Shown: positions 1-64,000 of the stretch, one piece after another | How positions within the stretch are numbered: the first letter of the stretch is position 1 | Layout: every line of letters starts with the position of its first letter | NCBI GenBank assembly: GCA_030426125.1 | Contig: JAUHZB010000002.1 | Span: forward strand, 3,633 to 67,632 | Direction: 5' to 3' | Source: a bacterium | GTDB taxonomy: Bacteria > Patescibacteriota > Saccharimonadia > Saccharimonadales > AWTP1-31 | Length of the DNA: 64,000 nucleotides | The notes under the pieces: model-generated | Databases searched by the model: none | Told to the model about the DNA's origin: nothing | Seen by the model: only the letters and a program-made list of their open reading frames with translations | Position numbers and translations under genes: made by a program

Positions 1-1
1 T

Positions 2-478
2 GGAAATGTAGCCCGGGCCTTCACTCTTCTCGGTGCCTTTACTCTAATTCGCTTCCGAACAGCTGTTAAAGATCCAAAAGATACTGCTTTTATATTTTTA
101 GCACTAGTGGTTGGTTTAGCAGTTGGGGCTAGTGATTATGCCTTGGCTATAGCTGGAACGCTAGTAACCGCCATTGTTGCTGTGGTTCTAGATGCTTTAA
201 ATTTCGGTTCTTTAGTGAAGCTTGAACAAGTCCTTTACCTAACAATTTCTCCAAAAACAATTAATCAAAAAGATTTAGAAGCGATACTTCATAGCGAATT
301 AAAAGAAATGTCTATAATTAATGTAAATTACAGTGATTCCAATAAATTACTGCAGTATTCATATAACATTCAACTTCGTAAGAAAGATCAGCAGGCAGAT
401 GTTATGGAGAAAATTGCTGCCGTTGAGGGTGTGAAGAACGCCGAGATACTAGCCTCTCAACAAGTAGTTGAGTTTTAA
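2..478 (+). CDS. DUF4956-like membrane protein, C-terminal part (5' end outside window)
   Basis: Frame 2 is open from the window edge (GNVARAFTLLGAFTLIRFRTAVKDPKDTAFIF...) and runs into listed ORF 107..478. It has hydrophobic helices followed by a soluble tail. The family name is from memory of the IRFRT...D..F signature. Confidence 0.5.
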   Translation, partial: GNVARAFTLLGAFTLIRFRTAVKDPKDTAFIFLALVVGLAVGASDYALAIAGTLVTAIVAVVLDALNFGSLVKLEQVLYLTISPKTINQKDLEAILHSELKEMSIINVNYSDSNKLLQYSYNIQLRKKDQQADVMEKIAAVEGVKNAEILASQQVVEF

Positions 479-510
479 AGACCATTACCCAGGTCTAAAT
501 TTTATCTATA

Positions 511-1047
511 TTATTTAGTAACTTTAGCTTTGCTAGTGTAGTAATCTCTGACTTGAAATAACAGATAAGCACCAATTGCGCTACCTATAAGTGAACCTAG
601 TAGATTACCAAAGCTACCGAATGATGTTAGGGCTACTACTAGCCCGTATACGACGTTTAACAACATGCTATAGAAGATATAGTTCCAGCCTTTTTTCTGG
701 AATTTTCTTAGTGGTGAAAAAGCCATTAGGTTTAGAATTGAACTAGCTAGAGTTAGCAACAGCGACAATATTAAGAATAGCGACCAACTTCTCCCAAGGC
801 CGGTATTGGCATAGATTCTGTCCAGTTGCTGTCCGTAACCAGTTAGAACGGTTGCGGTCGAGGCATTTACCCAAAGGAAGATGGCATAGGCTGACCACAG
901 TCCAATTATTCCACCGACTAATGAAAGCCAAGGTGCTATTTTTACAATTACCTCCCGCCCACCTTTGGGTATGTTTGGTAGATTGTTATTGAATGTTTTA
1001 TTTAGAGATTGTTCTAAGCCGTCTAGTTGTTTGATAGGATGACCCAT
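511..1047 (-). CDS. integral membrane protein, unknown function
   Basis: 178-aa ORF with several long hydrophobic segments. AAGGAG sits 8 nt upstream of the ATG. Confidence 0.6.
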   Translation of the reverse strand: MGHPIKQLDGLEQSLNKTFNNNLPNIPKGGREVIVKIAPWLSLVGGIIGLWSAYAIFLWVNASTATVLTGYGQQLDRIYANTGLGRSWSLFLILSLLLTLASSILNLMAFSPLRKFQKKGWNYIFYSMLLNVVYGLVVALTSFGSFGNLLGSLIGSAIGAYLLFQVRDYYTSKAKVTK

Positions 1048-1082
1048 ATCTAATACTCCTTCTTAGTTGCTGTTATTGTACT

Positions 1083-1379
1083 CTAAAGAACCACCCCATA
1101 GAAGGATTCTAGTAGTTTGTAGACGACGTATGCTGGCCATACTAGGGCTTTTAGTAGTCCAGTAAGGTAGCCACCGAAATTAGTGGCTGCTTGTGACCAA
1201 TAGATTAGGGCTCCAATAAAACCAACAAAGTACAGAGCTCCACCTGCTCCACTGGAGGACTTGGAATGTTTTTTATGTTCTTTGCACCACTGTTCGAAAT
1301 CTTCTGCTCCACTGAATTTGGCACTAATATCTAGTTTAGGGCTCTCTTTTGAGCTCTTAGTTTTTGTTGCTTTTGGCAT
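1083..1379 (-). CDS. small membrane protein (98 aa)
   Basis: The track start at 1427 lies within a TATAAT box. AGGAG plus 6 nt plus ATG at 1379 gives MPKATKTKSS. The N-terminus is Lys-rich and the C-terminus has two hydrophobic helices. Confidence 0.5.
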   Translation of the reverse strand: MPKATKTKSSKESPKLDISAKFSGAEDFEQWCKEHKKHSKSSSGAGGALYFVGFIGALIYWSQAATNFGGYLTGLLKALVWPAYVVYKLLESFYGVVL

Positions 1380-1427
1380 GCTGTTCTCCTGCATCGTTGT
1401 TATGTTTATGCTTAATATTATACACAA

Positions 1428-2303
1428 CTAAATATTTAATATAACGATCCCAATAACTACCAGTATGGCTCCAACTCGTTTGCTATAAAGCAATTTCTCA
1501 CCATCTATTTTATTAGCTAGTAGTGAGGTGACTAGCGGCGAAGCACTGGCAATTACAGCTGGAATTACTAAGTTCCCAGTTGTTTCGCTGGTGGCATAGA
1601 ATATTATTGAGCCTAGGGTTAGAGCAAGGCCACCGAAAACACCAAATTTATTATTTACAAAACTGTGTTTATGGACATTTAGTGACTGGCTACCCTGTTT
1701 AAGTATGAAGTAAATGATCGAAAAAATAGCCATTAGTATTGCTTCCATGCCGAGAACTGTTTCCCAGGGTAGTTCGTCGACCAGCGAGTTCATTGTGAAG
1801 AAAGCCAGCCCCCAGAATAGAGCTGTCAGCAAAGCATAGCTCACTTCACTACTGAGCCTGGTTTTGGCTTTGCGCAAGTTTATCTTTTCAGTGCCTAGTA
1901 AAGCTCCACCGAGCACTATAACTATAATTGCTAAGTATTGAATTAGTGATAGGCTGAGCGATAAGAATACTGCACTCAGTAGCAAAGTTACCAAGGGATA
2001 GCTATTGGCAAGTGGAGCGACTATACCGGCTTGACCATTAGAAAAGGCTTTAATGAAGCACAGATAGGCCAGCGTAAAGAAGATTGAAGCTAGGATAGCA
2101 ATAGACAGCTGCCTTATGTCTGGCAGCACCGTACTGCTCAGTAGCAGGATTAGGATAACTATGATGGATGCAGATACCTGCACCGTCATATTGACGTAGC
2201 TAGTGCTGTGTTTTTGGCTAGATTTACCAATAAACCAATCTGATAGCCCCCATAATATTAATGATCCGATTCCGCCCAGGGTAGCTATCAGGGTGCTATT
2301 CAT
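1428..2303 (-). CDS. EamA/DMT-family transporter
   Basis: 291 aa with about 10 hydrophobic helices arranged as two similar halves, typical of drug/metabolite transporters. Confidence 0.7.
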   Translation of the reverse strand: MNSTLIATLGGIGSLILWGLSDWFIGKSSQKHSTSYVNMTVQVSASIIVILILLLSSTVLPDIRQLSIAILASIFFTLAYLCFIKAFSNGQAGIVAPLANSYPLVTLLLSAVFLSLSLSLIQYLAIIVIVLGGALLGTEKINLRKAKTRLSSEVSYALLTALFWGLAFFTMNSLVDELPWETVLGMEAILMAIFSIIYFILKQGSQSLNVHKHSFVNNKFGVFGGLALTLGSIIFYATSETTGNLVIPAVIASASPLVTSLLANKIDGEKLLYSKRVGAILVVIGIVILNI

Positions 2304-2319
2304 GGTTACAGCCGCCTAC

Positions 2320-3660
2320 TCATTTTCTGGCTCCATTCTTTATAAAAAAGAAATAGCCGGCTAGTAGCCAGAAGACTAGCACTGCAAGAGATATTCCAAG
2401 TAGCGCCCCTAACCCAAACTCATAGATTATTAACATCGAGCTGGCCGTAAACAAACCTCCGCCAACGATCGGCTCGAATAGTAACTGCTTATAGCCGAAC
2501 AGCTCAATAGCTTGGCTCTTATCTTTGGGGTCAGCGGCATGTATTAGTAGTAGGCCGGTGGCAGTCATACCCATAGATTGGCCGTAGTCACCGATCCCTC
2601 TTTCAAACCAGTAATTGTTAATTATCTTGGGAGCAATAAAGAGAAATGCTAGTAGGTTCCAAACTATGCCAGTAACTGCTAGTAGTACAAATGGCCATAG
2701 ATTATGAGTGATCGAAACGAAAGATATGGTGGCGACCGCAGCAATTATTAGCATTTCTAGAGCCAAGTTAGATATAAAGCCAATGGTGTTGGCTTTTACT
2801 AGTGACTGTAGTTTAAAGAAGCTCAGAAGTGCTTGCACGATAACCCCACCTATCATGGCTAGTGGGAATAGTGGAATGTATGAGAAGAACGCAATCTCTT
2901 CGCTCGGGAACAGTTTAGTTTCAATAGCCAATAAGGACTGTTTAATAATGTAGCCAATAAGGATGGCGATTACGATCAGAGAAATTTGTAGCAAGGTAGC
3001 TTTAATACTGTGTCTAGCCAAGTATTTATTCTGAGTTTGAATAATAAAGGAATGAAGCTTTAGGTTTGAAGGTCGAGTTTTCCTAGCTTTACTTTTTACC
3101 TGGAGGCGTTTGAAGTATAGGTATCGCAGTAATAGACCGGAGGCGATTCCAGTGACTAGCCCAACAGTTGCTAGCCCTAGGGCGATGTCAGCCCCTTCGC
3201 TGAAATTTAGTTTACTAAAAAGGTTTTGTAGGCCCGCTGCTGTACCATGGCCCCCCTCGAAGCTTATTTCAATTAAGGCTCCAGACAAAGGGCTGAAATT
3301 AAAGATTGGCACTAGAACTAGTAGTGCTAGTAAGGATCCAAAAACGTATTGTCCCCAAGCTAGTGTTTGACCGAATACCACCTGTGGGCCAGCAAATCTC
3401 CAGATTTTTCGAGGACTGATTAATCTCTTACCAATAAACAAGGAAGCAAATACGATGTTGATTAGTATCGAGGGTAGTTGGTTCCAGGAATCTAGAAAAG
3501 GTAACGTTACACTGTCTAGTCGCTGAACACCTAATACTAGTAGGCCTAGTAGTACTGCCCCGGGCACTATACTAATGATGGCCGTTTTACGGGCAGCTAA
3601 GAACAAACTAATGATAGCTAAGGAAAAAAGAATGATGTAGCCGATAAGTTGTTCTGACAT
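2320..3660 (-). CDS. gltS: sodium/glutamate symporter (GltS/ESS family)
   Basis: 446-aa polytopic protein. The segments EGGHGTAAGL...FSEGADIALGLATVGLVTG and GDYGQSMGMTATGLLL align by eye with E. coli GltS (SGGHGTGAAW..., GHCGFGLGATPTA). Confidence 0.65.
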   Translation of the reverse strand: MSEQLIGYIILFSLAIISLFLAARKTAIISIVPGAVLLGLLVLGVQRLDSVTLPFLDSWNQLPSILINIVFASLFIGKRLISPRKIWRFAGPQVVFGQTLAWGQYVFGSLLALLVLVPIFNFSPLSGALIEISFEGGHGTAAGLQNLFSKLNFSEGADIALGLATVGLVTGIASGLLLRYLYFKRLQVKSKARKTRPSNLKLHSFIIQTQNKYLARHSIKATLLQISLIVIAILIGYIIKQSLLAIETKLFPSEEIAFFSYIPLFPLAMIGGVIVQALLSFFKLQSLVKANTIGFISNLALEMLIIAAVATISFVSITHNLWPFVLLAVTGIVWNLLAFLFIAPKIINNYWFERGIGDYGQSMGMTATGLLLIHAADPKDKSQAIELFGYKQLLFEPIVGGGLFTASSMLIIYEFGLGALLGISLAVLVFWLLAGYFFFIKNGARK

Positions 3661-3750
3661 AATTGAAGTTTTTGTTTTTATTAGATGCTGCGAAGTTTGA
3701 TGCTTCGGATATCTCCATTATACAGCTAAAGCAATATAACAAAAGTTTGG

Positions 3751-4293
3751 TTAAGATGTGTGGTTATATAGGTTTTGATCAGAAGGCATTAGTTGAATTA
3801 TGGCGTTTCTCAGAGCTTCCTGAAGGCTTATTTCCCTGCTAATATTTCCACCAGTGTAGCGCGACCATGTGTCGCGGTTATCATCAGGTAGTTGGAAATG
3901 GTCGTCATAATATTTCATTATCTTCATGTGACTTTCACCGGCTTTCATCCTTTTGGAAACTACAGCGGGTAGCAGTAAACCGCTGGAATATCCATAATAT
4001 ATTTGATCTTTATCGGATATTACCACTGCCCAAGCCTCTTCGAATAAGTGGCCATAACGTTCAACAAGTCCGCTTTCTATACCAACATAGTAGTTGGCAT
4101 TGCCGATAGCTTGGCACTCTTTGGCTCTGTTTAGCGCCCCCTGGTAGGTTTCTTTGTCAAACGGTGCTTCGGGGACAAGAGACTTTGCGTTATGAGATGC
4201 TACATCAAGACTGGAGGGTTTTAAGATTTCGGTGAATATATCACCAACCACTTTTATCTTTTTCTGGTTCTTGGTGCCAATTAGTATTTTCAT
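3751..4293 (-). CDS. inosine/xanthosine triphosphatase (YjjX-like non-canonical NTPase)
   Basis: MKILIGTKNQKKI...LVPEAPFDKETYQGALNRA...YYVGIESGL parallels E. coli YjjX (ATTNPAKI...GVPEQPFGSEETRAGARNR...VAIEAGI). Confidence 0.65.
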   Translation of the reverse strand: MKILIGTKNQKKIKVVGDIFTEILKPSSLDVASHNAKSLVPEAPFDKETYQGALNRAKECQAIGNANYYVGIESGLVERYGHLFEEAWAVVISDKDQIYYGYSSGLLLPAVVSKRMKAGESHMKIMKYYDDHFQLPDDNRDTWSRYTGGNISREISLQEALRNAIIQLMPSDQNLYNHTS

Positions 4294-4324
4294 TTAGCTA
4301 TATTAACACCACTTGGAAGTAAGA

Positions 4325-6028
4325 TTAAGACTTACTAATAACTTTTCTGAGTTTCGGTAAGGCTGCCGACATTGCTACTGTACTTAGTATGGCTGTGGCG
4401 AACAATACTGTTATGGCCGATGAATCACCTGTCTCAGCTAGGTCGGTTGGTGCTACGGCAAGGCCAACTGGGTCAGATATTTCTCCGGTGTCTGGGTCAA
4501 GATCGAGTGGTCCGTTATCTACGATTGTGTATATTACTTCCAGCGCTGGGTCACCCTGATAGGTGGTTTCATTTATTGTAACGTCATCAAGGTTGCTGTA
4601 CTGCTCAGTGTTTGGATTGTATTTCCTGGCAATAACTTCCTCAGCTTTTAGGTTAGTAATGAAAGTTAAGGTAACTTCATTAGATTCGTTGGTAGTGTCG
4701 AAGCAGAAATCTACTAGGCCCATTGGGTATTGATAGCCAGCATCCTGAACAGCTAGAGCTACCTCTTTGACTGCAGTGCTACAAGTAATTGTGGTGCCGT
4801 CTGGTGTGGTAAGTAGTACCCGATTACCGTTTTCTGAATTTGGGAAGTTGGCGGTGTTTGAAGAGTTTTGGCTATCATCTGAAGTTGCCGATATATAGCC
4901 ATACGCTTCATTTGCAGCAATTGCTTCAGTTCCATCGCTGTTTAGATCTGCAGATATCCAGTCGTTCTCTTCATCATATTCTGCGCTTGGAGTTTCAACG
5001 CTCCAGGTTTCACCAAAATCATCGGATAAGAATAGACCACCGTTGTAACTGACAGCAGATATAACTTCTCCATCATCAGATATTGCGGTATCACTCCAAA
5101 AATTTAATTCCTCCGGATTTGGTGTTACTTCTGTATAGCTGTCGCCACCATCGTTTGAGGCGTAGACATTTTCTCCACCTGCATAATCTTCATGAGAGGC
5201 CACTATTATGCTTTGTCCATCTGCAGAAAGGTCATGGTAGAAATAATAAGCTTCATCGGCTGGGTCAAAAGGTGAAACGTCTTCCCAGCTACTACCACCG
5301 TTTTCTGATTTGTGTAAGGTATCGCCGTCATCTACGCCATTTTCACCACCAACTAGAATTGTTTCACCGTCGTCAGATATGGAGACCGATTTTAGGTCCC
5401 ATATATCTTCAATAGTACTCGAAGTCCAGCTGTTTCCACCGTTACTTGATATGTAGAGTTCACTATCGTCATTTTCTACTGCTGCTATTGTTGTTCCATC
5501 TCCAGAGACAACTACCTTGTCCCAGTCATCTGATTCGGCAGCTGCAGGCGTTATATCTTGCCATGTTCCTCCAGCATTAGCCGACATGAATAATTTACCA
5601 ACAGAACCTTCTGATTCTATATAATTAAGGCTATCATCACTCGATGCCACCATAACTTGGCCATTATTTGATACGTCAACATTTGTCCAATCGTGCCAGA
5701 TGCCGTCTTCTATATCTTCGGCAACATTTTCCCAGTTCAGGCCTGAATCAGCTGAAATATACAGAGGGCTTTCTTCGATCGGTTCACTTTCACCGCCGTT
5801 TATTACAGCTAGCATCATATGATTTCCCGTAGCCGAAATTGCAGCCGATACGTAATCGCCTCCTAGGCGATCAATGTCTTCTGGTCTTTGCCACTGATAT
5901 TCATTAGATGTTGCATATACAGTTGAGAAAATATCTGGCCTGGCTGCTAATACCATTGCGCCTACCGCGAGACTTGTTAATGTAACTTTAGATCTACTAG
6001 TTTTCTTAGAAACAGTTTTTGTTGCCAC
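4325..6028 (-). CDS. secreted BNR/Asp-box repeat surface protein with LAETG cell-wall sorting signal
   Basis: GTG start preceded by AAGGGG. N-terminal signal/anchor. Six S-x-D/N-x-G-x-x-W/Y Asp-boxes (SADSGLNW, SANAGGTW, SSNGGNSW, SENGGSSW, SNDGGDSY, SDDFGETW). The C-terminus has LAETG (nt 4427-4441), then a hydrophobic helix and a KLRKVISKS tail. Confidence 0.75.
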   Translation of the reverse strand: MATKTVSKKTSRSKVTLTSLAVGAMVLAARPDIFSTVYATSNEYQWQRPEDIDRLGGDYVSAAISATGNHMMLAVINGGESEPIEESPLYISADSGLNWENVAEDIEDGIWHDWTNVDVSNNGQVMVASSDDSLNYIESEGSVGKLFMSANAGGTWQDITPAAAESDDWDKVVVSGDGTTIAAVENDDSELYISSNGGNSWTSSTIEDIWDLKSVSISDDGETILVGGENGVDDGDTLHKSENGGSSWEDVSPFDPADEAYYFYHDLSADGQSIIVASHEDYAGGENVYASNDGGDSYTEVTPNPEELNFWSDTAISDDGEVISAVSYNGGLFLSDDFGETWSVETPSAEYDEENDWISADLNSDGTEAIAANEAYGYISATSDDSQNSSNTANFPNSENGNRVLLTTPDGTTITCSTAVKEVALAVQDAGYQYPMGLVDFCFDTTNESNEVTLTFITNLKAEEVIARKYNPNTEQYSNLDDVTINETTYQGDPALEVIYTIVDNGPLDLDPDTGEISDPVGLAVAPTDLAETGDSSAITVLFATAILSTVAMSAALPKLRKVISKS

Positions 6029-6102
6029 TTCTTTATTACCCCTTAAATAATCTTTAGCTTAACTATACCTATAATCGAGGCTTAGCACAAGCTTTATTGT
6101 GA

Positions 6103-7188
6103 CTAAGATTGTCTTAATTGGTCCTGCCTATAAAACAGAGTCGACAGACGCATCCGATAACTTCCATTACTTCTTCTGAGATAGTCAAAAGATGGGTCTA
6201 GCTGTTCCTTTGCGGTAGCCATTAAAGTTACATCACTGGGAATTATTTCCCCTTGAGCTACTTTGCCTATCGCGGCACAAATTTCCAGTTGGCGTGGTTT
6301 TTGTATTTGAGCTATTTGATGCGGCTGGAAATGTTCTAGTAATTCCAAAGCTATCAATAGTCTATCTACTTGCTTATAGGGTGTGGCGTTGGACAATATT
6401 TTAAGATCTTCTCTAGTGTAGACAACTCCCGGATAACGCTGATGCACTAGGCCGTGTGGTTTAGATATAGTCGATAGTAGCCCGATTATATTATCAGCAC
6501 TGACATCTACGGACTGGTCTGGTGTTTTAGTAGTCAGATCAGCATAGGCAGTGTCTAGTACAATTTTGTGGCCGGCTTCAACGAACTGGTCCCACTCTTC
6601 TTGGTCGTGCCAGTTGCCATCTATAGCGCTGGGGTTGGATACGAACCAAACTCGGCCATCTAGCGGTTCACCGGCTTCAGATAGTGATGGCGCCATGTCT
6701 ATACGATCTTTTGTTAGACCAACAGACTCTGCCTGACTGACGTAGTCGTGGTAATCACCTTTAATTATGCCGAGTCTGGTCATTTCTCCTTTGCCAACCC
6801 ATCCAGCCATTAGACGCAAGATCCCATCGGTTGCTCCGTGGGCTGTTGGGTATCGATGCTCAAAAGTAGATAATCCTGGGAACAGCGCTTCATTGCGATT
6901 TGTGATTCGCTCAATGATTGGTTCGTGTAGCGCTAAAAACTCTACTTTACCCGCAGTAGTAGGTAGCGTTAGATCTCTAGCAATACTAAAGCCACCTTCT
7001 TCCAGTAGTTCGCGGGCCTCTGCTTCCGAAGATAGTGGATTAAAATGCTTGGAATAATGTAAGCCTTCTAGAACTTCAGTGACTTCATTAAGCTGATAGC
7101 TAAGGAATGTTGGATTTAATTCACTAGGGTCGACTACTAATTCTGGTTCCTGCTCTGGACTACCCATATCTTTAACTGGCTGCCCCAC
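6103..7188 (-). CDS. class I/II (fold-type I) PLP-dependent aminotransferase-like protein
   Basis: Motifs in canonical order: FVSNPSAIDG (NPxNPTG-like), VLDTAYADL (D.aY) and LSTISKPHGL (S.SK PLP-lysine). The start is uncertain (GTG 7188 or ATG 7167). Confidence 0.6.
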   Translation of the reverse strand: MGQPVKDMGSPEQEPELVVDPSELNPTFLSYQLNEVTEVLEGLHYSKHFNPLSSEAEARELLEEGGFSIARDLTLPTTAGKVEFLALHEPIIERITNRNEALFPGLSTFEHRYPTAHGATDGILRLMAGWVGKGEMTRLGIIKGDYHDYVSQAESVGLTKDRIDMAPSLSEAGEPLDGRVWFVSNPSAIDGNWHDQEEWDQFVEAGHKIVLDTAYADLTTKTPDQSVDVSADNIIGLLSTISKPHGLVHQRYPGVVYTREDLKILSNATPYKQVDRLLIALELLEHFQPHQIAQIQKPRQLEICAAIGKVAQGEIIPSDVTLMATAKEQLDPSFDYLRRSNGSYRMRLSTLFYRQDQLRQS

Positions 7189-7212
7189 TTAGATTATTGC
7201 TTCTAGAGAGTC

Positions 7213-7881
7213 TCATAGATAGCTCCTTTTACCGGGGGCCTTCTTTCGTTTTATAGTGCTGGTCTCTTTCTTGCAGGTTTTACATCTGCCACATTCAATT
7301 GGCTTACCATCAGCGTAGTGAGGGGTTCGACAGGACCAAGTTAGAATTGCTAGATCTTCCGGTATAGTTTTGTATACTTCGTGCTTGAACAAGTCTTTTT
7401 GCGGGTATTCTTTTATTCTGGCGCTATGGTCTTCCTCTTCGGGATGAAAGGCGTTATGGACTCGTTTCGCACGCATTACCGATTCGGTGACACCAAGCTC
7501 AAAGTCGGTGGCTGTGGCTGCTATGACCACTTTAGTGATACTGTCGTCACGGGAAGTCATGTAACCAGAAATAAAGCTAATTATTTCAACATCGTAGATA
7601 AATTTTTTGCCGAAGTGAGGCAAAGCAATAGTTGATTCAGTATAGGAGAAGGGATGGTCTACATGCTTCTTCATATATTCAAGGATTTGTTTAATAGCCA
7701 TTGCTTCAGCTCTCCAACGAGCTTCCAGGTTTTTTATATGGATATGGTGAACCATTACTTCACCGTATTGATCGGGATTGTGCAATACATGCCAGAGGGC
7801 GGCGGTTGAATCAATGCCACCAGAAAACATTACTAAGGTGCGTTTTTTATCAGTCTTTTTAACTAACCTTTTTTTAGCCAT
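7213..7881 (-). CDS. QueC-like PP-loop ATP pyrophosphatase
   Basis: N-terminal SGGIDST PP-loop. The C-terminal LTWSCRTPHYADGKPIECGRCKTCKK matches the QueC zinc cluster (TWSCY...CGRCDSC). The central region diverges from QueC. Overlaps the upstream gene by 8 nt. Confidence 0.6.
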   Translation of the reverse strand: MAKKRLVKKTDKKRTLVMFSGGIDSTAALWHVLHNPDQYGEVMVHHIHIKNLEARWRAEAMAIKQILEYMKKHVDHPFSYTESTIALPHFGKKFIYDVEIISFISGYMTSRDDSITKVVIAATATDFELGVTESVMRAKRVHNAFHPEEEDHSARIKEYPQKDLFKHEVYKTIPEDLAILTWSCRTPHYADGKPIECGRCKTCKKETSTIKRKKAPGKRSYL

Positions 7882-8521
7882 TAACTTCCCTCTTATTTAT
7901 AGCTAGATTATACAGGAGTTGATCAGATAGTGTTCCGTTTTCAAAATAATCTAAAACTAGTTGGCCGCAGTTCTGGGCAACGTAGCTAAGGCTTTGCTCG
8001 TGGTTTGAAGTTTCAGTTTCTAGGGCGTATACAGCGCCATCAAGAATAGCATCGGTTGGTGAATCTAGCACATCTTCAGTAGCTGAATAAAAACAAAGTA
8101 CCCTCTCAAACAAAGACCGATCTACTCCGTTCATATAGCTTGCCAACAAATCTGATGAGCTAACAAGGTTTGGTAGTCGTTGACTGGTCCTAGGGTTATG
8201 GAAATTATAGGGATCAATTTTTGTGGAGGCTATTGCTATTCTATTTATACTACCTGGGGTATTAATGAGGTGACTTAGTGCTGTCTTTCCGCCGTCACTT
8301 AGCCCCAGAAGGTCTACTGTAACTTCCTCTGAATGGTTTTCTATCTCGGCGCTAGTTTCTTCAAATCTTTCTTGGTAGTCACTGCCAGTAGGGTCAATGC
8401 TTTTAGGGATGATTGTTAGGTTTGGCCTGGACCATAACTTAGGTATTTGGTCCTGTATTTCAGGTGTGCCATCAAAAGTTTTGAATAAGTATACTAGCCT
8501 CTCGTTCGTCCGGTCAGTCAT
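7874..8521 (-). CDS. alpha/beta-hydrolase-like protein (putative serine hydrolase)
   Basis: 215 aa with a nucleophile-elbow-like GLSDGG after a beta-strand (VTVDLLGLSDGGKTAL). Asp and His candidates lie downstream. Weak call. Confidence 0.35.
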   Translation of the reverse strand: MTDRTNERLVYLFKTFDGTPEIQDQIPKLWSRPNLTIIPKSIDPTGSDYQERFEETSAEIENHSEEVTVDLLGLSDGGKTALSHLINTPGSINRIAIASTKIDPYNFHNPRTSQRLPNLVSSSDLLASYMNGVDRSLFERVLCFYSATEDVLDSPTDAILDGAVYALETETSNHEQSLSYVAQNCGQLVLDYFENGTLSDQLLYNLAINKREVNG

Positions 8522-8584
8522 GAGGTTATAATAGCAGGCAGGTTAAGAAAAATCTTAATAAATATTGTCTAGTATTTCGATGTT

Positions 8585-8749
8585 CTACTTTCGAATACTA
8601 AGAATTAGTTCGATAAGAGCCATTACTAAGATTCCTGTGCCAAGACCAACAAATAGACCAGCTAGTAGGTTTCCGGTTAAGAATCCGATACCCATTCCTA
8701 TTAGCAATCCGGCTGGTACAAAAGCTCCACTAGGGCTGTTTTTCTTCAT
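8585..8749 (-). CDS. glycine-zipper micro membrane protein (54 aa), missed by ORF track
   Basis: My own translation gives MKKNSPSGAFVPAGLLIGMGIGFLTGNLLAGLFVGLGTGILVMALIELILSIRK. It is a paralogue of the 51-aa ORF at 45989..46144. The + strand ORF 8565..8768 looks like an antisense artefact. Confidence 0.5.
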   Translation of the reverse strand: MKKNSPSGAFVPAGLLIGMGIGFLTGNLLAGLFVGLGTGILVMALIELILSIRK

Positions 8750-8816
8750 GGTTTATGTCCTTTATTAACTTATACTATTATTTCACAAATAAGGATTGAA
8801 TTAAAATTTGGGCGAA

Positions 8817-9485
8817 TTATATAACCGATTGGATGGTTGGAGTGACATCGGTTCTAAGGATTACTCTATTTTCTCTAGTTATCCCCCGGTGTGGCTGTTG
8901 TTCGATAACACTACATAGATTGTTCACTATAACTGCCTCTCCTGGCCCGTATACTATTTCTTCAGACTCTATAGGGAAACTAGGGCTGTCAAAATCTGGG
9001 AGGTGGTATCTTGAGCCCTCGGTAACTGGATACTCTGTTGCAATCTGCAGAATGGCTGGGAATTCTGATAGATTCACTAACATGCGTAGATTACGGTCTG
9101 CATCGATATGCCATCTTCCAGTAGCGCCAAGCACAAAAGAATTTTCTATCATATATGTATCAATATCCGAGACCTCTCGCTTAGCAGCTGCTGAAGCAAC
9201 CTGCATACTTTCTCGAAGATATTGTTCAGTAGATTTGCTGGTTCTTACTATGTTGCTGTTTGGCAATAATGCTGAAATTTCGCTATCGGATAGAGTTTGG
9301 CTATTATCTTCTCCTGGATGGTGGGTTACATTGGCCATTAGGTTAATAGCTGGACCTATTGTGAAGTTTAATAGACGATCATACTGTTCAAAGAGTGGTA
9401 ATAGGCTATTGCCTAACTCAATAGATCTTTCGCTATCCAGCACCTGACCGATAGGACGTATTTTATTTGGTGCGTCGATTTTCAT
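8817..9485 (-). CDS. hypothetical protein with HxD...H (cupin / Fe(II)-2OG-oxygenase-like) motif
   Basis: ATG at 9485 (MKIDAPNK). The track start at 9503 is TTG. RWHIDAD followed about 75 aa later by QQPHRG fits a facial-triad pattern. No other recognisable motif. Confidence 0.3.
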   Translation of the reverse strand: MKIDAPNKIRPIGQVLDSERSIELGNSLLPLFEQYDRLLNFTIGPAINLMANVTHHPGEDNSQTLSDSEISALLPNSNIVRTSKSTEQYLRESMQVASAAAKREVSDIDTYMIENSFVLGATGRWHIDADRNLRMLVNLSEFPAILQIATEYPVTEGSRYHLPDFDSPSFPIESEEIVYGPGEAVIVNNLCSVIEQQPHRGITRENRVILRTDVTPTIQSVI

Positions 9486-9659
9486 GACTATATTAAAACA
9501 CAATTTATATAAATTATCAATACTTGAATCAAGCTATGGGCATCACTAATATGGGTGTGCAGTCTGCACTTTAGCTACGGTTAATATGTAGATACATTCT
9601 TAGCGAACTGACAACATTAGCTTGGCTATTACTTTTAGGTTGTAAATTGCACCTGGATT

Positions 9660-10040
9660 TTAGAATACATCCAAAACAATCAGAGTACACAGTAGTGCAG
9701 CGATAGTATAAAAAGCCCACCATCGCTCAGGCTTGCTTGGTGATATCGCGTTAGTTATAGTGCCAAGTCCAAAGAAAGCTACCATGATCCAAAGAACACC
9801 ATTCACTAGTCCGCTGGAATTAGCATTATAGTTTGCTGTCGACGCCATGACCACTATTGTCATGAAGAATGAATACCCAATAACAGCAATAGCGCTGATA
9901 ATCCGGTATTTCTTCGGCAAAGTCCCTTTGTGTTTACCACCATATGCAATGTGACCTAACGGTGCTCCCAATGCTAACTTTGCCTGGAATACAACTTGCA
10001 CGGCAAGTAGTCCGAGTAGTAACCACCCTGCACTGTCCAT
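9660..10040 (-). CDS. small integral membrane protein (4 TM)
   Basis: 126 aa, four hydrophobic helices. Lies 4 nt downstream of the preceding gene. Confidence 0.55.
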   Translation of the reverse strand: MDSAGWLLLGLLAVQVVFQAKLALGAPLGHIAYGGKHKGTLPKKYRIISAIAVIGYSFFMTIVVMASTANYNANSSGLVNGVLWIMVAFFGLGTITNAISPSKPERWWAFYTIAALLCTLIVLDVF

Positions 10041-10044
10041 TGGG

Positions 10045-10683
10045 TTAGGCTTTTACTCCCTTGAATAGCAAGTAGCCAATCATCCAGAATTCGCCAATGG
10101 TTGCGGGCATTGGTAGTGCTTCAGTAAGTGTAGTTTGCTCCGGCAGTAAGATACCTGTAAAGGTAGATAGAACGTAACCCACCCCACCAGCTACCAAGAA
10201 CCAAACCATGACTTTTGGCATGTTGTATTTGTGCGCCATATAGGCCATAGGTAGTAACCAGAGGCCAAAGAACAAAGTGCCAACCTGCCATAGTGTTTCA
10301 TGTGCTTCAAATAACGTTTGAACAGTATCGCTAGCGCCACTTGCTAGAGCTGTGTTGAGTGCCATTAGCCAAAAAGCTGATGCAGCTAATATAACGATGG
10401 CGTTCACCATACCGAAGGCAGCGATTAGCCCGGCAGTAAAGCTGTCTTTTTTCTTAAATAGTTTATAGAACCATACCGCTGCAAGTGCTTGGAATCCAAC
10501 GATGAGTACTTCTGCGGCTATGCCGAAACGAGCAAGTGACTCGTCGTTTACAAGATTAGCAGTTGTTTGTGCTGCATCCCCAGCGACGAATAACTGATCT
10601 CTAGCGAATAAAAATGCGAACACCCCCATTACTGCTAGACCTAAGTAAAATAGCCCTGTCCATTTTGCTGTTGTTAGTTTCAT
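10045..10683 (-). CDS. DUF4386-like membrane protein
   Basis: 212 aa. An N-terminus like WTGLFYLGLAVMGVFAFLF...AAQTTANL...FGIAAE is typical of the family as I remember it. Confidence 0.5.
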   Translation of the reverse strand: MKLTTAKWTGLFYLGLAVMGVFAFLFARDQLFVAGDAAQTTANLVNDESLARFGIAAEVLIVGFQALAAVWFYKLFKKKDSFTAGLIAAFGMVNAIVILAASAFWLMALNTALASGASDTVQTLFEAHETLWQVGTLFFGLWLLPMAYMAHKYNMPKVMVWFLVAGGVGYVLSTFTGILLPEQTTLTEALPMPATIGEFWMIGYLLFKGVKA

Positions 10684-10841
10684 AACCCTCCTATGCTTAA
10701 TTTAGTTTAATTGTAGCTTAAAAACCTGCGAAGAGCTAAATTATTTTAGATAAGTTGTCTATTTATTACAATTGGTTGTCTTGTACTCTTGCTGTTATGT
10801 GTTCTGTCTTAGCTGAGCTTATAGGTTGTGGGCTACTTAGT

Positions 10842-11180
10842 CTATCTGTTGAGCCCGACTATCAAAATAGCCACAACAGCCAAGGCTATACCGATATAAA
10901 CAGGTACTGATAGCTGTTCTTTTAATAATAAGAATCCCAGTACGTTTACCAGCACTAAGCTTGTTGCACTAAATAATGCCATAGTTTTCCCGACTTCGAC
11001 TTGTGTAAAGATAAATAGCTGACCAAAAGTAGCAACTGTGCGTATTACTGCATATAGCAAAAACCACCCCGCGAAAAAGGTAGATATTTTGAAGCCTTGA
11101 GTGGACATGTAATGTCGCGCTATTAAGTCGCTGGAAGTAAACAATAGCTGGCTTACAATTACTATTAAGATAAAATTCAC
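10842..11180 (-). CDS. half-size EamA/SMR-like 4-TM transporter
   Basis: 112 aa, GTG start preceded by AAAGGAAG, four helices. LLLKEQLS..IGIALAVVAILIV resembles the end of an EamA domain. Confidence 0.5.
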   Translation of the reverse strand: MNFILIVIVSQLLFTSSDLIARHYMSTQGFKISTFFAGWFLLYAVIRTVATFGQLFIFTQVEVGKTMALFSATSLVLVNVLGFLLLKEQLSVPVYIGIALAVVAILIVGLNR

Positions 11181-11270
11181 AAACTTCCTTTCACAATAAT
11201 TCTGTTACTTTATTTTGATTATAACCTACAGGTTGTTGAAAATGCCCAGCATTATGAGTGATTGTGGGGT

Positions 11271-11861
11271 TTAACTAAAGTCAGTTGTTTTAGGGTATAA
11301 ATCCCTAGCTAGCATTGCAATCCTGACTCCTGGCAGAAAAGTACGCTGAACGCTAGCTTGGCCATGTTTTCTCCATAGTGCCATTGTAATACTCAGACCA
11401 GCATAGGATTTTGTTTCATTAGTCTCAATGTCAACTAAACGCGTGGCAGTTACAATGTGCATGTCTCTGACCCAAGGTTTACCTAATTGCTCCTTTGGCC
11501 GTCCATAGAAGAGGTTATCTCCTTCGGGTCGCCTGATACGATTACATACCGCTACTGTTTCATCGAATACTATATGATCGCCCAAGGGCTCCTGGACACC
11601 TTTATAAAACCTTTGGCTAACGCTTGCCCCTTGCTTTCCTCTGTGTCTACTTGCCCAATGATTTGGTGATGAGATAAATTCCGAAGTCTGTTCTGTAGAT
11701 CCTGTATTGAGTAGTGACAGCATTTGGGCACCTAGTATCCTTGAAAAGATTTCGATTTCGTCTACTGTTTCGAATCCCTTTATAGTTGCTCCTTGTGGTA
11801 GGGTGGCAATATCTGCATTACTACACACAAATGGTTCAATAGTAGGACGAGAATCAATCAT
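11271..11861 (-). CDS. hypothetical protein
   Basis: 196-aa ORF with protein-like composition and no motif I recognise. Confidence 0.45.
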   Translation of the reverse strand: MIDSRPTIEPFVCSNADIATLPQGATIKGFETVDEIEIFSRILGAQMLSLLNTGSTEQTSEFISSPNHWASRHRGKQGASVSQRFYKGVQEPLGDHIVFDETVAVCNRIRRPEGDNLFYGRPKEQLGKPWVRDMHIVTATRLVDIETNETKSYAGLSITMALWRKHGQASVQRTFLPGVRIAMLARDLYPKTTDFS

Positions 11862-11940
11862 TATGTACTATTTTGCTTAAGTGGCCAACGTGATGCAAGC
11901 ACAAACAAAATAAAGTGATTGAGGATCGTTCATTATATAC

Positions 11941-11988
11941 CTGAACTTTATTCTTCGAGCTTGGCTCTGTAGTGATGGACGTTAGAAC
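11941..11988 (-). repeat. intergenic repeat copy R1 (partial: first arm and core only)
   Basis: The minus strand reads GTTCTAACgtccatcactacagagccaag... directly after the SRAP stop. It aligns with R2 and R4. Confidence 0.7.
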
Positions 11989-11994
11989 AAATCT

Positions 11995-12630
11995 TCAAAC
12001 CGGTGGCAGGATGTCTTTATGATTATTGCGAGGATTATTTACTTCTGTTGATACTTTTCGTATTTCTAAACCTTTATCATGGTATGGATGTAAATAGTCT
12101 GCGATTTCTTTATCACTAACAGCCCTTAGCCAACGATCTTCCTCGTTTTTATTCAAGATGACTGGCATCCTGGTGTGAATGGTAGACATTTCCTTATTTG
12201 GTTCGGTTGTCATAATGGAATATTGTAGTTTACCGTCATCATCAATATGATAAATACCAGCAAAAGTGAAAATGCCTTTTTCGTCTTTAGGGTGTATCCA
12301 ATACGGTACTTTTTCTTTACCTATTCTCTTCCATTCAAAAAAACCATTGGCAGGAACTAGGCACCTATAGTTACGGACAGTTTTTCCCCAAAATCTGGAC
12401 AGGGCTTTGTCGGACCTTGTGTTTATGATGTCTTTTTCTTTATCTGGACCGACAACCCGATGGATGCCCCACTGCATCAATGTTAATTGTTTATTACCAT
12501 CTTTCTCCACAATTATAGGCATTGATTGAGAAGGAGCTGCATTGTAATTGGGCTTAAACTTGTACCCAGTATTTTCCTTCAAACGATATTCGTCAGTTAC
12601 ATCACCAAAGAGTCCGTATCTTCCGCACAT
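11995..12630 (-). CDS. SOS-response-associated peptidase (SRAP/YedK family, abasic-site sensor)
   Basis: Begins MCGRYGL, with the catalytic Cys2. NYNAAPSQ, FFEWK and HTRMPVIL are family signatures. Confidence 0.85.
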   Translation of the reverse strand: MCGRYGLFGDVTDEYRLKENTGYKFKPNYNAAPSQSMPIIVEKDGNKQLTLMQWGIHRVVGPDKEKDIINTRSDKALSRFWGKTVRNYRCLVPANGFFEWKRIGKEKVPYWIHPKDEKGIFTFAGIYHIDDDGKLQYSIMTTEPNKEMSTIHTRMPVILNKNEEDRWLRAVSDKEIADYLHPYHDKGLEIRKVSTEVNNPRNNHKDILPPV

Positions 12631-12723
12631 ATTCTAATCATACCCCAAAACGACAAAAGAGACATTTCGCCTCTGTAAATCTTGGTTCTAACCTTGGCTC
12701 TCTGTAGTGATGGAAGTTAGAAC
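12631..12723 (-). repeat. intergenic repeat copy R2 (complete: attC-like inverted repeat + hairpin + TTTTGGGGTATGAT)
   Basis: GTTCTAAC (12685-92) and GTTAGAAC (12716-23) are 8-bp inverted repeats 23 nt apart. Hairpin at 12658-74. TATGAT (12637-42) lies 6 nt from the SRAP ATG. Confidence 0.8.
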
Positions 12724-13364
12724 TATTTTGGTTCAAACGTTAGATAACGTCCCTCTCCAATAATTTCCATTTCATTGTCTGTAATTTTAACTGCCATTTG
12801 GTCATCAAGTGCATAAACAGTATAAGGACAGCCTTTTACACGCTCCCTAACTGCATCTTCTGACTTTGCTACTGGAAATTTTGGACTAAACAGATGAACC
12901 TGCAAGCCAAAATCCACTAGGTTCAACCCGTCCAATACTTTGTCGGTGTTATCGGTATTAAAACGAATATCGGGTGTTGCGACATAACTACCTGCACTTA
13001 CGCCTACATATACTCTATCTTTGAGCAAGCGAGGTATCTCATCTACCAAGCCTGACTCAGTAAAACAAGACATTAAGTAGGTTGTGTTGCCGCCGTTCAC
13101 AAAAATGACGTTACTATCCTCTAAACGAGGCAACCATACATTTTTATCAGTCGCTGAAATATCTACAATATCTATTTGGGCAACACCCATATCACGCAAA
13201 CGAAGCATTTGGTCAATTGCCCAACCTTTGTCTCCAGGCTCCACATTTAGCGCCGTTGGAATAAACGCCACCTTAATTTCACTTGCTGGTTTATCAGAAA
13301 GCTCGAGCAATGCGTTTATTAGCGTAGGGTTTCTTAACCCACCTGAAGTTAATAATAATTTCAT
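12723..13364 (-). CDS. peptidase E / S51-family dipeptidase
   Basis: ATG 13364 (MKLLLTSGG). FVNGGNT and the GVSAGS nucleophile motif. The track start at 13448 lies inside the upstream repeat. Confidence 0.75.
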   Translation of the reverse strand: MKLLLTSGGLRNPTLINALLELSDKPASEIKVAFIPTALNVEPGDKGWAIDQMLRLRDMGVAQIDIVDISATDKNVWLPRLEDSNVIFVNGGNTTYLMSCFTESGLVDEIPRLLKDRVYVGVSAGSYVATPDIRFNTDNTDKVLDGLNLVDFGLQVHLFSPKFPVAKSEDAVRERVKGCPYTVYALDDQMAVKITDNEMEIIGEGRYLTFEPK

Positions 13365-13446
13365 AGAGATATTATACCCCAAAACGACAATAGAGGCATT
13401 TCGCCTCTGTAAATCTTGGCTCACAACAATAGAGGAAGTTATAAAC
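13365..13446 (-). repeat. intergenic repeat copy R3 (lacks second arm)
   Basis: The minus strand reads GTTTATAACttcctctattgttgtgagccaag-atttacAGAGGCgaaatGCCTCTattgtcgTTTTGGGGTATAATatctctATG. Confidence 0.8.
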
Positions 13447-13525
13447 ACTATCAGGCTAGATTTGAATACATTTACTGCTACAGAAGGTAATACGTCATCT
13501 TAGCGTCATTCGTAAGATTAAGGGA

Positions 13526-14011
13526 TTATTGAATGATTTCGATTTCAGTAGCAGAAGCCAATTCAGGAATATAAAGTACTTTCTTAATTATCCCTAATTC
13601 TTCTGCCAGTGCTGCAATTAACATTCCGTGAGTTACCCAAATATTTTCTTTTGGCGGATTCTTCAAGAGATTCATCGCAGCTTTCTTGGCGATTTTTGGC
13701 ACATCTTTATTTGCAATAACTTTATTAAGTTCTTCAGGACTAAGACCAGTGTTGACTTCGTTTAAGATTCCGTACTCATTCATTTTTTTGAAACCTGCAA
13801 TTTGGGCTGTTTGCTTTGTTCTAATTAGTTGTGAAATTGCAACAGGTTCTTTTTCAGTATCAATTCCAAGCTGTTCCAATACTGTTTTTAGCTTTAAGGC
13901 AGCTACTCTACCTTCATCGCTGAGTGGGGCTCCCTCTTTTGGGAATAAGTGTCTGTCGTGTCTCCCACCAATTGCCTTAGCATGTCGGATGATAATTACT
14001 TTTCTTCTCAT
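13526..14011 (-). CDS. histidine phosphatase (phosphoglycerate-mutase-like) family protein
   Basis: ATG 14011 (MRRKVIIIRHAKA gives the RHA/RHG motif). Second His in WVTHGMLI. The track start at 14029 is a TTG inside the repeat/promoter module. Confidence 0.7.
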   Translation of the reverse strand: MRRKVIIIRHAKAIGGRHDRHLFPKEGAPLSDEGRVAALKLKTVLEQLGIDTEKEPVAISQLIRTKQTAQIAGFKKMNEYGILNEVNTGLSPEELNKVIANKDVPKIAKKAAMNLLKNPPKENIWVTHGMLIAALAEELGIIKKVLYIPELASATEIEIIQ

Positions 14012-14104
14012 GAAATAATCATACCCCAAAATAGAATTAGAGGTCTATGACCCCTATTATTCTTGGTTCTAACCTTGGCTCACAACCATAGTGGAAGTTA
14101 TAAC
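14012..14104 (-). repeat. intergenic repeat copy R4 (complete)
   Basis: GTTATAAC (14097-104) ... GTTAGAAC complement (14066-73). Hairpin 14039-55 has a different sequence but conserved pairing. TATGAT (14018-23) lies 6 nt from ATG 14011. Confidence 0.8.
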
Positions 14105-14134
14105 TACAATTAAGCATGATTACGCAGTTGTAAA

Positions 14135-15175
14135 CTAGTAACTTAGGGATATTTTTTTGCTAGTTGTATCAATTCGAACATTCATCCCAAGTGGCATAAC
14201 AATTTGTGGGTCAGTGTGTCCAAAATCTAAATTCTGAATCACTGGAATATTTTTATTATATTCTCTCACTACTCTAAGTATTGTTTCTCTTTGCTGCTTG
14301 CGGTAATCTGCCTTTTCTTTTGTAGTGTTCTGCTGATCAAACTCCCACGCCTTAGGTCTTCCAACTAGAACAGCCTGAAACTTACCAAACCAGCCCCTCT
14401 CTCCAAATCCAGTTAGTAGATACTCTATAATCCAATGTTCTGGAATATCTTCCGCTGTTTCTAGTATCAGGATAGTGCCTTCGATGTCTTCATTTGAGGG
14501 CAAATATATGCCTGTTGATGTCTGAACGATTAAACTCTCCACACAGCCACCCCACAAGGTGCCATCTACCTGACCTTGGCCGTCCCAAAATAGTCCGTCA
14601 TTTTTTTCTAGTGGTCGCTGTTTATTGAGATTTTCTTTTTTAGACCAATCTAAGCCAATGTCGTTATATTCTGATGATGCCATAAGTTCAAGCTCGCCAC
14701 CTTCAAAAAGGGCCTTTTTTATTGAATTAACCGTCATGTCAAACATTTGAACATTCATCCCAAATTGGTTCATCACTCCACCACCGTAGTAGGAAGGAAT
14801 ACCCAGGCTCCATAAGAAATTATGTAAGTGAGTATTGTCGCTATATCCGAAAAATGGCTTTGGGTTCTCAGTGAATAACTTAGGGTCTAGATGCTTAATG
14901 AGCTTTATTTGGTCAGATCCACCAATAGAGGCAAATACAGCTTTGTTCCTTTCATCTGAAAAAGCTTCCATAATATCTCTTGCCCGGTCTTCAAGTGAAG
15001 AACCCATTTTTCTGGTTGTCGGGTATTCCTTTGTAATAAGTCCGAACTGTTCATTTAGTCTTTTCCGGCCAAGATCTAGCACCCAAGGAAAAATCTCAGG
15101 TAAACCGGCTGATGGAGAAATAATAGCAACCTGATCGCCCTTTGATAATTTTTGTAATGATACAAATTGCTTCAT
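14135..15175 (-). CDS. LD-carboxypeptidase / S66 peptidase (MccF/LdcA-like)
   Basis: ISPSAG, IGGSDQIKLI, the GYSDNT nucleophile Ser motif, and DFGHTDP His motif. Confidence 0.8.
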   Translation of the reverse strand: MKQFVSLQKLSKGDQVAIISPSAGLPEIFPWVLDLGRKRLNEQFGLITKEYPTTRKMGSSLEDRARDIMEAFSDERNKAVFASIGGSDQIKLIKHLDPKLFTENPKPFFGYSDNTHLHNFLWSLGIPSYYGGGVMNQFGMNVQMFDMTVNSIKKALFEGGELELMASSEYNDIGLDWSKKENLNKQRPLEKNDGLFWDGQGQVDGTLWGGCVESLIVQTSTGIYLPSNEDIEGTILILETAEDIPEHWIIEYLLTGFGERGWFGKFQAVLVGRPKAWEFDQQNTTKEKADYRKQQRETILRVVREYNKNIPVIQNLDFGHTDPQIVMPLGMNVRIDTTSKKISLSY

Positions 15176-15230
15176 ACCTAAAGTATAACACCTACAAATC
15201 GGCGTTCAGATTTCAATTTTAATCTGGGTA

Positions 15231-15265
15231 TGAAAAAGTCAGAACCATATCTACAGTTCTGACTT
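15231..15265 (-). terminator. hairpin plus T-run (minus strand) upstream of LD-carboxypeptidase gene
   Basis: 10-bp stem AAGTCAGAAC/GTTCTGACTT (15236-45 / 15256-65), followed on the minus strand by TTTTT. Confidence 0.5.
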
Positions 15266-15321
15266 TGCCTGTTCCAGCTTAGCTCAGCTTACAGGTCACG
15301 GACTATCAAGCAGAGGTATAA

Positions 15322-15364
15322 TACAAAAATGAGACATATGAGACATCATAATAGATGTCTCATT
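15322..15364 (-). terminator. probable terminator of the NTPase-SWIM gene
   Basis: AATGAGACAT (15329-38) pairs with ATGTCTCATT (15355-64). An alternative 10-bp stem is 15338-47/15354-63. A minus-strand T-run follows. Confidence 0.5.
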
Positions 15365-15398
15365 CTGTAGGATTATAAGGTCGCGAGACGCTCGCTTC

Positions 15399-16214
15399 TC
15401 AAGGCATACTTAACAATACCGCTTGATAATGGGAGCAATCATCTGCTTTAATATATGGCTTTTTTCCTGAAGCAAGCTTGCAGTCACAAGTCCATCCAGA
15501 AGTACTAATTGTGACATTATGGCGAGCGTTATCGCCATTGACGCTATATTCGTTAACACCTGTTTTGAATACCCGCTCTTCAACTAGGTACCGCAAGGCT
15601 TTACTAAACAATTTGTCCGCTGAAATAAACCTATCTGAACTGATGTAGTTATTTGCTAGTTTTGCGACATCTAAAGCAACTCGCCTGTCGAGTTCGTTAT
15701 AGTATTTTCGATTTTCAAGAGCTATTTGTATTATTCTGGATATATAAATACGGTTAGACTCATTTATTTGAAAGACTATTACATCTTCTCGTTTTAGGAT
15801 TTCTACAGTTAGATCATTGCTAAAGATGCTACTAACACTCGCTAGTAAATCATTGCCAGAATTAATGTATTTCTTCGCTAGCGTAGAAAAGCTATCCGAT
15901 AGCAGCTGCATTTGACCAATCTCATCGATATATAACAGTTCATTTGCTTTTATTCTTTGTAAATCAACAAAACTATAGTTGAGAAATCCATCAATAACAA
16001 AGAATTTTCCAACTTGAAATTTGCCATGTGTATTTGTGCGAGCGAGCCTGATTACTTGGCCTTCAGATGTGGTGATATCGAATCCTATACGAGTACCATT
16101 CTGTCTCAGTTCCTTCGTTACCATGCCTCTTGTTGGCTGTGTGGTGTTGGTAATGTGCTCGAAGATTACAGTGCTTTTCCCTGACTTCGGCGCACCAGTT
16201 ACAAGTATTTTCAT
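15399..16214 (-). CDS. THEP1-type P-loop NTPase fused to a C-terminal SWIM zinc finger
   Basis: Walker A is MKILVTGAPKSGKST. Walker B is LLYIDEIGQMQL. The C-terminal W-T-C-D-C-x14-C-S-H (C243, C245, C260, H262; nt 15429-15488) is a canonical CxC...CxH SWIM pattern. Confidence 0.65.
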   Translation of the reverse strand: MKILVTGAPKSGKSTVIFEHITNTTQPTRGMVTKELRQNGTRIGFDITTSEGQVIRLARTNTHGKFQVGKFFVIDGFLNYSFVDLQRIKANELLYIDEIGQMQLLSDSFSTLAKKYINSGNDLLASVSSIFSNDLTVEILKREDVIVFQINESNRIYISRIIQIALENRKYYNELDRRVALDVAKLANNYISSDRFISADKLFSKALRYLVEERVFKTGVNEYSVNGDNARHNVTISTSGWTCDCKLASGKKPYIKADDCSHYQAVLLSMP

Positions 16215-16232
16215 AATTCAAGATTAGCATGT

Positions 16233-16895
16233 TTGACCTGCTCTTATGATAAAATGCAACGCATGATTCATGTTAAAGCCCTAGATGTAAATAAAGCGTG
16301 GCGAGAAATACTCATAAAGCTACTAAACGATGGCGGTAAGACTGGGAATGATAAATATTTGCGGGACGAGTTTGCTGTAATTGAGATTGATGACCCAGCA
16401 GTTATTCCTGCGGACAAACTATTTCCCATGCTACAAAAAGATCTCGATGTAATAAACGAATACATTCACAGCGGAAACAATGAGAAAGATGTAGTGCACG
16501 AGTGGACAAAACTTTATTATCACCGTGCGTTCGATGAGCCAAATTCACAAATAGAATTTCTTATTAAAAAGCTCGATCCTGAATGGCCCAAAGGTGAGGC
16601 ACAGATATCTATGTGGGACAAGAACGTTGATCAGCATCAAGAAATATCGCCCTGCACCCAAATCATTTGGGCGCGCATAAAACATGGCAAGCTGGAGTTA
16701 CACGTCCATGCAAACTCATCAGACGCTTATAAAAAGCTGCTTATGAATATGCTTGAGTTTATCTCGCTTCAGCATTATATTGCAGAAAAAGTTGGTATCC
16801 CCATTGGGAAGTATGTTCATGCACTGGATTCTTGTCATTTGCACACGAAAGATGTAGACAAAATTAATGAGATAAAAGGACAACTAGCATACTAG
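16233..16895 (+). CDS. minimal thymidylate-synthase-fold protein (ThyA-like, archaeal-size)
   Basis: ISPC(141)TQIIWARIKHGKLELHVHANSSDAYKKLLMNMLEF...HALDSCHLH aligns with ThyA [37 protein letters not shown]...GGDTHLY. It is about 210-220 aa versus about 264 aa for ThyA. The start is ambiguous (16233, 16254 or 16263). Confidence 0.6.
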   Translation: MTCSYDKMQRMIHVKALDVNKAWREILIKLLNDGGKTGNDKYLRDEFAVIEIDDPAVIPADKLFPMLQKDLDVINEYIHSGNNEKDVVHEWTKLYYHRAFDEPNSQIEFLIKKLDPEWPKGEAQISMWDKNVDQHQEISPCTQIIWARIKHGKLELHVHANSSDAYKKLLMNMLEFISLQHYIAEKVGIPIGKYVHALDSCHLHTKDVDKINEIKGQLAY

Positions 16896-16930
16896 TTGCA
16901 TAATGAACAAATATGTGATATAAATGTCAC

Positions 16931-18139
16931 ATGAATACAGAGGCGTTACTCCCTGGATTGAATCATACGGTAAGAGGTTCTGAGTGCGCGCCCGAAATAA
17001 CCGAAGATTATCGCGAAACACTAAACAAACTAGTTCTTACACACCAAAATGGAGTAACCCATTTTTTGGGTGGTCCACTCGATCTGGATGACGACAAAAA
17101 AGTGTGGCTTTCTCCTGTTGGGGTTGATGACGGCGAGACATACTCATACTTCCAGTTAATCTACGTAAATACAGACCCACTTGAATTGCAAGATGATCCA
17201 GCATCAGTTCCTGCTTCTCTGCTTGAAGTTGATGAAGCTGGTTACAAACTTACACCTCATGATCACCCAGGGTATACCCAGTTAATGAATCAATTTTCGG
17301 GGAAAATGAAGCAAGTTTTGGTTCGTCATTGCAATAGTGGGATGGCATATTACCCTCGAGCAATAACACCAACTCTTGATAAGATGACTATAGATGCTCA
17401 CTTGGATCGTGTTGTTTCGGTACTTGGGATAAGAGAACCTGAAGTTAGCATTACTCTGAGCAAGCCATCTGATGCTGAAGAAATTGACTTGAGTGCAAAC
17501 GTATTGCGCGCCACACACGCAAGGAAATACGCCTTTCGTGGTGCCGAAGTTCATTCATATGGTCTAGTGTTAGATGACGACCCTTGGAAGTATTACGAGG
17601 TGTTTACCCCCCACCCTGTTGAGGATATGCCAAAAGAAGATGTCTTGCTTCGTGTAGACTCAGGTTGTGATATTGGTCAAATCTTTGATGATAGAGGCTG
17701 TGATTGTCGTGAGCAACTGCATACCGCATTGTCTGAAATACAAGACATCGGAACTGGTGCGGTGATTCACATTCCTGCTCAAGATGGACGAGGCTTTGGT
17801 GCGGCTACCAAAATGGAAACTGAGGGTATGAAACGAGGAATCGAGGTCGCGACTAACCTTGGAAATGCCGTACCATATGACACTATAACAGCAGCACAAG
17901 TACTACTTGGTGATGAGTTTGATATCCGAACCTATTCTGGCGCAGGAAGAATACTCAGCATGCTCGGTATCCGTTCAGTTTTCCTTCAAACAGATAATCG
18001 GCTTAAAGCCGAAGGGCTTTCTGAGGGAGGTATATCTGTTACACGTAAGCCGACAAATACAACTGGCGTAAGAGGTGCCGAAAACCACATAGCCGCAAAG
18101 CATAGGCACAACGACATATACTATGGCGATGAGGATTAG
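16931..18139 (+). CDS. GTP-cyclohydrolase-II-like protein with ~190-aa N-terminal extension (URC1-like architecture)
   Basis: Residues about 190-400 align with RibA. LLRVDSGC246-x10-C257DC259 has the same spacing as the E. coli zinc triad. Also DGRGFG and LGIRSVFLQTDN..K. The N-terminal 190 aa are not RibB-like. Confidence 0.65.
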   Translation: MNTEALLPGLNHTVRGSECAPEITEDYRETLNKLVLTHQNGVTHFLGGPLDLDDDKKVWLSPVGVDDGETYSYFQLIYVNTDPLELQDDPASVPASLLEVDEAGYKLTPHDHPGYTQLMNQFSGKMKQVLVRHCNSGMAYYPRAITPTLDKMTIDAHLDRVVSVLGIREPEVSITLSKPSDAEEIDLSANVLRATHARKYAFRGAEVHSYGLVLDDDPWKYYEVFTPHPVEDMPKEDVLLRVDSGCDIGQIFDDRGCDCREQLHTALSEIQDIGTGAVIHIPAQDGRGFGAATKMETEGMKRGIEVATNLGNAVPYDTITAAQVLLGDEFDIRTYSGAGRILSMLGIRSVFLQTDNRLKAEGLSEGGISVTRKPTNTTGVRGAENHIAAKHRHNDIYYGDED

Positions 18140-18151
18140 GATTAGGCTGTC

Positions 18152-19033
18152 ATGACTATAGATGCCACAACTACCTTTAGCTCTCCAGGAATCGAGAAGA
18201 TTCGCAATCGTTGGGTTGAAACTGATTCAATGGCGGGTGTAGGAATTGATCCTGACATTGACAAGATACCGCCCGAGATATGGGGAGAGATTGGTCTGGA
18301 AGGAGACACGGCCGATGCGATTTTCCTTTTCAACAAGATGGTTATTGATGCGACCGTAGATCACGCAGTAGACTTTAAAGTAAATTCAAACTTCTTTCAG
18401 GGTGAACTAGGTCGCAAGGCGCTTGCCACTACTTTCGCATACCTCAAAGAAGAGTACCCAGCAGTCCTAAGAGTTTGCGACGGCAAATTTGCTGACGTTG
18501 GGCATACTGCAGACAAAATTGCTGAAGAAGTATTTGGAGAACTCGATGCGGATGCGGTTCTTTTGAATCCATATTTGGGGTTCGATGCAATACGACCCTT
18601 TACAGACTGGAAGGATAAATTATCAATACTATGCGTCAATACCTCTAATCCATCAGCATCAGAAGTTCAGGGCTTGCCTCTTGCTGGTGGTGTTCCGCTT
18701 TGGAGACACATACTAGAGCTTGGTCTCTCAGACTGGAACTATAATCAAAACGTTGTGCCAGTACTAAGCGCAACTCATGCTAGTAATCTAGAAGGTATAC
18801 GAGACGAAATTGGCGATGTGCCAGTTGTATTGGCGGGCGTCGGGTCTCAAGGTGGCGATCTTGGAGTAAGCGTACCCCACTGCCTGGACGATAGCGGGTA
18901 TGGACTTATGATTAGTGCTTCAAGAGCAATCCTCTACCCTGAGCGAGAACCTGGCGAAAGTCTAGGTGACGCATCAAGGCGGGCTGTAGTTAATTTGAAA
19001 CAAGCTATAAATAATGCAAAAGGAAATGTATGA
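18152..19033 (+). CDS. type-2 orotidine-5'-phosphate-decarboxylase-like protein
   Basis: GVGIDPD, FKVNSNFF, and the catalytic-type D-x-K-x-x-D in VCDGKFADVGHT. At 293 aa it is typical of long (type 2) PyrF. Confidence 0.6.
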   Translation: MTIDATTTFSSPGIEKIRNRWVETDSMAGVGIDPDIDKIPPEIWGEIGLEGDTADAIFLFNKMVIDATVDHAVDFKVNSNFFQGELGRKALATTFAYLKEEYPAVLRVCDGKFADVGHTADKIAEEVFGELDADAVLLNPYLGFDAIRPFTDWKDKLSILCVNTSNPSASEVQGLPLAGGVPLWRHILELGLSDWNYNQNVVPVLSATHASNLEGIRDEIGDVPVVLAGVGSQGGDLGVSVPHCLDDSGYGLMISASRAILYPEREPGESLGDASRRAVVNLKQAINNAKGNV

Positions 19034-19671
19034 GCGAATTTATAGTTACTGCTGAGTCTAGAGAGGCGGAAATGTGTAGGCTCATGGACAGGCATTTGAC
19101 TATGGATCGAGTTTTTGTACTGCTTCTTGGTCCATCTGCTACTGGCAAATCTACGCTAATCCGGGAGATGAATGCTCGATCAGGTGATATTAGCTTTGAG
19201 TATGTAAAACCAACCATGACACGACCCAATCGACCTGGTGAAGTCGATAAAGTGTCTGTATCAGATCAGGAGTTTGATGAGTTAGAGCAATCTGGAAAGT
19301 TCGTTGTTGTTAACGAATTATACGGCGTCAGGTATGGAACGCCATTAGAAGGCATATTGACGCCATTAGCTCAAGGCTCAACTCCCATACTTGACTACCC
19401 TATCGATACGGTAGACCAACTAGAGCGTAGTGAGTATGACATGTTGCGCTTCTATGTGTATCCTGGCTCCACGGAAGAATGGGCATCACGTGTGGAATCT
19501 AGTGGCAGAAATACAGACGGTCGTCTTGAGCGGGGTCTCAAGGAGCTCGGCTCTTTAGCAATTGGAATTGAGCACCCTGCTATTGATGTAAGTATTGTGA
19601 ATGCTGACGGGCAGGCAAACGCAGCAGCCTCAGAGATTCTTTCCGTATTAAGCAGAATTCAACAATCATAG
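19030..19671 (+). CDS. guanylate-kinase-fold nucleoside-monophosphate kinase
   Basis: P-loop LLGPSATGKST. TMTRPNRPGEV compares with HTTRQPRPGEV, and YGVRYGTP with GNYYGTS. ATGA overlap with the upstream gene. Confidence 0.6.
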   Translation: MSEFIVTAESREAEMCRLMDRHLTMDRVFVLLLGPSATGKSTLIREMNARSGDISFEYVKPTMTRPNRPGEVDKVSVSDQEFDELEQSGKFVVVNELYGVRYGTPLEGILTPLAQGSTPILDYPIDTVDQLERSEYDMLRFYVYPGSTEEWASRVESSGRNTDGRLERGLKELGSLAIGIEHPAIDVSIVNADGQANAAASEILSVLSRIQQS

Positions 19672-19686
19672 TTGTTTATTCTTTGG

Positions 19687-20061
19687 TTACTCTTGTCGTG
19701 CTTGGTATTGCTCTGCACTTCTAAATGTCTGTATTGCACCTGGAACGATTCGATAAGCAGCTCGGTCTTCTTGTTTATAAATCATAGGTGTGCCAAGTAT
19801 ACTTTCACACGATCCACATGCCAACGCTCCAGCTTCTTTGATAGTAGTAGCATCTACTTCTCTCTGCTGATCTACCAATTCAGGTGGCCAGACAATTCTG
19901 TCGGCGTAGCACCTTAGCAACCGACCAGGGCCGTCTTTTTGATAAACCATTGTAGGTTCATCGCAGTTTTCGCAAGCTATGTATAGAAACTTAGAAGGAC
20001 CACCACGAGCCTTCGAGAATCTATCCTTAGTTGGTTTGAACTTCTGTCCAGGGAATTCCAT
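19687..20061 (-). CDS. zinc-ribbon-like hypothetical protein
   Basis: ATG 20061 (MEFPGQKF) lies 7 nt after a TATAAT. It has two Cys pairs (CENC ... CGSC). Convergent with the kinase gene, with 15 nt between the stops. Confidence 0.5.
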   Translation of the reverse strand: MEFPGQKFKPTKDRFSKARGGPSKFLYIACENCDEPTMVYQKDGPGRLLRCYADRIVWPPELVDQQREVDATTIKEAGALACGSCESILGTPMIYKQEDRAAYRIVPGAIQTFRSAEQYQARQE

Positions 20062-20140
20062 GTAGCCTATTATACAATAATAATTCAATATATACTACTC
20101 TTGTGCACGGCCAACTGCACCATCTCTCAGTCTTCGCCAG

Positions 20141-20299
20141 CCCTTTCTTCTTCTGCTCCCTGTTAAATAAGAAGAGACTTATGTCCTCTCGCAAGGAACA
20201 CAGGTCTCTTCCGGCTAACAGATGTTGTCTTATTTCAACAGGGTAGGTCACGGAACCCGGACGGGTTTTCAACTGCCCAGTCGCCACCTAGAGAAAGGG
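20141..20299. ncRNA. candidate structured RNA of unknown class (nested long-hairpin, ~160 nt core)
   Basis: Nested complementary segments: 20141-48/20292-99, 20158-72/20228-43 (one bulge), 20171-78/20204-11 and 20184-87/20194-97, plus hairpin 20254-67. The only ORF here (20027..20287) has poor composition. Strand and class are undetermined. Confidence 0.3.
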
Positions 20300-20430
20300 T
20301 CACTTCCAGAACTATTTAACAGAGGTGCATGATTGATCTATATAGATTTCAGTGTCTCGAACAACCAAGCTATGTATTCAGAATTTAGGGAAACTGGGTT
20401 CGAACCCAGTAACAGATAAGGAGTAGTGTC

Positions 20431-20466
20431 CAAGAAATAGAAAAGATCGGTCTAGGAAACCGATCT
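20431..20466 (-). terminator. rho-independent terminator after tRNA-Asn
   Basis: 8-bp stem AGATCGGT/ACCGATCT (20444-51 / 20459-66), 7-nt loop, followed on the minus strand by TTTTCTATTTCTT. Confidence 0.7.
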
Positions 20467-20486
20467 ACGTCTGTTAGTGCTTGATC

Positions 20487-20561
20487 TGGCTCCCGGGGTC
20501 GGATTCGAACCGACAACCTCGAAGTTAACAGCTTCTTGCTCCACCGTTGAGCTACCCGGGA
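20487..20561 (-). tRNA. tRNA-Asn (anticodon GUU), CCA encoded
   Basis: Manual cloverleaf. Acceptor TCCCGGG/CCCGGGA. D-arm GCTC-AACGGTG-GAGC. Anticodon loop CTGTTAA. T-arm GTCGG-TTCGAAT-CCGAC. Discriminator G plus CCA. Confidence 0.9.
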
Positions 20562-20663
20562 ATAGTTTGGTCTTTGTATTTGCCTTATATAACTATGGGA
20601 ATTAGCTAGCTATGTTAGCTATATCCTTATATAACCCGTGAATTATAACAAATATAGTACTTC

Positions 20664-21209
20664 TTAAACAAGATCAAACATTGTTAGCCAACCTTTGGCA
20701 GAAATTGGGTATTTAGGATCTCCCTGCTTCATGCCCTCGACAACCGTCTTTTTATCCACCCACTGAAGCTGTTCTACTTCTTCGGGTTGTGCTTTGAACT
20801 TTTCTATCGGCCAGTCACAGTAAATCCGGTAACCTTGGGCTAATCTGGAACCTACCCCTGCTTTGTACAGTACTTGCTTGGCCTTAATTAGCTTAAAGTC
20901 ATCGAGTCCAATTTCTTCTTGAACTTCCCTTGTTGCTGTATCGAGGTAGCTATCGTCATTTTCTACCGTGCCCTCAACAGCACAGGTCCAAAGTCCAGGA
21001 CCTAGACGCTTTTTTAGTGAACGTTGTTGGAGTAGTACCTGCCCTTTTGAGTTTTCTATCCAGACACAGATAATCTTCCAAGTATATTCATCTGTTAATT
21101 GTGAGCGCCTTACTTTTTTAATAGTTTTTCCGTTTGGATCAACCACAGCAACTAATTCGTTGCTATCACTAGGGTTGTTGTCTATTTGCTTGGTTTTGTC
21201 GCTACTCAT
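20664..21209 (-). CDS. NUDIX hydrolase
   Basis: Nudix box GTVENDDSYLDTATREVQEEIGL (Gx5Ex7REUxEExGU). Confidence 0.8.
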   Translation of the reverse strand: MSSDKTKQIDNNPSDSNELVAVVDPNGKTIKKVRRSQLTDEYTWKIICVWIENSKGQVLLQQRSLKKRLGPGLWTCAVEGTVENDDSYLDTATREVQEEIGLDDFKLIKAKQVLYKAGVGSRLAQGYRIYCDWPIEKFKAQPEEVEQLQWVDKKTVVEGMKQGDPKYPISAKGWLTMFDLV

Positions 21210-21353
21210 CGTTATATATTAACACTACTGGTCTGTTACCTAGGAATTATAGTCGGATATATTCATTTATCTAATTTATTCGATACACCTTTCCGGTATA
21301 TTTATAGCCCTTCTTGGTTATGGTATAATTACTTTAGTTAAATAAAGATAAAA

Positions 21354-23210
21354 ATGAACAAAAAATATATCTGGATTTTCTCTCCACTACTATTGTTTGG
21401 ACTGATTGGTTTGTTTGCTTTTTCTTTCAGTTCAGATCGGCTTTCATCAACAGATAACACTAGACAGGATTCAGAACAAGGCTTAGTACAAGACAATAAG
21501 AAGCCTGTTAGTAATGATTCAAGCCAACAAGCTAGTAGCTCTGGTAGTTATGGTGATAGTCAGGGATCAAGCTCTGCCAACTCCTTTGCTAATGCTAGTA
21601 GTTCCTTAGCCCCTAGCTCTAAGCACAAATCTGATTCAGTTTATGAGCAATCAGCTAAAGTAAGTCTAGATGGGGTAGTAGATCGCTCTAGTGATCAAAA
21701 AGTTACCTTTAGTCAGAATGATGACAACTATCCTCTAATTTCCTATCAAACACAGGCAGCTCCGAATGATACCAACGCAGTTCAGGATTGGACTAACGAT
21801 AGTGGTATGCAAACCGTTTGGGACGCCGGCTACGGAGACAATGAAACAACCATTGCGGTTATTGATTCCGGATTTTCTCTGCAACATCAAGAATTTACAG
21901 ATCGCTGGCTATTTAACTCCGGCGAATCCGGTGTGACTTTAAGTGAAAATCCCAGTCAACTAAATTGCACTGACCAAGAAATAGCACTCGACGCTTCTTG
22001 TAATCTAATAGATGACGATTTCGATACCATAGTAGACAACGAATCAGGCGCTGTGGGTATAGAAAACCCTAGTCAGCTAAACTGCACTGATCAAGAGCTT
22101 GATCTAGATAAATCTTGCAACCTGATTGATGACGACTCTAATGGTTATGTAGACGATAATTTAGGCTGGGACTTCATAAACTACGACTTTTCGGTAGAAG
22201 CTGGGCAAACTAATCCGCTGGGTGATACTACTGGACATGGAACCCAGGTTAGCGGTATTGCGGCAGCTACCGGCAATAACGGAGTTGGGATAGCTGGCGT
22301 TAATTGGTATAGCAAGATATTACCTATTCAGGCAATTGATGATGATGGTTACGGCAATACTCTGACTGTTAGCCGAGCTATAGACTACGCAGTAGCTAGA
22401 GGGGTTGATGTCATAAATTTAAGTCTGGGTAGTACCGAGTATGACGCCTATCTTCGGACAGCCGTAGATAATGCTATCGAGGCTGGCGTAGTAGTGGTTG
22501 CTGCCGCTGGTAACGATAGTTGTAACTGTATTCGTTACCCAGCAAATTTTCCGGAAGTCTATAGCGTTGGTGCTGTTGATCAGTCTGGTGATGTCGCTAG
22601 TTTTTCCAATACCGGAGCCCAAATGGACCTTATGGCTTCCGGTGTTTCGTTAATTGCTCCAACCTGGGTTCAGGCGGCCGATAACTATTACGCCACTGCA
22701 ATAAACGGTACTTCTTTCTCTACTCCAATAGTTAGCGGTCTCCTGGCTCTACTTAAAAGCCATCAGCCAGATGCTAGCTGGGATGAATTAACGGCGCTAT
22801 TGTCTGAGACTGCCGATAAAGCCAAGCTTGGTTCTAGCAGTAGAAGTAGTGGCTACGGTTTCGGGTTACTTAATGCTTCAGCTGCTATTGCCCGCGCCAC
22901 TCAGCCGGCTAGTTTAGATTACGTCATTCAACTAGGTCCTCAGCTGACAACCGAGTTCCTAGGCTCATCACGGGCCCGAGTGTGCGATAGCTCTAATAAA
23001 GGAAGTCAGGCGGTTTACCAGCTGACGTTTGGGCGGACTAATAAGTATACGGTTAGTGAGCTACTGAATTACCAATACAGTAGTGATGGATGGTCGTCCA
23101 GAAGAGTCGGCTATGTCTGCAGTGGCTTGCCGACTGATGTCATTGATACTATTCGCAGTATTAATCTAGTTTCCGAAATTAAGAACCTGCACCCCAAACG
23201 AGGTTTTTAG
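21354..23210 (+). CDS. secreted S8 (subtilisin-like) serine peptidase with Cys-containing acidic tandem repeats
   Basis: N-terminal TM/signal. Catalytic triad contexts AVIDSGF (Asp), HGTQVSGIAAA (His) and GTSFSTPIVSG (Ser). There is a 39-aa repeat in two copies between the Asp and His. Confidence 0.85.
   Translation: MNKKYIWIFSPLLLFGLIGLFAFSFSSDRLSSTDNTRQDSEQGLVQDNKKPVSNDSSQQASSSGSYGDSQGSSSANSFANASSSLAPSSKHKSDSVYEQSAKVSLDGVVDRSSDQKVTFSQNDDNYPLISYQTQAAPNDTNAVQDWTNDSGMQTVWDAGYGDNETTIAVIDSGFSLQHQEFTDRWLFNSGESGVTLSENPSQLNCTDQEIALDASCNLIDDDFDTIVDNESGAVGIENPSQLNCTDQELDLDKSCNLIDDDSNGYVDDNLGWDFINYDFSVEAGQTNPLGDTTGHGTQVSGIAAATGNNGVGIAGVNWYSKILPIQAIDDDGYGNTLTVSRAIDYAVARGVDVINLSLGSTEYDAYLRTAVDNAIEAGVVVVAAAGNDSCNCIRYPANFPEVYSVGAVDQSGDVASFSNTGAQMDLMASGVSLIAPTWVQAADNYYATAINGTSFSTPIVSGLLALLKSHQPDASWDELTALLSETADKAKLGSSSRSSGYGFGLLNASAAIARATQPASLDYVIQLGPQLTTEFLGSSRARVCDSSNKGSQAVYQLTFGRTNKYTVSELLNYQYSSDGWSSRRVGYVCSGLPTDVIDTIRSINLVSEIKNLHPKRGF
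21945..22136 (+). repeat. 117-nt period coding repeat inside the S8 peptidase
   Basis: ENPSQLNCTDQE(I/L).LD.SCNLIDDD occurs at 21945-22019 and again at 22062-22136. Confidence 0.8.
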
Positions 23211-23252
23211 TAGTCAGTAGATTATTAAAATTAAGCTTTTGACTGTACTTTA

Positions 23253-23726
23253 CTAGTTGCGGTTTCTAAGCTCTCTAGCCATATCTATTTTTGTAGTTCT
23301 TTTTTTGATAGTCTCGCGTTTATCGTAGCGTTTTTTACCTCGACCTAGAGCTAGTCGTAGCTTGATGTAGCGACCAGCAGTTAATAGTTCTAAGGGTACA
23401 ATAGCTCTACCCTGTTCTTTGGCGCTTATTAGGCGCTTTAGTTCACTACGTTTTACCAGTAGTTTTCGGGAGCGGGTTTGATCAGCTTCAGAAATTGGAA
23501 TGCCAGACATTGGCGAGATGGTGGCGTTTATCAGCCATAGTTCATTGTCTTTGAGCGTAACAAAGGCACCACGAAGCTGCCCATGTCCATGACGTAGAGC
23601 CTTGGTCTCTGCACCGCTGAGCTGGATGCCAGCAACTAAGCTGTCTTCTAGTTGGTAATCATGTCGGGCTCGACGGTTGCTGATTCTTTTGGTAGTGGTA
23701 GCTTTTTGTTTAGCCATAGACTCCAT
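23253..23726 (-). CDS. smpB: SsrA-binding protein SmpB
   Basis: NRRARHDYQLEDSLVAGIQLSGAETKALR...GRYIKLRLALGRGKKRYDKRE are typical SmpB N- and C-terminal signatures. Confidence 0.9.
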   Translation of the reverse strand: MESMAKQKATTTKRISNRRARHDYQLEDSLVAGIQLSGAETKALRHGHGQLRGAFVTLKDNELWLINATISPMSGIPISEADQTRSRKLLVKRSELKRLISAKEQGRAIVPLELLTAGRYIKLRLALGRGKKRYDKRETIKKRTTKIDMARELRNRN

Positions 23727-23779
23727 TGTAATAGATTAAGTATGTATTTGCAATGAATATGAATATATGTTCTAGTAAA

Positions 23780-24985
23780 TTAATCTCTAGGTAGGTAGCA
23801 ATCATTGCACTGCTGGTCACGTAAGGCTTCTTTTCCGGCCTCCCATAGACTAGGATCACCGAGAGCAACTTTGCGCCAGTACCACATTTCTACACCCCAT
23901 AGATCGATCTCACGCATGCCAGTTGCTTTTCCAAACTTGATACGATCAGTTAATCTTTCAGCATTTAGAGATTTGTTTTGTTCCTCTATAGATATTTCGT
24001 TAATTCCTTTATTTGGTCCCCAGGGCTCGGCTTGTAGTTCATGGACTATTAGGTCTTTACCGGTGACAATTTTACCAGCCCCGGCTAGGAAGGCATAGAA
24101 CCAGGCTGGGAATGGATATTCGAAATAACGTTTAGTAATATTGGCGTCCCAAACTCTTTTATATATAGAAATACCAAAGCGGTCTGGTTGAGGTTGGCCT
24201 ATAGGAAGACCAAGGGCGTTGTTGCTACGACTAATAATTAAAGTGGTTTCGGGATCTACTTCTTTTACTAGCTTGGCTTCATCAATTAGGCGGTCACGAG
24301 AGAAGTCTGGACAAATTCCAAAGACGTCAAGGAAGAATTCATTTTCTAGTTGGTAACTGTCTAGTGCCGGGCTGTTCTTGTAGCGTTCCATGACCTTAGT
24401 CATAAAAGTTTTAAGCTGTGGGTACCATACGTCCATCGGCTGGTTTTCGGCCCACGAGGGCATATGGCACTCTGGCCAGCGCGGTTGGCGTAGGCCGATT
24501 GCCAGAGATACCGTCGCGTTAACGGCTTCAGCTTTTTTAAACTGCCAATCTAGTTCTCTGAAGTCGTACTGACCAGGTGTTTTCTCGATTTCATTCCAAT
24601 AACTTACCAGTCGGAAGTGTCTTAGATTAAGGTCATCGATCATCGCTTGCATGGTGCTTTTTGGTTCTAGTCCAAAAGAGCGGGCGTAGCTGGGGATAAA
24701 GGTGGCTCCAAATTTTAATTCTTTGTGCGATTGAGTAGCTATATACCAGCGGGCTATTCCGTAGGAACTGCTGACTATTAGAATCAGGATGGCTAAGAAG
24801 ATTAGGCCAATCTTTTGAAGTAGATTACGCTCTTTCCACCAAAACTTGGGTTTTTCAATTCTAAAACGATTAATTAGACGTTTATAGAGACGTCGTTCTT
24901 TTGGTCCATACTGTTTTTTGAGCATGGCTTTCTCTCTGTTGAGTTCGGCTTTGGTTGGTTTTTTAGGCGGTTTTTTTGATTTCAT
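23780..24985 (-). CDS. membrane-anchored putative glycoside hydrolase (TIM-barrel, GH5-like)
   Basis: Basic N-terminus plus one TM. YQLENEFF (NE acid/base-like) and a later HELQAEPWG (nucleophile-Glu-like) in GH-A clan order. Weak family call. Confidence 0.4.
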   Translation of the reverse strand: MKSKKPPKKPTKAELNREKAMLKKQYGPKERRLYKRLINRFRIEKPKFWWKERNLLQKIGLIFLAILILIVSSSYGIARWYIATQSHKELKFGATFIPSYARSFGLEPKSTMQAMIDDLNLRHFRLVSYWNEIEKTPGQYDFRELDWQFKKAEAVNATVSLAIGLRQPRWPECHMPSWAENQPMDVWYPQLKTFMTKVMERYKNSPALDSYQLENEFFLDVFGICPDFSRDRLIDEAKLVKEVDPETTLIISRSNNALGLPIGQPQPDRFGISIYKRVWDANITKRYFEYPFPAWFYAFLAGAGKIVTGKDLIVHELQAEPWGPNKGINEISIEEQNKSLNAERLTDRIKFGKATGMREIDLWGVEMWYWRKVALGDPSLWEAGKEALRDQQCNDCYLPRD

Positions 24986-25009
24986 TTGCTACTATTTAAG
25001 TTATTGATC

Positions 25010-25870
25010 ATGAATAAAACATTAACGGTTTCAATCATTATACCAGTCTACAACGAAGAGGACTACCTTAGGCAGTGCTTAGAATCTATAGAAGATCAAA
25101 CTATCCAGCCGGCTGAAGTGATCGTGGTCGATAATAACTCGACCGATAAAACGATTCAGATCGCAAAAAGTTTTAAATTTACCACCGTTGTGGTTGAGAA
25201 GAATCAAGGGGTGCTTTATGCTAGAACCAAAGGCTTTGACATGGCAAAATCAGATATTATTGGGCGAATTGATGCCGATACTCGGTTGGAGCCAGATTGG
25301 GTTGAGAGACTAATTGAAGTGTTTTCTACTAATAGCAGTGTTGATGCCGTAACAGGTTCGTCCCATGTTTACGATATGCCCTTGTCCCCCTGGAACCATA
25401 AGTTAGAAGATGTTTTTAAACATAATTTATTTACTTATGAAAAAGACTTCCCTTTCTTATTCGGCACCAATATGGCTCTGCGCAAATCTGCATGGAATTC
25501 AGTAAAAAGTTTACTTTGCCAGGACGACTATATATTCGAAGACTCTGATCTAGCCATCCATTTATACCAGGCTGGTCATAAGCTTCTCTACGACAAGAAA
25601 CTGAGAGCTGGAATGTCAGCTCGACGTTATAAGGATTCGGTGGCTGACTTTAAGAAATACATTAATCTGCAGAGCCTAACCTACAAGAAGCATGACATCC
25701 ATACTGTTGGCTCAAAGGTGGCAATTGCCGCCTATTTTGCCGGCTATATCCTAGGCAGGCCATTATCTAAGGCCTATGACAGTAAAAGCCAGACTCGTTC
25801 AGTTAGACACCTTCTGTTCGGAAAGAACGAAGCTAGAGAGCATCCTTTTCAGGCCGAAGATAACGAGTAG
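25010..25870 (+). CDS. family 2 glycosyltransferase
   Basis: ATG 25010 (MNKTLTVSIIIPVYNEE). VVDNNSTD and RIDADT (DxD-like). The track start at 24986 is a TTG abutting the divergent gene. Confidence 0.8.
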   Translation: MNKTLTVSIIIPVYNEEDYLRQCLESIEDQTIQPAEVIVVDNNSTDKTIQIAKSFKFTTVVVEKNQGVLYARTKGFDMAKSDIIGRIDADTRLEPDWVERLIEVFSTNSSVDAVTGSSHVYDMPLSPWNHKLEDVFKHNLFTYEKDFPFLFGTNMALRKSAWNSVKSLLCQDDYIFEDSDLAIHLYQAGHKLLYDKKLRAGMSARRYKDSVADFKKYINLQSLTYKKHDIHTVGSKVAIAAYFAGYILGRPLSKAYDSKSQTRSVRHLLFGKNEAREHPFQAEDNE

Positions 25871-25891
25871 ATATTTTCTAGCAGTTATTTT

Positions 25892-26464
25892 TTAGTATTC
25901 CGTCTTTATATATCCATCATCACTGCGTATGATGTTGCAACTCGACCATAAGCCTCGCCCCTCGTCTTCGGCTTGCTGCTGGTAGCCTTTAAAAGGTTCA
26001 ATCCGCGAGAACGGAAAGCTGGTATAGGCGAACCCGTAACCTTGTTTAATAATTTCAGCATTAACGAAAGTACCCTCAGGCAGATAAACATATCGTAGTA
26101 ATCTTTGGTAGCGGTCACGATTGGTGTTGATTGGATCAGCTTCTAGTCTGACTAAGTTGTCTGCTATTAGATTCCGAGTAAACTCACTGGCTGCTTGTCC
26201 AAAACACTGAACTTGTTTACGGGGATCTTTGGTCTCCGGAGTATCAACTCCGATAAGGCGGACGGTTTCCTTGGTCCCAGCCATGTCCACTACTATGGTA
26301 TCGCCGTCAACAACTGAGATTACGTTATATAGTCCTGGCTGGGTTTGCTCAGCTGTCTTGGCAATCGGCTCGATTAAGCCGGTTTGCTGAAGTAAGGCGA
26401 CTACTAATAGTAATAAGGCGCCAATTAGAATATTAGTTTTCTTTTTTGTTAGTAGTTTAGCCAT
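25892..26464 (-). CDS. secreted thermonuclease (staphylococcal-nuclease fold)
   Basis: Signal/anchor, VVDGDTIVV, VRLIGVDTPE, and RYQRLLRYVY..G..VN.E.IKQGYG. Confidence 0.85.
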   Translation of the reverse strand: MAKLLTKKKTNILIGALLLLVVALLQQTGLIEPIAKTAEQTQPGLYNVISVVDGDTIVVDMAGTKETVRLIGVDTPETKDPRKQVQCFGQAASEFTRNLIADNLVRLEADPINTNRDRYQRLLRYVYLPEGTFVNAEIIKQGYGFAYTSFPFSRIEPFKGYQQQAEDEGRGLWSSCNIIRSDDGYIKTEY

Positions 26465-26506
26465 ATCTCTCTGTCCTATATGTTATTTCCGTTAAAGCCG
26501 ATGGGG

Positions 26507-27046
26507 TTAAATGATCTTATGTTGTTGGAGCATGCTACGGACATATGACTTGGTGATTTGTTGACCGTCCAGTTCGATTACTGATTCATGGTCTTTGGGG
26601 TGTTGTAGTTTGGAAGATAATTCTGCAAATCTAATATCGGACATTTGTTGCCCCAGAACTCTATTTCCAGAGTTGTCGCTAATATTTTGAGCTCTTTTTT
26701 TAGCTAATCCTATTGGAGCTTTGACCCACACTACAACAGTATCTATCCCAAGTTTAGTCGCTATTAATCGTAGTTTATCGCGGTCTTTTTGGTGATTGAA
26801 AGCGGTGTCATAAACCACACTTTGCCCAGATTGTAGCAGATCAGTGGATTGTTTGTTTAGGCGTTCATAAAGCTGGTCGTTTTCGGTTTGACTGTAGCTG
26901 GGTTGGTCCTTTTCTTTTCGCCTTTCAAAGTCGGCCCAGATATGTCGGGCCGGAATACTTTCAGCAATTAACTTGGCAGCCGTAGTCTTCCCAGAACCGG
27001 GATAACCTAGCATCAGTAGTAGTATCGGCTTATTGGAGCTCATCAA
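26507..27046 (-). CDS. P-loop kinase-like ATP-binding protein (AAA_33/zeta-toxin-like fold)
   Basis: Walker A GYPGSGKTT near the N-terminus. About 180 aa. No substrate motif recognised. Confidence 0.5.
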   Translation of the reverse strand: MMSSNKPILLLMLGYPGSGKTTAAKLIAESIPARHIWADFERRKEKDQPSYSQTENDQLYERLNKQSTDLLQSGQSVVYDTAFNHQKDRDKLRLIATKLGIDTVVVWVKAPIGLAKKRAQNISDNSGNRVLGQQMSDIRFAELSSKLQHPKDHESVIELDGQQITKSYVRSMLQQHKII

Positions 27047-27094
27047 CTCTTAGTTTACACCACTACTCAGAAGTCCCGGATTAGTAATTTATTT

Positions 27095-27664
27095 TTAGTA
27101 ATCTATTCCGGGATTAGCTAGGAATTTATCGTCAAAGTGGTGTTTGATCTTGGACATTTCAGTAGCGATGTCTACTAAACTGAGCAATTCTTCTGGGAAG
27201 TTTCGACCAGTTAGGCATAGGTTGGTATTTGGAGCCTTATCTTTAATTAATTTTTTCAGCTGACTCTTAGTTATTAGTCCATCATTCACAGCATTGTTAA
27301 GTTCGTCACAGATTACTAGATCGTATTCTCCGCTAGTAACGTCCTGGTAGGCACGATCATAGGTTTCTTTGGCAGCTTGTTTATGTTGAGCCTCGGTAAT
27401 TTGTTTGGGGCTTAGATCTCCAGCTTTATAGAAACCCTTACCACCTTTATAGAAAGACAGTTGATCTTTGTATAGTGGCTGGATGTCACGAATAAAAACA
27501 TGTTCACTAACTCCCCAGTATTTAATAAACTGGACGAAAGAAACATTCCAACGGTTGCCTAAGGATCTAACCATCAAACCAAGGCTGGCGCTAGTCTTGC
27601 CTTTATTTTCGCCAGTATAAACAATTACAACTGATTCTTTGGTTTTAAAGTCTTCAAAAGCCAT
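27095..27664 (-). CDS. cobO: cob(I)yrinic acid a,c-diamide / cob(I)alamin adenosyltransferase (CobO/BtuR type)
   Basis: GENKGKTSASLGL..R..G....V.FVQFIK, LVICDELN, LTGRNFPEEL and ATEMSKIKHHF match the CobA/CobO pattern. Confidence 0.75.
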   Translation of the reverse strand: MAFEDFKTKESVVIVYTGENKGKTSASLGLMVRSLGNRWNVSFVQFIKYWGVSEHVFIRDIQPLYKDQLSFYKGGKGFYKAGDLSPKQITEAQHKQAAKETYDRAYQDVTSGEYDLVICDELNNAVNDGLITKSQLKKLIKDKAPNTNLCLTGRNFPEELLSLVDIATEMSKIKHHFDDKFLANPGIDY

Positions 27665-27705
27665 AGTAGTAATATTGTGGCAGATTAAAAAACAGCTGCA
27701 AGTTT

Positions 27706-28212
27706 TTAGGCAGCGGTGTTTGGATTAGCGTTTGCACCTAGTGACTCTATTGGGGCTAGTGGGCTGCTAGCTGCATCAGCTTGATCCATGCTGGCCCTCT
27801 GGTACATTAGTTTTATGGCGATATTGGCTCTGAGTAGTTCATTATCTAGGCTGATTCTACGACAGGCTTCTGCACTCAGACTTAGCCAGCTACTAGTTCG
27901 GAATTCTTCGGTTTCCTGTTCAAGATAATAACGATCACTGAACTTTTCTTTGGGGTTTTCTCGTTTCAAATTTTCTATTTCTGCGTTGTGTTCTTCAACC
28001 CACTCAGGGAAATGATCTGTTTCGGGCAGGTAGTCAACTAGCCCGTGGATCGGGTCATCTTCGCTACTGCTCTGAACAGAAGTTTCTAGTAGATATTGCA
28101 GCAAACTAGCGGTTCTGGTTATAGGAGTATTTCCGGCGCCACGAGCAGAGGATAATCTTCTTATTTCGGATAGGTCTAATTCGGCTGAAGGGCTATTATC
28201 TTGATGTGTCAT
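27706..28212 (-). CDS. hypothetical acidic protein
   Basis: 168-aa ORF with no recognised motif. Confidence 0.4.
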   Translation of the reverse strand: MTHQDNSPSAELDLSEIRRLSSARGAGNTPITRTASLLQYLLETSVQSSSEDDPIHGLVDYLPETDHFPEWVEEHNAEIENLKRENPKEKFSDRYYLEQETEEFRTSSWLSLSAEACRRISLDNELLRANIAIKLMYQRASMDQADAASSPLAPIESLGANANPNTAA

Positions 28213-28345
28213 ATCTGCTCTCGACTAATTTCTAGCTTATAACAGGTATAGTATAACACAATTAGTGTAGTTCAGGAATAGCTAACACTAATTGTAGCGC
28301 CTAATGTGATATATATCACTTTCTAGGATTGTCTCTATTGCTGAT

Positions 28346-28573
28346 TTATTTTTCTAAGGCTTCGTCAATCTTTTGTCTATCAAAACCAACTATTGTAGTA
28401 CCGTTAATATCGACTACAGGAGTAGCAATAACTGGCGCGTGTTCTTTAACCCAGTTGTAGGCTTTTGGATTATCGCTGATGTCGTATTCTTTGAAATCAA
28501 CTTTCTTTTTCTTTAGATATTCTCTAACCATATGACAGTAGGCGCAGTCTGGAGAGCTATATAGTGTTATCAT
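28346..28573 (-). CDS. glutaredoxin-like protein (NrdH-like)
   Basis: 75 aa with a CAYC redox motif at residues 10-13. The thioredoxin-fold length and pattern fit (TPVVDING..IVGFD). Confidence 0.7.
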   Translation of the reverse strand: MITLYSSPDCAYCHMVREYLKKKKVDFKEYDISDNPKAYNWVKEHAPVIATPVVDINGTTIVGFDRQKIDEALEK

Positions 28574-28647
28574 ATAGCTAGTATAACGCTTATCTTAAGA
28601 TTATTTCCAGTTAATCTTTAGTTTCGCGAGTTTTTTGATTATAACTA

Positions 28648-28677
28648 TTGCTACCATTGGTCGACTACTGTTATAAT
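28648..28677 (+). promoter_or_regulatory. candidate sigma70-type promoter of the atp operon
   Basis: TTGCTA (28648-53), 18-nt spacer, TATAAT (28672-77), about 50 nt upstream of atpB. Confidence 0.35.
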
Positions 28678-28729
28678 ACTAGCCATTGATGACTTATACC
28701 GCCGCTAACAGAACGACGAAAGTATTTGA

Positions 28730-29629
28730 GTGCGCAAACTCTCAGTTTGGTGGTCTTTCATGTTAGGTCTAAATTTGTTTCGGTCAATGGTTGGATTTGC
28801 CAGTGAAGATGGTCCACATATTGCCCTGACCCCGGAGAAGGTTACTGAAGTTGCCGGACTGACCATTAGTAACTCCTTTATCTATGGATTCTTAACGGCC
28901 GCTTTATTGGTCGTAATTTTATTTATTGCTAAATCTAAAGTTCACCTTAAGGCTGCCAGAGGAATTACTCAAATTGTCGAAATTTTGGTTGAATTCGTGA
29001 TTGGCTTAATAGAATCCCCGCTTGGCTCTCGGGCGAAAGCCGTAAAATACGCCCCTATTTTTGGTACTTTCCTGCTTTTTATTATAATCAGCAACCTACT
29101 TGGGTTGTTACCGATAGTAGGTCCTGGCGTTTATGCCAACACCGCCGAAGGTCAAACGCCGCTATTTAGGCCATTCACAGCTGATCTAAACGGCACTATT
29201 GCCATGTCGGTGATCGCTATTATTATCGTTCAGTATCTGTCAATTAAAGAATCTGGCTTCCTAGGGCACCTCAAGCACTACTTCACAGACAAACCCTTAA
29301 ACCCGATCAATACTTTTATTGGAATCCTAGAGGTTCTTGGTGAGCTAACTAGGATTATGAGCCTAAGTTTAAGGCTTTTCTTAAACACTGCAGTTGGTGA
29401 AATCCTAATCAGTGTGTTTGCCTACATCGGTAAAGATTTCCGGTCTTTCACTATTCTACCGATTGTTACTTTTGAGATTTTAGTTGCTGGAATTCAGGCG
29501 TACGTGTTTACTATGTTATGCGCCACATATTTAGGCCTTGCTATATCGCATGGCCATGACGATGAACAACCTGCCCACGAAGTTGATCCGGTCGTATCGG
29601 CCCTCGAGGGAGAAGTTGTTAGCCATTAA
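28730..29629 (+). CDS. atpB: F0F1 ATP synthase subunit a
   Basis: Polytopic. LSLRLFLN contains the essential Arg motif (LRLFGN-like). First gene of the atp operon. The start is uncertain (GTG 28730 or ATG 28760). Confidence 0.85.
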   Translation: MRKLSVWWSFMLGLNLFRSMVGFASEDGPHIALTPEKVTEVAGLTISNSFIYGFLTAALLVVILFIAKSKVHLKAARGITQIVEILVEFVIGLIESPLGSRAKAVKYAPIFGTFLLFIIISNLLGLLPIVGPGVYANTAEGQTPLFRPFTADLNGTIAMSVIAIIIVQYLSIKESGFLGHLKHYFTDKPLNPINTFIGILEVLGELTRIMSLSLRLFLNTAVGEILISVFAYIGKDFRSFTILPIVTFEILVAGIQAYVFTMLCATYLGLAISHGHDDEQPAHEVDPVVSALEGEVVSH

Positions 29630-29697
29630 CAAATTAATAATCCATAGGATCGTTCAGTAATGGGCACTTATGGTACAAACTAAAAGGAGATAATATT

Positions 29698-29946
29698 ATG
29701 GCACCACAATTAACAACCTTTGCAGCAGAAGCAACAAGCTCTGGACTATTTGACACCAAATGGTTCTTCATGGCGCTTGCTATGTTTGGTGCAGCAATGG
29801 GACTAGGCTTGGTTGGACAAGCATACATGAAGGCCATTGGCCGAAATCCAGAAGCTGGTAAAGCAGCTAGTCAGGTGGTCATTATTGCAGCTATGATCGA
29901 AGTTACTGCACTTTTGACATTCCTAGGCGCATTAATCATTAACTAG
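29698..29946 (+). CDS. atpE: F0F1 ATP synthase subunit c
   Basis: 82-aa hairpin protein with the GRNPE loop and a carboxylate in helix 2 (AAMIEVTAL). AGGAGA RBS upstream. Confidence 0.9.
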   Translation: MAPQLTTFAAEATSSGLFDTKWFFMALAMFGAAMGLGLVGQAYMKAIGRNPEAGKAASQVVIIAAMIEVTALLTFLGALIIN

Positions 29947-29959
29947 AGATAGGAAATAT

Positions 29960-30514
29960 ATGCTCGAGGTACTAACAAAATTAAACATTTTAGCTCAAAC
30001 CGCGGAAGGAGCCGAACCGGAAGGTGTGGCCGTTCTCGGTATTGACATTAAAGTTATCTTGCTTCAAGCAGGTACTTTCCTGCTACTCTTCTTCATTATT
30101 AAGAAGTTTGCCTTGGAAAGTATTGTTAGTACTCTCGAGCAGCGTCGAAAGACTATCGACAAAGGTGTCGACCTTGGTGTCGAGATGGAAAAGAAAAAAG
30201 CCGAATTTGACGAGGAAGCCAAAAAGCTTCACCAGCAGGCTCAAGCCGAAGCAGATAAGATAATCGCCGGCGCCTCTAAAGAAGCAGATGAGATTATGCG
30301 TAAAGGTGAAGAAGATGCTAATAAGAAGATCGAAAAAATGATGCTTGAGGCTGAGTCTCGGATTGACCGTGAAGTAGATAAGGCCAAAGATCAGCTTAAA
30401 GGCGAGATGTTAAGTCTAGTGTCCGAAGCTACTGAAGTCATTATTGGCGAGAAGCTGGATAAGAATAAAGACAGTAGCCTGATCGAGCGGGCTCTTAAGA
30501 AGGTTAGAGGCTAA
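29960..30514 (+). CDS. atpF: F0F1 ATP synthase subunit b
   Basis: One N-terminal TM followed by a long charged coiled coil (KKKAEFDEEAKKLHQQAQAEADKI). Confidence 0.85.
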   Translation: MLEVLTKLNILAQTAEGAEPEGVAVLGIDIKVILLQAGTFLLLFFIIKKFALESIVSTLEQRRKTIDKGVDLGVEMEKKKAEFDEEAKKLHQQAQAEADKIIAGASKEADEIMRKGEEDANKKIEKMMLEAESRIDREVDKAKDQLKGEMLSLVSEATEVIIGEKLDKNKDSSLIERALKKVRG

Positions 30515-30909
30515 TGGTAGGTCGAGCAACTAATATGACTATTGCCAATGCTCTAATTGGCCAGTTTAAAGCTGGTGTTCAGCCCACTAAAGTGGCTGAA
30601 GGTTTAGCCGCCTATTTAATCGAAGAAAAGCGCATAAGTGATAAGAACGCAATACTGCGCGACGTTGAAAAGCGCCTATTTGCCGATCAGGGCTTACTAT
30701 ACGTACGCTCTACTTCAGCCCAGCAGTTAAGCCAGCAGTTGAAAGACAAAATAGCTGATATATTTAGCAACTCTACAGATGCTAAAAAAGTGGTGGTCAG
30801 TGAAGAAATAGATGGAGATGTAATTGGTGGTGTGCGATGTCAAACTACAGAATCGGTCCTAGATTTGACCATACGCCGGCAGATATATCAATTAAAAAGA
30901 AGCAATTAG
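30514..30909 (+). CDS. atpH: F0F1 ATP synthase subunit delta (short form)
   Basis: Its position lies between atpF and atpA, and it has the OSCP-like C-terminus EEIDGDVIGGVRCQT...LDLTIRRQ. It is only 131 aa. Confidence 0.7.
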   Translation: MVGRATNMTIANALIGQFKAGVQPTKVAEGLAAYLIEEKRISDKNAILRDVEKRLFADQGLLYVRSTSAQQLSQQLKDKIADIFSNSTDAKKVVVSEEIDGDVIGGVRCQTTESVLDLTIRRQIYQLKRSN

Positions 30910-30937
30910 TAACAGGCAGGAATAATTAGGAGATAAT

Positions 30938-32476
30938 ATGGCAGAAATTAACATCAAAGAACTATCCAAAGAATTGCGTAGTGCAATCGAAGATCTAAAG
31001 ACCAATCCAGAAATTGAAAAAGTCGGTATTGTTACTCGAATTGGCGACGGTATTGCTTGGATATATGGCCTACAAAACTGTGGCTATAACGAAATGATCG
31101 ACATCGAAACCGAATCTGGGATTGTGCCTGCCTTTGCTCTGAACCTACAAGAAGGTGAAATTGGTGCTGTGCTTATGGGTGAAGATACTCTAGTAAAGGC
31201 TGGTGACCGCGTTAAACTTACCGGTAAAGTTATGGAAATACCAGTCGGCCCTGAGCTTATTGGCCGAGTAGTTGATCCCTTGGGCCGTCCCCTAGACAAC
31301 AAAGGTCCGATCAAGGCTAAACACACTGGACTGGTAGAACGGGACGCACCGGGTGTGCTAGATCGACAAAGTGTTAGTGAACCGTTAATGACGGGATTAG
31401 TTTCTATCGATGCCATGGTGCCTATTGGCCGTGGTCAACGTGAGCTAATTATTGGCGACCGTCAGACTGGTAAAACCGCCGTAGCAATTGACACAATGAT
31501 TAACCAGCATCGTCAGAAAACAGGCGTTATTAACATTTACGTTGCCATTGGTCAGAAAATGAGCAAGGTCTCACGAATAGTTGAGCGCTTAAAGCGTGAC
31601 GGTGTAATGGATCAGACCATAATTGTCGCCACTAGTGCAGCAGATCCTGCCAGCTTACAGTTCCTAGCTCCCTACTCTGGCGCTGCTATGGGTGAATATT
31701 TCCGAGACAACAAACAACATGCCCTAATTACTTACGACGATTTATCTAAGCATGCTGTGGCTTATCGGCAGATGTCGCTATTGTTACGACGTCCACCAGG
31801 CCGTGAAGCTTACCCTGGAGATGTCTTCTACCTACACAGCCGCTTACTGGAGCGATCTGCCAAAATGAGTGATGCTAAGGGCGGCGGAAGTCTTACTGCC
31901 CTGCCAATTATTGAAACTCAGGCTGGAGATATTTCGGCTTTCATCCCAACTAACGTTATTTCAATTACCGACGGTCAGATCTTCATGGAAACAAATCTAT
32001 TCAACCAAGGTATTCGACCGGCCATATCAGTCGGTTTATCAGTATCTAGGGTTGGTGGTGCTGCTCAGACTAAGGCAGTTCGAAGCGTAGCTGGAAGTTT
32101 GAGGCTGGATCTAGCTCAGTTCCGTGAGCTGGCTGCTTTTGCCCAGTTTAGTAGTGATCTTGATGCTGAAACCAAGCAAAAGATTGAACGTGGTCAGCGC
32201 TTAACTGAACTACTAAAACAGCCACAGTATTCTCCGTACAGTATTTGGGAGCAAACTGTTTCGCTACTAGCGGCCACTAACGGTGCTTTTGACACAGTTG
32301 AAGTGAAGAACATTAAAGAGGCTCAAGCCAAGCTACTGCATCGAATGTCTAGCGATCATAAGAAGTTAGTTCAGGAGATAAATAAAGGCGCTAAACCGGA
32401 TGATAAAACTAAAGAAATCGTTTTAAAGGTTGCAAAAGATGTAGCTGACGGATTTAAGGAAGAGGATAATGGCTAG
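30938..32476 (+). CDS. atpA: F0F1 ATP synthase subunit alpha
   Basis: Walker [36 protein letters not shown]. Confidence 0.97.
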
Positions 32477-33338
32477 TCGCCAACAGCTAAAAAGTCGTAT
32501 TGGTACAGTAAAAAATACCAAACAAATTACTAAGGCTATGGAGCTAGTTAGTGCTAGTAAGATGCGCCGGGCTCAGGAATTGGCTATTAAGAGCCGCGAT
32601 TACCGGGATTTAGCAACTCAGATATTAACTCGTTTACGAGAATTAACTGATGTTAGTATTCATCCTCTTTATGCTAAGCGAGAGATAAAAAACCGACTAC
32701 ATGTTGTAGTGACCTCAAATCGGGGTCTAGCCGGAGCATATAACAGTAATGTGTTGAGGCAGTTAACCAAAGAATTGATGCAAGACCGTGAGCAAGGTGT
32801 TGGAAGCCAGGTTATAGTCATTGGAAAACAAGGTGCTAAATTCATTGTTCGTTTTGAAGACGTTGAAGTATTAGCTGTCTTCCAGAACTTCCCCGACCAC
32901 CCTACTGCCAATGACATTAGACCAATCTTGGACATGGTTTTAGATAAGTTTAAGGCAGCTGAAGTTGATTTAGTTGACGTAACTTATACAGACTATAAGT
33001 CTAGTATTAACCAGGTTGTAACAGTTGAACGATTACTTCCAGCTGCTGCCGTTGATGTACCAATATCTGACGATCTAGAGCTTGCGGTATTTGAACCATC
33101 ACCAAAAGTCGTGCTAGATAATATCACTGAAAGATTAGTAGAAGCTCAGTTGAATCAGGCCTTCATGGAATCTAGTGCTAGTGAGCAGTCGATGCGAATG
33201 ATGGCTATGAAGAGTGCCACAGATAATGCTTCTGATCTTATCGAGGACTTAACTCTAGCCTTTAACACTGCTCGTCAGGCAGCAATTACCCAAGAATTGG
33301 CAGAAATATCTGGTGGAGCGGAGGCTATGAATGACTAA
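32469..33338 (+). CDS. atpG: F0F1 ATP synthase subunit gamma
   Basis: [30 protein letters not shown] at the N-terminus and [13 protein letters not shown] at the C-terminus. Confidence 0.95.
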
Positions 33339-33406
33339 GTTAAATGCACTTGCTGTAGGAGAATCAAGATGATAGCCAAAAGTCGAGAATTTGTTAATAT
33401 TTATAG

Positions 33407-34801
<1,395 letters not shown>

Positions 34802-34803
34802 CA

Positions 34804-35100
34804 ATGATCGGCGAAATGGGGCATGAAATAAGCGGCGATCTCCTGGATAGGGTCGTGTATTGTAGTGGCTTAGGAGACAGTTTTACTGACTTACCAGCTA
34901 CCCTAGTCCCAGTTATTGAAGAGGCATTAGTTGGTGGTGATGAAGCGGCTAGAGCCGAATTATCTGGTCCACTGCAAGAAACAAATTTATTTGAAGATAG
35001 ATTAGTGTTGTGTGCAGCAGAGCGTTGCGGTGAGATACTTGCTGAATTATCCGCTCAACGGCAAAGAGAAATAAATACAGTGATAGGACGTGGATGTTAA
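34804..35100 (+). CDS. uncharacterised acidic 98-aa protein inserted between atpD and atpC
   Basis: The ATG is 2 nt after the atpD stop. Its last codons overlap the atpC ATG (35094). No competing ORF. Protein-like composition with 4 Cys. Confidence 0.5.
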   Translation: MIGEMGHEISGDLLDRVVYCSGLGDSFTDLPATLVPVIEEALVGGDEAARAELSGPLQETNLFEDRLVLCAAERCGEILAELSAQRQREINTVIGRGC

Positions 35101-35519
35101 AATTTGAATTAGTTACACTTGAAGGATCTAAGTTTGGTGAACAGGTTCACGAAGTAATATTGCCAACCAAAGATGGCTATATTGCTATCTTCCCAGAACA
35201 CATGCCACTAGTTAGTATGGCTGTTCCTGGGGTGATTAGTGTTAGGCGAAAAAGTACTGACCCAGATTCAAAGTTGGAATACTTTGCTACTAATGGTGGA
35301 ATTATTGAAGTCGGAGATAACCGCGTTCGAGTGCTGGTAGATGAAGCTGACCGTGAAGATGAGATTAATGAAAAAGAAGCTCAGGCTGCCTTTGACCATG
35401 CTCAATCACTAGCGAAAGAAGCCAAGGATAATATCTCCTTACAGCAGGCTCAGGGCCTAGTTGATCGCCAGGCAGTTAGGTTGCAGGTAGCAAACCTGCG
35501 ACGAAGAAAACGTCGCTAA
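35094..35519 (+). CDS. atpC: F0F1 ATP synthase subunit epsilon
   Basis: MLKFELVTLEG......V.LPT.DG.I.I.P.H.P... beta-sandwich followed by a helical C-terminus. Last gene of the operon. Confidence 0.9.
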   Translation: MLKFELVTLEGSKFGEQVHEVILPTKDGYIAIFPEHMPLVSMAVPGVISVRRKSTDPDSKLEYFATNGGIIEVGDNRVRVLVDEADREDEINEKEAQAAFDHAQSLAKEAKDNISLQQAQGLVDRQAVRLQVANLRRRKRR

Positions 35520-35609
35520 TAATAACAAACTTGAACTAAAGCGATTATTGGAATATAATCTGCTCGGTAAAACAATTATTAATACTTAAGAAAGCGGTTA
35601 GAATCAGCA

Positions 35610-36608
35610 ATGGACCCAAGAGAAACTAGGGATAGTGAGTTAAATTTGTTTAAAATGGAGGCCGAACCAATGACAGCAACACAAGAGCAAGAAATCCGAG
35701 GACTAGATATTCAAGTAGAACTAGTAGGCTTGGGTAGCACAAACGCAGGTAGCATTGGTAATAGTGAGACAACTGTTGAAACTAGAGCGGCTATTACGGC
35801 AGATGTTAGTAATCCAGAATATATAGTTCCGGTTGACCGGTGGCGTTCATGTTGCGTTGATGGTGGTTTAGACGAGCAGTTAAACCCAAACGGTGAGTAC
35901 CCTTCTCAGCTTGCCGGCTCAATTGTAACTTCCGAATCAGCATCTGAGCTAATGGTCGGTAGTCAATCCAAGCCACTAAGTCAGATTACTGCCGAAAAGA
36001 CAAAGTTAGCCGTAAGTGATGGCATTGAGGTTGTAGTCCATGGTGACACCAATAAAGGTAAGTTGGGTTGTGCAGCCAATGCCTACTTAAAAGAAGTACT
36101 CGTATACAATCAGGAGCATGCTGAAGAAGTGGCTGGATTGGTTGAAGCTCTGGCTGGGCTATCTGGGTTGGATATGACTAAATATGGCCTAGGTCAAGAA
36201 GATGTACTAAGAATTATTGATCAAGGTGCAAAAGCCGCAACTAACTCACAGATAATTGATGTCGATCCTCCACAAAACACCGATATTGCCGTAGAGAATG
36301 GTGCTCAGTACGTTGAACTTGATAGAGTGCATAGTGAACAGGCAGTAGTAGTATCTACAAGCACTGACTACACCTTTAATGGCACAAATTACTCCAAGCA
36401 ACATGACGATGGTGATGGTAATCCACCTCAATATTTCGTGGTAAGTTTAGCTAGTTACGTCGAAAGTGCCTTTAAAAGAGGTCAAAATCATGGAGTTGAT
36501 GCCAAAGACACCGCTCGCCTGGTATTAGGTGTAATGGCCTTTAACGTAGGTGTAGCTAAGTATATCGGCAACCAAAACCTAGAAGCCGCAGTACTAAGCG
36601 TAAAGTAG
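35610..36608 (+). CDS. hypothetical protein
   Basis: 332-aa ORF (start ambiguous among three Met). Conserved-looking CCVDGG and HGDTNKGKLGC segments, but no family recognised. Confidence 0.4.
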   Translation: MDPRETRDSELNLFKMEAEPMTATQEQEIRGLDIQVELVGLGSTNAGSIGNSETTVETRAAITADVSNPEYIVPVDRWRSCCVDGGLDEQLNPNGEYPSQLAGSIVTSESASELMVGSQSKPLSQITAEKTKLAVSDGIEVVVHGDTNKGKLGCAANAYLKEVLVYNQEHAEEVAGLVEALAGLSGLDMTKYGLGQEDVLRIIDQGAKAATNSQIIDVDPPQNTDIAVENGAQYVELDRVHSEQAVVVSTSTDYTFNGTNYSKQHDDGDGNPPQYFVVSLASYVESAFKRGQNHGVDAKDTARLVLGVMAFNVGVAKYIGNQNLEAAVLSVK

Positions 36609-36696
36609 TAAATACTACCTCATTTGCCTGTTTGCAAACACCCAAAAAAAGCATTATAGTTTTTATATATATAAATAAACTCTAGGAGGGTCTTTG

Positions 36697-37434
36697 ATGT
36701 TTAACAAAAGAAAATTAGCTATGTTAGTAGCTGAATTTATGGGTGTAGTGGTACTGACCACTTCAGTATTTTCGGTTATCCGTTGGCAATTGCCATCAAT
36801 GTTCGTAGCTATTGCCGCTGGTTTGGTGTTAGGTTTATTAGTAAACACAATTGGTTCGACTTCTGGGGCTCACGTAAACCCAGCAATTACTCTTGGTCTT
36901 TGGAGTATCCGTAAAGTTACTACTGCTCGAGCTGTAATGTACGTGGCTGTTCAACTACTTGGTGGTCTAGCTGCTCTTGCCCTTCTAAATTATCTGCTAG
37001 GCACCAAGCTAGAGAGCATGATAACTGGTCAATTTGACTGGAAGATATTAATATCCGAGGCAATCGGTGGCTTGATCTTTGGCTTCGGTGTAGCCAGCGC
37101 TGTTTACCAGAAAATGGATAAGAATCAGCTGGCCTTTACAGTTGGTCTTTCGCTTACCGCCGCTATTTTTATCGCCGGAATAGCCTCCAACGGCATCGTT
37201 AACCCTGCATTAGCTGTGGGAATAAAATCATGGAGCTGGGCTTATGCAGTTGGACCAGTGCTTGGTTCAATAATTGGAATGAATATCTATGCTTTGTTCT
37301 TCACCGACATTAACCCAATGGCTAGTGTGAAAATGCCAGCAATTAATCGACCAAAAACTAGCACTCTTCGAACAAATAGAGCTAAACAGACTAAAGCTAA
37401 AACCAACAAGAAAACTTCTACTAAGAAAAAATAA
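36697..37434 (+). CDS. aquaporin / MIP-family channel
   Basis: Two NPA boxes (HVNPAITLG and IVNPALAVG). Six TM. GGAGG RBS 7 nt before ATG 36697. Basic C-terminal tail. Confidence 0.9.
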   Translation: MFNKRKLAMLVAEFMGVVVLTTSVFSVIRWQLPSMFVAIAAGLVLGLLVNTIGSTSGAHVNPAITLGLWSIRKVTTARAVMYVAVQLLGGLAALALLNYLLGTKLESMITGQFDWKILISEAIGGLIFGFGVASAVYQKMDKNQLAFTVGLSLTAAIFIAGIASNGIVNPALAVGIKSWSWAYAVGPVLGSIIGMNIYALFFTDINPMASVKMPAINRPKTSTLRTNRAKQTKAKTNKKTSTKKK

Positions 37435-37457
37435 AAGTATTTTTGTTTTAGAGTCGT

Positions 37458-40400
37458 TTATATCTTAGAGTCTAGTAAATCCTGTTGGAACTGAGTGATA
37501 CCACTAAAGTCTTCAGGGTAGTTACTAGTATCAGGGAAATCTAGGTTTACAATCTTTTTCCAAACAATGCTTGCTAACTTGGCTAGATGTTCCCGGTCCT
37601 GATCACTCGGTTGGTATTGTCTGACAATATCCGATGTTTTTTCGGCCTCCAAATAATGCATTTGACCTATAATACTAGTTTCTTTTTTTACTAGATTGGA
37701 ATTATTGACCAGTAGCGCATAGAAAGTTAGCTGGGTCTTATGGCGCCAAGCTTTGATTAATTTGGATTGGTCCTTAGTCTCCAGGCTGGAGAGTGGTGAT
37801 CCAGTCTTGTAATCAATTATGGTTGCTTGTTTTTCTTCTAGGTGCAAGTTATCTATTTTTCCTTTAATGGTTGCGCCAGATATGTTTATATTATCAAAAT
37901 TCAGCTCTGGGCGACCGCCTTTTGGTAGTTGGTAGTCAGACTCCAGTAGCTTGTTTAGTAGGTTCTTGCCTTTTTCCTGATATCTTTGATACTGCTCAGC
38001 AGGAAGGTATTGTTGCTCTAGGTTCTTAGTAAACTCGGCGATAGCTATTTGCTTGTCTAGGCCACCGGAATTTATCTGTAACTGAGCAATCTCTAAGGCT
38101 TTATGAATAGCGCTACCAAAGGCTTCGGCTTCGGTCTGCGGCTGAGGAAGTCTAAGTAAATAATTCTCGACAAAGCTTTTTGGCCCACCGTATGATAGGT
38201 CTAGGAAAGACAATAAGGCTGATGCGCTTAAACCGTAATTTTCAACCAGTGGTTTTAGTAAATTCTCTTTAGACTTGTTGTTAAGTTCAGGCCAGCGTAG
38301 ATAGGACTCCATGACGGCAGTGGTATTCTCGGTGGGCTGGTCAGCTTTGTTATTTGGCGAAGTAACATCGTATATGAGCGGTGTAGTAAGCACCTCCTTA
38401 TTGTTCTGGTCATTTATGTAGCTAGTGAATATTAAATCTTGTTTTGCTCTGGTAGCTGCTACATACATCAGTCTGGCGTAGTCGTCTTGATCATCAAAAA
38501 CTGGTTGCAGAGGTAGATTCATTGGGGTATAAGTTGAAGTAGATTTTGGCTTCCAGATATTATCTAGAGTGTCTATGATATATACCCTATCGAATTCTAG
38601 TCCTTTGGCTTTATGGACGGTTAGTAGCTCGACTTGCTTACTTGATGACGTTGATCCGCTGTTATAGATAAGGTCGTCCGAAACTACGATGTTATTTTCT
38701 AAAGAAGTATTAATGTAATTAACAAAGTCAGCTAATTTAGGGGTGTGTAGCTTTGAGAATTCTTTTGTTAGGCTGTAGATGTTATTAATGGCCGATAGGG
38801 CTTTTAGGTAGTTGGTATCAGGAGCCTGACTGCTTAGATAATACTCCCTAATTGGTGACTGGAAGTCGCCAAGCGGTCTCATGCCGATAATGTATTCCAT
38901 TGTTACTGGCAATGGTTGGTGTTTGGACTCAGCTGCTAGCGCTAGAAGCCACTTACCGATTGCTTGGCAGGAGAGGCTATCTTTGCTGTTGCCAGGGCGC
39001 CGTATTAGGCTGTCTAGCCAGTCACTTTTTCGGCGGTTGTCTATGGCTAGTCTCCAAAGACTTTCCGGTGATAGACCCCATGCCGGATGGCTAATAACTT
39101 CAGATAATAATAAGTTGGTGGCCTGTTTGTCGCCACTGTTTATGCTACTTAGCAGCCCAGCTATTTTGTGGATCAGCTGAACAACTTCTTGATCAAATAT
39201 ATTATTTTGCAGTTCATAATTAATAGGTATTTTCTGGTTATCTAGGGCGCTGGCCATGAGTTTTAGGCTTTGATGGCCTCGAGCCAAGATAGCTACAGTC
39301 TTCTGGTCGCTTGACTTGTTGTCTGCTAGGAACTGCTTAATATCCTGAGCTAGCGAATAGTGTTGTTGTTCCTGGGTACTATAGACCCACGATTCAACAG
39401 TTGAGCTAGCGATACTCGCTTGGCTAGTAAGTTGTTTATTTATATCCGGATCACGGTTTACTAATCTATCTTCAGCATTGCTAATAATTTTTTCAGAGGC
39501 ATCAATGATTTTCTGACTAGAACGATAGTTCTTAGTTAATACAATTTTCTTAGTGCTGGGATAAGCTTTCTCAAAAGACAGCATGTTATTTAGGTCAGCG
39601 CCGTTGAATTTATAGATAGTTTGGTCATCGTCACCGACCACCATTAAGTTGGGGTTGCCATTAGATGATGGGCTGTCGGCTATTAGGTGGGCTAACTGCA
39701 GTTGGGCGCTGTTGCTGTCCTGGAACTCATCAATTAGAACGTAGTGGTATTGTTCTTGGGCGATAGCTTTGAGTTCAGGGTGTTTACGTAGGGCGGTTAT
39801 AACCTCGATTATCATGTCGGAATGGTCATAGTAGCCACGACTGTGTAGTTGGCGTCGATATTGCTCATAGACATCAGCTAGTTTCAGCCACCAGTCATTG
39901 GCTTTCCGTTGTTTGAGCATTATTGATTTGCCTTCAACTTTACTACGTAAGTTGTTTTTTAGTTTACCGGTATGCTTGGTTTTTCCAGTTTGTTTGTCTT
40001 GCTCAATGCTATGAGCAAACGCCGATTTAATGACTTTTCCTAGATCCTGTAGCGGCAATAAATCGTCGCTGATCCCCTGTTCTGGCAGTTGATCGATTTG
40101 GTTTTGTAGTTGGTCAAGTTTTTTAAAGCTTAAGGGACTATCCAGTATTTGGCAAAGTTGGTCTTCGATTAGATCAATGTATGCTAGGTTAGCTTCAATG
40201 ATGCTTCTAAGTTGATCGGGAGTTAGGCCGGCTTCTTTGACTAGCTTTAAGGCATCTTTTACTTTTTTGTCAGAAGTAAACTTACCAGCGAATTTTAATG
40301 ACAATGGATTATCCAGGGGTAGCTTCTTTAATATAGTAGTTATTATTTCTAGCTGTGAAGCTTCAGGTGCAGTTATTAGTTGAGCGCCATTCCAGAAATA

Positions 40401-40712
40401 TTCTGGATAGATATTCATTATCTCAACAGCGAAACTGTGAAATGTTTTTACATTTATCGCTTTGGCTTCGCCACCAGTTAGTTCAATGATTCGCTGCCGC
40501 ATATTGAGCGCTGCCTTATTGGTAAATGTTAAGCACAGTATGCTACCTGGATCAGTGTCGGTTTTGCGCAGTATGTTTGCCACTCGCATGCTAAGAAGCT
40601 GAGTTTTCCCGGTGCCTGGCCCAGCAATGACCATTACAGGACCATCGATTTGATCAACTGCCCGGCGCTGTTGTTGGTTTAGTTGATTTAGGGATTTATC
40701 GAATTTATCCAT
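37458..40712 (-). CDS. UvrD/PcrA/AddA-type superfamily-1 helicase with C-terminal PD-(D/E)XK nuclease domain
   Basis: Helicase motifs GPGTGKT, LIDEFQDSN, VGDDDQTIYKFNGA, KNYRSS, TVHKAKGLEFD and YVAATRAK. The C-terminal GKIDNL...ATIIDYKTG is a RecB/Cas4-like D...D/ExK motif. No Fe-S Cys cluster. Confidence 0.8.
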   Translation of the reverse strand: MDKFDKSLNQLNQQQRRAVDQIDGPVMVIAGPGTGKTQLLSMRVANILRKTDTDPGSILCLTFTNKAALNMRQRIIELTGGEAKAINVKTFHSFAVEIMNIYPEYFWNGAQLITAPEASQLEIITTILKKLPLDNPLSLKFAGKFTSDKKVKDALKLVKEAGLTPDQLRSIIEANLAYIDLIEDQLCQILDSPLSFKKLDQLQNQIDQLPEQGISDDLLPLQDLGKVIKSAFAHSIEQDKQTGKTKHTGKLKNNLRSKVEGKSIMLKQRKANDWWLKLADVYEQYRRQLHSRGYYDHSDMIIEVITALRKHPELKAIAQEQYHYVLIDEFQDSNSAQLQLAHLIADSPSSNGNPNLMVVGDDDQTIYKFNGADLNNMLSFEKAYPSTKKIVLTKNYRSSQKIIDASEKIISNAEDRLVNRDPDINKQLTSQASIASSTVESWVYSTQEQQHYSLAQDIKQFLADNKSSDQKTVAILARGHQSLKLMASALDNQKIPINYELQNNIFDQEVVQLIHKIAGLLSSINSGDKQATNLLLSEVISHPAWGLSPESLWRLAIDNRRKSDWLDSLIRRPGNSKDSLSCQAIGKWLLALAAESKHQPLPVTMEYIIGMRPLGDFQSPIREYYLSSQAPDTNYLKALSAINNIYSLTKEFSKLHTPKLADFVNYINTSLENNIVVSDDLIYNSGSTSSSKQVELLTVHKAKGLEFDRVYIIDTLDNIWKPKSTSTYTPMNLPLQPVFDDQDDYARLMYVAATRAKQDLIFTSYINDQNNKEVLTTPLIYDVTSPNNKADQPTENTTAVMESYLRWPELNNKSKENLLKPLVENYGLSASALLSFLDLSYGGPKSFVENYLLRLPQPQTEAEAFGSAIHKALEIAQLQINSGGLDKQIAIAEFTKNLEQQYLPAEQYQRYQEKGKNLLNKLLESDYQLPKGGRPELNFDNINISGATIKGKIDNLHLEEKQATIIDYKTGSPLSSLETKDQSKLIKAWRHKTQLTFYALLVNNSNLVKKETSIIGQMHYLEAEKTSDIVRQYQPSDQDREHLAKLASIVWKKIVNLDFPDTSNYPEDFSGITQFQQDLLDSKI

Positions 40713-40907
40713 TGATTAATAGTATATAGGATTGACTGGTAGGTTGATAGGAACAGATACAAACAATGAAATAACTATTGCATAAACATAAGTTTTATGT
40801 TACAGTATTGATTGAACACGAGTTTTGGCTAGATTTCGACTAAAGTCTACTTTGCGAGCTAACTGGTGATAGGGGCGATAAGAGACAAGGAGAGGAGAAA
40901 AGGAGCA

Positions 40908-41189
40908 ATGTTTAATTCATTTACTGAAGTTAAAAGTGGTCGACGTAGCTTGGCTTTACCAGCTATGGCTACCTCTCATGCTCTAAATTCTCGGACAGCG
41001 ACCATCGCTACCCTAACTAGCTATGCCAATTCACTAATATATAAATACCCTGAACAGTACCATCTAATTAACGATATTGTTACAGCTGGTCTGTCGATGA
41101 AGATCTCTTTAAGTGGTGAAAACAGCATTGAGCAACTTCAAGACCAGCTTATTGATCTCGAGAGATATCTAGTAGAAACTAAATACTAA
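40908..41189 (+). CDS. hypothetical small protein
   Basis: AGGAG (40901-05) then ATG 40908. 93 aa. No motif. Confidence 0.45.
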   Translation: MFNSFTEVKSGRRSLALPAMATSHALNSRTATIATLTSYANSLIYKYPEQYHLINDIVTAGLSMKISLSGENSIEQLQDQLIDLERYLVETKY

Positions 41190-41280
41190 TCCTCATTAGT
41201 AGACCAGTACTATCAGATTGGCTATTTATGCCCTTTATGCTATATTTCTAGTAACAGTAACTAAACAAAAAGCAATAAAA

Positions 41281-42900
41281 ATGAACCCCCAGCAACAAGA
41301 CCCCATAGTAGTAAATCCTAATCTTAATACTGAAGGCGGTCCTAGTTCTGGCCCTCAGCCTGGTGCTCCTCAGCAACCGATCAATAACTACCCACCAGCC
41401 GGTCCTAATCAGTCATTTCAGCAGCCGACTGCTCCACAGCCTGGGTTAGCGGGTAGTCAGGCAAATAGCAATTTCGGCAGTTATGCATCACCACCGGCCC
41501 AGCCTAACCCTACTCCAGGCCAGCCCCCAACAACACCTTCGCCACAGTTTTCAGCTATGCCCGGTCAACCTAGGAGCTTTAGCGGTGGTTCTTTTGAAGT
41601 AAATAGTGGTATGCCCCCACCAAAGGCGACTATGCCAGTTAAAGAAAAGTTCGGCGGTAAGAAGCTGGTAATTATCCTTAGTATCCTATTTGTCCTAGGT
41701 TCCCTAGGTGCAGCCTATTTCAGCTTCATTTATTGGCCTAATACTCCGAATAATGTCTGGAGCACGGGACTTAATCGTTCTGGTGAAGCCCTAAATAAAC
41801 TGGTGTCTGAAGCTAGCGAGCAAAAGGCTTTAGAGGAATTTTCAAAATCTAGCCTAACGGCTACTATTGATGGACAGTCTGGAGATACTCGGATTACTGG
41901 AACGTTGGATAGTAAATTCAATAGCAATAAATCGAATAGTGAGTTAAAACTAAAGGCTAACTTGGATAAAGAAGAGTTAGATCTTGGATTTAAGGTACTC
42001 TCGGAATTCCAGGAAGAACAAACTTATCCAAATATCTACTTACAGTACTACGGCCTAAAAGCAGCCGGTCTAGATACTTTCTTACCTGCTGTTGCTGACT
42101 ATGATGGCAAATGGATTGCTATAGAGTCAGAATACTTACAGTCAGTCATTCCGGTTGAGACCAATAGTTCAGGTCAGGAATCAGAGCAGTTGACCAATGA
42201 GCAGTTAAGCGCTGCTGAGGTTACTGAGATTGCTAAAGTAGTTAGTGAAGCGACTTCTGAATATCTATTCACAACCGATTCAGACAAAGCTGTTATAGAA
42301 CTTAGGCAGTTTGTTGGCAAAGAAGAAACAGATGGTAAGAATACTTACCATTACCGAGCTAGTTTAAACCAGCAACACGCCAAAGATTACTGTAGTGCAT
42401 TAGTGGTGAGAGTTACCGCCCTACCATCAATACAGAGAGTGATTGGTGATCAGCTTGAAGACTACAAAAAAGATGGCTTAAAGGAATGCAAAGAAACAGA
42501 AATTGATGATAACGAGTTTGATCTTTGGGTAGATGCTAAGTATAAGCTGATCTATAAGGTTCGACTTTCCGATAAAGATAACGATCAGGTATATGTAGAT
42601 ATCGGCCAGGATTACAATGGTAGTGACGATATATCTTTCTTCATTAACTACCGCGATGATCAGCAAAAGAATGAAGTTCAAACTAGCGTAACAACCAATC
42701 TATCGACAAAGAAAACTAGCGCTAATATGACTATCGGTAGTACTGCTGAAGATCTACCCTACGATATTAAGATAGATGTACAGATTGAGCCATACGACGG
42801 AGAGGTTGATACCAACAAACCAAAAGACAGTACTAGTATCGAGGAAGTCTTGGAAGGTTTAGGGATAGCTCCAGAGGCATTACCTGCTGAGCTTAATTAA
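41281..42900 (+). CDS. single-pass membrane protein with P/Q-rich disordered N-terminus and large extracytoplasmic domain
   Basis: MNPQQQDP..., about 130 aa rich in Pro/Gln/Gly, one TM (LVIILSILFVLGSLGAAYFSFIY), then about 380 aa of mixed composition. Confidence 0.55.
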   Translation: MNPQQQDPIVVNPNLNTEGGPSSGPQPGAPQQPINNYPPAGPNQSFQQPTAPQPGLAGSQANSNFGSYASPPAQPNPTPGQPPTTPSPQFSAMPGQPRSFSGGSFEVNSGMPPPKATMPVKEKFGGKKLVIILSILFVLGSLGAAYFSFIYWPNTPNNVWSTGLNRSGEALNKLVSEASEQKALEEFSKSSLTATIDGQSGDTRITGTLDSKFNSNKSNSELKLKANLDKEELDLGFKVLSEFQEEQTYPNIYLQYYGLKAAGLDTFLPAVADYDGKWIAIESEYLQSVIPVETNSSGQESEQLTNEQLSAAEVTEIAKVVSEATSEYLFTTDSDKAVIELRQFVGKEETDGKNTYHYRASLNQQHAKDYCSALVVRVTALPSIQRVIGDQLEDYKKDGLKECKETEIDDNEFDLWVDAKYKLIYKVRLSDKDNDQVYVDIGQDYNGSDDISFFINYRDDQQKNEVQTSVTTNLSTKKTSANMTIGSTAEDLPYDIKIDVQIEPYDGEVDTNKPKDSTSIEEVLEGLGIAPEALPAELN

Positions 42901-42916
42901 ATACTACAAACAAAAA

Positions 42917-44101
42917 TTAACTTGGTATTTTCTGAATAAATACATTGTTGGCTGGTTGTGCGCCAGTAGCATTCGGCATGATGTTATCGCAGACGACTAG
43001 TTCATCACTTTTTGCATCAAAGACGAAGTTAATTGCTCGGCCATCGTCTCCATCATGAATAATACGGAAGTTGTCGGTTTGTTCGATCGGCATTTCTACA
43101 ATTGTGCAGTTATCATCGCGTTCTTGCTTTAATTCTACTCTTCGAGGTTCACTAATGTTATCTGCCAGTTTTTCGTCGATGTCTCTTTGACCGTAGTAAG
43201 GTACGGAGACGTCAACAAATTGACTTGAAGTTTCTGCTAAGCCAACAGTACCGGCTGCTGTAACGGTTTCCGATTCGATATCATACTGAGCATCGAACTC
43301 AGCAACTTTTTCTTCCCGGACCGCTTGAGCTCTTTCAGCTGCTCGTTCTTCAGCTGCCGCTTCAGCGGCTTGTTGCTCTTCTTCGGCCACGAGTTCGGCT
43401 TGGTGCTCTGCTTGGTTGGCTCTAGAAGTATCAACTAAAGCTTTAACTCCAACGCCTGCGCCAGCCAATACAGCGGTTGTTGCTAGTACAGATACAATTG
43501 CTTTGCCAGCATTTCTGATTCGCCGATCACGGATTCTTTTTTCCAGTTGTTGGTCTAGATCAGCTTCCTTTTTCTCATCGATGCAACCCCCCTGGATACT
43601 GCTAGCTATATCCAGGTATGTGCCAAGGGTTCTAATATCAGTTTCGACATCTATTCGGCCAGCACTATTAACAGCAGAGGTGCTGGGGTTAATATGAGCA
43701 AAGGGACTTGCTAAGTCGCCGTTCATAATTAATAAAATTGGTTTGAACCGTTGATCTTTTTTGTTTGTCATTTCTTGAAACAGCTGAAAACCTATGGTTT
43801 TTTCTCCTGCTTTCTTTTTATTTTCCTCTATGGCGCCAGAGTGATCTGGGAAGTGTTGATGACCAGTTGATACTCTATACATTACGCCTCCATGCTCTTC
43901 TTCGCGATAATAACCCGGTACGGTCATAACATTGGCGGCTATTTCGCATAATTGCGAAGTTAGAAATTCTGGCGTTTGAATACGTTCAACAATTGGGTGG
44001 TCTGAGGGTACACCAAATATATCGGTTACTATTCGAGCACCTACTTCTCTTTGTTCTGGGCCTGGTTGTTGAGCTTGTGCCCCATCTGAGCTACTAGTCA
44101 T
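42917..44101 (-). CDS. hypothetical bitopic protein with central TM and Ala/Glu coiled-coil
   Basis: The ATG at 44101 lies 6 nt after TATTAT. TM is AIVSVLATTAVLAGAGVGV, followed by AEHQAELVAEEEQQAAEAAAEERAAERAQAVREEK. Confidence 0.5.
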   Translation of the reverse strand: MTSSSDGAQAQQPGPEQREVGARIVTDIFGVPSDHPIVERIQTPEFLTSQLCEIAANVMTVPGYYREEEHGGVMYRVSTGHQHFPDHSGAIEENKKKAGEKTIGFQLFQEMTNKKDQRFKPILLIMNGDLASPFAHINPSTSAVNSAGRIDVETDIRTLGTYLDIASSIQGGCIDEKKEADLDQQLEKRIRDRRIRNAGKAIVSVLATTAVLAGAGVGVKALVDTSRANQAEHQAELVAEEEQQAAEAAAEERAAERAQAVREEKVAEFDAQYDIESETVTAAGTVGLAETSSQFVDVSVPYYGQRDIDEKLADNISEPRRVELKQERDDNCTIVEMPIEQTDNFRIIHDGDDGRAINFVFDAKSDELVVCDNIMPNATGAQPANNVFIQKIPS

Positions 44102-44188
44102 TATTATATAATACAAGATTATCAGATATAATTCAAGTATGTGTCGCTATATTATTCACTATTATCCGTCGTTTGCTTATTGAATTTG

Positions 44189-44782
44189 TTAGCTGAAAGC
44201 TCTATCGACAATATGGCTAGCACTAGCTTTCCAAGACACTTCACTTGTATCTATTTGAAGACAGTCTGTAGCGCTACGGTCTAAATACTCCTGTAAGTAG
44301 TTCTGGATATGATGCGGCCTCTTATCTGTTGCTTGTAGACTTAGCTGCTCGGTAGTTAAATCGCCACCAATGGCTAATCTCTCTAATCTATCTTTTTCGC
44401 TGCAGTCTAATAGTACTGCGAGATCCGGTTTCTGTGCGAAGCTTAGTAAATCCAGAGATGCTTGATTGCCCTCGACTGACTCTGCAGCCAATAGATCAAG
44501 CATCCAGCCTGCTCTTAAGGTGCTTTGTCTATCGGCTAGCCTATCCGCGATTACTTGTCCATCGGCTGCCAATAAGCCTAGGTTAAATATTAACCTCTCA
44601 TTGGACGGTAAATCTGCAAATGTCATTTCATCTACCCGCCAAGGGGTGTCTGGTTTATTGTGTTCCCAGCTTAAATAATCAATATCTTGTCTTAACATCT
44701 CAGCTTTTACGAAAGATATTAAAGATTTTTTTCCAACATCATCAATGCCGTGAATGGAAATAAACTTAGCATCTGGTTTCAT
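44189..44782 (-). CDS. thymidylate-kinase-fold protein with atypical P-loop
   Basis: FISIHGIDDVGKKS compares with the Tmk pattern IVIEGLEGAGKTT, with Lys where Thr/Ser is expected. PDLAVLLDCSEKDRLERL compares with PDLTLYLDVTPEVGLKRA. Confidence 0.45.
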   Translation of the reverse strand: MKPDAKFISIHGIDDVGKKSLISFVKAEMLRQDIDYLSWEHNKPDTPWRVDEMTFADLPSNERLIFNLGLLAADGQVIADRLADRQSTLRAGWMLDLLAAESVEGNQASLDLLSFAQKPDLAVLLDCSEKDRLERLAIGGDLTTEQLSLQATDKRPHHIQNYLQEYLDRSATDCLQIDTSEVSWKASASHIVDRAFS

Positions 44783-44871
44783 TAAGCTAACAATAGCCTA
44801 ATATTGGCATACTGTCAATAATATAAACAGGAGTTTCATCTTAATTAACAAGATAGTATAATCCATTGATA

Positions 44872-45636
44872 ATGACAGAAACACTTAGAGAAAAAAATGA
44901 ATTTGATCTAGTTGTTGATCGCCCTGAGCCAAGTATTGCTGCTACCTTCTCCAGTGAACCTAGTGATGAATTAATTGCAGACGTAAGCGAGAAAGCCGAA
45001 GTGGCTGAAGTTCGCGCTGATCTTTACCCCGAGCAAAACCCCCAGTACCTGAACGAGCAATTAGCTAGATTTGGTTCTATTCCGACACTTCTAACAGTTA
45101 GAACTCAGCAAGAAGGTGGTGAATGGCAGAAGACAGAAGATGAAAGACTTAGGTTAATCGATTCTGTTATTGATCACGTTGATGCTTTGGATATTGAGCT
45201 ACACTCTAAAATCTTTAAAGAGGCGACACAACTGGCTCATGAGCATCAAGTCCCAGTAATAGCTTCTAGTCATGATTTTACAGATACACCCTACATATTT
45301 GATTTAGATTGTCAGGCCAGCCAAGCCCTTAATGGCGGGGCGGATTTTGCGAAGTTTGCGACCATGACTGATAGTAAGCAACGATATTTTCGGTTAAGAA
45401 GGTTTCTAGAGATGTCCACGCACAGTAAATTAATTGTGGTAGGTATGAGTGGAGATGGCGAAAGTGAATTCGGTGCCCTTTCAAGGTTAGCTTTCCCGGC
45501 TTCTGGTTCTTTGATGAGCTATGCATATGCGGGCGATCAGCCGGTGGTACCTGGTCAACTGCGCTACGATGTAATGCACAGGATCTTTAGAGAAACTTAT
45601 CCAGGGTATAGGGCTTTATACGAGAAAGATAAGTAA
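44872..45636 (+). CDS. aroD: type I 3-dehydroquinate dehydratase
   Basis: TVRTQQEGGEW (Glu), IASSHDF (His), ADFAKFATM (Schiff-base Lys), LSRLAFPASGS and VPGQL all parallel Salmonella AroD. Confidence 0.7.
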   Translation: MTETLREKNEFDLVVDRPEPSIAATFSSEPSDELIADVSEKAEVAEVRADLYPEQNPQYLNEQLARFGSIPTLLTVRTQQEGGEWQKTEDERLRLIDSVIDHVDALDIELHSKIFKEATQLAHEHQVPVIASSHDFTDTPYIFDLDCQASQALNGGADFAKFATMTDSKQRYFRLRRFLEMSTHSKLIVVGMSGDGESEFGALSRLAFPASGSLMSYAYAGDQPVVPGQLRYDVMHRIFRETYPGYRALYEKDK

Positions 45637-45643
45637 TTAATAA

Positions 45644-45922
45644 TTAGCTAGTTGTTGGTTGATCGAAATCACCCATTAGAGCAATATGGCCTGGGGAAAT
45701 AGTCGATTCCCCTGTTTCTGTTGTTGGTTTGGCCTGTTTGTCGGCGGCTTGATCGAGAATCGGGTCTAGTGGCGTAGGCCTTGGACCAGAGTCGTATCCA
45801 TCACTAATTGCTGGCTTTGCGCCAGGTACGCCAAGTTTTTCTACTGTCTCAAAGAATATGGCGCGATCTGCTTCGCGTTGACTATACTCTGGTCCTTGTT
45901 GATTTCTACCTGCTCTAATCAT
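45644..45922 (-). CDS. hypothetical small protein
   Basis: 92-aa ORF, Pro/Gly-rich, no motif. Confidence 0.35.
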   Translation of the reverse strand: MIRAGRNQQGPEYSQREADRAIFFETVEKLGVPGAKPAISDGYDSGPRPTPLDPILDQAADKQAKPTTETGESTISPGHIALMGDFDQPTTS

Positions 45923-45988
45923 AAGAATGATTATTATAGCATAATTATCAAATAATCCAATGTAGCTTTATTATTATTCTATTCTTTA

Positions 45989-46144
45989 CTATTTTGGTCT
46001 ACTTAAGACCGCACCTACTACTATAGCTATTACTACACCTATTCCGGCTCCAAGAGCTAAGTTCCCAAAAACTACACCCATAGCTGCCCCAATTGGTATT
46101 CCGATAGCTAAAACTTTTCCTATAGTTTCTGATTGTTTATTCAT
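45989..46144 (-). CDS. glycine-zipper micro membrane protein (51 aa), missed by ORF track
   Basis: My own translation gives MNKQSETIGKVLAIGIPIGAAMGVVFGNLALGAGIGVVIAIVVGAVLSRPK. Paralogue of 8585..8749. Confidence 0.5.
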   Translation of the reverse strand: MNKQSETIGKVLAIGIPIGAAMGVVFGNLALGAGIGVVIAIVVGAVLSRPK

Positions 46145-46190
46145 ATTTGGTAGCTTAACATGATCCGAGTGTAGTTAATATATAAATAAC

Positions 46191-46745
46191 CTAAAAATAG
46201 GCTGCTGACCACATTGCAGATGCAAATAAGAAAAACAAGATAAGCTGTATATACAAGATATTTTCTCTGAGTTTTAAGGGTTTAAGTAGGATTAGCGCTG
46301 AGATAAAGTACAACAGCGTGATGAGGCTTATAATTCTGGCATATGTATTTATAGAAGAAGAATATATTAAGATTAGCAACAATATAGGTAACAGTAGGTA
46401 TGCAAAAGATGCACAGATATCATGTACCTTCCCTTTCCAGCCCTCTACTGACGGTACTAGAGCAGCTATGGTAAGACCCAGCATACTGATTGCTACTATA
46501 AAGGAGAAACTGACGGGTAGATTTTTACTAGGAGTTAGCCAGTAGATGGTAAACAATGCAAATATTGGGAGCATTGTAGCTTGAGAAATAGCCATTATTA
46601 AATAGCTTTGCTTGTTAGCTGCCGCATGATGACTGAATGTTTTAGTTTTGTCTTTTGGCTGATTAAACACTGCTAAGCCAAAGGCTATCCAAACGACGAA
46701 TAGCGATATAAAGCCAAAAGGCTTTAGACTGTTTATGATTTCCAT
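46191..46745 (-). CDS. integral membrane protein (6 TM), unknown function
   Basis: 184 aa, almost entirely hydrophobic helices. Confidence 0.55.
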   Translation of the reverse strand: MEIINSLKPFGFISLFVVWIAFGLAVFNQPKDKTKTFSHHAAANKQSYLIMAISQATMLPIFALFTIYWLTPSKNLPVSFSFIVAISMLGLTIAALVPSVEGWKGKVHDICASFAYLLLPILLLILIYSSSINTYARIISLITLLYFISALILLKPLKLRENILYIQLILFFLFASAMWSAAYF

Positions 46746-46790
46746 AAAAATATATTAGCAAACTTACGGCAGCAAGTGTTGTTTATGGAG

Positions 46791-47552
46791 TTAATTTAGT
46801 AAGAATTTATTAATCACATGCTCTAGGGCTTGCTGTTTTTCGTTAGGAGCTATGTAGTCAGCTAGTTGCTTTAAGTTACTGGTTGCGTTTGATACGGCAA
46901 TCTTCAGACCAGCTGATTGAAATAATGGTATGTCGTTTCCACTATCGCCCATCGCAATTGTCTCGGCCTTACTGACATTTTCTAGTTCATGCCACTTAAC
47001 AAGTGCATGCTCTTTGGTGGCCTCTGGGTGTGTAACATGCACATCTAGCTTGCTTCCGCCAGACCAAGAAAGGGTTGAATGGGCTACAGCGAAACCTTGA
47101 GCGTTTATGATATTGCAAATGTTATCGGCGATATTGGCTTCAATCCCAAGTAAGTACATGAACCTAGAGTCGTCAGAGACAGATGAAATTGAATCAATAG
47201 ACCTACCTTTCATATTGGCTGTTGATAACTTACCTTTATTTGATTCACGCTGGAAGATATCTAGAGTTGCATCTAAAGCATTCCTGTCTAGGCTTTTTTC
47301 CCAGATGGTTTTTCCAGAAAGCGGGTCAACTATTTGGGTGCCTCCAGCAACTATGCAAGAGTTAGTGATATTTAGTTTTTCGACAATATTTTTTGTATAT
47401 GACCATCTTCGTCCTGTAGCGCAGGCTATTTTAAAGCCTCTATTCTTGGCTTCTGTTACAGTCTTGATTGTCGCCTCGGAAATATCTTCTCCACTTGAAG
47501 ATAATTTTACGGCTGTTCCATCTAGATCGGTTATTAGGGCCTTATAGTTCAT
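46791..47552 (-). CDS. Cof-type HAD-IIB phosphatase
   Basis: ALITDLDGT (DxD motif I), ATGR (motif II) and AMGDSGND (motif IV). Confidence 0.8.
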   Translation of the reverse strand: MNYKALITDLDGTAVKLSSSGEDISEATIKTVTEAKNRGFKIACATGRRWSYTKNIVEKLNITNSCIVAGGTQIVDPLSGKTIWEKSLDRNALDATLDIFQRESNKGKLSTANMKGRSIDSISSVSDDSRFMYLLGIEANIADNICNIINAQGFAVAHSTLSWSGGSKLDVHVTHPEATKEHALVKWHELENVSKAETIAMGDSGNDIPLFQSAGLKIAVSNATSNLKQLADYIAPNEKQQALEHVINKFLLN

Positions 47553-47568
47553 TTTTAGCTTTCGTTTA

Positions 47569-49377
47569 TTATTCTACAGTAACAGACTTCGCTAAGTTAC
47601 GAGGCCGATCAATATTTAATGATTTTTTAGTGGCTATAGCTAGGGTTATTAACTGTAGATATACATTATAGATTAGTCCGTTAGTATATTCTCCGGAGTA
47701 AGCTAACTCCAGATGAAAATCACTAAGTTTTTCTTTAGGTCTAGACGAAATTGTTAGTACGTTACCGCCTCTAGCTTTTATTTCTTCCAGGGTAGAAAGA
47801 TTCTTTTTGTATAGCAGTTGATCCTCTGGCAGTAGCAGAACTGACAAATGCTTTTTATCTACTAGAGCAATCGGTCCGTGCTTCATTTCGCCGCTAGGTA
47901 AGGCTTGGGAGTTTATGTAAGCTACCTCAGCTAACTTTAGTGATCCTTCCTGTGCAACAGGATATAGCGTACCTCTGCCTAGGAAAAACCAGTTGTCGTA
48001 CTTAGATAATTTTCTGGCTATCTTATCTATCTGCGATTTGTTTTCCAGGGCTAGTGAGACCTCATTAGGTAGAGCTAATAGTTCTTGAGCGATTTTCCTT
48101 GTCATGGATGCATCTCTGCCCTGCTTGTATGCAACGAATGCTCCAAACATCAGCAGGGCTACAACCATAGAACTATAGGCTTTGGTGCTAGCTACCGATG
48201 ATTCAATACCAGCGTGTAGGTATATTCCACCGTGGCTAACTTCCCTAGCTATGGTAGAGCCAACGGTATTGATAATACCCATAGTTTTTAGACCTCGCCT
48301 TTTAGCTTCTCGTAAAGAAGCCAGGGTGTCAGCTGTCTCTCCAGATTGACTCATAAATATAGCTAAGGTTGACTCAGGCTCTAAGGCCCCGTGCCGGTAC
48401 CTGAACTCACTAGCATGTTCGACAGTGACCTGAAGGCCAAGAATTTTCTCTAGCTCATACCGTGCATAATACCCGGCGTAGTAAGCCGTTCCACAGCCGA
48501 TTATTAGAATTCTTTTAATAGACTGGATTTCACTCTGGCTTAAGTTAGGGCCGCCTAAAACAATTGAGCCATCACTTCCTACCCGACCACGCATAACGTT
48601 ACCTAGGGATGTTGGCTGTTCAAATATTTCTTTTTCTAAGAAGCTGGAATATTGACCTTTATCTAGAAGCTCTGAGTTATTGTCTAGGGTTTCTATAGAC
48701 ACTTCTTGGCTGTTAAGTTTCATGTCAAACAACTCAACAGAATTAGGAGTAATTAAGCCTATCTGATCATCTCTTAGATAGATAACTTTACTGGTATGAT
48801 CGACTATTGCCGATGAATCGCTGGCTACAAAGTTTTGTTTATCCCCGACCCCTATTACTATTGGGCTGCCTCGGCGAGCGACAACGATTTGGTTGGGGTG
48901 ATCTTTGGTGATCACGGCAATACCTAAGGTTCCCCGGGCATCAGAAATGGCCAGCCTGATAGCTTCTATTAAATTATTTTTTGAATTATAGTAGTGATCG
49001 ATTAAGGCGGCTAGGACTTCACTGTCGGTCTGACTTTTTAGCTTTGGTTGGCCGATTTTTTCTTTTAATTCCTGATAATTGTCGATAATTCCATTATGTA
49101 CTAGCGTTATTAAACCATAGCTATGCGGGTGAGCATTTGTTTCAGTTGGTTTTCCGTGAGTCGACCAGCGGGTATGTCCGATTCCAGTTGTAGCTGTTGC
49201 GTCAACTAAATCGAGATCCAGCTTATTAGTTGGTCCGACGGCTTTTATGATTTTTATCTTTTTTCCTAGAGTCGCAATACCTACCGAGTCGTAGCCTCTG
49301 TATTCAAGTCTTTGCAGGCCACTGTATATTATTTCTTTAGCTGGCCGAGAGCCAACGTAGCCGATAATTCCGCACAT
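47569..49377 (-). CDS. glmS: glutamine--fructose-6-phosphate aminotransferase
   Basis: MCGIIGY N-terminal nucleophile, two SIS domains (GCGTAYYAG, SQSGETADT), and a C-terminal ...KSVTVE. Confidence 0.97.
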   Translation of the reverse strand: MCGIIGYVGSRPAKEIIYSGLQRLEYRGYDSVGIATLGKKIKIIKAVGPTNKLDLDLVDATATTGIGHTRWSTHGKPTETNAHPHSYGLITLVHNGIIDNYQELKEKIGQPKLKSQTDSEVLAALIDHYYNSKNNLIEAIRLAISDARGTLGIAVITKDHPNQIVVARRGSPIVIGVGDKQNFVASDSSAIVDHTSKVIYLRDDQIGLITPNSVELFDMKLNSQEVSIETLDNNSELLDKGQYSSFLEKEIFEQPTSLGNVMRGRVGSDGSIVLGGPNLSQSEIQSIKRILIIGCGTAYYAGYYARYELEKILGLQVTVEHASEFRYRHGALEPESTLAIFMSQSGETADTLASLREAKRRGLKTMGIINTVGSTIAREVSHGGIYLHAGIESSVASTKAYSSMVVALLMFGAFVAYKQGRDASMTRKIAQELLALPNEVSLALENKSQIDKIARKLSKYDNWFFLGRGTLYPVAQEGSLKLAEVAYINSQALPSGEMKHGPIALVDKKHLSVLLLPEDQLLYKKNLSTLEEIKARGGNVLTISSRPKEKLSDFHLELAYSGEYTNGLIYNVYLQLITLAIATKKSLNIDRPRNLAKSVTVE

Positions 49378-49550
49378 TATTTATCTCTTTCTATTATTAT
49401 TTTTTCACCGAAACGACGGACCGTTAATTGGTCGCCTTTTTTGAGTTTTAGCTGACGGATAATTTCAATTGGGATGCTAACAGCGTAGCTCTTTGCGCCG
49501 ACCATGTTTAGGTAGCGTTTACTGGTTTGATCATTTTCGGGTCTAGGCAT
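49377..49550 (-). CDS. AbrB/SpoVT/MazE-type DNA-binding micro-protein (57 aa), missed by ORF track
   Basis: My own translation gives MPRPENDQTSKRYLNMVGAKSYAVSIPIEIIRQLKLKKGDQLTVRRFGEKIIIERDK. This is a swapped-hairpin pattern (..IP.e.r..l.l..GD.l.v). Its stop overlaps the glmS ATG (TAATG). Confidence 0.55.
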   Translation of the reverse strand: MPRPENDQTSKRYLNMVGAKSYAVSIPIEIIRQLKLKKGDQLTVRRFGEKIIIERDK

Positions 49551-49773
49551 ACAGGAATATTAGACCTAATGGGTGAATAATACAAAGAATTACGTAATTA
49601 ATATAAAATATCTGTATAATACACTCGTCCGAGACAAATAATTTGCTAATTACTTGCCTTACAGTCATCTTGGTGTCTATTCTGGCTAAGTAACGTGGAT
49701 TGGAACACTTATAGGATATAATGGGGTGCTATATAATATTGATATATATAGTATAATATGATATAGTAACAGT

Positions 49774-50229
49774 ATGATTGAGATTTTGAGTGAACTATAC
49801 GATGTCGACATTCCTGACGAATGTAGGGGATGTGCTGTGCAGTGTGAAAATTTTTCAAAATTAGAGGGCTTAATGGTTCATAAAGAAATGGGAAATATGA
49901 TTGGCGAGTCTCTTATGGGAGATGAAGGTAAAGAGTTTGATGAGATGCTAGAATCAAGACTACCTGAAGAAGTCGCCGAAGGGGTGAAAACTCACTTAAG
50001 ACAGAGCATAGTGGACGGTCTAGATGATATTGATCAACGTGTATCGAACATAAAAGATAAAATATCTGCTGATGCACTGGCGTGTGATGGCGTTCTTAAG
50101 ATGAGGGCTTCTAAGGGTGATGTTACATATACAGTAAACGTATGTACTTCCCAGAGAGAATACTCTAGAGATAACTCAACTCCTGAACATATGCCCGTAC
50201 ATATTATTGCATCCTCTAGAGAAGTTTAG
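49774..50229 (+). CDS. hypothetical acidic Cys-containing protein
   Basis: 151 aa. CRGCAVQC near the N-terminus and two further Cys later. An AT-rich region with several TATAAT boxes lies upstream. Confidence 0.45.
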   Translation: MIEILSELYDVDIPDECRGCAVQCENFSKLEGLMVHKEMGNMIGESLMGDEGKEFDEMLESRLPEEVAEGVKTHLRQSIVDGLDDIDQRVSNIKDKISADALACDGVLKMRASKGDVTYTVNVCTSQREYSRDNSTPEHMPVHIIASSREV

Positions 50230-50257
50230 GGATTTGCTTAAAATCTATTATACACAA

Positions 50258-50283
50258 TAAAAAAGATGACCACGGTGGTCACC
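50258..50283 (-). terminator. probable rho-independent terminator (shared by convergent genes)
   Basis: Stem TGACC/GGTCA with loop ACGGT (50267-81), followed on the minus strand by TCTTTTTTATT. Confidence 0.5.
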
Positions 50284-50323
50284 TTTGGTGAAATACTTGG
50301 TTGAGAACCGTGGTCTATAAAGA

Positions 50324-51034
50324 TTACATGCAACTATTAATGAAACTGACCCCTAATGGAGTTAAGGTAACTTGCTTGCTGCCCTTATATGAAGTGGGAG
50401 CATGACCGCCTAGGCTTATACCTTGGCTTGTGATTACTGCAGGCGCTAAGCACTGATTTCTAAAAAGATTAAATATACTCAGTTCATAGTTTGCAGCTGT
50501 AATATCAAGCTTACTCATTAACTGCTCCTTTGTAAGCGAGTAGTCAAGTATTTTATCCCAATTAACTCTACTGTCTTCAAGAAGGCTGTCGTAAAAAATT
50601 TTCAGTAGCTTTGCATCTAATGTAGTAAGATTCTTAATTATTTCAATATATGCAATTCTTAGTCCATCTGAAAAATTTGGATCCATTGCATTGGCCATAA
50701 GATTAGCCCAAAGAGTCTGGAGATCGTCATTTTCTTCAAGACTTGCATTTTCAAGTATGGGCAGGGCAAATTTAGGCGCTACAGGGCGAGTGCTATTTAC
50801 ATTCCTATCGTCTAGAATTTTGTTCACCTTGTCGACGTAAGACACTTGTCTTTCCCAACGAAAAAGGCGTAGCCTATCCCCGATGATACCGGAGGTGTCA
50901 TCAATAGGTTGTTTAAGGACCTTTGCGCTAAACTTTAAAATTTTTTCAGTTGTCTGGACTGTTTTAGTGCCGAACTTTGCTAGCGCGGCGGCAGCCTTAG
51001 CAACTTCTTCAATTTTTTTATCATTGGGATCCAT
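50324..51034 (-). CDS. Abi-alpha (DUF4393) abortive-infection-like protein
   Basis: PKFALPILENASLEENDDLQTLWANLMANAMDPNFSDGLRIAYIEIIKNLTTLDAKLLK matches the family hallmark as I remember it (P.l..aS.e.deeLq.lwAnLLAna...hpsFv.ii.qLsp.dA.iL). Confidence 0.65.
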   Translation of the reverse strand: MDPNDKKIEEVAKAAAALAKFGTKTVQTTEKILKFSAKVLKQPIDDTSGIIGDRLRLFRWERQVSYVDKVNKILDDRNVNSTRPVAPKFALPILENASLEENDDLQTLWANLMANAMDPNFSDGLRIAYIEIIKNLTTLDAKLLKIFYDSLLEDSRVNWDKILDYSLTKEQLMSKLDITAANYELSIFNLFRNQCLAPAVITSQGISLGGHAPTSYKGSKQVTLTPLGVSFINSCM

Positions 51035-51058
51035 CTAGGCTTCCTTTTGTGCAATACC

Positions 51059-51133
51059 TGGCTAGGGCGGAGGGATTCGAACCCCCGAATGCCAGTACCA
51101 AAAACTGGTGCCTTACCACTTGGCCACGCCCTA
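51059..51133 (-). tRNA. tRNA-Gln (anticodon UUG), CCA encoded
   Basis: Manual cloverleaf. Acceptor TAGGGCG/CGCCCTA. 3-bp D-stem GCC/GGC. Anticodon stem CCAGT/ACTGG with loop TTTTGGT. T-arm GGGGG-TTCGAAT-CCCTC. Confidence 0.9.
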
Positions 51134-51222
51134 TTAACAGATGTATTTTACACTATAGCGGTATATTTTTAAACCTTTGACATCTTAGCTATTTCGCTAC
51201 TGCTATAATATAGCTAAATATT

Positions 51223-52485
51223 ATGCGGATAATTGAGCCAAAACATTTTGATAGCCTACCACCAGTAAAAAAGAAACGACATTATTTGCGATGGTTTATC
51301 GTCCTGTTACTTATCGGTGGATTAGTGTCTGCTGGATATGTTGGCTATAAGCGGTTTAATCGCCCCCTGCCTGACCTAGTGGTATCTAAAAGCGTGGAGC
51401 TTAGTGCAGGGCCTGATGTTAAATACCAATGGCCAGATTATGGCCAATCGGCTGTTGCTATCGTAGGCAAAGGAGTTATTGATTCAAATAACAGCCAGAA
51501 GCCTCAGCCTACGGCAAGTCTAGCCAAAGTTATTACCGCACTCGTGGTTCTAGACAAGAAACCCTTAGTTGTTGGTCAGGAGGGTCCTAGTATTGCTATT
51601 ACAAAGTTAGACCAGCAGATATATGATAAATACTACGTTATCAATGGTTCTATTGTCCCGGTTCTACCCGGCACAACACTAACCCAGAAAGAATTACTGG
51701 AAGGCACGCTAATAGCTTCAGCCAATAACATGGCCGAAACGCTAACGAACTGGGCTTTTGGTTCTCAGGAAGAATACATTCGCTATGCCAATCAGTATTT
51801 AGAAGAAAACAATTTTAAGAATACTACAGTTGCCGATTCTAGTGGCTTCTCACCTAAAACAGTTAGCACCGCTGAGGAGATGGTCCGCCTTGGTGAAATG
51901 GCCATGTTGGATCCGGTATTTGCTGAAATTGTTGCCAGCCCGCAGGCTAAAATTTCCAACGCTGGGGTTATTCGTAGCACCAACTTTATTCTTGGTCGAA
52001 ACGGAATTAATGGTATAAAAACTGGCAATACCAATGAGGCTGGTGGCTGTTTCATGATTTCTGTCGACCTGGTTCATCCCGACGATAGTCGCTCAACAGT
52101 CATCGCTGTGGTTATGGGAGCCAAAACAGTAGCTCAAGCTATGGAAGACGTCCAGCCACTGGTATATAACTACACAGAGTCCGGCTTTAATGATGTCGCA
52201 GTAGTCAGTGAGGGCCAGCAACTTGGCGTCATTAGCTCAGAGTGGGGCCATAAAGCAGCGGTTACAGCAACTAACGATCTTTCCCTATTTGGTTGGCAAC
52301 AAGATCAACCAAACTATGAGCTACAAATTGATCAGTCAGATGAATCTGGCTTTGCCGACGGGCAACAACTTGGCCGTGCGGTTGTTGAGCTAGGTAGCGC
52401 AAGTGGATCAGTTGCAGTTGAGCAAAACGGTCAAATAAATCCACCAGATTTCTGGTGGAAGTTTAAACGAATCTTTCAGAGATAA
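51223..52485 (+). CDS. D-alanyl-D-alanine carboxypeptidase (S11, PBP5/DacB-like)
   Basis: N-terminal TM. SxxK in TASLAKV, SxN in IASANN, and KTG in GIKTGNT. Confidence 0.85.
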   Translation: MRIIEPKHFDSLPPVKKKRHYLRWFIVLLLIGGLVSAGYVGYKRFNRPLPDLVVSKSVELSAGPDVKYQWPDYGQSAVAIVGKGVIDSNNSQKPQPTASLAKVITALVVLDKKPLVVGQEGPSIAITKLDQQIYDKYYVINGSIVPVLPGTTLTQKELLEGTLIASANNMAETLTNWAFGSQEEYIRYANQYLEENNFKNTTVADSSGFSPKTVSTAEEMVRLGEMAMLDPVFAEIVASPQAKISNAGVIRSTNFILGRNGINGIKTGNTNEAGGCFMISVDLVHPDDSRSTVIAVVMGAKTVAQAMEDVQPLVYNYTESGFNDVAVVSEGQQLGVISSEWGHKAAVTATNDLSLFGWQQDQPNYELQIDQSDESGFADGQQLGRAVVELGSASGSVAVEQNGQINPPDFWWKFKRIFQR

Positions 52486-52549
52486 TTTCGTCTTAAAAGT
52501 ATTAACCTAATGCTTGGCTTTAAATATAATATTAGGTACATTTATATTA

Positions 52550-53494
52550 ATGCCTAAATCTAAAAACAAATCAAAAGCTAAAAATCCAAGTGATTATGTA
52601 TTCCCACTACTCATGAACGGCCTAGAGGGTCGAATGTTAAAAATGCCGGCACCCAAAAACAAGAGCCGCCATATTCTATTTGTTTATGGGCATCACGCTA
52701 GTCTGGAAAGACAATTTGGAGTTATGGAAGTGCTAAATAAATATGGCTCAGTTACCATGCCAGACTTACCTGGTTTTGGTGGAATGGATAGTTTCTATAA
52801 GATTGGTGTAACGCCTTCTCTAGATAATCTAGCAGATTACTTGGCTGCTTTTGTGAAGCTACGTTATAAGAGGAAGAAAGTTACTGTTGTGGCTATGTCG
52901 CTTGGCTTTTCAATTGTGACCAGGATGTTACAACGCAGTCCAGAACTCGTCGATAAAGTTAATCTGCTGGTTAGTGTGGTTGGTTTTGTGAATCATGAAG
53001 AGTTTATCTTTAGTAAAAAGAATTACCGTTTGCTCAAGTATAGCGCCAAGCTTTTTTCTAGACGCTTGCCAGCTGCCTTTTTAAAGCATGTAGTACTACG
53101 CCCGGCCCTGATTCGGGCTACTTATAATCACGTGGCGGATAAGCACTCTAAATTAATGGACGCTAACCCTGAAGAACGCAAGAAACGCATAGACTTTGAA
53201 ATTGAACTATGGCGCTGTAATGATCCCCGTACTTACGCCCATACCGGACATAGTATGCTAACTATTGACCTGTTGAACGAGAAAGTAGACATGCCGGTTT
53301 ACCATATTGGCGTAGAGGGTGATCGCTATTTCGATAACAGCATTGTGGAGCAACATCTAGCGGTGATATATAAGAAAGTAAATATAATTAAAAGTGATTA
53401 CCAGCATCACGGACCAACAGTGATTGCTACTGCTGAGGATGCTAAACAATATATTCCGACTAAACTTCGTAGACTCCTTGGCCGTAAACCGTAG
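52550..53494 (+). CDS. alpha/beta hydrolase
   Basis: ATG 52550 (MPKSKNKSK). HILFVYGHH and the nucleophile elbow VAMSLGFS. His near the C-terminus. Confidence 0.6.
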   Translation: MPKSKNKSKAKNPSDYVFPLLMNGLEGRMLKMPAPKNKSRHILFVYGHHASLERQFGVMEVLNKYGSVTMPDLPGFGGMDSFYKIGVTPSLDNLADYLAAFVKLRYKRKKVTVVAMSLGFSIVTRMLQRSPELVDKVNLLVSVVGFVNHEEFIFSKKNYRLLKYSAKLFSRRLPAAFLKHVVLRPALIRATYNHVADKHSKLMDANPEERKKRIDFEIELWRCNDPRTYAHTGHSMLTIDLLNEKVDMPVYHIGVEGDRYFDNSIVEQHLAVIYKKVNIIKSDYQHHGPTVIATAEDAKQYIPTKLRRLLGRKP

Positions 53495-53533
53495 CTGCCT
53501 GAACTAAGCTATTTGCTGTATAATGGGCTTAAT

Positions 53534-54712
53534 ATGAGAATTGGTATAATATGCCCCTATAACTATTTTAGGCCTGGTGGTGTACAGATACTTATTCGAG
53601 GCATCGCCGATTCCCTGCAGGCGCGTGGACACTATGTTCGCATAATTGCCCCTCGTCCACGCAAAGTCCCAAAAGATGTGCCTAGTGATATTATCTTGAT
53701 CGGAAATTCAACCGAATTTAATACCCCTTTTGCTACTAAGGCAGATATTGGTATGAGCGTTTCTAATGAAAAGATTGATGAACTATTTGCTGAACATCAA
53801 TTTGATATACTACATTTCCATGAGCCAGGAGTGCCAGTACTAAGCGCCCAGCTACTTAGTCGATCTAATGCCGTCAACATAGCAACCATGCATGCTACTT
53901 TGCCTACTGGAGTGGCTAGCAAGTCTTTTGTGACCATGATGTCACCCTATGCTAAATATATTGAACCAAAGATTGATCTAGTTACGGCTGTGTCAGAGAG
54001 CGCTAAGCAAACCGCCCTAGCCTATTCGCCAGGCCGGGAAGTAGAAATTATCCCTAACGCTATAGATATCGGGAAGTATGCACACAAGGGAACAAAGGTG
54101 AGTACAGCTAAACAGAAGGATGCTTCTTCGGATAATAAAACTGATAAACCTAAAACTATCCTTTACGTCGGCCGGCTTGAAAAAAGAAAAGGTCTGCGTT
54201 ATTTAATCGAAGCTTATGCTGAGCTTGCGAAAAGACACAGCAATGTCCGTCTGAATATTATCGGGGACGGCAGACTAAAGAAAAGCATGGAGGCTCTAGT
54301 CGCGAAGCTAGAAGCACCGAATGTTAAGTTTTTAGGCTTCGTTAGCGAGGAGGAGAAGATAGCCAATCTTCACCAGGCTGATCTATTTGTTAGCCCAGCC
54401 TTATTTGGTGAAAGTTTTGGTATTGTGCTGGTCGAGGCTATGGCCGCCGGTTGCGTAACTTTAGCCGGCAATAATGCAGGATACCAGACAGTGATGACTG
54501 GCCGTGGTCGGATAAGTTTGGTTGATCCAAAGTCTTGTGATGATTTTTGGCAACGTATGGAAATACTGATTTACGACCAGGAGGTACGTAAACTTTGGCA
54601 TAAATGGGCTAAAGAAGAAGTAAAACAGTACGATTATCCTAAGATTACCGCTATGTACGAAGCTATCTATAAGCGTGGGTTGAGTGAGAAAAAGAAATCT
54701 GGAGAGAAATAA
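53534..54712 (+). CDS. family 4 glycosyltransferase
   Basis: MRIGIICPYNYFRPGGVQ. YVGRLEKRKG. E-x7-E region GESFGIVLVEAMAAG. Confidence 0.85.
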   Translation: MRIGIICPYNYFRPGGVQILIRGIADSLQARGHYVRIIAPRPRKVPKDVPSDIILIGNSTEFNTPFATKADIGMSVSNEKIDELFAEHQFDILHFHEPGVPVLSAQLLSRSNAVNIATMHATLPTGVASKSFVTMMSPYAKYIEPKIDLVTAVSESAKQTALAYSPGREVEIIPNAIDIGKYAHKGTKVSTAKQKDASSDNKTDKPKTILYVGRLEKRKGLRYLIEAYAELAKRHSNVRLNIIGDGRLKKSMEALVAKLEAPNVKFLGFVSEEEKIANLHQADLFVSPALFGESFGIVLVEAMAAGCVTLAGNNAGYQTVMTGRGRISLVDPKSCDDFWQRMEILIYDQEVRKLWHKWAKEEVKQYDYPKITAMYEAIYKRGLSEKKKSGEK

Positions 54713-54715
54713 GAA

Positions 54716-55855
54716 GTGAAAATTGGTTTTGTGCTTGATGATACCTTAGATTCTTCTGACGGTGTTCAGCAGTATGTACTGACTCTTGGAAAATGGTTGA
54801 GCGATAACGGACATCAGGTACACTATCTGGTCGGTCAAACCTCTCGAACAGATATAGCTAATATTCATAGCCTGGCAAAAAATTTACGGGTTAAGTTCAA
54901 TCGTAATGTACTGAGTATTCCGCTGTGGTCTAGAAAAAAACAGATTACTGAGTTACTAGAAACAGAAAAGTTTGATGTGCTGCATGTTCAGCTTCCCTTT
55001 AGTCCTTTGTTAGCTGGACGGGTTATAAAGTTAGCCCCAGCTAGCACCTGGATAATTGGGACCTTCCATATCCTGCCCTTTAATGCCATCCAAACCATAG
55101 CTGCCCGGCTACTTGGATGGCTAACTCGTAGTAGCTTAAGAAAAATAGATCAAGTTGTGTCGGTGTCTCCAGCAGCTCAAGAATTCGCTAAACGAAGCAT
55201 GGGTATCGAATCTGTTGTTATTCCTAATGCGGTTGACTTGGCTAGATTTAGCACGTCAAACAAGTTGACTAGCAAATTTAAAAAAAGTGGTCCAAGAAAC
55301 AGTAAACGGATTGTATTCCTAGGGCGGCTAGTTCAACGAAAAGGGTGTTATCAACTACTGCAAGCCCTCTTGGTACTTAAGCAGCAAGGTCGCCTAGAAG
55401 GAGTCGTTACTACTATAGCTGGCGATGGCCCGGATAGAGCTCGTTTGCGCCAGTTCGTAGAGCAACACCAAATGACCGACAATGTGAATTTCATTGGCAG
55501 AATAGACGAAGCCGATAAAGCTAGTTTGCTAGCTTCCGCGGATATTGTAGCCCTGCCTAGTATTTCGGGGGAGAGTTTTGGGATAGTAGTAGTAGAAGCA
55601 ATTGCTTCAGGAGGTGGGGTGGTTGTTGGTGGCAGAAACCCCGGTTATAGCTATGTATTGGCCGACACCCCTGAAACCTTAATTGACCCTCGTGTCAGCA
55701 ACAGCTTTGCAGACCGCCTTAGTGAGCTGTTGAAGGATAGTAGTAAACGTCAACAACTAGCTAAGAAACAACGTTCATTGATTAAGAAATTCGATGTAGC
55801 TGTAGTCGGTAAGAAGATATTAGATCTTTACCGGGCAACAAGTAGAAAACATTAG
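54716..55855 (+). CDS. family 4 glycosyltransferase
   Basis: GTG start 3 nt after the previous stop. FLGRLVQRKG. GESFGIVVVEAIASG. Confidence 0.85.
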   Translation: MKIGFVLDDTLDSSDGVQQYVLTLGKWLSDNGHQVHYLVGQTSRTDIANIHSLAKNLRVKFNRNVLSIPLWSRKKQITELLETEKFDVLHVQLPFSPLLAGRVIKLAPASTWIIGTFHILPFNAIQTIAARLLGWLTRSSLRKIDQVVSVSPAAQEFAKRSMGIESVVIPNAVDLARFSTSNKLTSKFKKSGPRNSKRIVFLGRLVQRKGCYQLLQALLVLKQQGRLEGVVTTIAGDGPDRARLRQFVEQHQMTDNVNFIGRIDEADKASLLASADIVALPSISGESFGIVVVEAIASGGGVVVGGRNPGYSYVLADTPETLIDPRVSNSFADRLSELLKDSSKRQQLAKKQRSLIKKFDVAVVGKKILDLYRATSRKH

Positions 55856-55902
55856 TAGCTAGAAAAGTGATACAATAAGAGCAGATAGTCAGATAAACAG
55901 TC

Positions 55903-56979
55903 ATGAGCAATACAACAAAAATACAAGTAACAATAAGTAACAGAACAGTTCTCAGGGTTATTTTTATAGTTCTAGCTACCATATTGGGTGTTAGGTTTCT
56001 AATTAACATTGCCCAGCCACTAACTCTAATATTTATATCTTTCTTTCTAGCCATTGCTCTTAATCCAGCTGTTACCTTTATCACTCACAAGCTAAAATTT
56101 AAGAAACGGGCCCCAGCCGTAGCCATTTCATATTTAACCGTAGTAGCCATACTTGTCGGCTTGTTCCTAATTATTGTACCTCCATTGTTTTCTCAGACCC
56201 GTGATTTTGTTGATACTCTGCCAGATACCATTGCCAGCGTTAAAGATCAGAACTCTACCCTTGGTAGTTTTATAAATAACTATGAATTGGCCGAAACTGT
56301 AGATAATATTTCCAATGAACTAGCTAGAAAAGTAAAGAATTTACCAGAGCCAGTAATCGCCTCGGCTGGCAAGATTGGTAGTGGTATTGTTTCAACCATA
56401 GCGGTGTTGTTTATGACTTTCATGATGCTAATAGAAGGTCCGGGCTGGAAGAAAGACCTCTTAAGATTAACTACCCCATCCAAAAGGAAGTATTATGAAT
56501 CGATGCTGTCTAGGATGTATGAGGTGGTTACTGGTTATGTCAATGGACAGTTAATAATATCGGTTATTGCTGCTGGATTTGCCCTAGTTGCCTTGCTGGT
56601 GGCCAGCACGCTGTTTGGGGTATCAATCAATGCTGTTGGTCTAGCTGGTGTTATTGCGCTAACCGGACTTGTGCCGATGATAGGTACGGTAATTGGCGCA
56701 ACTATCGTAGTTACAGTTACGATGCTTAGTTCTTTGCCACTAGCAATCGTAATGGCTATTTTCTTTATTGTTTACCAACAGACCGAAAACGTCACTATTC
56801 AGCCATATATCCAATCTAAGAAAAGTGAACTGACCCCACTGCTAGTCTTTATAGCTGCAATCCTTGGTATTGGTCTAGGTGGACTGCTAGGTGGTTTTAT
56901 AGCAATTCCACTCGCCGCTTGCCTTAAGATTGTGGTGATCGATTACTATCAGCGGAAAGTAAAACCGGAGTCTGAGTAA
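55903..56979 (+). CDS. AI-2E (PerM/UPF0118) family transporter
   Basis: 358-aa polytopic protein with a family-typical layout and a ...VYQQTENVTIQPYI... segment. Confidence 0.7.
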   Translation: MSNTTKIQVTISNRTVLRVIFIVLATILGVRFLINIAQPLTLIFISFFLAIALNPAVTFITHKLKFKKRAPAVAISYLTVVAILVGLFLIIVPPLFSQTRDFVDTLPDTIASVKDQNSTLGSFINNYELAETVDNISNELARKVKNLPEPVIASAGKIGSGIVSTIAVLFMTFMMLIEGPGWKKDLLRLTTPSKRKYYESMLSRMYEVVTGYVNGQLIISVIAAGFALVALLVASTLFGVSINAVGLAGVIALTGLVPMIGTVIGATIVVTVTMLSSLPLAIVMAIFFIVYQQTENVTIQPYIQSKKSELTPLLVFIAAILGIGLGGLLGGFIAIPLAACLKIVVIDYYQRKVKPESE

Positions 56980-57029
56980 CTAAATAGGCCGTTAGTTGCT
57001 TATTAGTTTATTCGTTTTTTGTAGCTGAA

Positions 57030-58445
57030 TTAAATTCTACTCCAGATTGAAGTTTCGCCTACATCTTTAACAGCTATCCCTTGACTCTCTAGTTGCCTGC
57101 GTATTTGATCAGCCTTCTGCCAGTCCTTTGTTTCTCTAGCCAGTTGTCTTTGCTTTATTAGTTCTTTTTGCTCTAGGTTAATATCACTAGAGTCGAGTAG
57201 ATTGATTCCGATACTGACTTCAATGAAGTTAAAGAAATCCTCGATTTGTTGTTTGCTAATCGCCCTAGCTTCGTTTATTAAATTGAGCCCTTTTTCGATT
57301 ACAACTATGGCGCTAGGAGTATTTAAATCTTGTTGAAGTTCGGATAGTATATTATCTTTTAGTTCTTTGAGTTGTTCATTGGTGTTTTCATCACTAGCTT
57401 CATTATCCGTAGATACCTGGAAACGTAGGTCAGCGGCGTCTTGCCAGGTTTGTAGTCGAGATTTAGCGCTATTTAGTGTGTCCCAAGTAAAGTTGCTCTG
57501 GGTTCGGTAGTGGCTTTGTAATACCATAAGTCGGAATGCTTTTAAGCTAATATTCTTATCTAAGATGTCTTGAAGTAGGATCTCATTACCCTTGCTTTTA
57601 GATAGCTTAGTATTGTCGACGTTTAGAAAGTTATTGTGTAGCCAGCAGTTAACAAAAGTCTGACCAGTAGCTGCTTCACTCTGGGCAATTTCATTGGTAT
57701 GGTGGACTGGAATATGGTCAATGCCACCAGTGTGAATGTCTAGGGTTGTGCCTAAATAATGCATAGCCATAGCTGAACATTCTATATGCCAGCCTGGGAA
57801 GCCGACGCCCCAAGGGCTGTCCCACTGCATGTCACGTTTTTTGTCGGTTGGGCTAAATTTCCATAATGCAAAATCGGTAGGATTTTTCTTATCTTTAACT
57901 TCTACCCGGACTCCTGGTTTTAGGCCTTCGATATCTAATCTAGCCAGCTTGCCGTAGTCGGATAATTTTGAAGTATCGAAGTAGAGGCCGTCACTAATTC
58001 TGTAGCAGAAACCCTTGCTTTCTAGTTTTTGTATTAGTTCAATTTGGATCTCTATGTTATCCGTGGCTTTTACTAAATGGTCTTTAGGGATGGATATGTT
58101 TAGCTGATCTAGGCCACTTAGGAAATCTTGACTATAGAAATCGGCAACTTCCCAAGCAGTTTTTCCTTCCCGCCGAGCACCTTTTTCTAATTTGTCCTCA
58201 CCGCTATCGTCATCACTTACTAGGTGGCCAACGTCGGTTATATTCATATACCACTTCACACTATACCCAGTCAGCTTCAGCGTCCTGACTAATGTGTCCC
58301 AGTAGATATATGATGACCAATTACCGATGTGTAGGTAACTATAGACAGTCGGTCCACAGCTATAGATAGTGACTTCTCCGTCGTTAATTAGTTGGAGCGG
58401 TTTAATTTCTCGCTCTAAAGTATTGTATAGTTTGACCGAGTTCAT
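57030..58445 (-). CDS. cysS: cysteine--tRNA ligase
   Basis: HIGN (YLHIGNW) and KMSKS-type KLSKSKGN. WHIECS zinc site. Confidence 0.95.
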   Translation of the reverse strand: MNSVKLYNTLEREIKPLQLINDGEVTIYSCGPTVYSYLHIGNWSSYIYWDTLVRTLKLTGYSVKWYMNITDVGHLVSDDDSGEDKLEKGARREGKTAWEVADFYSQDFLSGLDQLNISIPKDHLVKATDNIEIQIELIQKLESKGFCYRISDGLYFDTSKLSDYGKLARLDIEGLKPGVRVEVKDKKNPTDFALWKFSPTDKKRDMQWDSPWGVGFPGWHIECSAMAMHYLGTTLDIHTGGIDHIPVHHTNEIAQSEAATGQTFVNCWLHNNFLNVDNTKLSKSKGNEILLQDILDKNISLKAFRLMVLQSHYRTQSNFTWDTLNSAKSRLQTWQDAADLRFQVSTDNEASDENTNEQLKELKDNILSELQQDLNTPSAIVVIEKGLNLINEARAISKQQIEDFFNFIEVSIGINLLDSSDINLEQKELIKQRQLARETKDWQKADQIRRQLESQGIAVKDVGETSIWSRI

Positions 58446-59467
58446 GACTCAGACTCCTTAGCTAGTAGTTTGCTAGCAACTCTGATTACTTCTTTTTTTA
58501 TGCCAGTTAAATCGTAGTCTTTTGTTTTAAAGCCAGCTGCGCTGGGGTGGCCACCACCACCGAAATGTTCAGCTACCCCGCCAGCAATACTAGAGCCAAA
58601 ATTACTTCTTAGTTTTCCAGTTATCCGACCATCGGGGTAGCTTTTTATTACCACTGCTAGCTTAACTTCACTGGCAAAACGTAGTTCTTCTAGAACTAGT
58701 ACAGCTGGATTATAGTGGGGACTATATTTAACGGTCTCATCCCAAGGTATATCGATCATCGCTAGCTGGTTGTCTAGTAAATAATCTATTCTTTGTAGTA
58801 GCTCGCCTTTGTATTTAATGATATCTATCGATTTGGACATGCCCCGTCTTCGTATTTCTTCCAGCTGAGCTAGGTTGGCGCCAAGATCAATTAAGTCAGC
58901 GACCACTCGCAAAGGTCGAGCAGTCGTCTTCTCGGTGCTAAAGCCTAGCGAATCAGCTAGTATCGAGCTGGTAAGTAGGTTGGCAGCTGCTTCCGATATC
59001 TCCCAATCCAGTTGTTTGGCGATGAAATATATTACCTCCCCGGTAGCCACCGAGCTAGGATCAATTACTTCAGTACTGTTGATGGTGATTGTGTTCTCAA
59101 TTTGGTGGTGATCGATTATTATAAACGGCCTAGTTCTTAGCGCTCCAATAGAACCATTTTTCTCTAGTTGCTCTAACAGGTTAATGCTTGAGCAGTCAAC
59201 CAGTATAGCGCTGTCAAAGCTATTTGGTAGGTCTTTAACGACCCTATCAGTACCAGGTATGTAGCGTAAATAACTAGAAATATCTATACCGCAGTAGAGA
59301 GTTACTTTTTTGCCCATATTGCCTAGGATTTCTTCTAAAGCCAGAGCGCTGGCGAGACTATCAGCGTCGGGGTTGTCAGCTTGAATTACTACGATATGTT
59401 CGGAGTTATCGACTATTTCTTTAATCTTGTCAGCTTGGTCGTAGGTTGGGTAACGCTTAGAGGTCAT
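58442..59467 (-). CDS. DHH/DHHA1 phosphoesterase (NrnA-like)
   Basis: DNPDADSLAS, IIIDHHQ and a GGGGHPSAAG DHHA1 motif. 4-nt overlaps with both neighbours. Confidence 0.75.
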   Translation of the reverse strand: MTSKRYPTYDQADKIKEIVDNSEHIVVIQADNPDADSLASALALEEILGNMGKKVTLYCGIDISSYLRYIPGTDRVVKDLPNSFDSAILVDCSSINLLEQLEKNGSIGALRTRPFIIIDHHQIENTITINSTEVIDPSSVATGEVIYFIAKQLDWEISEAAANLLTSSILADSLGFSTEKTTARPLRVVADLIDLGANLAQLEEIRRRGMSKSIDIIKYKGELLQRIDYLLDNQLAMIDIPWDETVKYSPHYNPAVLVLEELRFASEVKLAVVIKSYPDGRITGKLRSNFGSSIAGGVAEHFGGGGHPSAAGFKTKDYDLTGIKKEVIRVASKLLAKESES

Positions 59468-60069
59468 AGTGTTTGTCTTCCTTCTAGAGCTCGCGATAGG
59501 GTTATTTGATCAGCATACTCAATATCTACCCCAACTGGTAAGCCCCGAGCTAGCCGACTAATCTTTACTTTGCGATCTCCAAGTTGTTGCTGGACATAAA
59601 GGGCGGTTGATTCACCCTCAACACCGGCACTAGTAGCTAGGATTATTTCCTTAACTTTGTCCTCATCGACTCGCTTGATTAGCTCATCGATATGAAGTTG
59701 CTCCGGACCGATTCCATCAATTGGAGATATTAGTCCACCAAGTACGTGGTAGGTACCATTAAATTCGTTGGTGTTTTCGATTGAGACAATATCGAAAGGC
59801 TCGGCAACTACGGCAATTAGACTTTTATCTCTTTTTGGGTCGGTGTATAGATCGGAGTATTTCTGACCTTTAGGTATTAAGGCAAAAGTCTTTGGACAGT
59901 AATCTATGTTTTTGTGTAAGTCGGCTAAGCTGGAGCTAAGTTTGTCGGTGCCACTGCGATCAGCCCTTAGTAAATAGTAAGCAAAGCGTTCAGCAGAGCG
60001 CGGGCCAACGCCAGGTAAGACCCCAAAGGCTTCGATTACATCCAGTAAGGCTTTTGGAAGTACCTGCAT
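59464..60069 (-). CDS. recR: recombination protein RecR (zinc-finger Cys residues largely absent)
   Basis: LPGVGPRSAERFAYYLL helix-hairpin-helix. Toprim region YHVLGGLISPIDGIGPE...EIILATSAGVEGE. Only one Cys where CxxC...CxxC is expected. Confidence 0.85.
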   Translation of the reverse strand: MQVLPKALLDVIEAFGVLPGVGPRSAERFAYYLLRADRSGTDKLSSSLADLHKNIDYCPKTFALIPKGQKYSDLYTDPKRDKSLIAVVAEPFDIVSIENTNEFNGTYHVLGGLISPIDGIGPEQLHIDELIKRVDEDKVKEIILATSAGVEGESTALYVQQQLGDRKVKISRLARGLPVGVDIEYADQITLSRALEGRQTL

Positions 60070-60078
60070 TAGACTTCT

Positions 60079-60372
60079 TTAAAGACCTAGGTCGCCTAGA
60101 GCACCCATGAAGGGTTGCATCCGCTCAGCCGCTAGTTTTTGACTTTGAGCAATTCCATCTTTTACGGCATCTTCGATCCAGCGCTCTAGTTCACCAATGT
60201 CATCTAGATCTACTTGTTCAGGATCGATGTGGATTTTTTTAATCTTCTGTTCACCAGTTATTTCTACTCTAACAGCGCCATCACCCTCTTCGGTAGTGAT
60301 GATCTCTTTCTTTAATTCTTTTTGCAGTTTCTTAACTTTCATTAACATTTTTGCTTGGTCAAAACGGCTCAC
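60079..60372 (-). CDS. ybaB: YbaB/EbfC nucleoid-associated protein
   Basis: 97 aa. MLMKVKKLQKELKK...GDGAVRVEITGEQKIKKIHIDPE. Sits adjacent to recR. Confidence 0.85.
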   Translation of the reverse strand: MSRFDQAKMLMKVKKLQKELKKEIITTEEGDGAVRVEITGEQKIKKIHIDPEQVDLDDIGELERWIEDAVKDGIAQSQKLAAERMQPFMGALGDLGL

Positions 60373-60498
60373 AATATTTCTCCTTATTACAAAACATAGT
60401 ATAACAATTATAGAGAGGTTGTGGTAGTAGTCTATAAGACTAGCTAAGACATTCTAAAACCGTATTAAACTAGGTCAGGTGTATGTGAATAATAGTCG

Positions 60499-61719
60499 TT
60501 ATTTTGGTACAACGGTTTCTTTTTTAGGGCTCGGTGGCAGTCTAAATATTTTCTTGGTTTGGGGTGTCTGCGGCCAGGCTATAAAGTATTTGTTTAGGTT
60601 ATAAAAGCAGGAGCTAGCAACGGCCACAATCACTAGACTATAGGCCAGTCCTTTAGCAATTGGATTATGTGGGAATTTCACATACCACTTATTTAGCATT
60701 TCGTTTATACCGGAAGCTACCGCAATGTAGGTAAGTGGTAGTAGAAGTACTAGGAACTTGGAATCATTTAGAGCTATAAAAGTTAGCATCAGTAGTATTC
60801 CGACTATTACAAAAATAGATAGTTTCTTTTTGTTTTCAATGACGAAGTAATAGCAGCCTAGCAGGAACATGAATAATATAAAGATATCAAAAATGGGTGT
60901 GCCAATTATATTAAATTGAGCCGCTTCTCTACCCTGCCAAAACAGCTGGTAAGGGATACCAATCAAATTAGCTGGCAGTTCCACTAAGCTATCTTTAATC
61001 TGGCTCGGGAATCCTAGATAAGCTAGGATATTGTCGGGGTTGCTTAGTAGTGATAACAATAGTGGTGTTAGAAGTAGCAAGATAATAAATATCGAAAGTA
61101 GTAGATAGGGTCTGGCTATATGAAATAGCTCGATAATGTTTTTCTTCTGCCAGATAACAAATAGTATAAATAGCCAGATTAAACCTGGAGTGTATAGACA
61201 TAGAATTGAAACCGCAATCCCGATGGCTAGAGCAAGCTTTGAAGAAGGACGAGTATTTAGCCACATACCATAGCCCATAAGCAGTACTGCCATTAATATA
61301 GATATTTCTGGAGAGGCATAACGCACGCTAGCGATAAAAAAGCTATTTGTAGCCAGCATTATGGTAGTTATAACTGAAATAAATACACTGAACCAGCGCC
61401 TTAGTATGGTATAGAAGATTCCAATAGTGACAGTTCCTAGTAGGATTGAAGGCAGGCGCATGGCTAGAAAGCCGTTATGATCGATCTTTATCATGATGTA
61501 TTGCACTATTTTGTGTGGTGCATATAGTGGGTTATCGAATATTGCCCTAATACTATTCGATTCGTTGATAAACAGTTTCTCCTCAGATGTAAAACCGGGA
61601 ACCAAGCTACTAATCTTGAAGACGTATAAACACAGTAATAGTAGCATTATAATTGCCGATATACATATTAATTGCCAGTCCAATGACCTATAGGTCTTTA
61701 CTAGATATTTTTTTAACAT
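60499..61719 (-). CDS. polytopic glycosyltransferase-like membrane protein (GT39/ArnT/PMT_2-like)
   Basis: 406 aa with about 11 TM. An N-terminal loop with acidic residues after TM1 is typical of GT-C enzymes. Weak family call. Confidence 0.45.
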   Translation of the reverse strand: MLKKYLVKTYRSLDWQLICISAIIMLLLLCLYVFKISSLVPGFTSEEKLFINESNSIRAIFDNPLYAPHKIVQYIMIKIDHNGFLAMRLPSILLGTVTIGIFYTILRRWFSVFISVITTIMLATNSFFIASVRYASPEISILMAVLLMGYGMWLNTRPSSKLALAIGIAVSILCLYTPGLIWLFILFVIWQKKNIIELFHIARPYLLLSIFIILLLLTPLLLSLLSNPDNILAYLGFPSQIKDSLVELPANLIGIPYQLFWQGREAAQFNIIGTPIFDIFILFMFLLGCYYFVIENKKKLSIFVIVGILLMLTFIALNDSKFLVLLLPLTYIAVASGINEMLNKWYVKFPHNPIAKGLAYSLVIVAVASSCFYNLNKYFIAWPQTPQTKKIFRLPPSPKKETVVPK

Positions 61720-61785
61720 AGTGCTACTTCCAATTATAGCATGACGCTTGTTTTTATATTTTCTCTGGAGCTTGGGTTAAATAGG

Positions 61786-63141
61786 CTAATCAAATGGATC
61801 GCTACGTTTACTATCTAGAGATCTAAATTGCTGTTTCTCGCGGTTGAAGTAGAGTTCTACAGCACCAGTCGGACCATTACGGTGTTTTTTAATAAGCACA
61901 TCGATAATATTTTTTCTTTCCGATTCTGGGTTGTAGTAGTCTTCGCGGTACAAGAAAGCTACAACGTCGGCATCTTGCTCAATCGATCCTGATTCGCGTA
62001 AGTCTTGTAGTTGCGGTATTTGCGGGTTACGACTTTCTACCGATCGAGATAGCTGACTTAGAGCGATTAGAGGCACGTTTAATTCCCTAGCAATTCCCTT
62101 TAGTCCTCTAGATATGGCCGATATTTCTTGAACACGATTGGCATCGCCACCGAACTTGGAGCCTCCACTCATTAGCTGTAGGTAGTCAACAATAATTAAG
62201 CCGAGTGGTCGGGTGTGGGCTTCTCGGCGAGCTTTAGTCCGCAGATCACTTACTGTAATGCCCGGTGTGTCATCGATAAATATCTGAGCCTCAGATAGTG
62301 AGCCCATGGCTTGACCAATTCTTTCAAAATCGTTGTCGCTAAGGTTGCCAGTTCTAAGCGCCCAGGCATCAACTCCAGATTCGGTGGCTAGCATACGGTC
62401 TACTAACTGTTCCTTACTCATTTCCAGGCTAAATAGCAGGACTGGTTCTTTGGCTTTTAGTGATACGCTGTGTGCTAGGGCTAGCGAAAAAGCAGTTTTA
62501 CCCATTGATGGTCTAGCGGCTAGAATAAACAAGTCGGATCTTTGTAGGCCGGCTAGAATGCCGTCTAAATCTTTAAAGCCAGTTGGAATGCCTCGAAGCT
62601 TGCCTTTGTCTTTATGTAGTTCATCAAGACGATCGAAGCTTTCGCCAAGCACTGACTCAATGCTACTAATATCTTGTTTAACGTGTTTTTGGCTAACTTC
62701 AAATAGTCTGGTTTCAGCTTCCTCGATTAATTCCTGAAGATTTCGTTCTTCGTTGTAGCTAATCTCTACCGTATCTTGACTTACTTTAATTAACTTTCGC
62801 CGAATTGCTTTCTGAGCAATGATTTGGGCGTATTGTTCAGCATGGGCAGCCGTTGGGACATAGTTAGTTAGTTCTGTTAGATAGGCGGCTCCGCCTACAT
62901 AATCTAAAAAGCCAGAGTTTTTTAGCTGATCAGCTAAAGTAAGTACATCTATGGGGCTGTGTTTTTCATACAGCTGGATGATAGCTTCGAATATCCGTCC
63001 ATGTTTTTTATCGTAAAAGTCATCAGCGCTTACAATATCGGCAATCTTAACTATTGCATCACTATCAATTAATATAGCCCCTAGAAGACTAGCTTCTGCT
63101 TCGGGGCTTTGTGGTGGCACTATAGCTTCATTTGGTTTCAT
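61786..63141 (-). CDS. dnaB: replicative DNA helicase DnaB
   Basis: PPQSPEAEASLLGAILID N-terminus. Walker A ARPSMGKTAFSL. IIVDYLQLM and SQLSR...R motifs. Confidence 0.95.
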   Translation of the reverse strand: MKPNEAIVPPQSPEAEASLLGAILIDSDAIVKIADIVSADDFYDKKHGRIFEAIIQLYEKHSPIDVLTLADQLKNSGFLDYVGGAAYLTELTNYVPTAAHAEQYAQIIAQKAIRRKLIKVSQDTVEISYNEERNLQELIEEAETRLFEVSQKHVKQDISSIESVLGESFDRLDELHKDKGKLRGIPTGFKDLDGILAGLQRSDLFILAARPSMGKTAFSLALAHSVSLKAKEPVLLFSLEMSKEQLVDRMLATESGVDAWALRTGNLSDNDFERIGQAMGSLSEAQIFIDDTPGITVSDLRTKARREAHTRPLGLIIVDYLQLMSGGSKFGGDANRVQEISAISRGLKGIARELNVPLIALSQLSRSVESRNPQIPQLQDLRESGSIEQDADVVAFLYREDYYNPESERKNIIDVLIKKHRNGPTGAVELYFNREKQQFRSLDSKRSDPFD

Positions 63142-63145
63142 ATAC

Positions 63146-64000
63146 TTAAGATTCTAGCAGTTCAGCACCGCCAAAAATATCGCTTACGTTAGAAACATGA
63201 CTACTTTTTTTAGTTGAAGCTGGTTTGGGTTGTTCTTTATCTATAATAAGATCAACGACAACCTCTGGCTTATTGGCGGTAATAGACTCGATTATCTCAC
63301 TGATAATTGCTTTGTTCTTCTGGTCATCTATTTTTTTCTTATGGAACGGGAATTTGAAGGAAAGAGTTAGTTTGTTGTCTTCAAAATCAGTATCGGCCAT
63401 TTTTAGCACCCCGTAGAGAGTGTTGTATTTCTTTTTTAAGGCTGACAATATCTGAGGCCAGGCTTGGGCATTGAATTCAATTGTTGGCTGATCGCTGGCT
63501 GGTGATTTGGCTTTGTGTTCGGCTATATCGCTATTACTAGTTTTTGGTTTGTCTTCTTTCTTATCTTCTGGCTTCTCCCCTGTTTTTTCCTTTTGTTCTG
63601 TTTTTTCGGCATGACCAGCTTTTTCACTAGAAGCTTGTTTGTTTAGGGGCTTATCTTGAGTCAGCTTTGGTTGTTGCTGAGGTTCTTGCACTAGTTTGCT
63701 CGCCCCAGAGTCTTGGTTTGATGCTAATACAAATGAAAGTAGCACAATTTCAAGCTGTTTGTCTGGTTTTGGACTGCTGGATATATTAATTAATTCTTCC
63801 AGTAGATCTAAATACCGCTGTTGTTGATAGTTACTATCGTCTATTAGTTTACTGCGGATATCTTGAGCTAATTGGTTTGCTAAGGTGGTAGCTTGGACAC
63901 CTCGCTCCTGTAGATCGAAAAGACTTTGAATCAGCTCTTTTGGTGTGGTGTTGTTAAGCGACTCTATTAGTTCATTAGTAGCCTTGCTGGGGGCTAAGCC
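63146..64000 (-). CDS. dnaX: DNA polymerase III subunit gamma/tau, C-terminal part (5' end outside window)
   Basis: The frame stays open upstream of the listed ORF to the window edge (GLAPSKATNELIESL...LLEELINISSSPKPDKQLEIVLLSF). This is followed by a K/E/P-rich linker and a C-terminal domain. Sits in a replication-gene context next to dnaB. Confidence 0.6.
   Translation of the reverse strand, partial: GLAPSKATNELIESLNNTTPKELIQSLFDLQERGVQATTLANQLAQDIRSKLIDDSNYQQQRYLDLLEELINISSSPKPDKQLEIVLLSFVLASNQDSGASKLVQEPQQQPKLTQDKPLNKQASSEKAGHAEKTEQKEKTGEKPEDKKEDKPKTSNSDIAEHKAKSPASDQPTIEFNAQAWPQILSALKKKYNTLYGVLKMADTDFEDNKLTLSFKFPFHKKKIDDQKNKAIISEIIESITANKPEVVVDLIIDKEQPKPASTKKSSHVSNVSDIFGGAELLES

Follow-up and report, generated by a model that had tools for sequence, protein, structure and literature searches.

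RibA, a GTP cyclohydrolase II (GCH II), is the first enzyme of vitamin B2 synthesis. RibA mutants altered at Tyr105 show GTP pyrophosphatase activity only, and Streptomyces GCH II variants lacking this Tyr release the formyl intermediate. In URC1/Urg1, a GCH II-like domain is preceded by an N-terminal extension. Among nucleotide pathways, a pyrophosphatase, a ThyA-family enzyme and an NMP kinase make up a classical triad (T-even phage; Dut-ThyA-Tmk). The zinc motif of RibA is C-x2-G-x7-C-x-C (CX2GX7CXC) and its Arg128 has a role in pyrophosphate release (PMC10366380). RibA chemistry takes two steps via a formylamino intermediate (PMC9478397). In Chlamydia, RibA and a TrpF barrel bypass FolE/FolQ (PMC4161248). 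The URC pathway acts on uracil-derived nucleotides by steps that are uncharacterised (PMC7530994); URC4 is the obligatory partner of URC1 and the two travel together in bacteria and fungi (PMC3869809).

In the 64-kb stretch of DNA analysed here (the window), the 402-aa ORF of the initial annotation is present and starts with ATG. Pfam GTP_cyclohydro2 (PF00925) is confined to residues 234-372 (E = 1.8e-21, 76.9 bits vs a cut-off of 23.3). Searches gave 80 homologues with E-values down to 1e-259 (about 70 full-length clusters at 50% identity), and on the strength of these sequence matches the predicted GCH II-like assignment is far beyond chance. The AF2 model of the 402-aa protein (pLDDT 87, pTM 0.88) matched E. 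coli RibA (2bz0) in Foldseek with E = 1.9e-7 and TM(target) = 0.80. The gene and its parts are as follows:

16931..18139, + strand: GCH II-like protein, 402 aa
16931..17500, + strand: N-terminal domain, residues ~1-190, conserved across the long-form family
17501..18139, + strand: GCH II catalytic domain, residues ~191-402, aligning with RibA residues 1-196
17666..17707, + strand: zinc site C246-x2-G249-x7-C257-x-C259 (codons checked; invariant in the family)
17810..17833, + strand: helix K294-M-E-T297-E298-G-M-K301 (alignments; codons checked)
17921..17929, + strand: D331-I-R333, equivalent to RibA D126 and R128 (alignments; codons checked)

HMMER and MAFFT L-INS-i alignments confirmed two earlier assignments: C246, C257 and C259 (codons at nt 17666, 17699 and 17705) correspond to C54, C65 and C67 of E. 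coli RibA, and DGRGFG lines up with RibA EGRNIG. Equivalents of RibA R49, Q70, R94, K101, D113, T114, D126, R128, T149, N151 and K154 are kept (MAFFT; HMM alignment). The three zinc Cys, Q262 and D331 are invariant in ~197 sequences across phyla, and R333 is, like D331, invariant in the family. The protein thus shares with E. coli RibA the fold, the zinc site and the phosphate-side residues; it differs by the extra 190-aa N-domain and an 11-residue insertion after the Tyr position. These data support an enzyme of the GCH II fold whose metal site is intact and which has an altered catalytic position.

Pairwise HMMER alignments to three solved RibA proteins and a gapped multiple alignment place Glu298 (nt 17822-17824) at RibA Tyr105. 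The initial annotation had read a Glu at this position from an ungapped alignment, and this reading is borne out. It had also allowed that gaps could restore the catalytic Tyr and Arg. The Tyr is not restored; the Arg is present as R333, together with D331, which corrects that annotation, and the loss is limited to the Tyr. The HMM alignment contained 218 relatives, and 197 of them form the clade (long form, n = 121; short form, n = 76). At the Tyr105 position the long forms carry E (110), L (4) or V (3) and the short forms mostly L (49) or E (17); Tyr occurs in 0 of the 197 clade members, with none in either form. Since members differ in having Glu or Leu here, the residue is not a universal catalytic group. 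In the same helix, T297 replaces RibA A104 and K301 replaces Q108, followed by the insertion. The Tyr105 and Q108 positions co-vary: E goes with K in 110/121 long forms and L with Q in most short forms. Compared with E. coli RibA, the protein has Glu for Tyr105, D for H51, G for E53, Q for D58, T for A104, K for Q108 and A for N118. All six base-side positions (H51, E53, D58, A104, Q108 and N118) are altered clade-wide in the sequence alignment.

The N-domain has invariant G47, W59, P62, K106 and R132 in the long-form family. Residues 1-237 gave no Pfam match at E ≤ 10 (weaker matches, above about 0.1, could be lost to the HMMER filters). A separate AF2 model of the domain shows a confident fold (pLDDT 81), for which no PDB fold match was found (best E = 6e-3, TM ≤ 0.36); no PDB sequence match was found either. 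The earlier statement that this part lacks RibB holds, as it has no Pfam match and there is no DHBP-synthase among the PDB fold matches of the model. The NCBIfam RibBA models cover only the C-terminal part of the protein. A diverged RibB was ruled out by the Pfam, PDB fold and PDB sequence searches. A duplicated GCH II domain and a relative of orfZ (see below) were ruled out by hhalign, in which they are unrelated to the N-domain.

The genes around the GCH II-like gene are:

15399..16214, - strand: NTPase_1 (THEP1-like) gene, divergent neighbour (PF03266, E = 4.2e-27)
16254..16895, + strand: short archaeal-type ThyA-like protein, 213 aa from the ATG at 16254 (PF00303, E = 2.5e-10)
18152..19033, + strand: OMP decarboxylase (OMPDC) paralog, 293 aa (TIGR02127 pyrF_sub2, 142.2 bits vs a cut-off of 110.6)
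19030..19671, + strand: guanylate-kinase-fold NMP kinase, 213 aa (PF00625, E = 2.1e-13)
19687..20061, - strand: orfZ, 124-aa four-Cys zinc protein, convergent with the operon

The ThyA-like protein scored 67.5 bits against TIGR03283 (cut-off 174.55). Compared with B. subtilis ThyA, it keeps the catalytic Cys, the uracil-specifying Asn and one His but has G/E and N in place of three phosphate-binding Arg, and its substrate is therefore uncertain too. The OMPDC paralog retains the K...DxKxxD...TSN...QGG...SR motifs of Leishmania OMPDC (3qw3), which include the catalytic tetrad and those that bind uracil and phosphate. It belongs to a tight clade, beyond which identity falls steeply, to 35-38% with ordinary PyrF. 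Three loci (L008, L038 and L006) have an ordinary OMPdecase as well. The start of the NMP kinase gene overlaps the stop of the OMPDC paralog by 4 nt. Gmk and PhnN models tie in score for this kinase, both under cut-off. Compared with yeast Gmk, the P-loop and R38/R41/E44 are kept, and P, V, K and R stand in place of the guanine-binding S34 and E69 and of Tyr50/Tyr78. OrfZ carries C30, C33, C82 and C85 and a YQKDGxG motif, as indicated by the invariants of the homologue alignment. No Pfam family was found among its 42 homologues; it consistently, though weakly, matches the C-terminal domains of RIG-I/MDA5/LGP2, Mis18/Yippee and eS27.

The module context is the main result of this analysis. The ThyA-like protein, the GCH II-like protein, the OMPDC paralog, the Gmk-fold NMP kinase and orfZ form a conserved module. 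Linkage was counted in 39 dereplicated loci, of which 27 are long-form. Next to the long-form GCH II-like gene, the OMPDC paralog is found in 25/27 loci, the kinase in 22/27 and orfZ in 21/27. Over all loci, orfZ is found in 27/39, often in two copies, and the ThyA-like gene adjoins the GCH II-like gene in 14/39, including a Woesearchaeota contig. Gene fusions were also found: GCHII+OMPDC+Gmk (P0186, 782 aa), GCHII+OMPDC (P0167) and OMPDC+Gmk (L001 and L034). Short-form loci have a cytidylate kinase in place of the Gmk-fold kinase. In Parcubacteria-type loci the GCH II-like gene lies beside PyrC-like genes, and L006 also has PyrD/PyrE/PyrF. Clustering of 806 neighbour ORFs revealed no further recurrent neighbour family. 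The carriers are Saccharibacteria, other Patescibacteria, Dependentiae, Chlamydiae (contig L034) and Woesearchaeota, all nucleotide-scavenging lineages; Patescibacteria are reported to lack nucleotide synthesis (PMC12455944). The literature searches, which paired GCH II with Patescibacteria, Saccharibacteria, orotidine, guanylate kinase or fusion, yielded no description of the module. Neither PHROG nor PADLOC gave a family for the GCH II-like protein, the OMPDC paralog or orfZ, there were no relatives in IMG/VR, and INPHARED gave RibA-domain matches only. A phage or defence origin was rejected on the lack of PHROG/PADLOC families and of relatives in the viral collections.

We tentatively propose that the GCH II-like protein serves a pathway centred on UMP/dTMP, in which it would hydrolyse a pyrimidine-type nucleotide as an NTP-dependent zinc enzyme; this assignment is plausible but falls somewhat short of likely. 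The protein would bind a nucleoside 5'-triphosphate in the RibA-type phosphate pocket (R241, R287, K294, T354, N356 and K359), R333 would expel pyrophosphate, and water bound to the Cys3-zinc site would make a single hydrolytic attack on the base. A single hydrolysis fits the loss of the Tyr, as RibA requires two steps via the formylamino intermediate. Given the change of Tyr to Glu and the clade-wide base-side changes, neither the base nor the outcome is expected to be as in RibA. The base may be a pyrimidine of the uracil/cytosine type, because the OMPDC motifs and the Cys/Asn of the ThyA-like protein are kept and the guanine-binding Ser/Glu of the kinase are lost; the cytidylate kinase of short-form loci and the PyrC-like genes (PyrD/PyrE/PyrF in L006) of Parcubacteria-type loci point the same way. 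The reaction would be a ring opening, or a deamination at an amidine carbon. An NMP, resulting from or preceding it depending on the direction of flux, would be common to the OMPDC paralog, the ThyA-like enzyme and the kinase. Together they would form a route by which host-dependent microbes salvage or make nucleotides around UMP/dTMP. Against this proposal, GTP was the original substrate, and the kinase found most often as a partner has the guanylate kinase fold. The Glu/Leu variation at the Tyr position and the uncertain substrate of the ThyA-like protein count against it as well. There is also no chemically complete scheme for the tight coupling to OMPDC, or for the source of OMP in PyrE-less genomes; PyrD, PyrE and PyrC were not found in the window. 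In a wider reading, possible but on the doubtful side, the five genes would make up an unrecognised pyrimidine-nucleotide pathway of genome-reduced, host-dependent CPR, Dependentiae, Chlamydiae and DPANN, with a new GCH II-fold reaction on a pyrimidine NTP. Candidate reactions would be the conversion of CTP or dCTP into UMP or dUMP, with release of ammonia and pyrophosphate, or orotidine/uridine ring formation or opening. The reaction would be coupled to the OMPDC paralog, an NMP kinase dedicated to the pathway, a four-Cys protein that binds nucleotides and a ThyA of archaeal type, which together would provide a private route to U and T nucleotides.

That the protein is an ordinary divergent RibA starting riboflavin synthesis is scarcely credible. 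PF00925 is over its cut-off and some source annotations of homologues read ribA or GTP cyclohydrolase II, but Tyr105 is missing from the whole clade and the scores are far under all NCBIfam RibA equivalog cut-offs (TIGR00505, 65.5 bits vs 205.85; NF001591, 70.1 vs 148). RibH (lumazine synthase) was not found in the window or in ~48 related loci by tblastn with a verified query, and no FMN riboswitch was found. Unlike RibA, the gene has no riboflavin genes beside it in the window (RibD/RibH/RibE context), and its different, conserved partners are unrelated to flavin synthesis. Together with the pyrimidine-type partners, this evidence supports the non-riboflavin role that the initial annotation had suggested, and such a role is most likely; we hold with moderate confidence that the protein is not a canonical RibA. 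The kinship with URC1-type N-extended homologues that was also suggested does not stand: the N-domain has no match to the Pfam URC1-type N-domain, presumably GTP_CH_N (PF12471), and URC4 is absent from the listed neighbourhoods. A bacterial URC1 orthologue would commit uracil to breakdown into urea and 3-hydroxypropionate by opening the ring of a uracil nucleotide, the first such step, which is very improbable here. The GCH II-like domain does follow a ~190-aa N-extension as in URC1/Urg1, and the association is with pyrimidines rather than flavins. The partners here are pyrimidine-type enzymes and the URC pathway uses uracil-derived nucleotides (PMC7530994). These partners (OMPDC paralog, NMP kinase, ThyA-like protein and orfZ) are nevertheless not those of URC1/Urg1, and the kinase and ThyA-like protein are biosynthetic; URC4/DUF1688, urea amidolyase and UPRT do not occur in the Pfam lists of the listed neighbourhoods, and a nitrogen-harvesting catabolism is an odd fit for minimal-genome epibionts. 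A tblastn search of plasmids for URC1 returned RibA/RibBA-type genes and an unrelated Ti-plasmid hypothetical protein. With moderate confidence, the Pfam search of the N-domain and the gene context set the protein apart from URC1 orthologues.

It is also unlikely, though less so, that GTP is still the substrate. The enzyme would then stop after the first hydrolysis, releasing pyrophosphate and the formylaminopyrimidine nucleotide AFRPP like archaeal GTP cyclohydrolase III, or would make the diamino product, and would pass the product to the phosphate-binding TIM barrel of the OMPDC paralog, where, for example, an Amadori-type step could lead to a pterin-like carrier that supplies one-carbon units to the ThyA-like enzyme. 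From the formylaminopyrimidine-forming cyclohydrolases, the loss of Tyr would be expected to leave one hydrolysis and no deformylation (archaeal GCH III and the Tyr-less Streptomyces variants), the kinase partner has the Gmk fold, a ThyA-like gene lies within the operon and, to our knowledge, the carrier lineages have no folate synthesis. The GCH II reaction passes through AFRPP and separate formamidases exist (PMC9478397). The pair of RibA and TrpF in host-dependent Chlamydia is a precedent for the cooperation of a GCH II enzyme and a (beta/alpha)8 barrel that binds phosphate (PMC4161248); here, in contrast, the barrel is an OMPDC paralog with an intact decarboxylase tetrad and its GCH II-like partner differs from canonical RibA. 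Several observations argue against GTP. The base-side residues are altered clade-wide, the kinase lacks guanine-binding residues, and the barrel keeps all OMP-decarboxylase catalytic and uracil-binding motifs and scores above the equivalog cut-off for PyrF. The listed neighbourhoods contain no gene for a formamidase, RibD, RibH or folate synthesis, whereas the formylaminopyrimidine-forming enzymes feed riboflavin and F420 synthesis with a formamidase. Archaeal GCH III also has a different fold, and the clade differs from these enzymes by its Glu or Leu and many further active-site changes. Less probable again is a loss of the base chemistry, leaving either an NTP pyrophosphatase (NTP to NMP plus pyrophosphate, dUTPase/dCTPase-like, feeding ThyA and the kinase) or a nucleotide-sensing regulatory subunit of the OMPDC-kinase pair. 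The residual activity of the RibA Tyr105 mutants is in line with it, R333 and the phosphate-binding residues are kept, and ThyA-like and NMP kinase genes share an operon with a predicted pyrophosphate-releasing enzyme as in the classical triad. By analogy of function only, Dut-ThyA-Tmk and T4 gp56-gp42-gp1 likewise run from NTP to NMP, C5 modification and re-phosphorylation; their pyrophosphatase folds are unrelated, however, the module adds an OMPDC paralog and a zinc protein, which the reading leaves unexplained, and it has no relatives in the viral collections. The invariance of the zinc Cys, Q262 and D331 in ~197 sequences argues for retained metal-dependent chemistry.

The proposed pyrimidine-nucleotide hydrolase probably has a different job from the first enzyme of vitamin B2 synthesis, and this affects genome annotation. 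Annotation pipelines split the module into "ribA", "pyrF" and "gmk", so that a coherent pathway is hidden and metabolic reconstructions are wrongly led to infer that riboflavin and pyrimidines can be made de novo. Scavenged nucleotides are believed to sustain Patescibacteria, Dependentiae, Chlamydiae and DPANN archaea, and little is understood of how these organisms balance and convert them. If the reaction were identified, the GCH II superfamily would gain a new activity, the existence of a second family of OMP decarboxylases would be explained and a new zinc-protein family would receive a function; a dependency specific to lineages of epibiotic and intracellular bacteria might also come to light.

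In CP064992.1 the ThyA-like and kinase genes are split. Decay of the module was rejected, as many unrelated genes there are split too, which makes assembly indels the likelier cause. Promoter and terminator scans gave background level. The divergent NTPase_1 gene is adjacent in 6/39 loci, five of Saccharibacteria/Patescibacteria type (one of them, L012, labelled Paenibacillaceae) and one in an Alphaproteobacteria-labelled MAG (L033); its association with the module is lineage-specific only.

The GCH II-like ORF encodes a 402-aa protein with a Pfam GTP_cyclohydro2 match at residues 234-372 (E 1.8e-21). Every RibA and RibBA model in NCBIfam is limited to the C-terminal part and scores far under its cut-off (65.5 bits vs 205.85 for TIGR00505). 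HMMER comparison with three GCH II proteins of known structure (E. coli 2bz0, M. tuberculosis 4i14 and H. pylori 4rl4) aligned the RibA zinc ligands C54/C65/C67 with C246/C257/C259, EGRNIG with DGRGFG and Arg128 with R333, and placed Glu298 at the Tyr105 position, followed by an 11-residue insertion. The cysteines form an exact CX2GX7CXC, the zinc motif described for RibA (PMC10366380). The codons of the motif residues were checked against the DNA. The RibA-type zinc site, the EGRNIG counterpart and the Glu at the catalytic Tyr, all proposed in the initial annotation, are thus confirmed. It had also been considered that a gapped alignment might restore both the Tyr and the Arg. A MAFFT L-INS-i alignment of the GCH II domains of RibA from three species (the E. 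coli sequence being identical to 2bz0), 12 long-form and 8 short-form relatives (with and without the N-domain, respectively) paired R333 with Arg128, and gaps did not recover Tyr105.

An HMM built from this alignment was used to align 218 relatives. The Tyr105 position is occupied by E in 110 of 121 long forms (L in 4, V in 3) and by L in 49 and E in 17 of 76 short forms; Tyr is found in none of either. The residue co-varies with the RibA Q108 position (E with K, L with Q). H51 is changed to D in 197/197 clade members, and the other clade-wide changes are E53 to G, D58 to Q, E92 to D, A104 to T and N118 to A. R49, C54, C65, C67, Q70, R94, K101, D126, R128, T149, N151 and K154 are retained. 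Selection thus maintains the phosphate/pyrophosphate machinery and the metal site; the base surroundings and the Tyr position, by contrast, differ from RibA: across the clade the Tyr is systematically absent and the base environment re-modelled. The complete RibA reaction needs this Tyr. The window protein is shown to be a zinc protein of GCH II fold that has the pyrophosphate-release Arg.

The first search found 74 full-length members, close to distant; at 50% identity the full-length family forms about 70 clusters. A second tier of short forms (230-300 aa) has the clade signature and lacks the N-domain. Named carriers are Saccharibacteria, Saccharimonadales, Gottesman-, Shapiro-, Staskawicz- and Chisholmbacteria, other Patescibacteria, Dependentiae, one Chlamydiae MAG, one Woesearchaeota archaeon and a few Proteobacteria-labelled MAGs. 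In the source records the proteins are named "hypothetical", "GTP cyclohydrolase II" or "ribA". Relatives were absent from IMG/VR and phage genomes, and no PADLOC or PHROG family fitted.

The gene lies in a compact operon with the following surroundings:

15399-16214 (-), NTPase_1 (THEP1-like) gene, match on residues 1-162 of 271
16254-16895, ThyA-like gene, 35-nt gap to the GCH II-like gene
16931-18139 (+), GCH II-like ORF, 402 aa
18152-19033, OMPDC paralog, 12-nt gap after the GCH II-like gene
19030-19671, guanylate-kinase-fold kinase, 4-nt overlap with the OMPDC paralog
19687-20061 (-), orfZ, 124 aa, convergent with the operon
20490-20561 (-), tRNA gene, just downstream of the module
20664-21209 (-), Nudix hydrolase, just downstream of the module
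25892-26464 (-), staphylococcal-nuclease homologue, N-terminal hydrophobic segment

Six-frame ORFs of 46 related loci were searched with the window proteins, and the loci were dereplicated to 39. Among 27 long-form loci the OMPDC paralog is present in 25, the kinase in 22, orfZ (often as two copies flanking the gene set) in 21 and the ThyA-like gene in 12. The OMPDC paralog is lacking from the other two, L020, which is cut by a contig end, and L033, where the GCH II-like gene is at the contig start and no other module gene was found in 6 kb downstream. Three lineages distant from one another have the ThyA-like gene with the module: Saccharibacteria, L031 and Woesearchaeota L039. Clustering of 806 neighbouring ORFs gave no further widely recurrent family. 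The module enzymes are also tied together by fusion proteins: GCHII+OMPDC+Gmk (P0186, 782 aa), GCHII+OMPDC (P0167, 551 aa), and OMPDC+Gmk in Gottesmanbacteria and a Chlamydiae MAG. The comparison shows the GCH II-like protein to be a functional partner of the OMPDC paralog, the NMP kinase, orfZ and often the ThyA-like enzyme. Residue statistics across the clade, the conservation of synteny and the fusions now support the non-canonical function proposed initially, a much stronger basis than the original one.

Two other arrangements were found. Short-form loci (Staskawiczbacteria and relatives) combine orfZ, the short GCH II-like gene and a cytidylate kinase (PF02224, 106 bits). In Parcubacteria-type clusters (L006 1-9343, L009 6113-10970 and L026 4113-11569) the long GCH II-like gene stands with genes for an argininosuccinate-synthase-like (ArgG-like) protein fused with an MGS-like domain, for a PfkB kinase and for a divergent OMPDC-like protein with DCKRSE in place of DxKxxD. 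L006 and L026 also have a PyrC-like amidohydrolase gene, and L006 additionally a DDAH/ADI-like gene, PyrD, PyrE and PyrF; PyrB and CarAB were not found in the available L006 DNA. This cluster could be a hint that pyrimidine synthesis is entered in an unusual way.

The OMPDC paralog passes the PyrF subfamily-2 cut-off (142.2 vs 110.6 bits) and retains the Lys, DxKxxD, TSN, QGG and SR motifs of Leishmania OMPDC. The paralogs group in a separate clade of at least 51% identity, ordinary PyrF following at only 35-38%, and a second OMPdecase occurs alongside the paralog in L008/L022, L038 and L006. The kinase retains the P-loop and NMP-phosphate arginines of yeast guanylate kinase, whereas it carries P and V in place of the guanine-binding S34 and E69, and K and R in place of Tyr50 and Tyr78. 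Its scores against the Gmk and PhnN models are equal. The ThyA-like protein is closest to the methanogen-type model (67.5 bits vs cut-off 174.55); it keeps the catalytic Cys, the uracil-specifying Asn and one His and has lost three phosphate-binding arginines. OrfZ, almost always adjoining the GCH II-like gene, is one of a family of 110-130-aa proteins that share four invariant Cys and the motif YQKDGxG...R.Y.DRI. Two copies each are present in L001, L004, L010, L025, L028-L032 and L034. No Pfam or NCBIfam family matched 42 homologues; weak, repeated matches to RIG-I/MDA5/LGP2 C-terminal domains, Mis18/Yippee zinc domains and eS27 suggest a two-CxxC zinc domain, which may bind a nucleotide.

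RibA chemistry proceeds in two steps through the formylamino intermediate AFRPP (PMC9478397). The GCH II-like protein would bind an NTP, expel pyrophosphate and carry out a single zinc-mediated hydrolysis; either the base would not be guanine or the outcome would differ. We tentatively favor a pyrimidine substrate because the OMPDC has intact uracil-binding motifs, the ThyA-like protein is of uracil type, the kinase is without guanine recognition, short-form loci hold a cytidylate kinase and pyr-operon genes are neighbours. The reaction could open the ring, deaminate the base (CTP or dCTP to UMP or dUMP) or be of another kind. No chemical scheme accounts fully for so close a link with an OMP decarboxylase. 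The main competitor, with GTP kept as substrate and AFRPP or the diamino product passed to the adjacent barrel, has a precedent in the RibA+TrpF folate bypass of Chlamydia (PMC4161248); the barrel here, however, resembles a true decarboxylase, and we consider this unlikely. A pyrophosphatase-only or regulatory role appears less probable still.

The URC1 analogy drawn initially was not upheld on the two features compared: the N-domain does not match the URC1-type family, and URC4, the partner of URC1-type proteins (PMC3869809), is missing from the gene neighbourhoods, so that a URC1 orthologue is improbable. The window protein shares GCH II superfamily membership with RibA, but it lacks Tyr105, fails the equivalog score and has no riboflavin pathway context around it; it can hardly be a canonical RibA. 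Lumazine synthase was not found in the window or related loci by a verified query, and Rfam detected two tRNAs only and no riboswitch in the window. The protein is best filed as a new GCH II superfamily subfamily with a new N-domain. No description of the gene module was found in the literature searched. Host-dependent lineages carry the module widely, and annotations mislabel it as ribA/pyrF/gmk; it points to a nucleotide conversion of a kind so far uncharacterised.

The remaining genes in the surrounding 7 kb or so have no connection with the module; they encode NTPase_1, LD-carboxypeptidase, histidine phosphatase, peptidase S51, SRAP, Nudix, subtilase, SmpB, glycosyltransferase and the secreted staphylococcal-nuclease homologue, which fits a nucleic-acid scavenging lifestyle. 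Five Saccharibacteria/Patescibacteria-type loci and one Alphaproteobacteria-labelled MAG (L033) have the NTPase_1 gene next to the operon; the C-terminal tail of the NTPase_1 product is Cys/His-rich (…WTCDCKLASGKKPYIKADDCSHY…) and small-zinc-finger-like. Nudix genes are also near the module in L001 and L004. The complete Saccharibacteria chromosome CP064992.1 (L008/L022) has the module, purine de novo genes and an ordinary pyrD-pyrE-pyrF set 4 kb from the module. Many of its genes, ThyA-like and kinase included, are in two ORFs each, most likely due to assembly indels. The triple fusion GCHII+OMPDC+Gmk at L010 6001-8349 (JGI contig of 472,865 bp) has phage-type portal, prohead protease (S78) and PIN genes at a distance of a few kb; genes for radical SAM and methyltransferase proteins are close by as well. 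Some GCH II-like and orfZ homologues of Dependentiae-like or unassigned MAGs (P0072-P0074, the L004/L005 gene at 1418-2632; P0253, P0255 and P0259) have a hydrophobic, signal-peptide-like N-terminal start, unexpected in cytosolic nucleotide enzymes. The window protein's GCH II domain is about 35% identical to a 190-aa 'hypothetical protein' encoded on several Agrobacterium Ti plasmids (NZ_KY000057.1, L047 4809-5381). With an MFS transporter gene and further hypothetical genes beside it, this is one more unannotated GCH II-like gene outside riboflavin operons.
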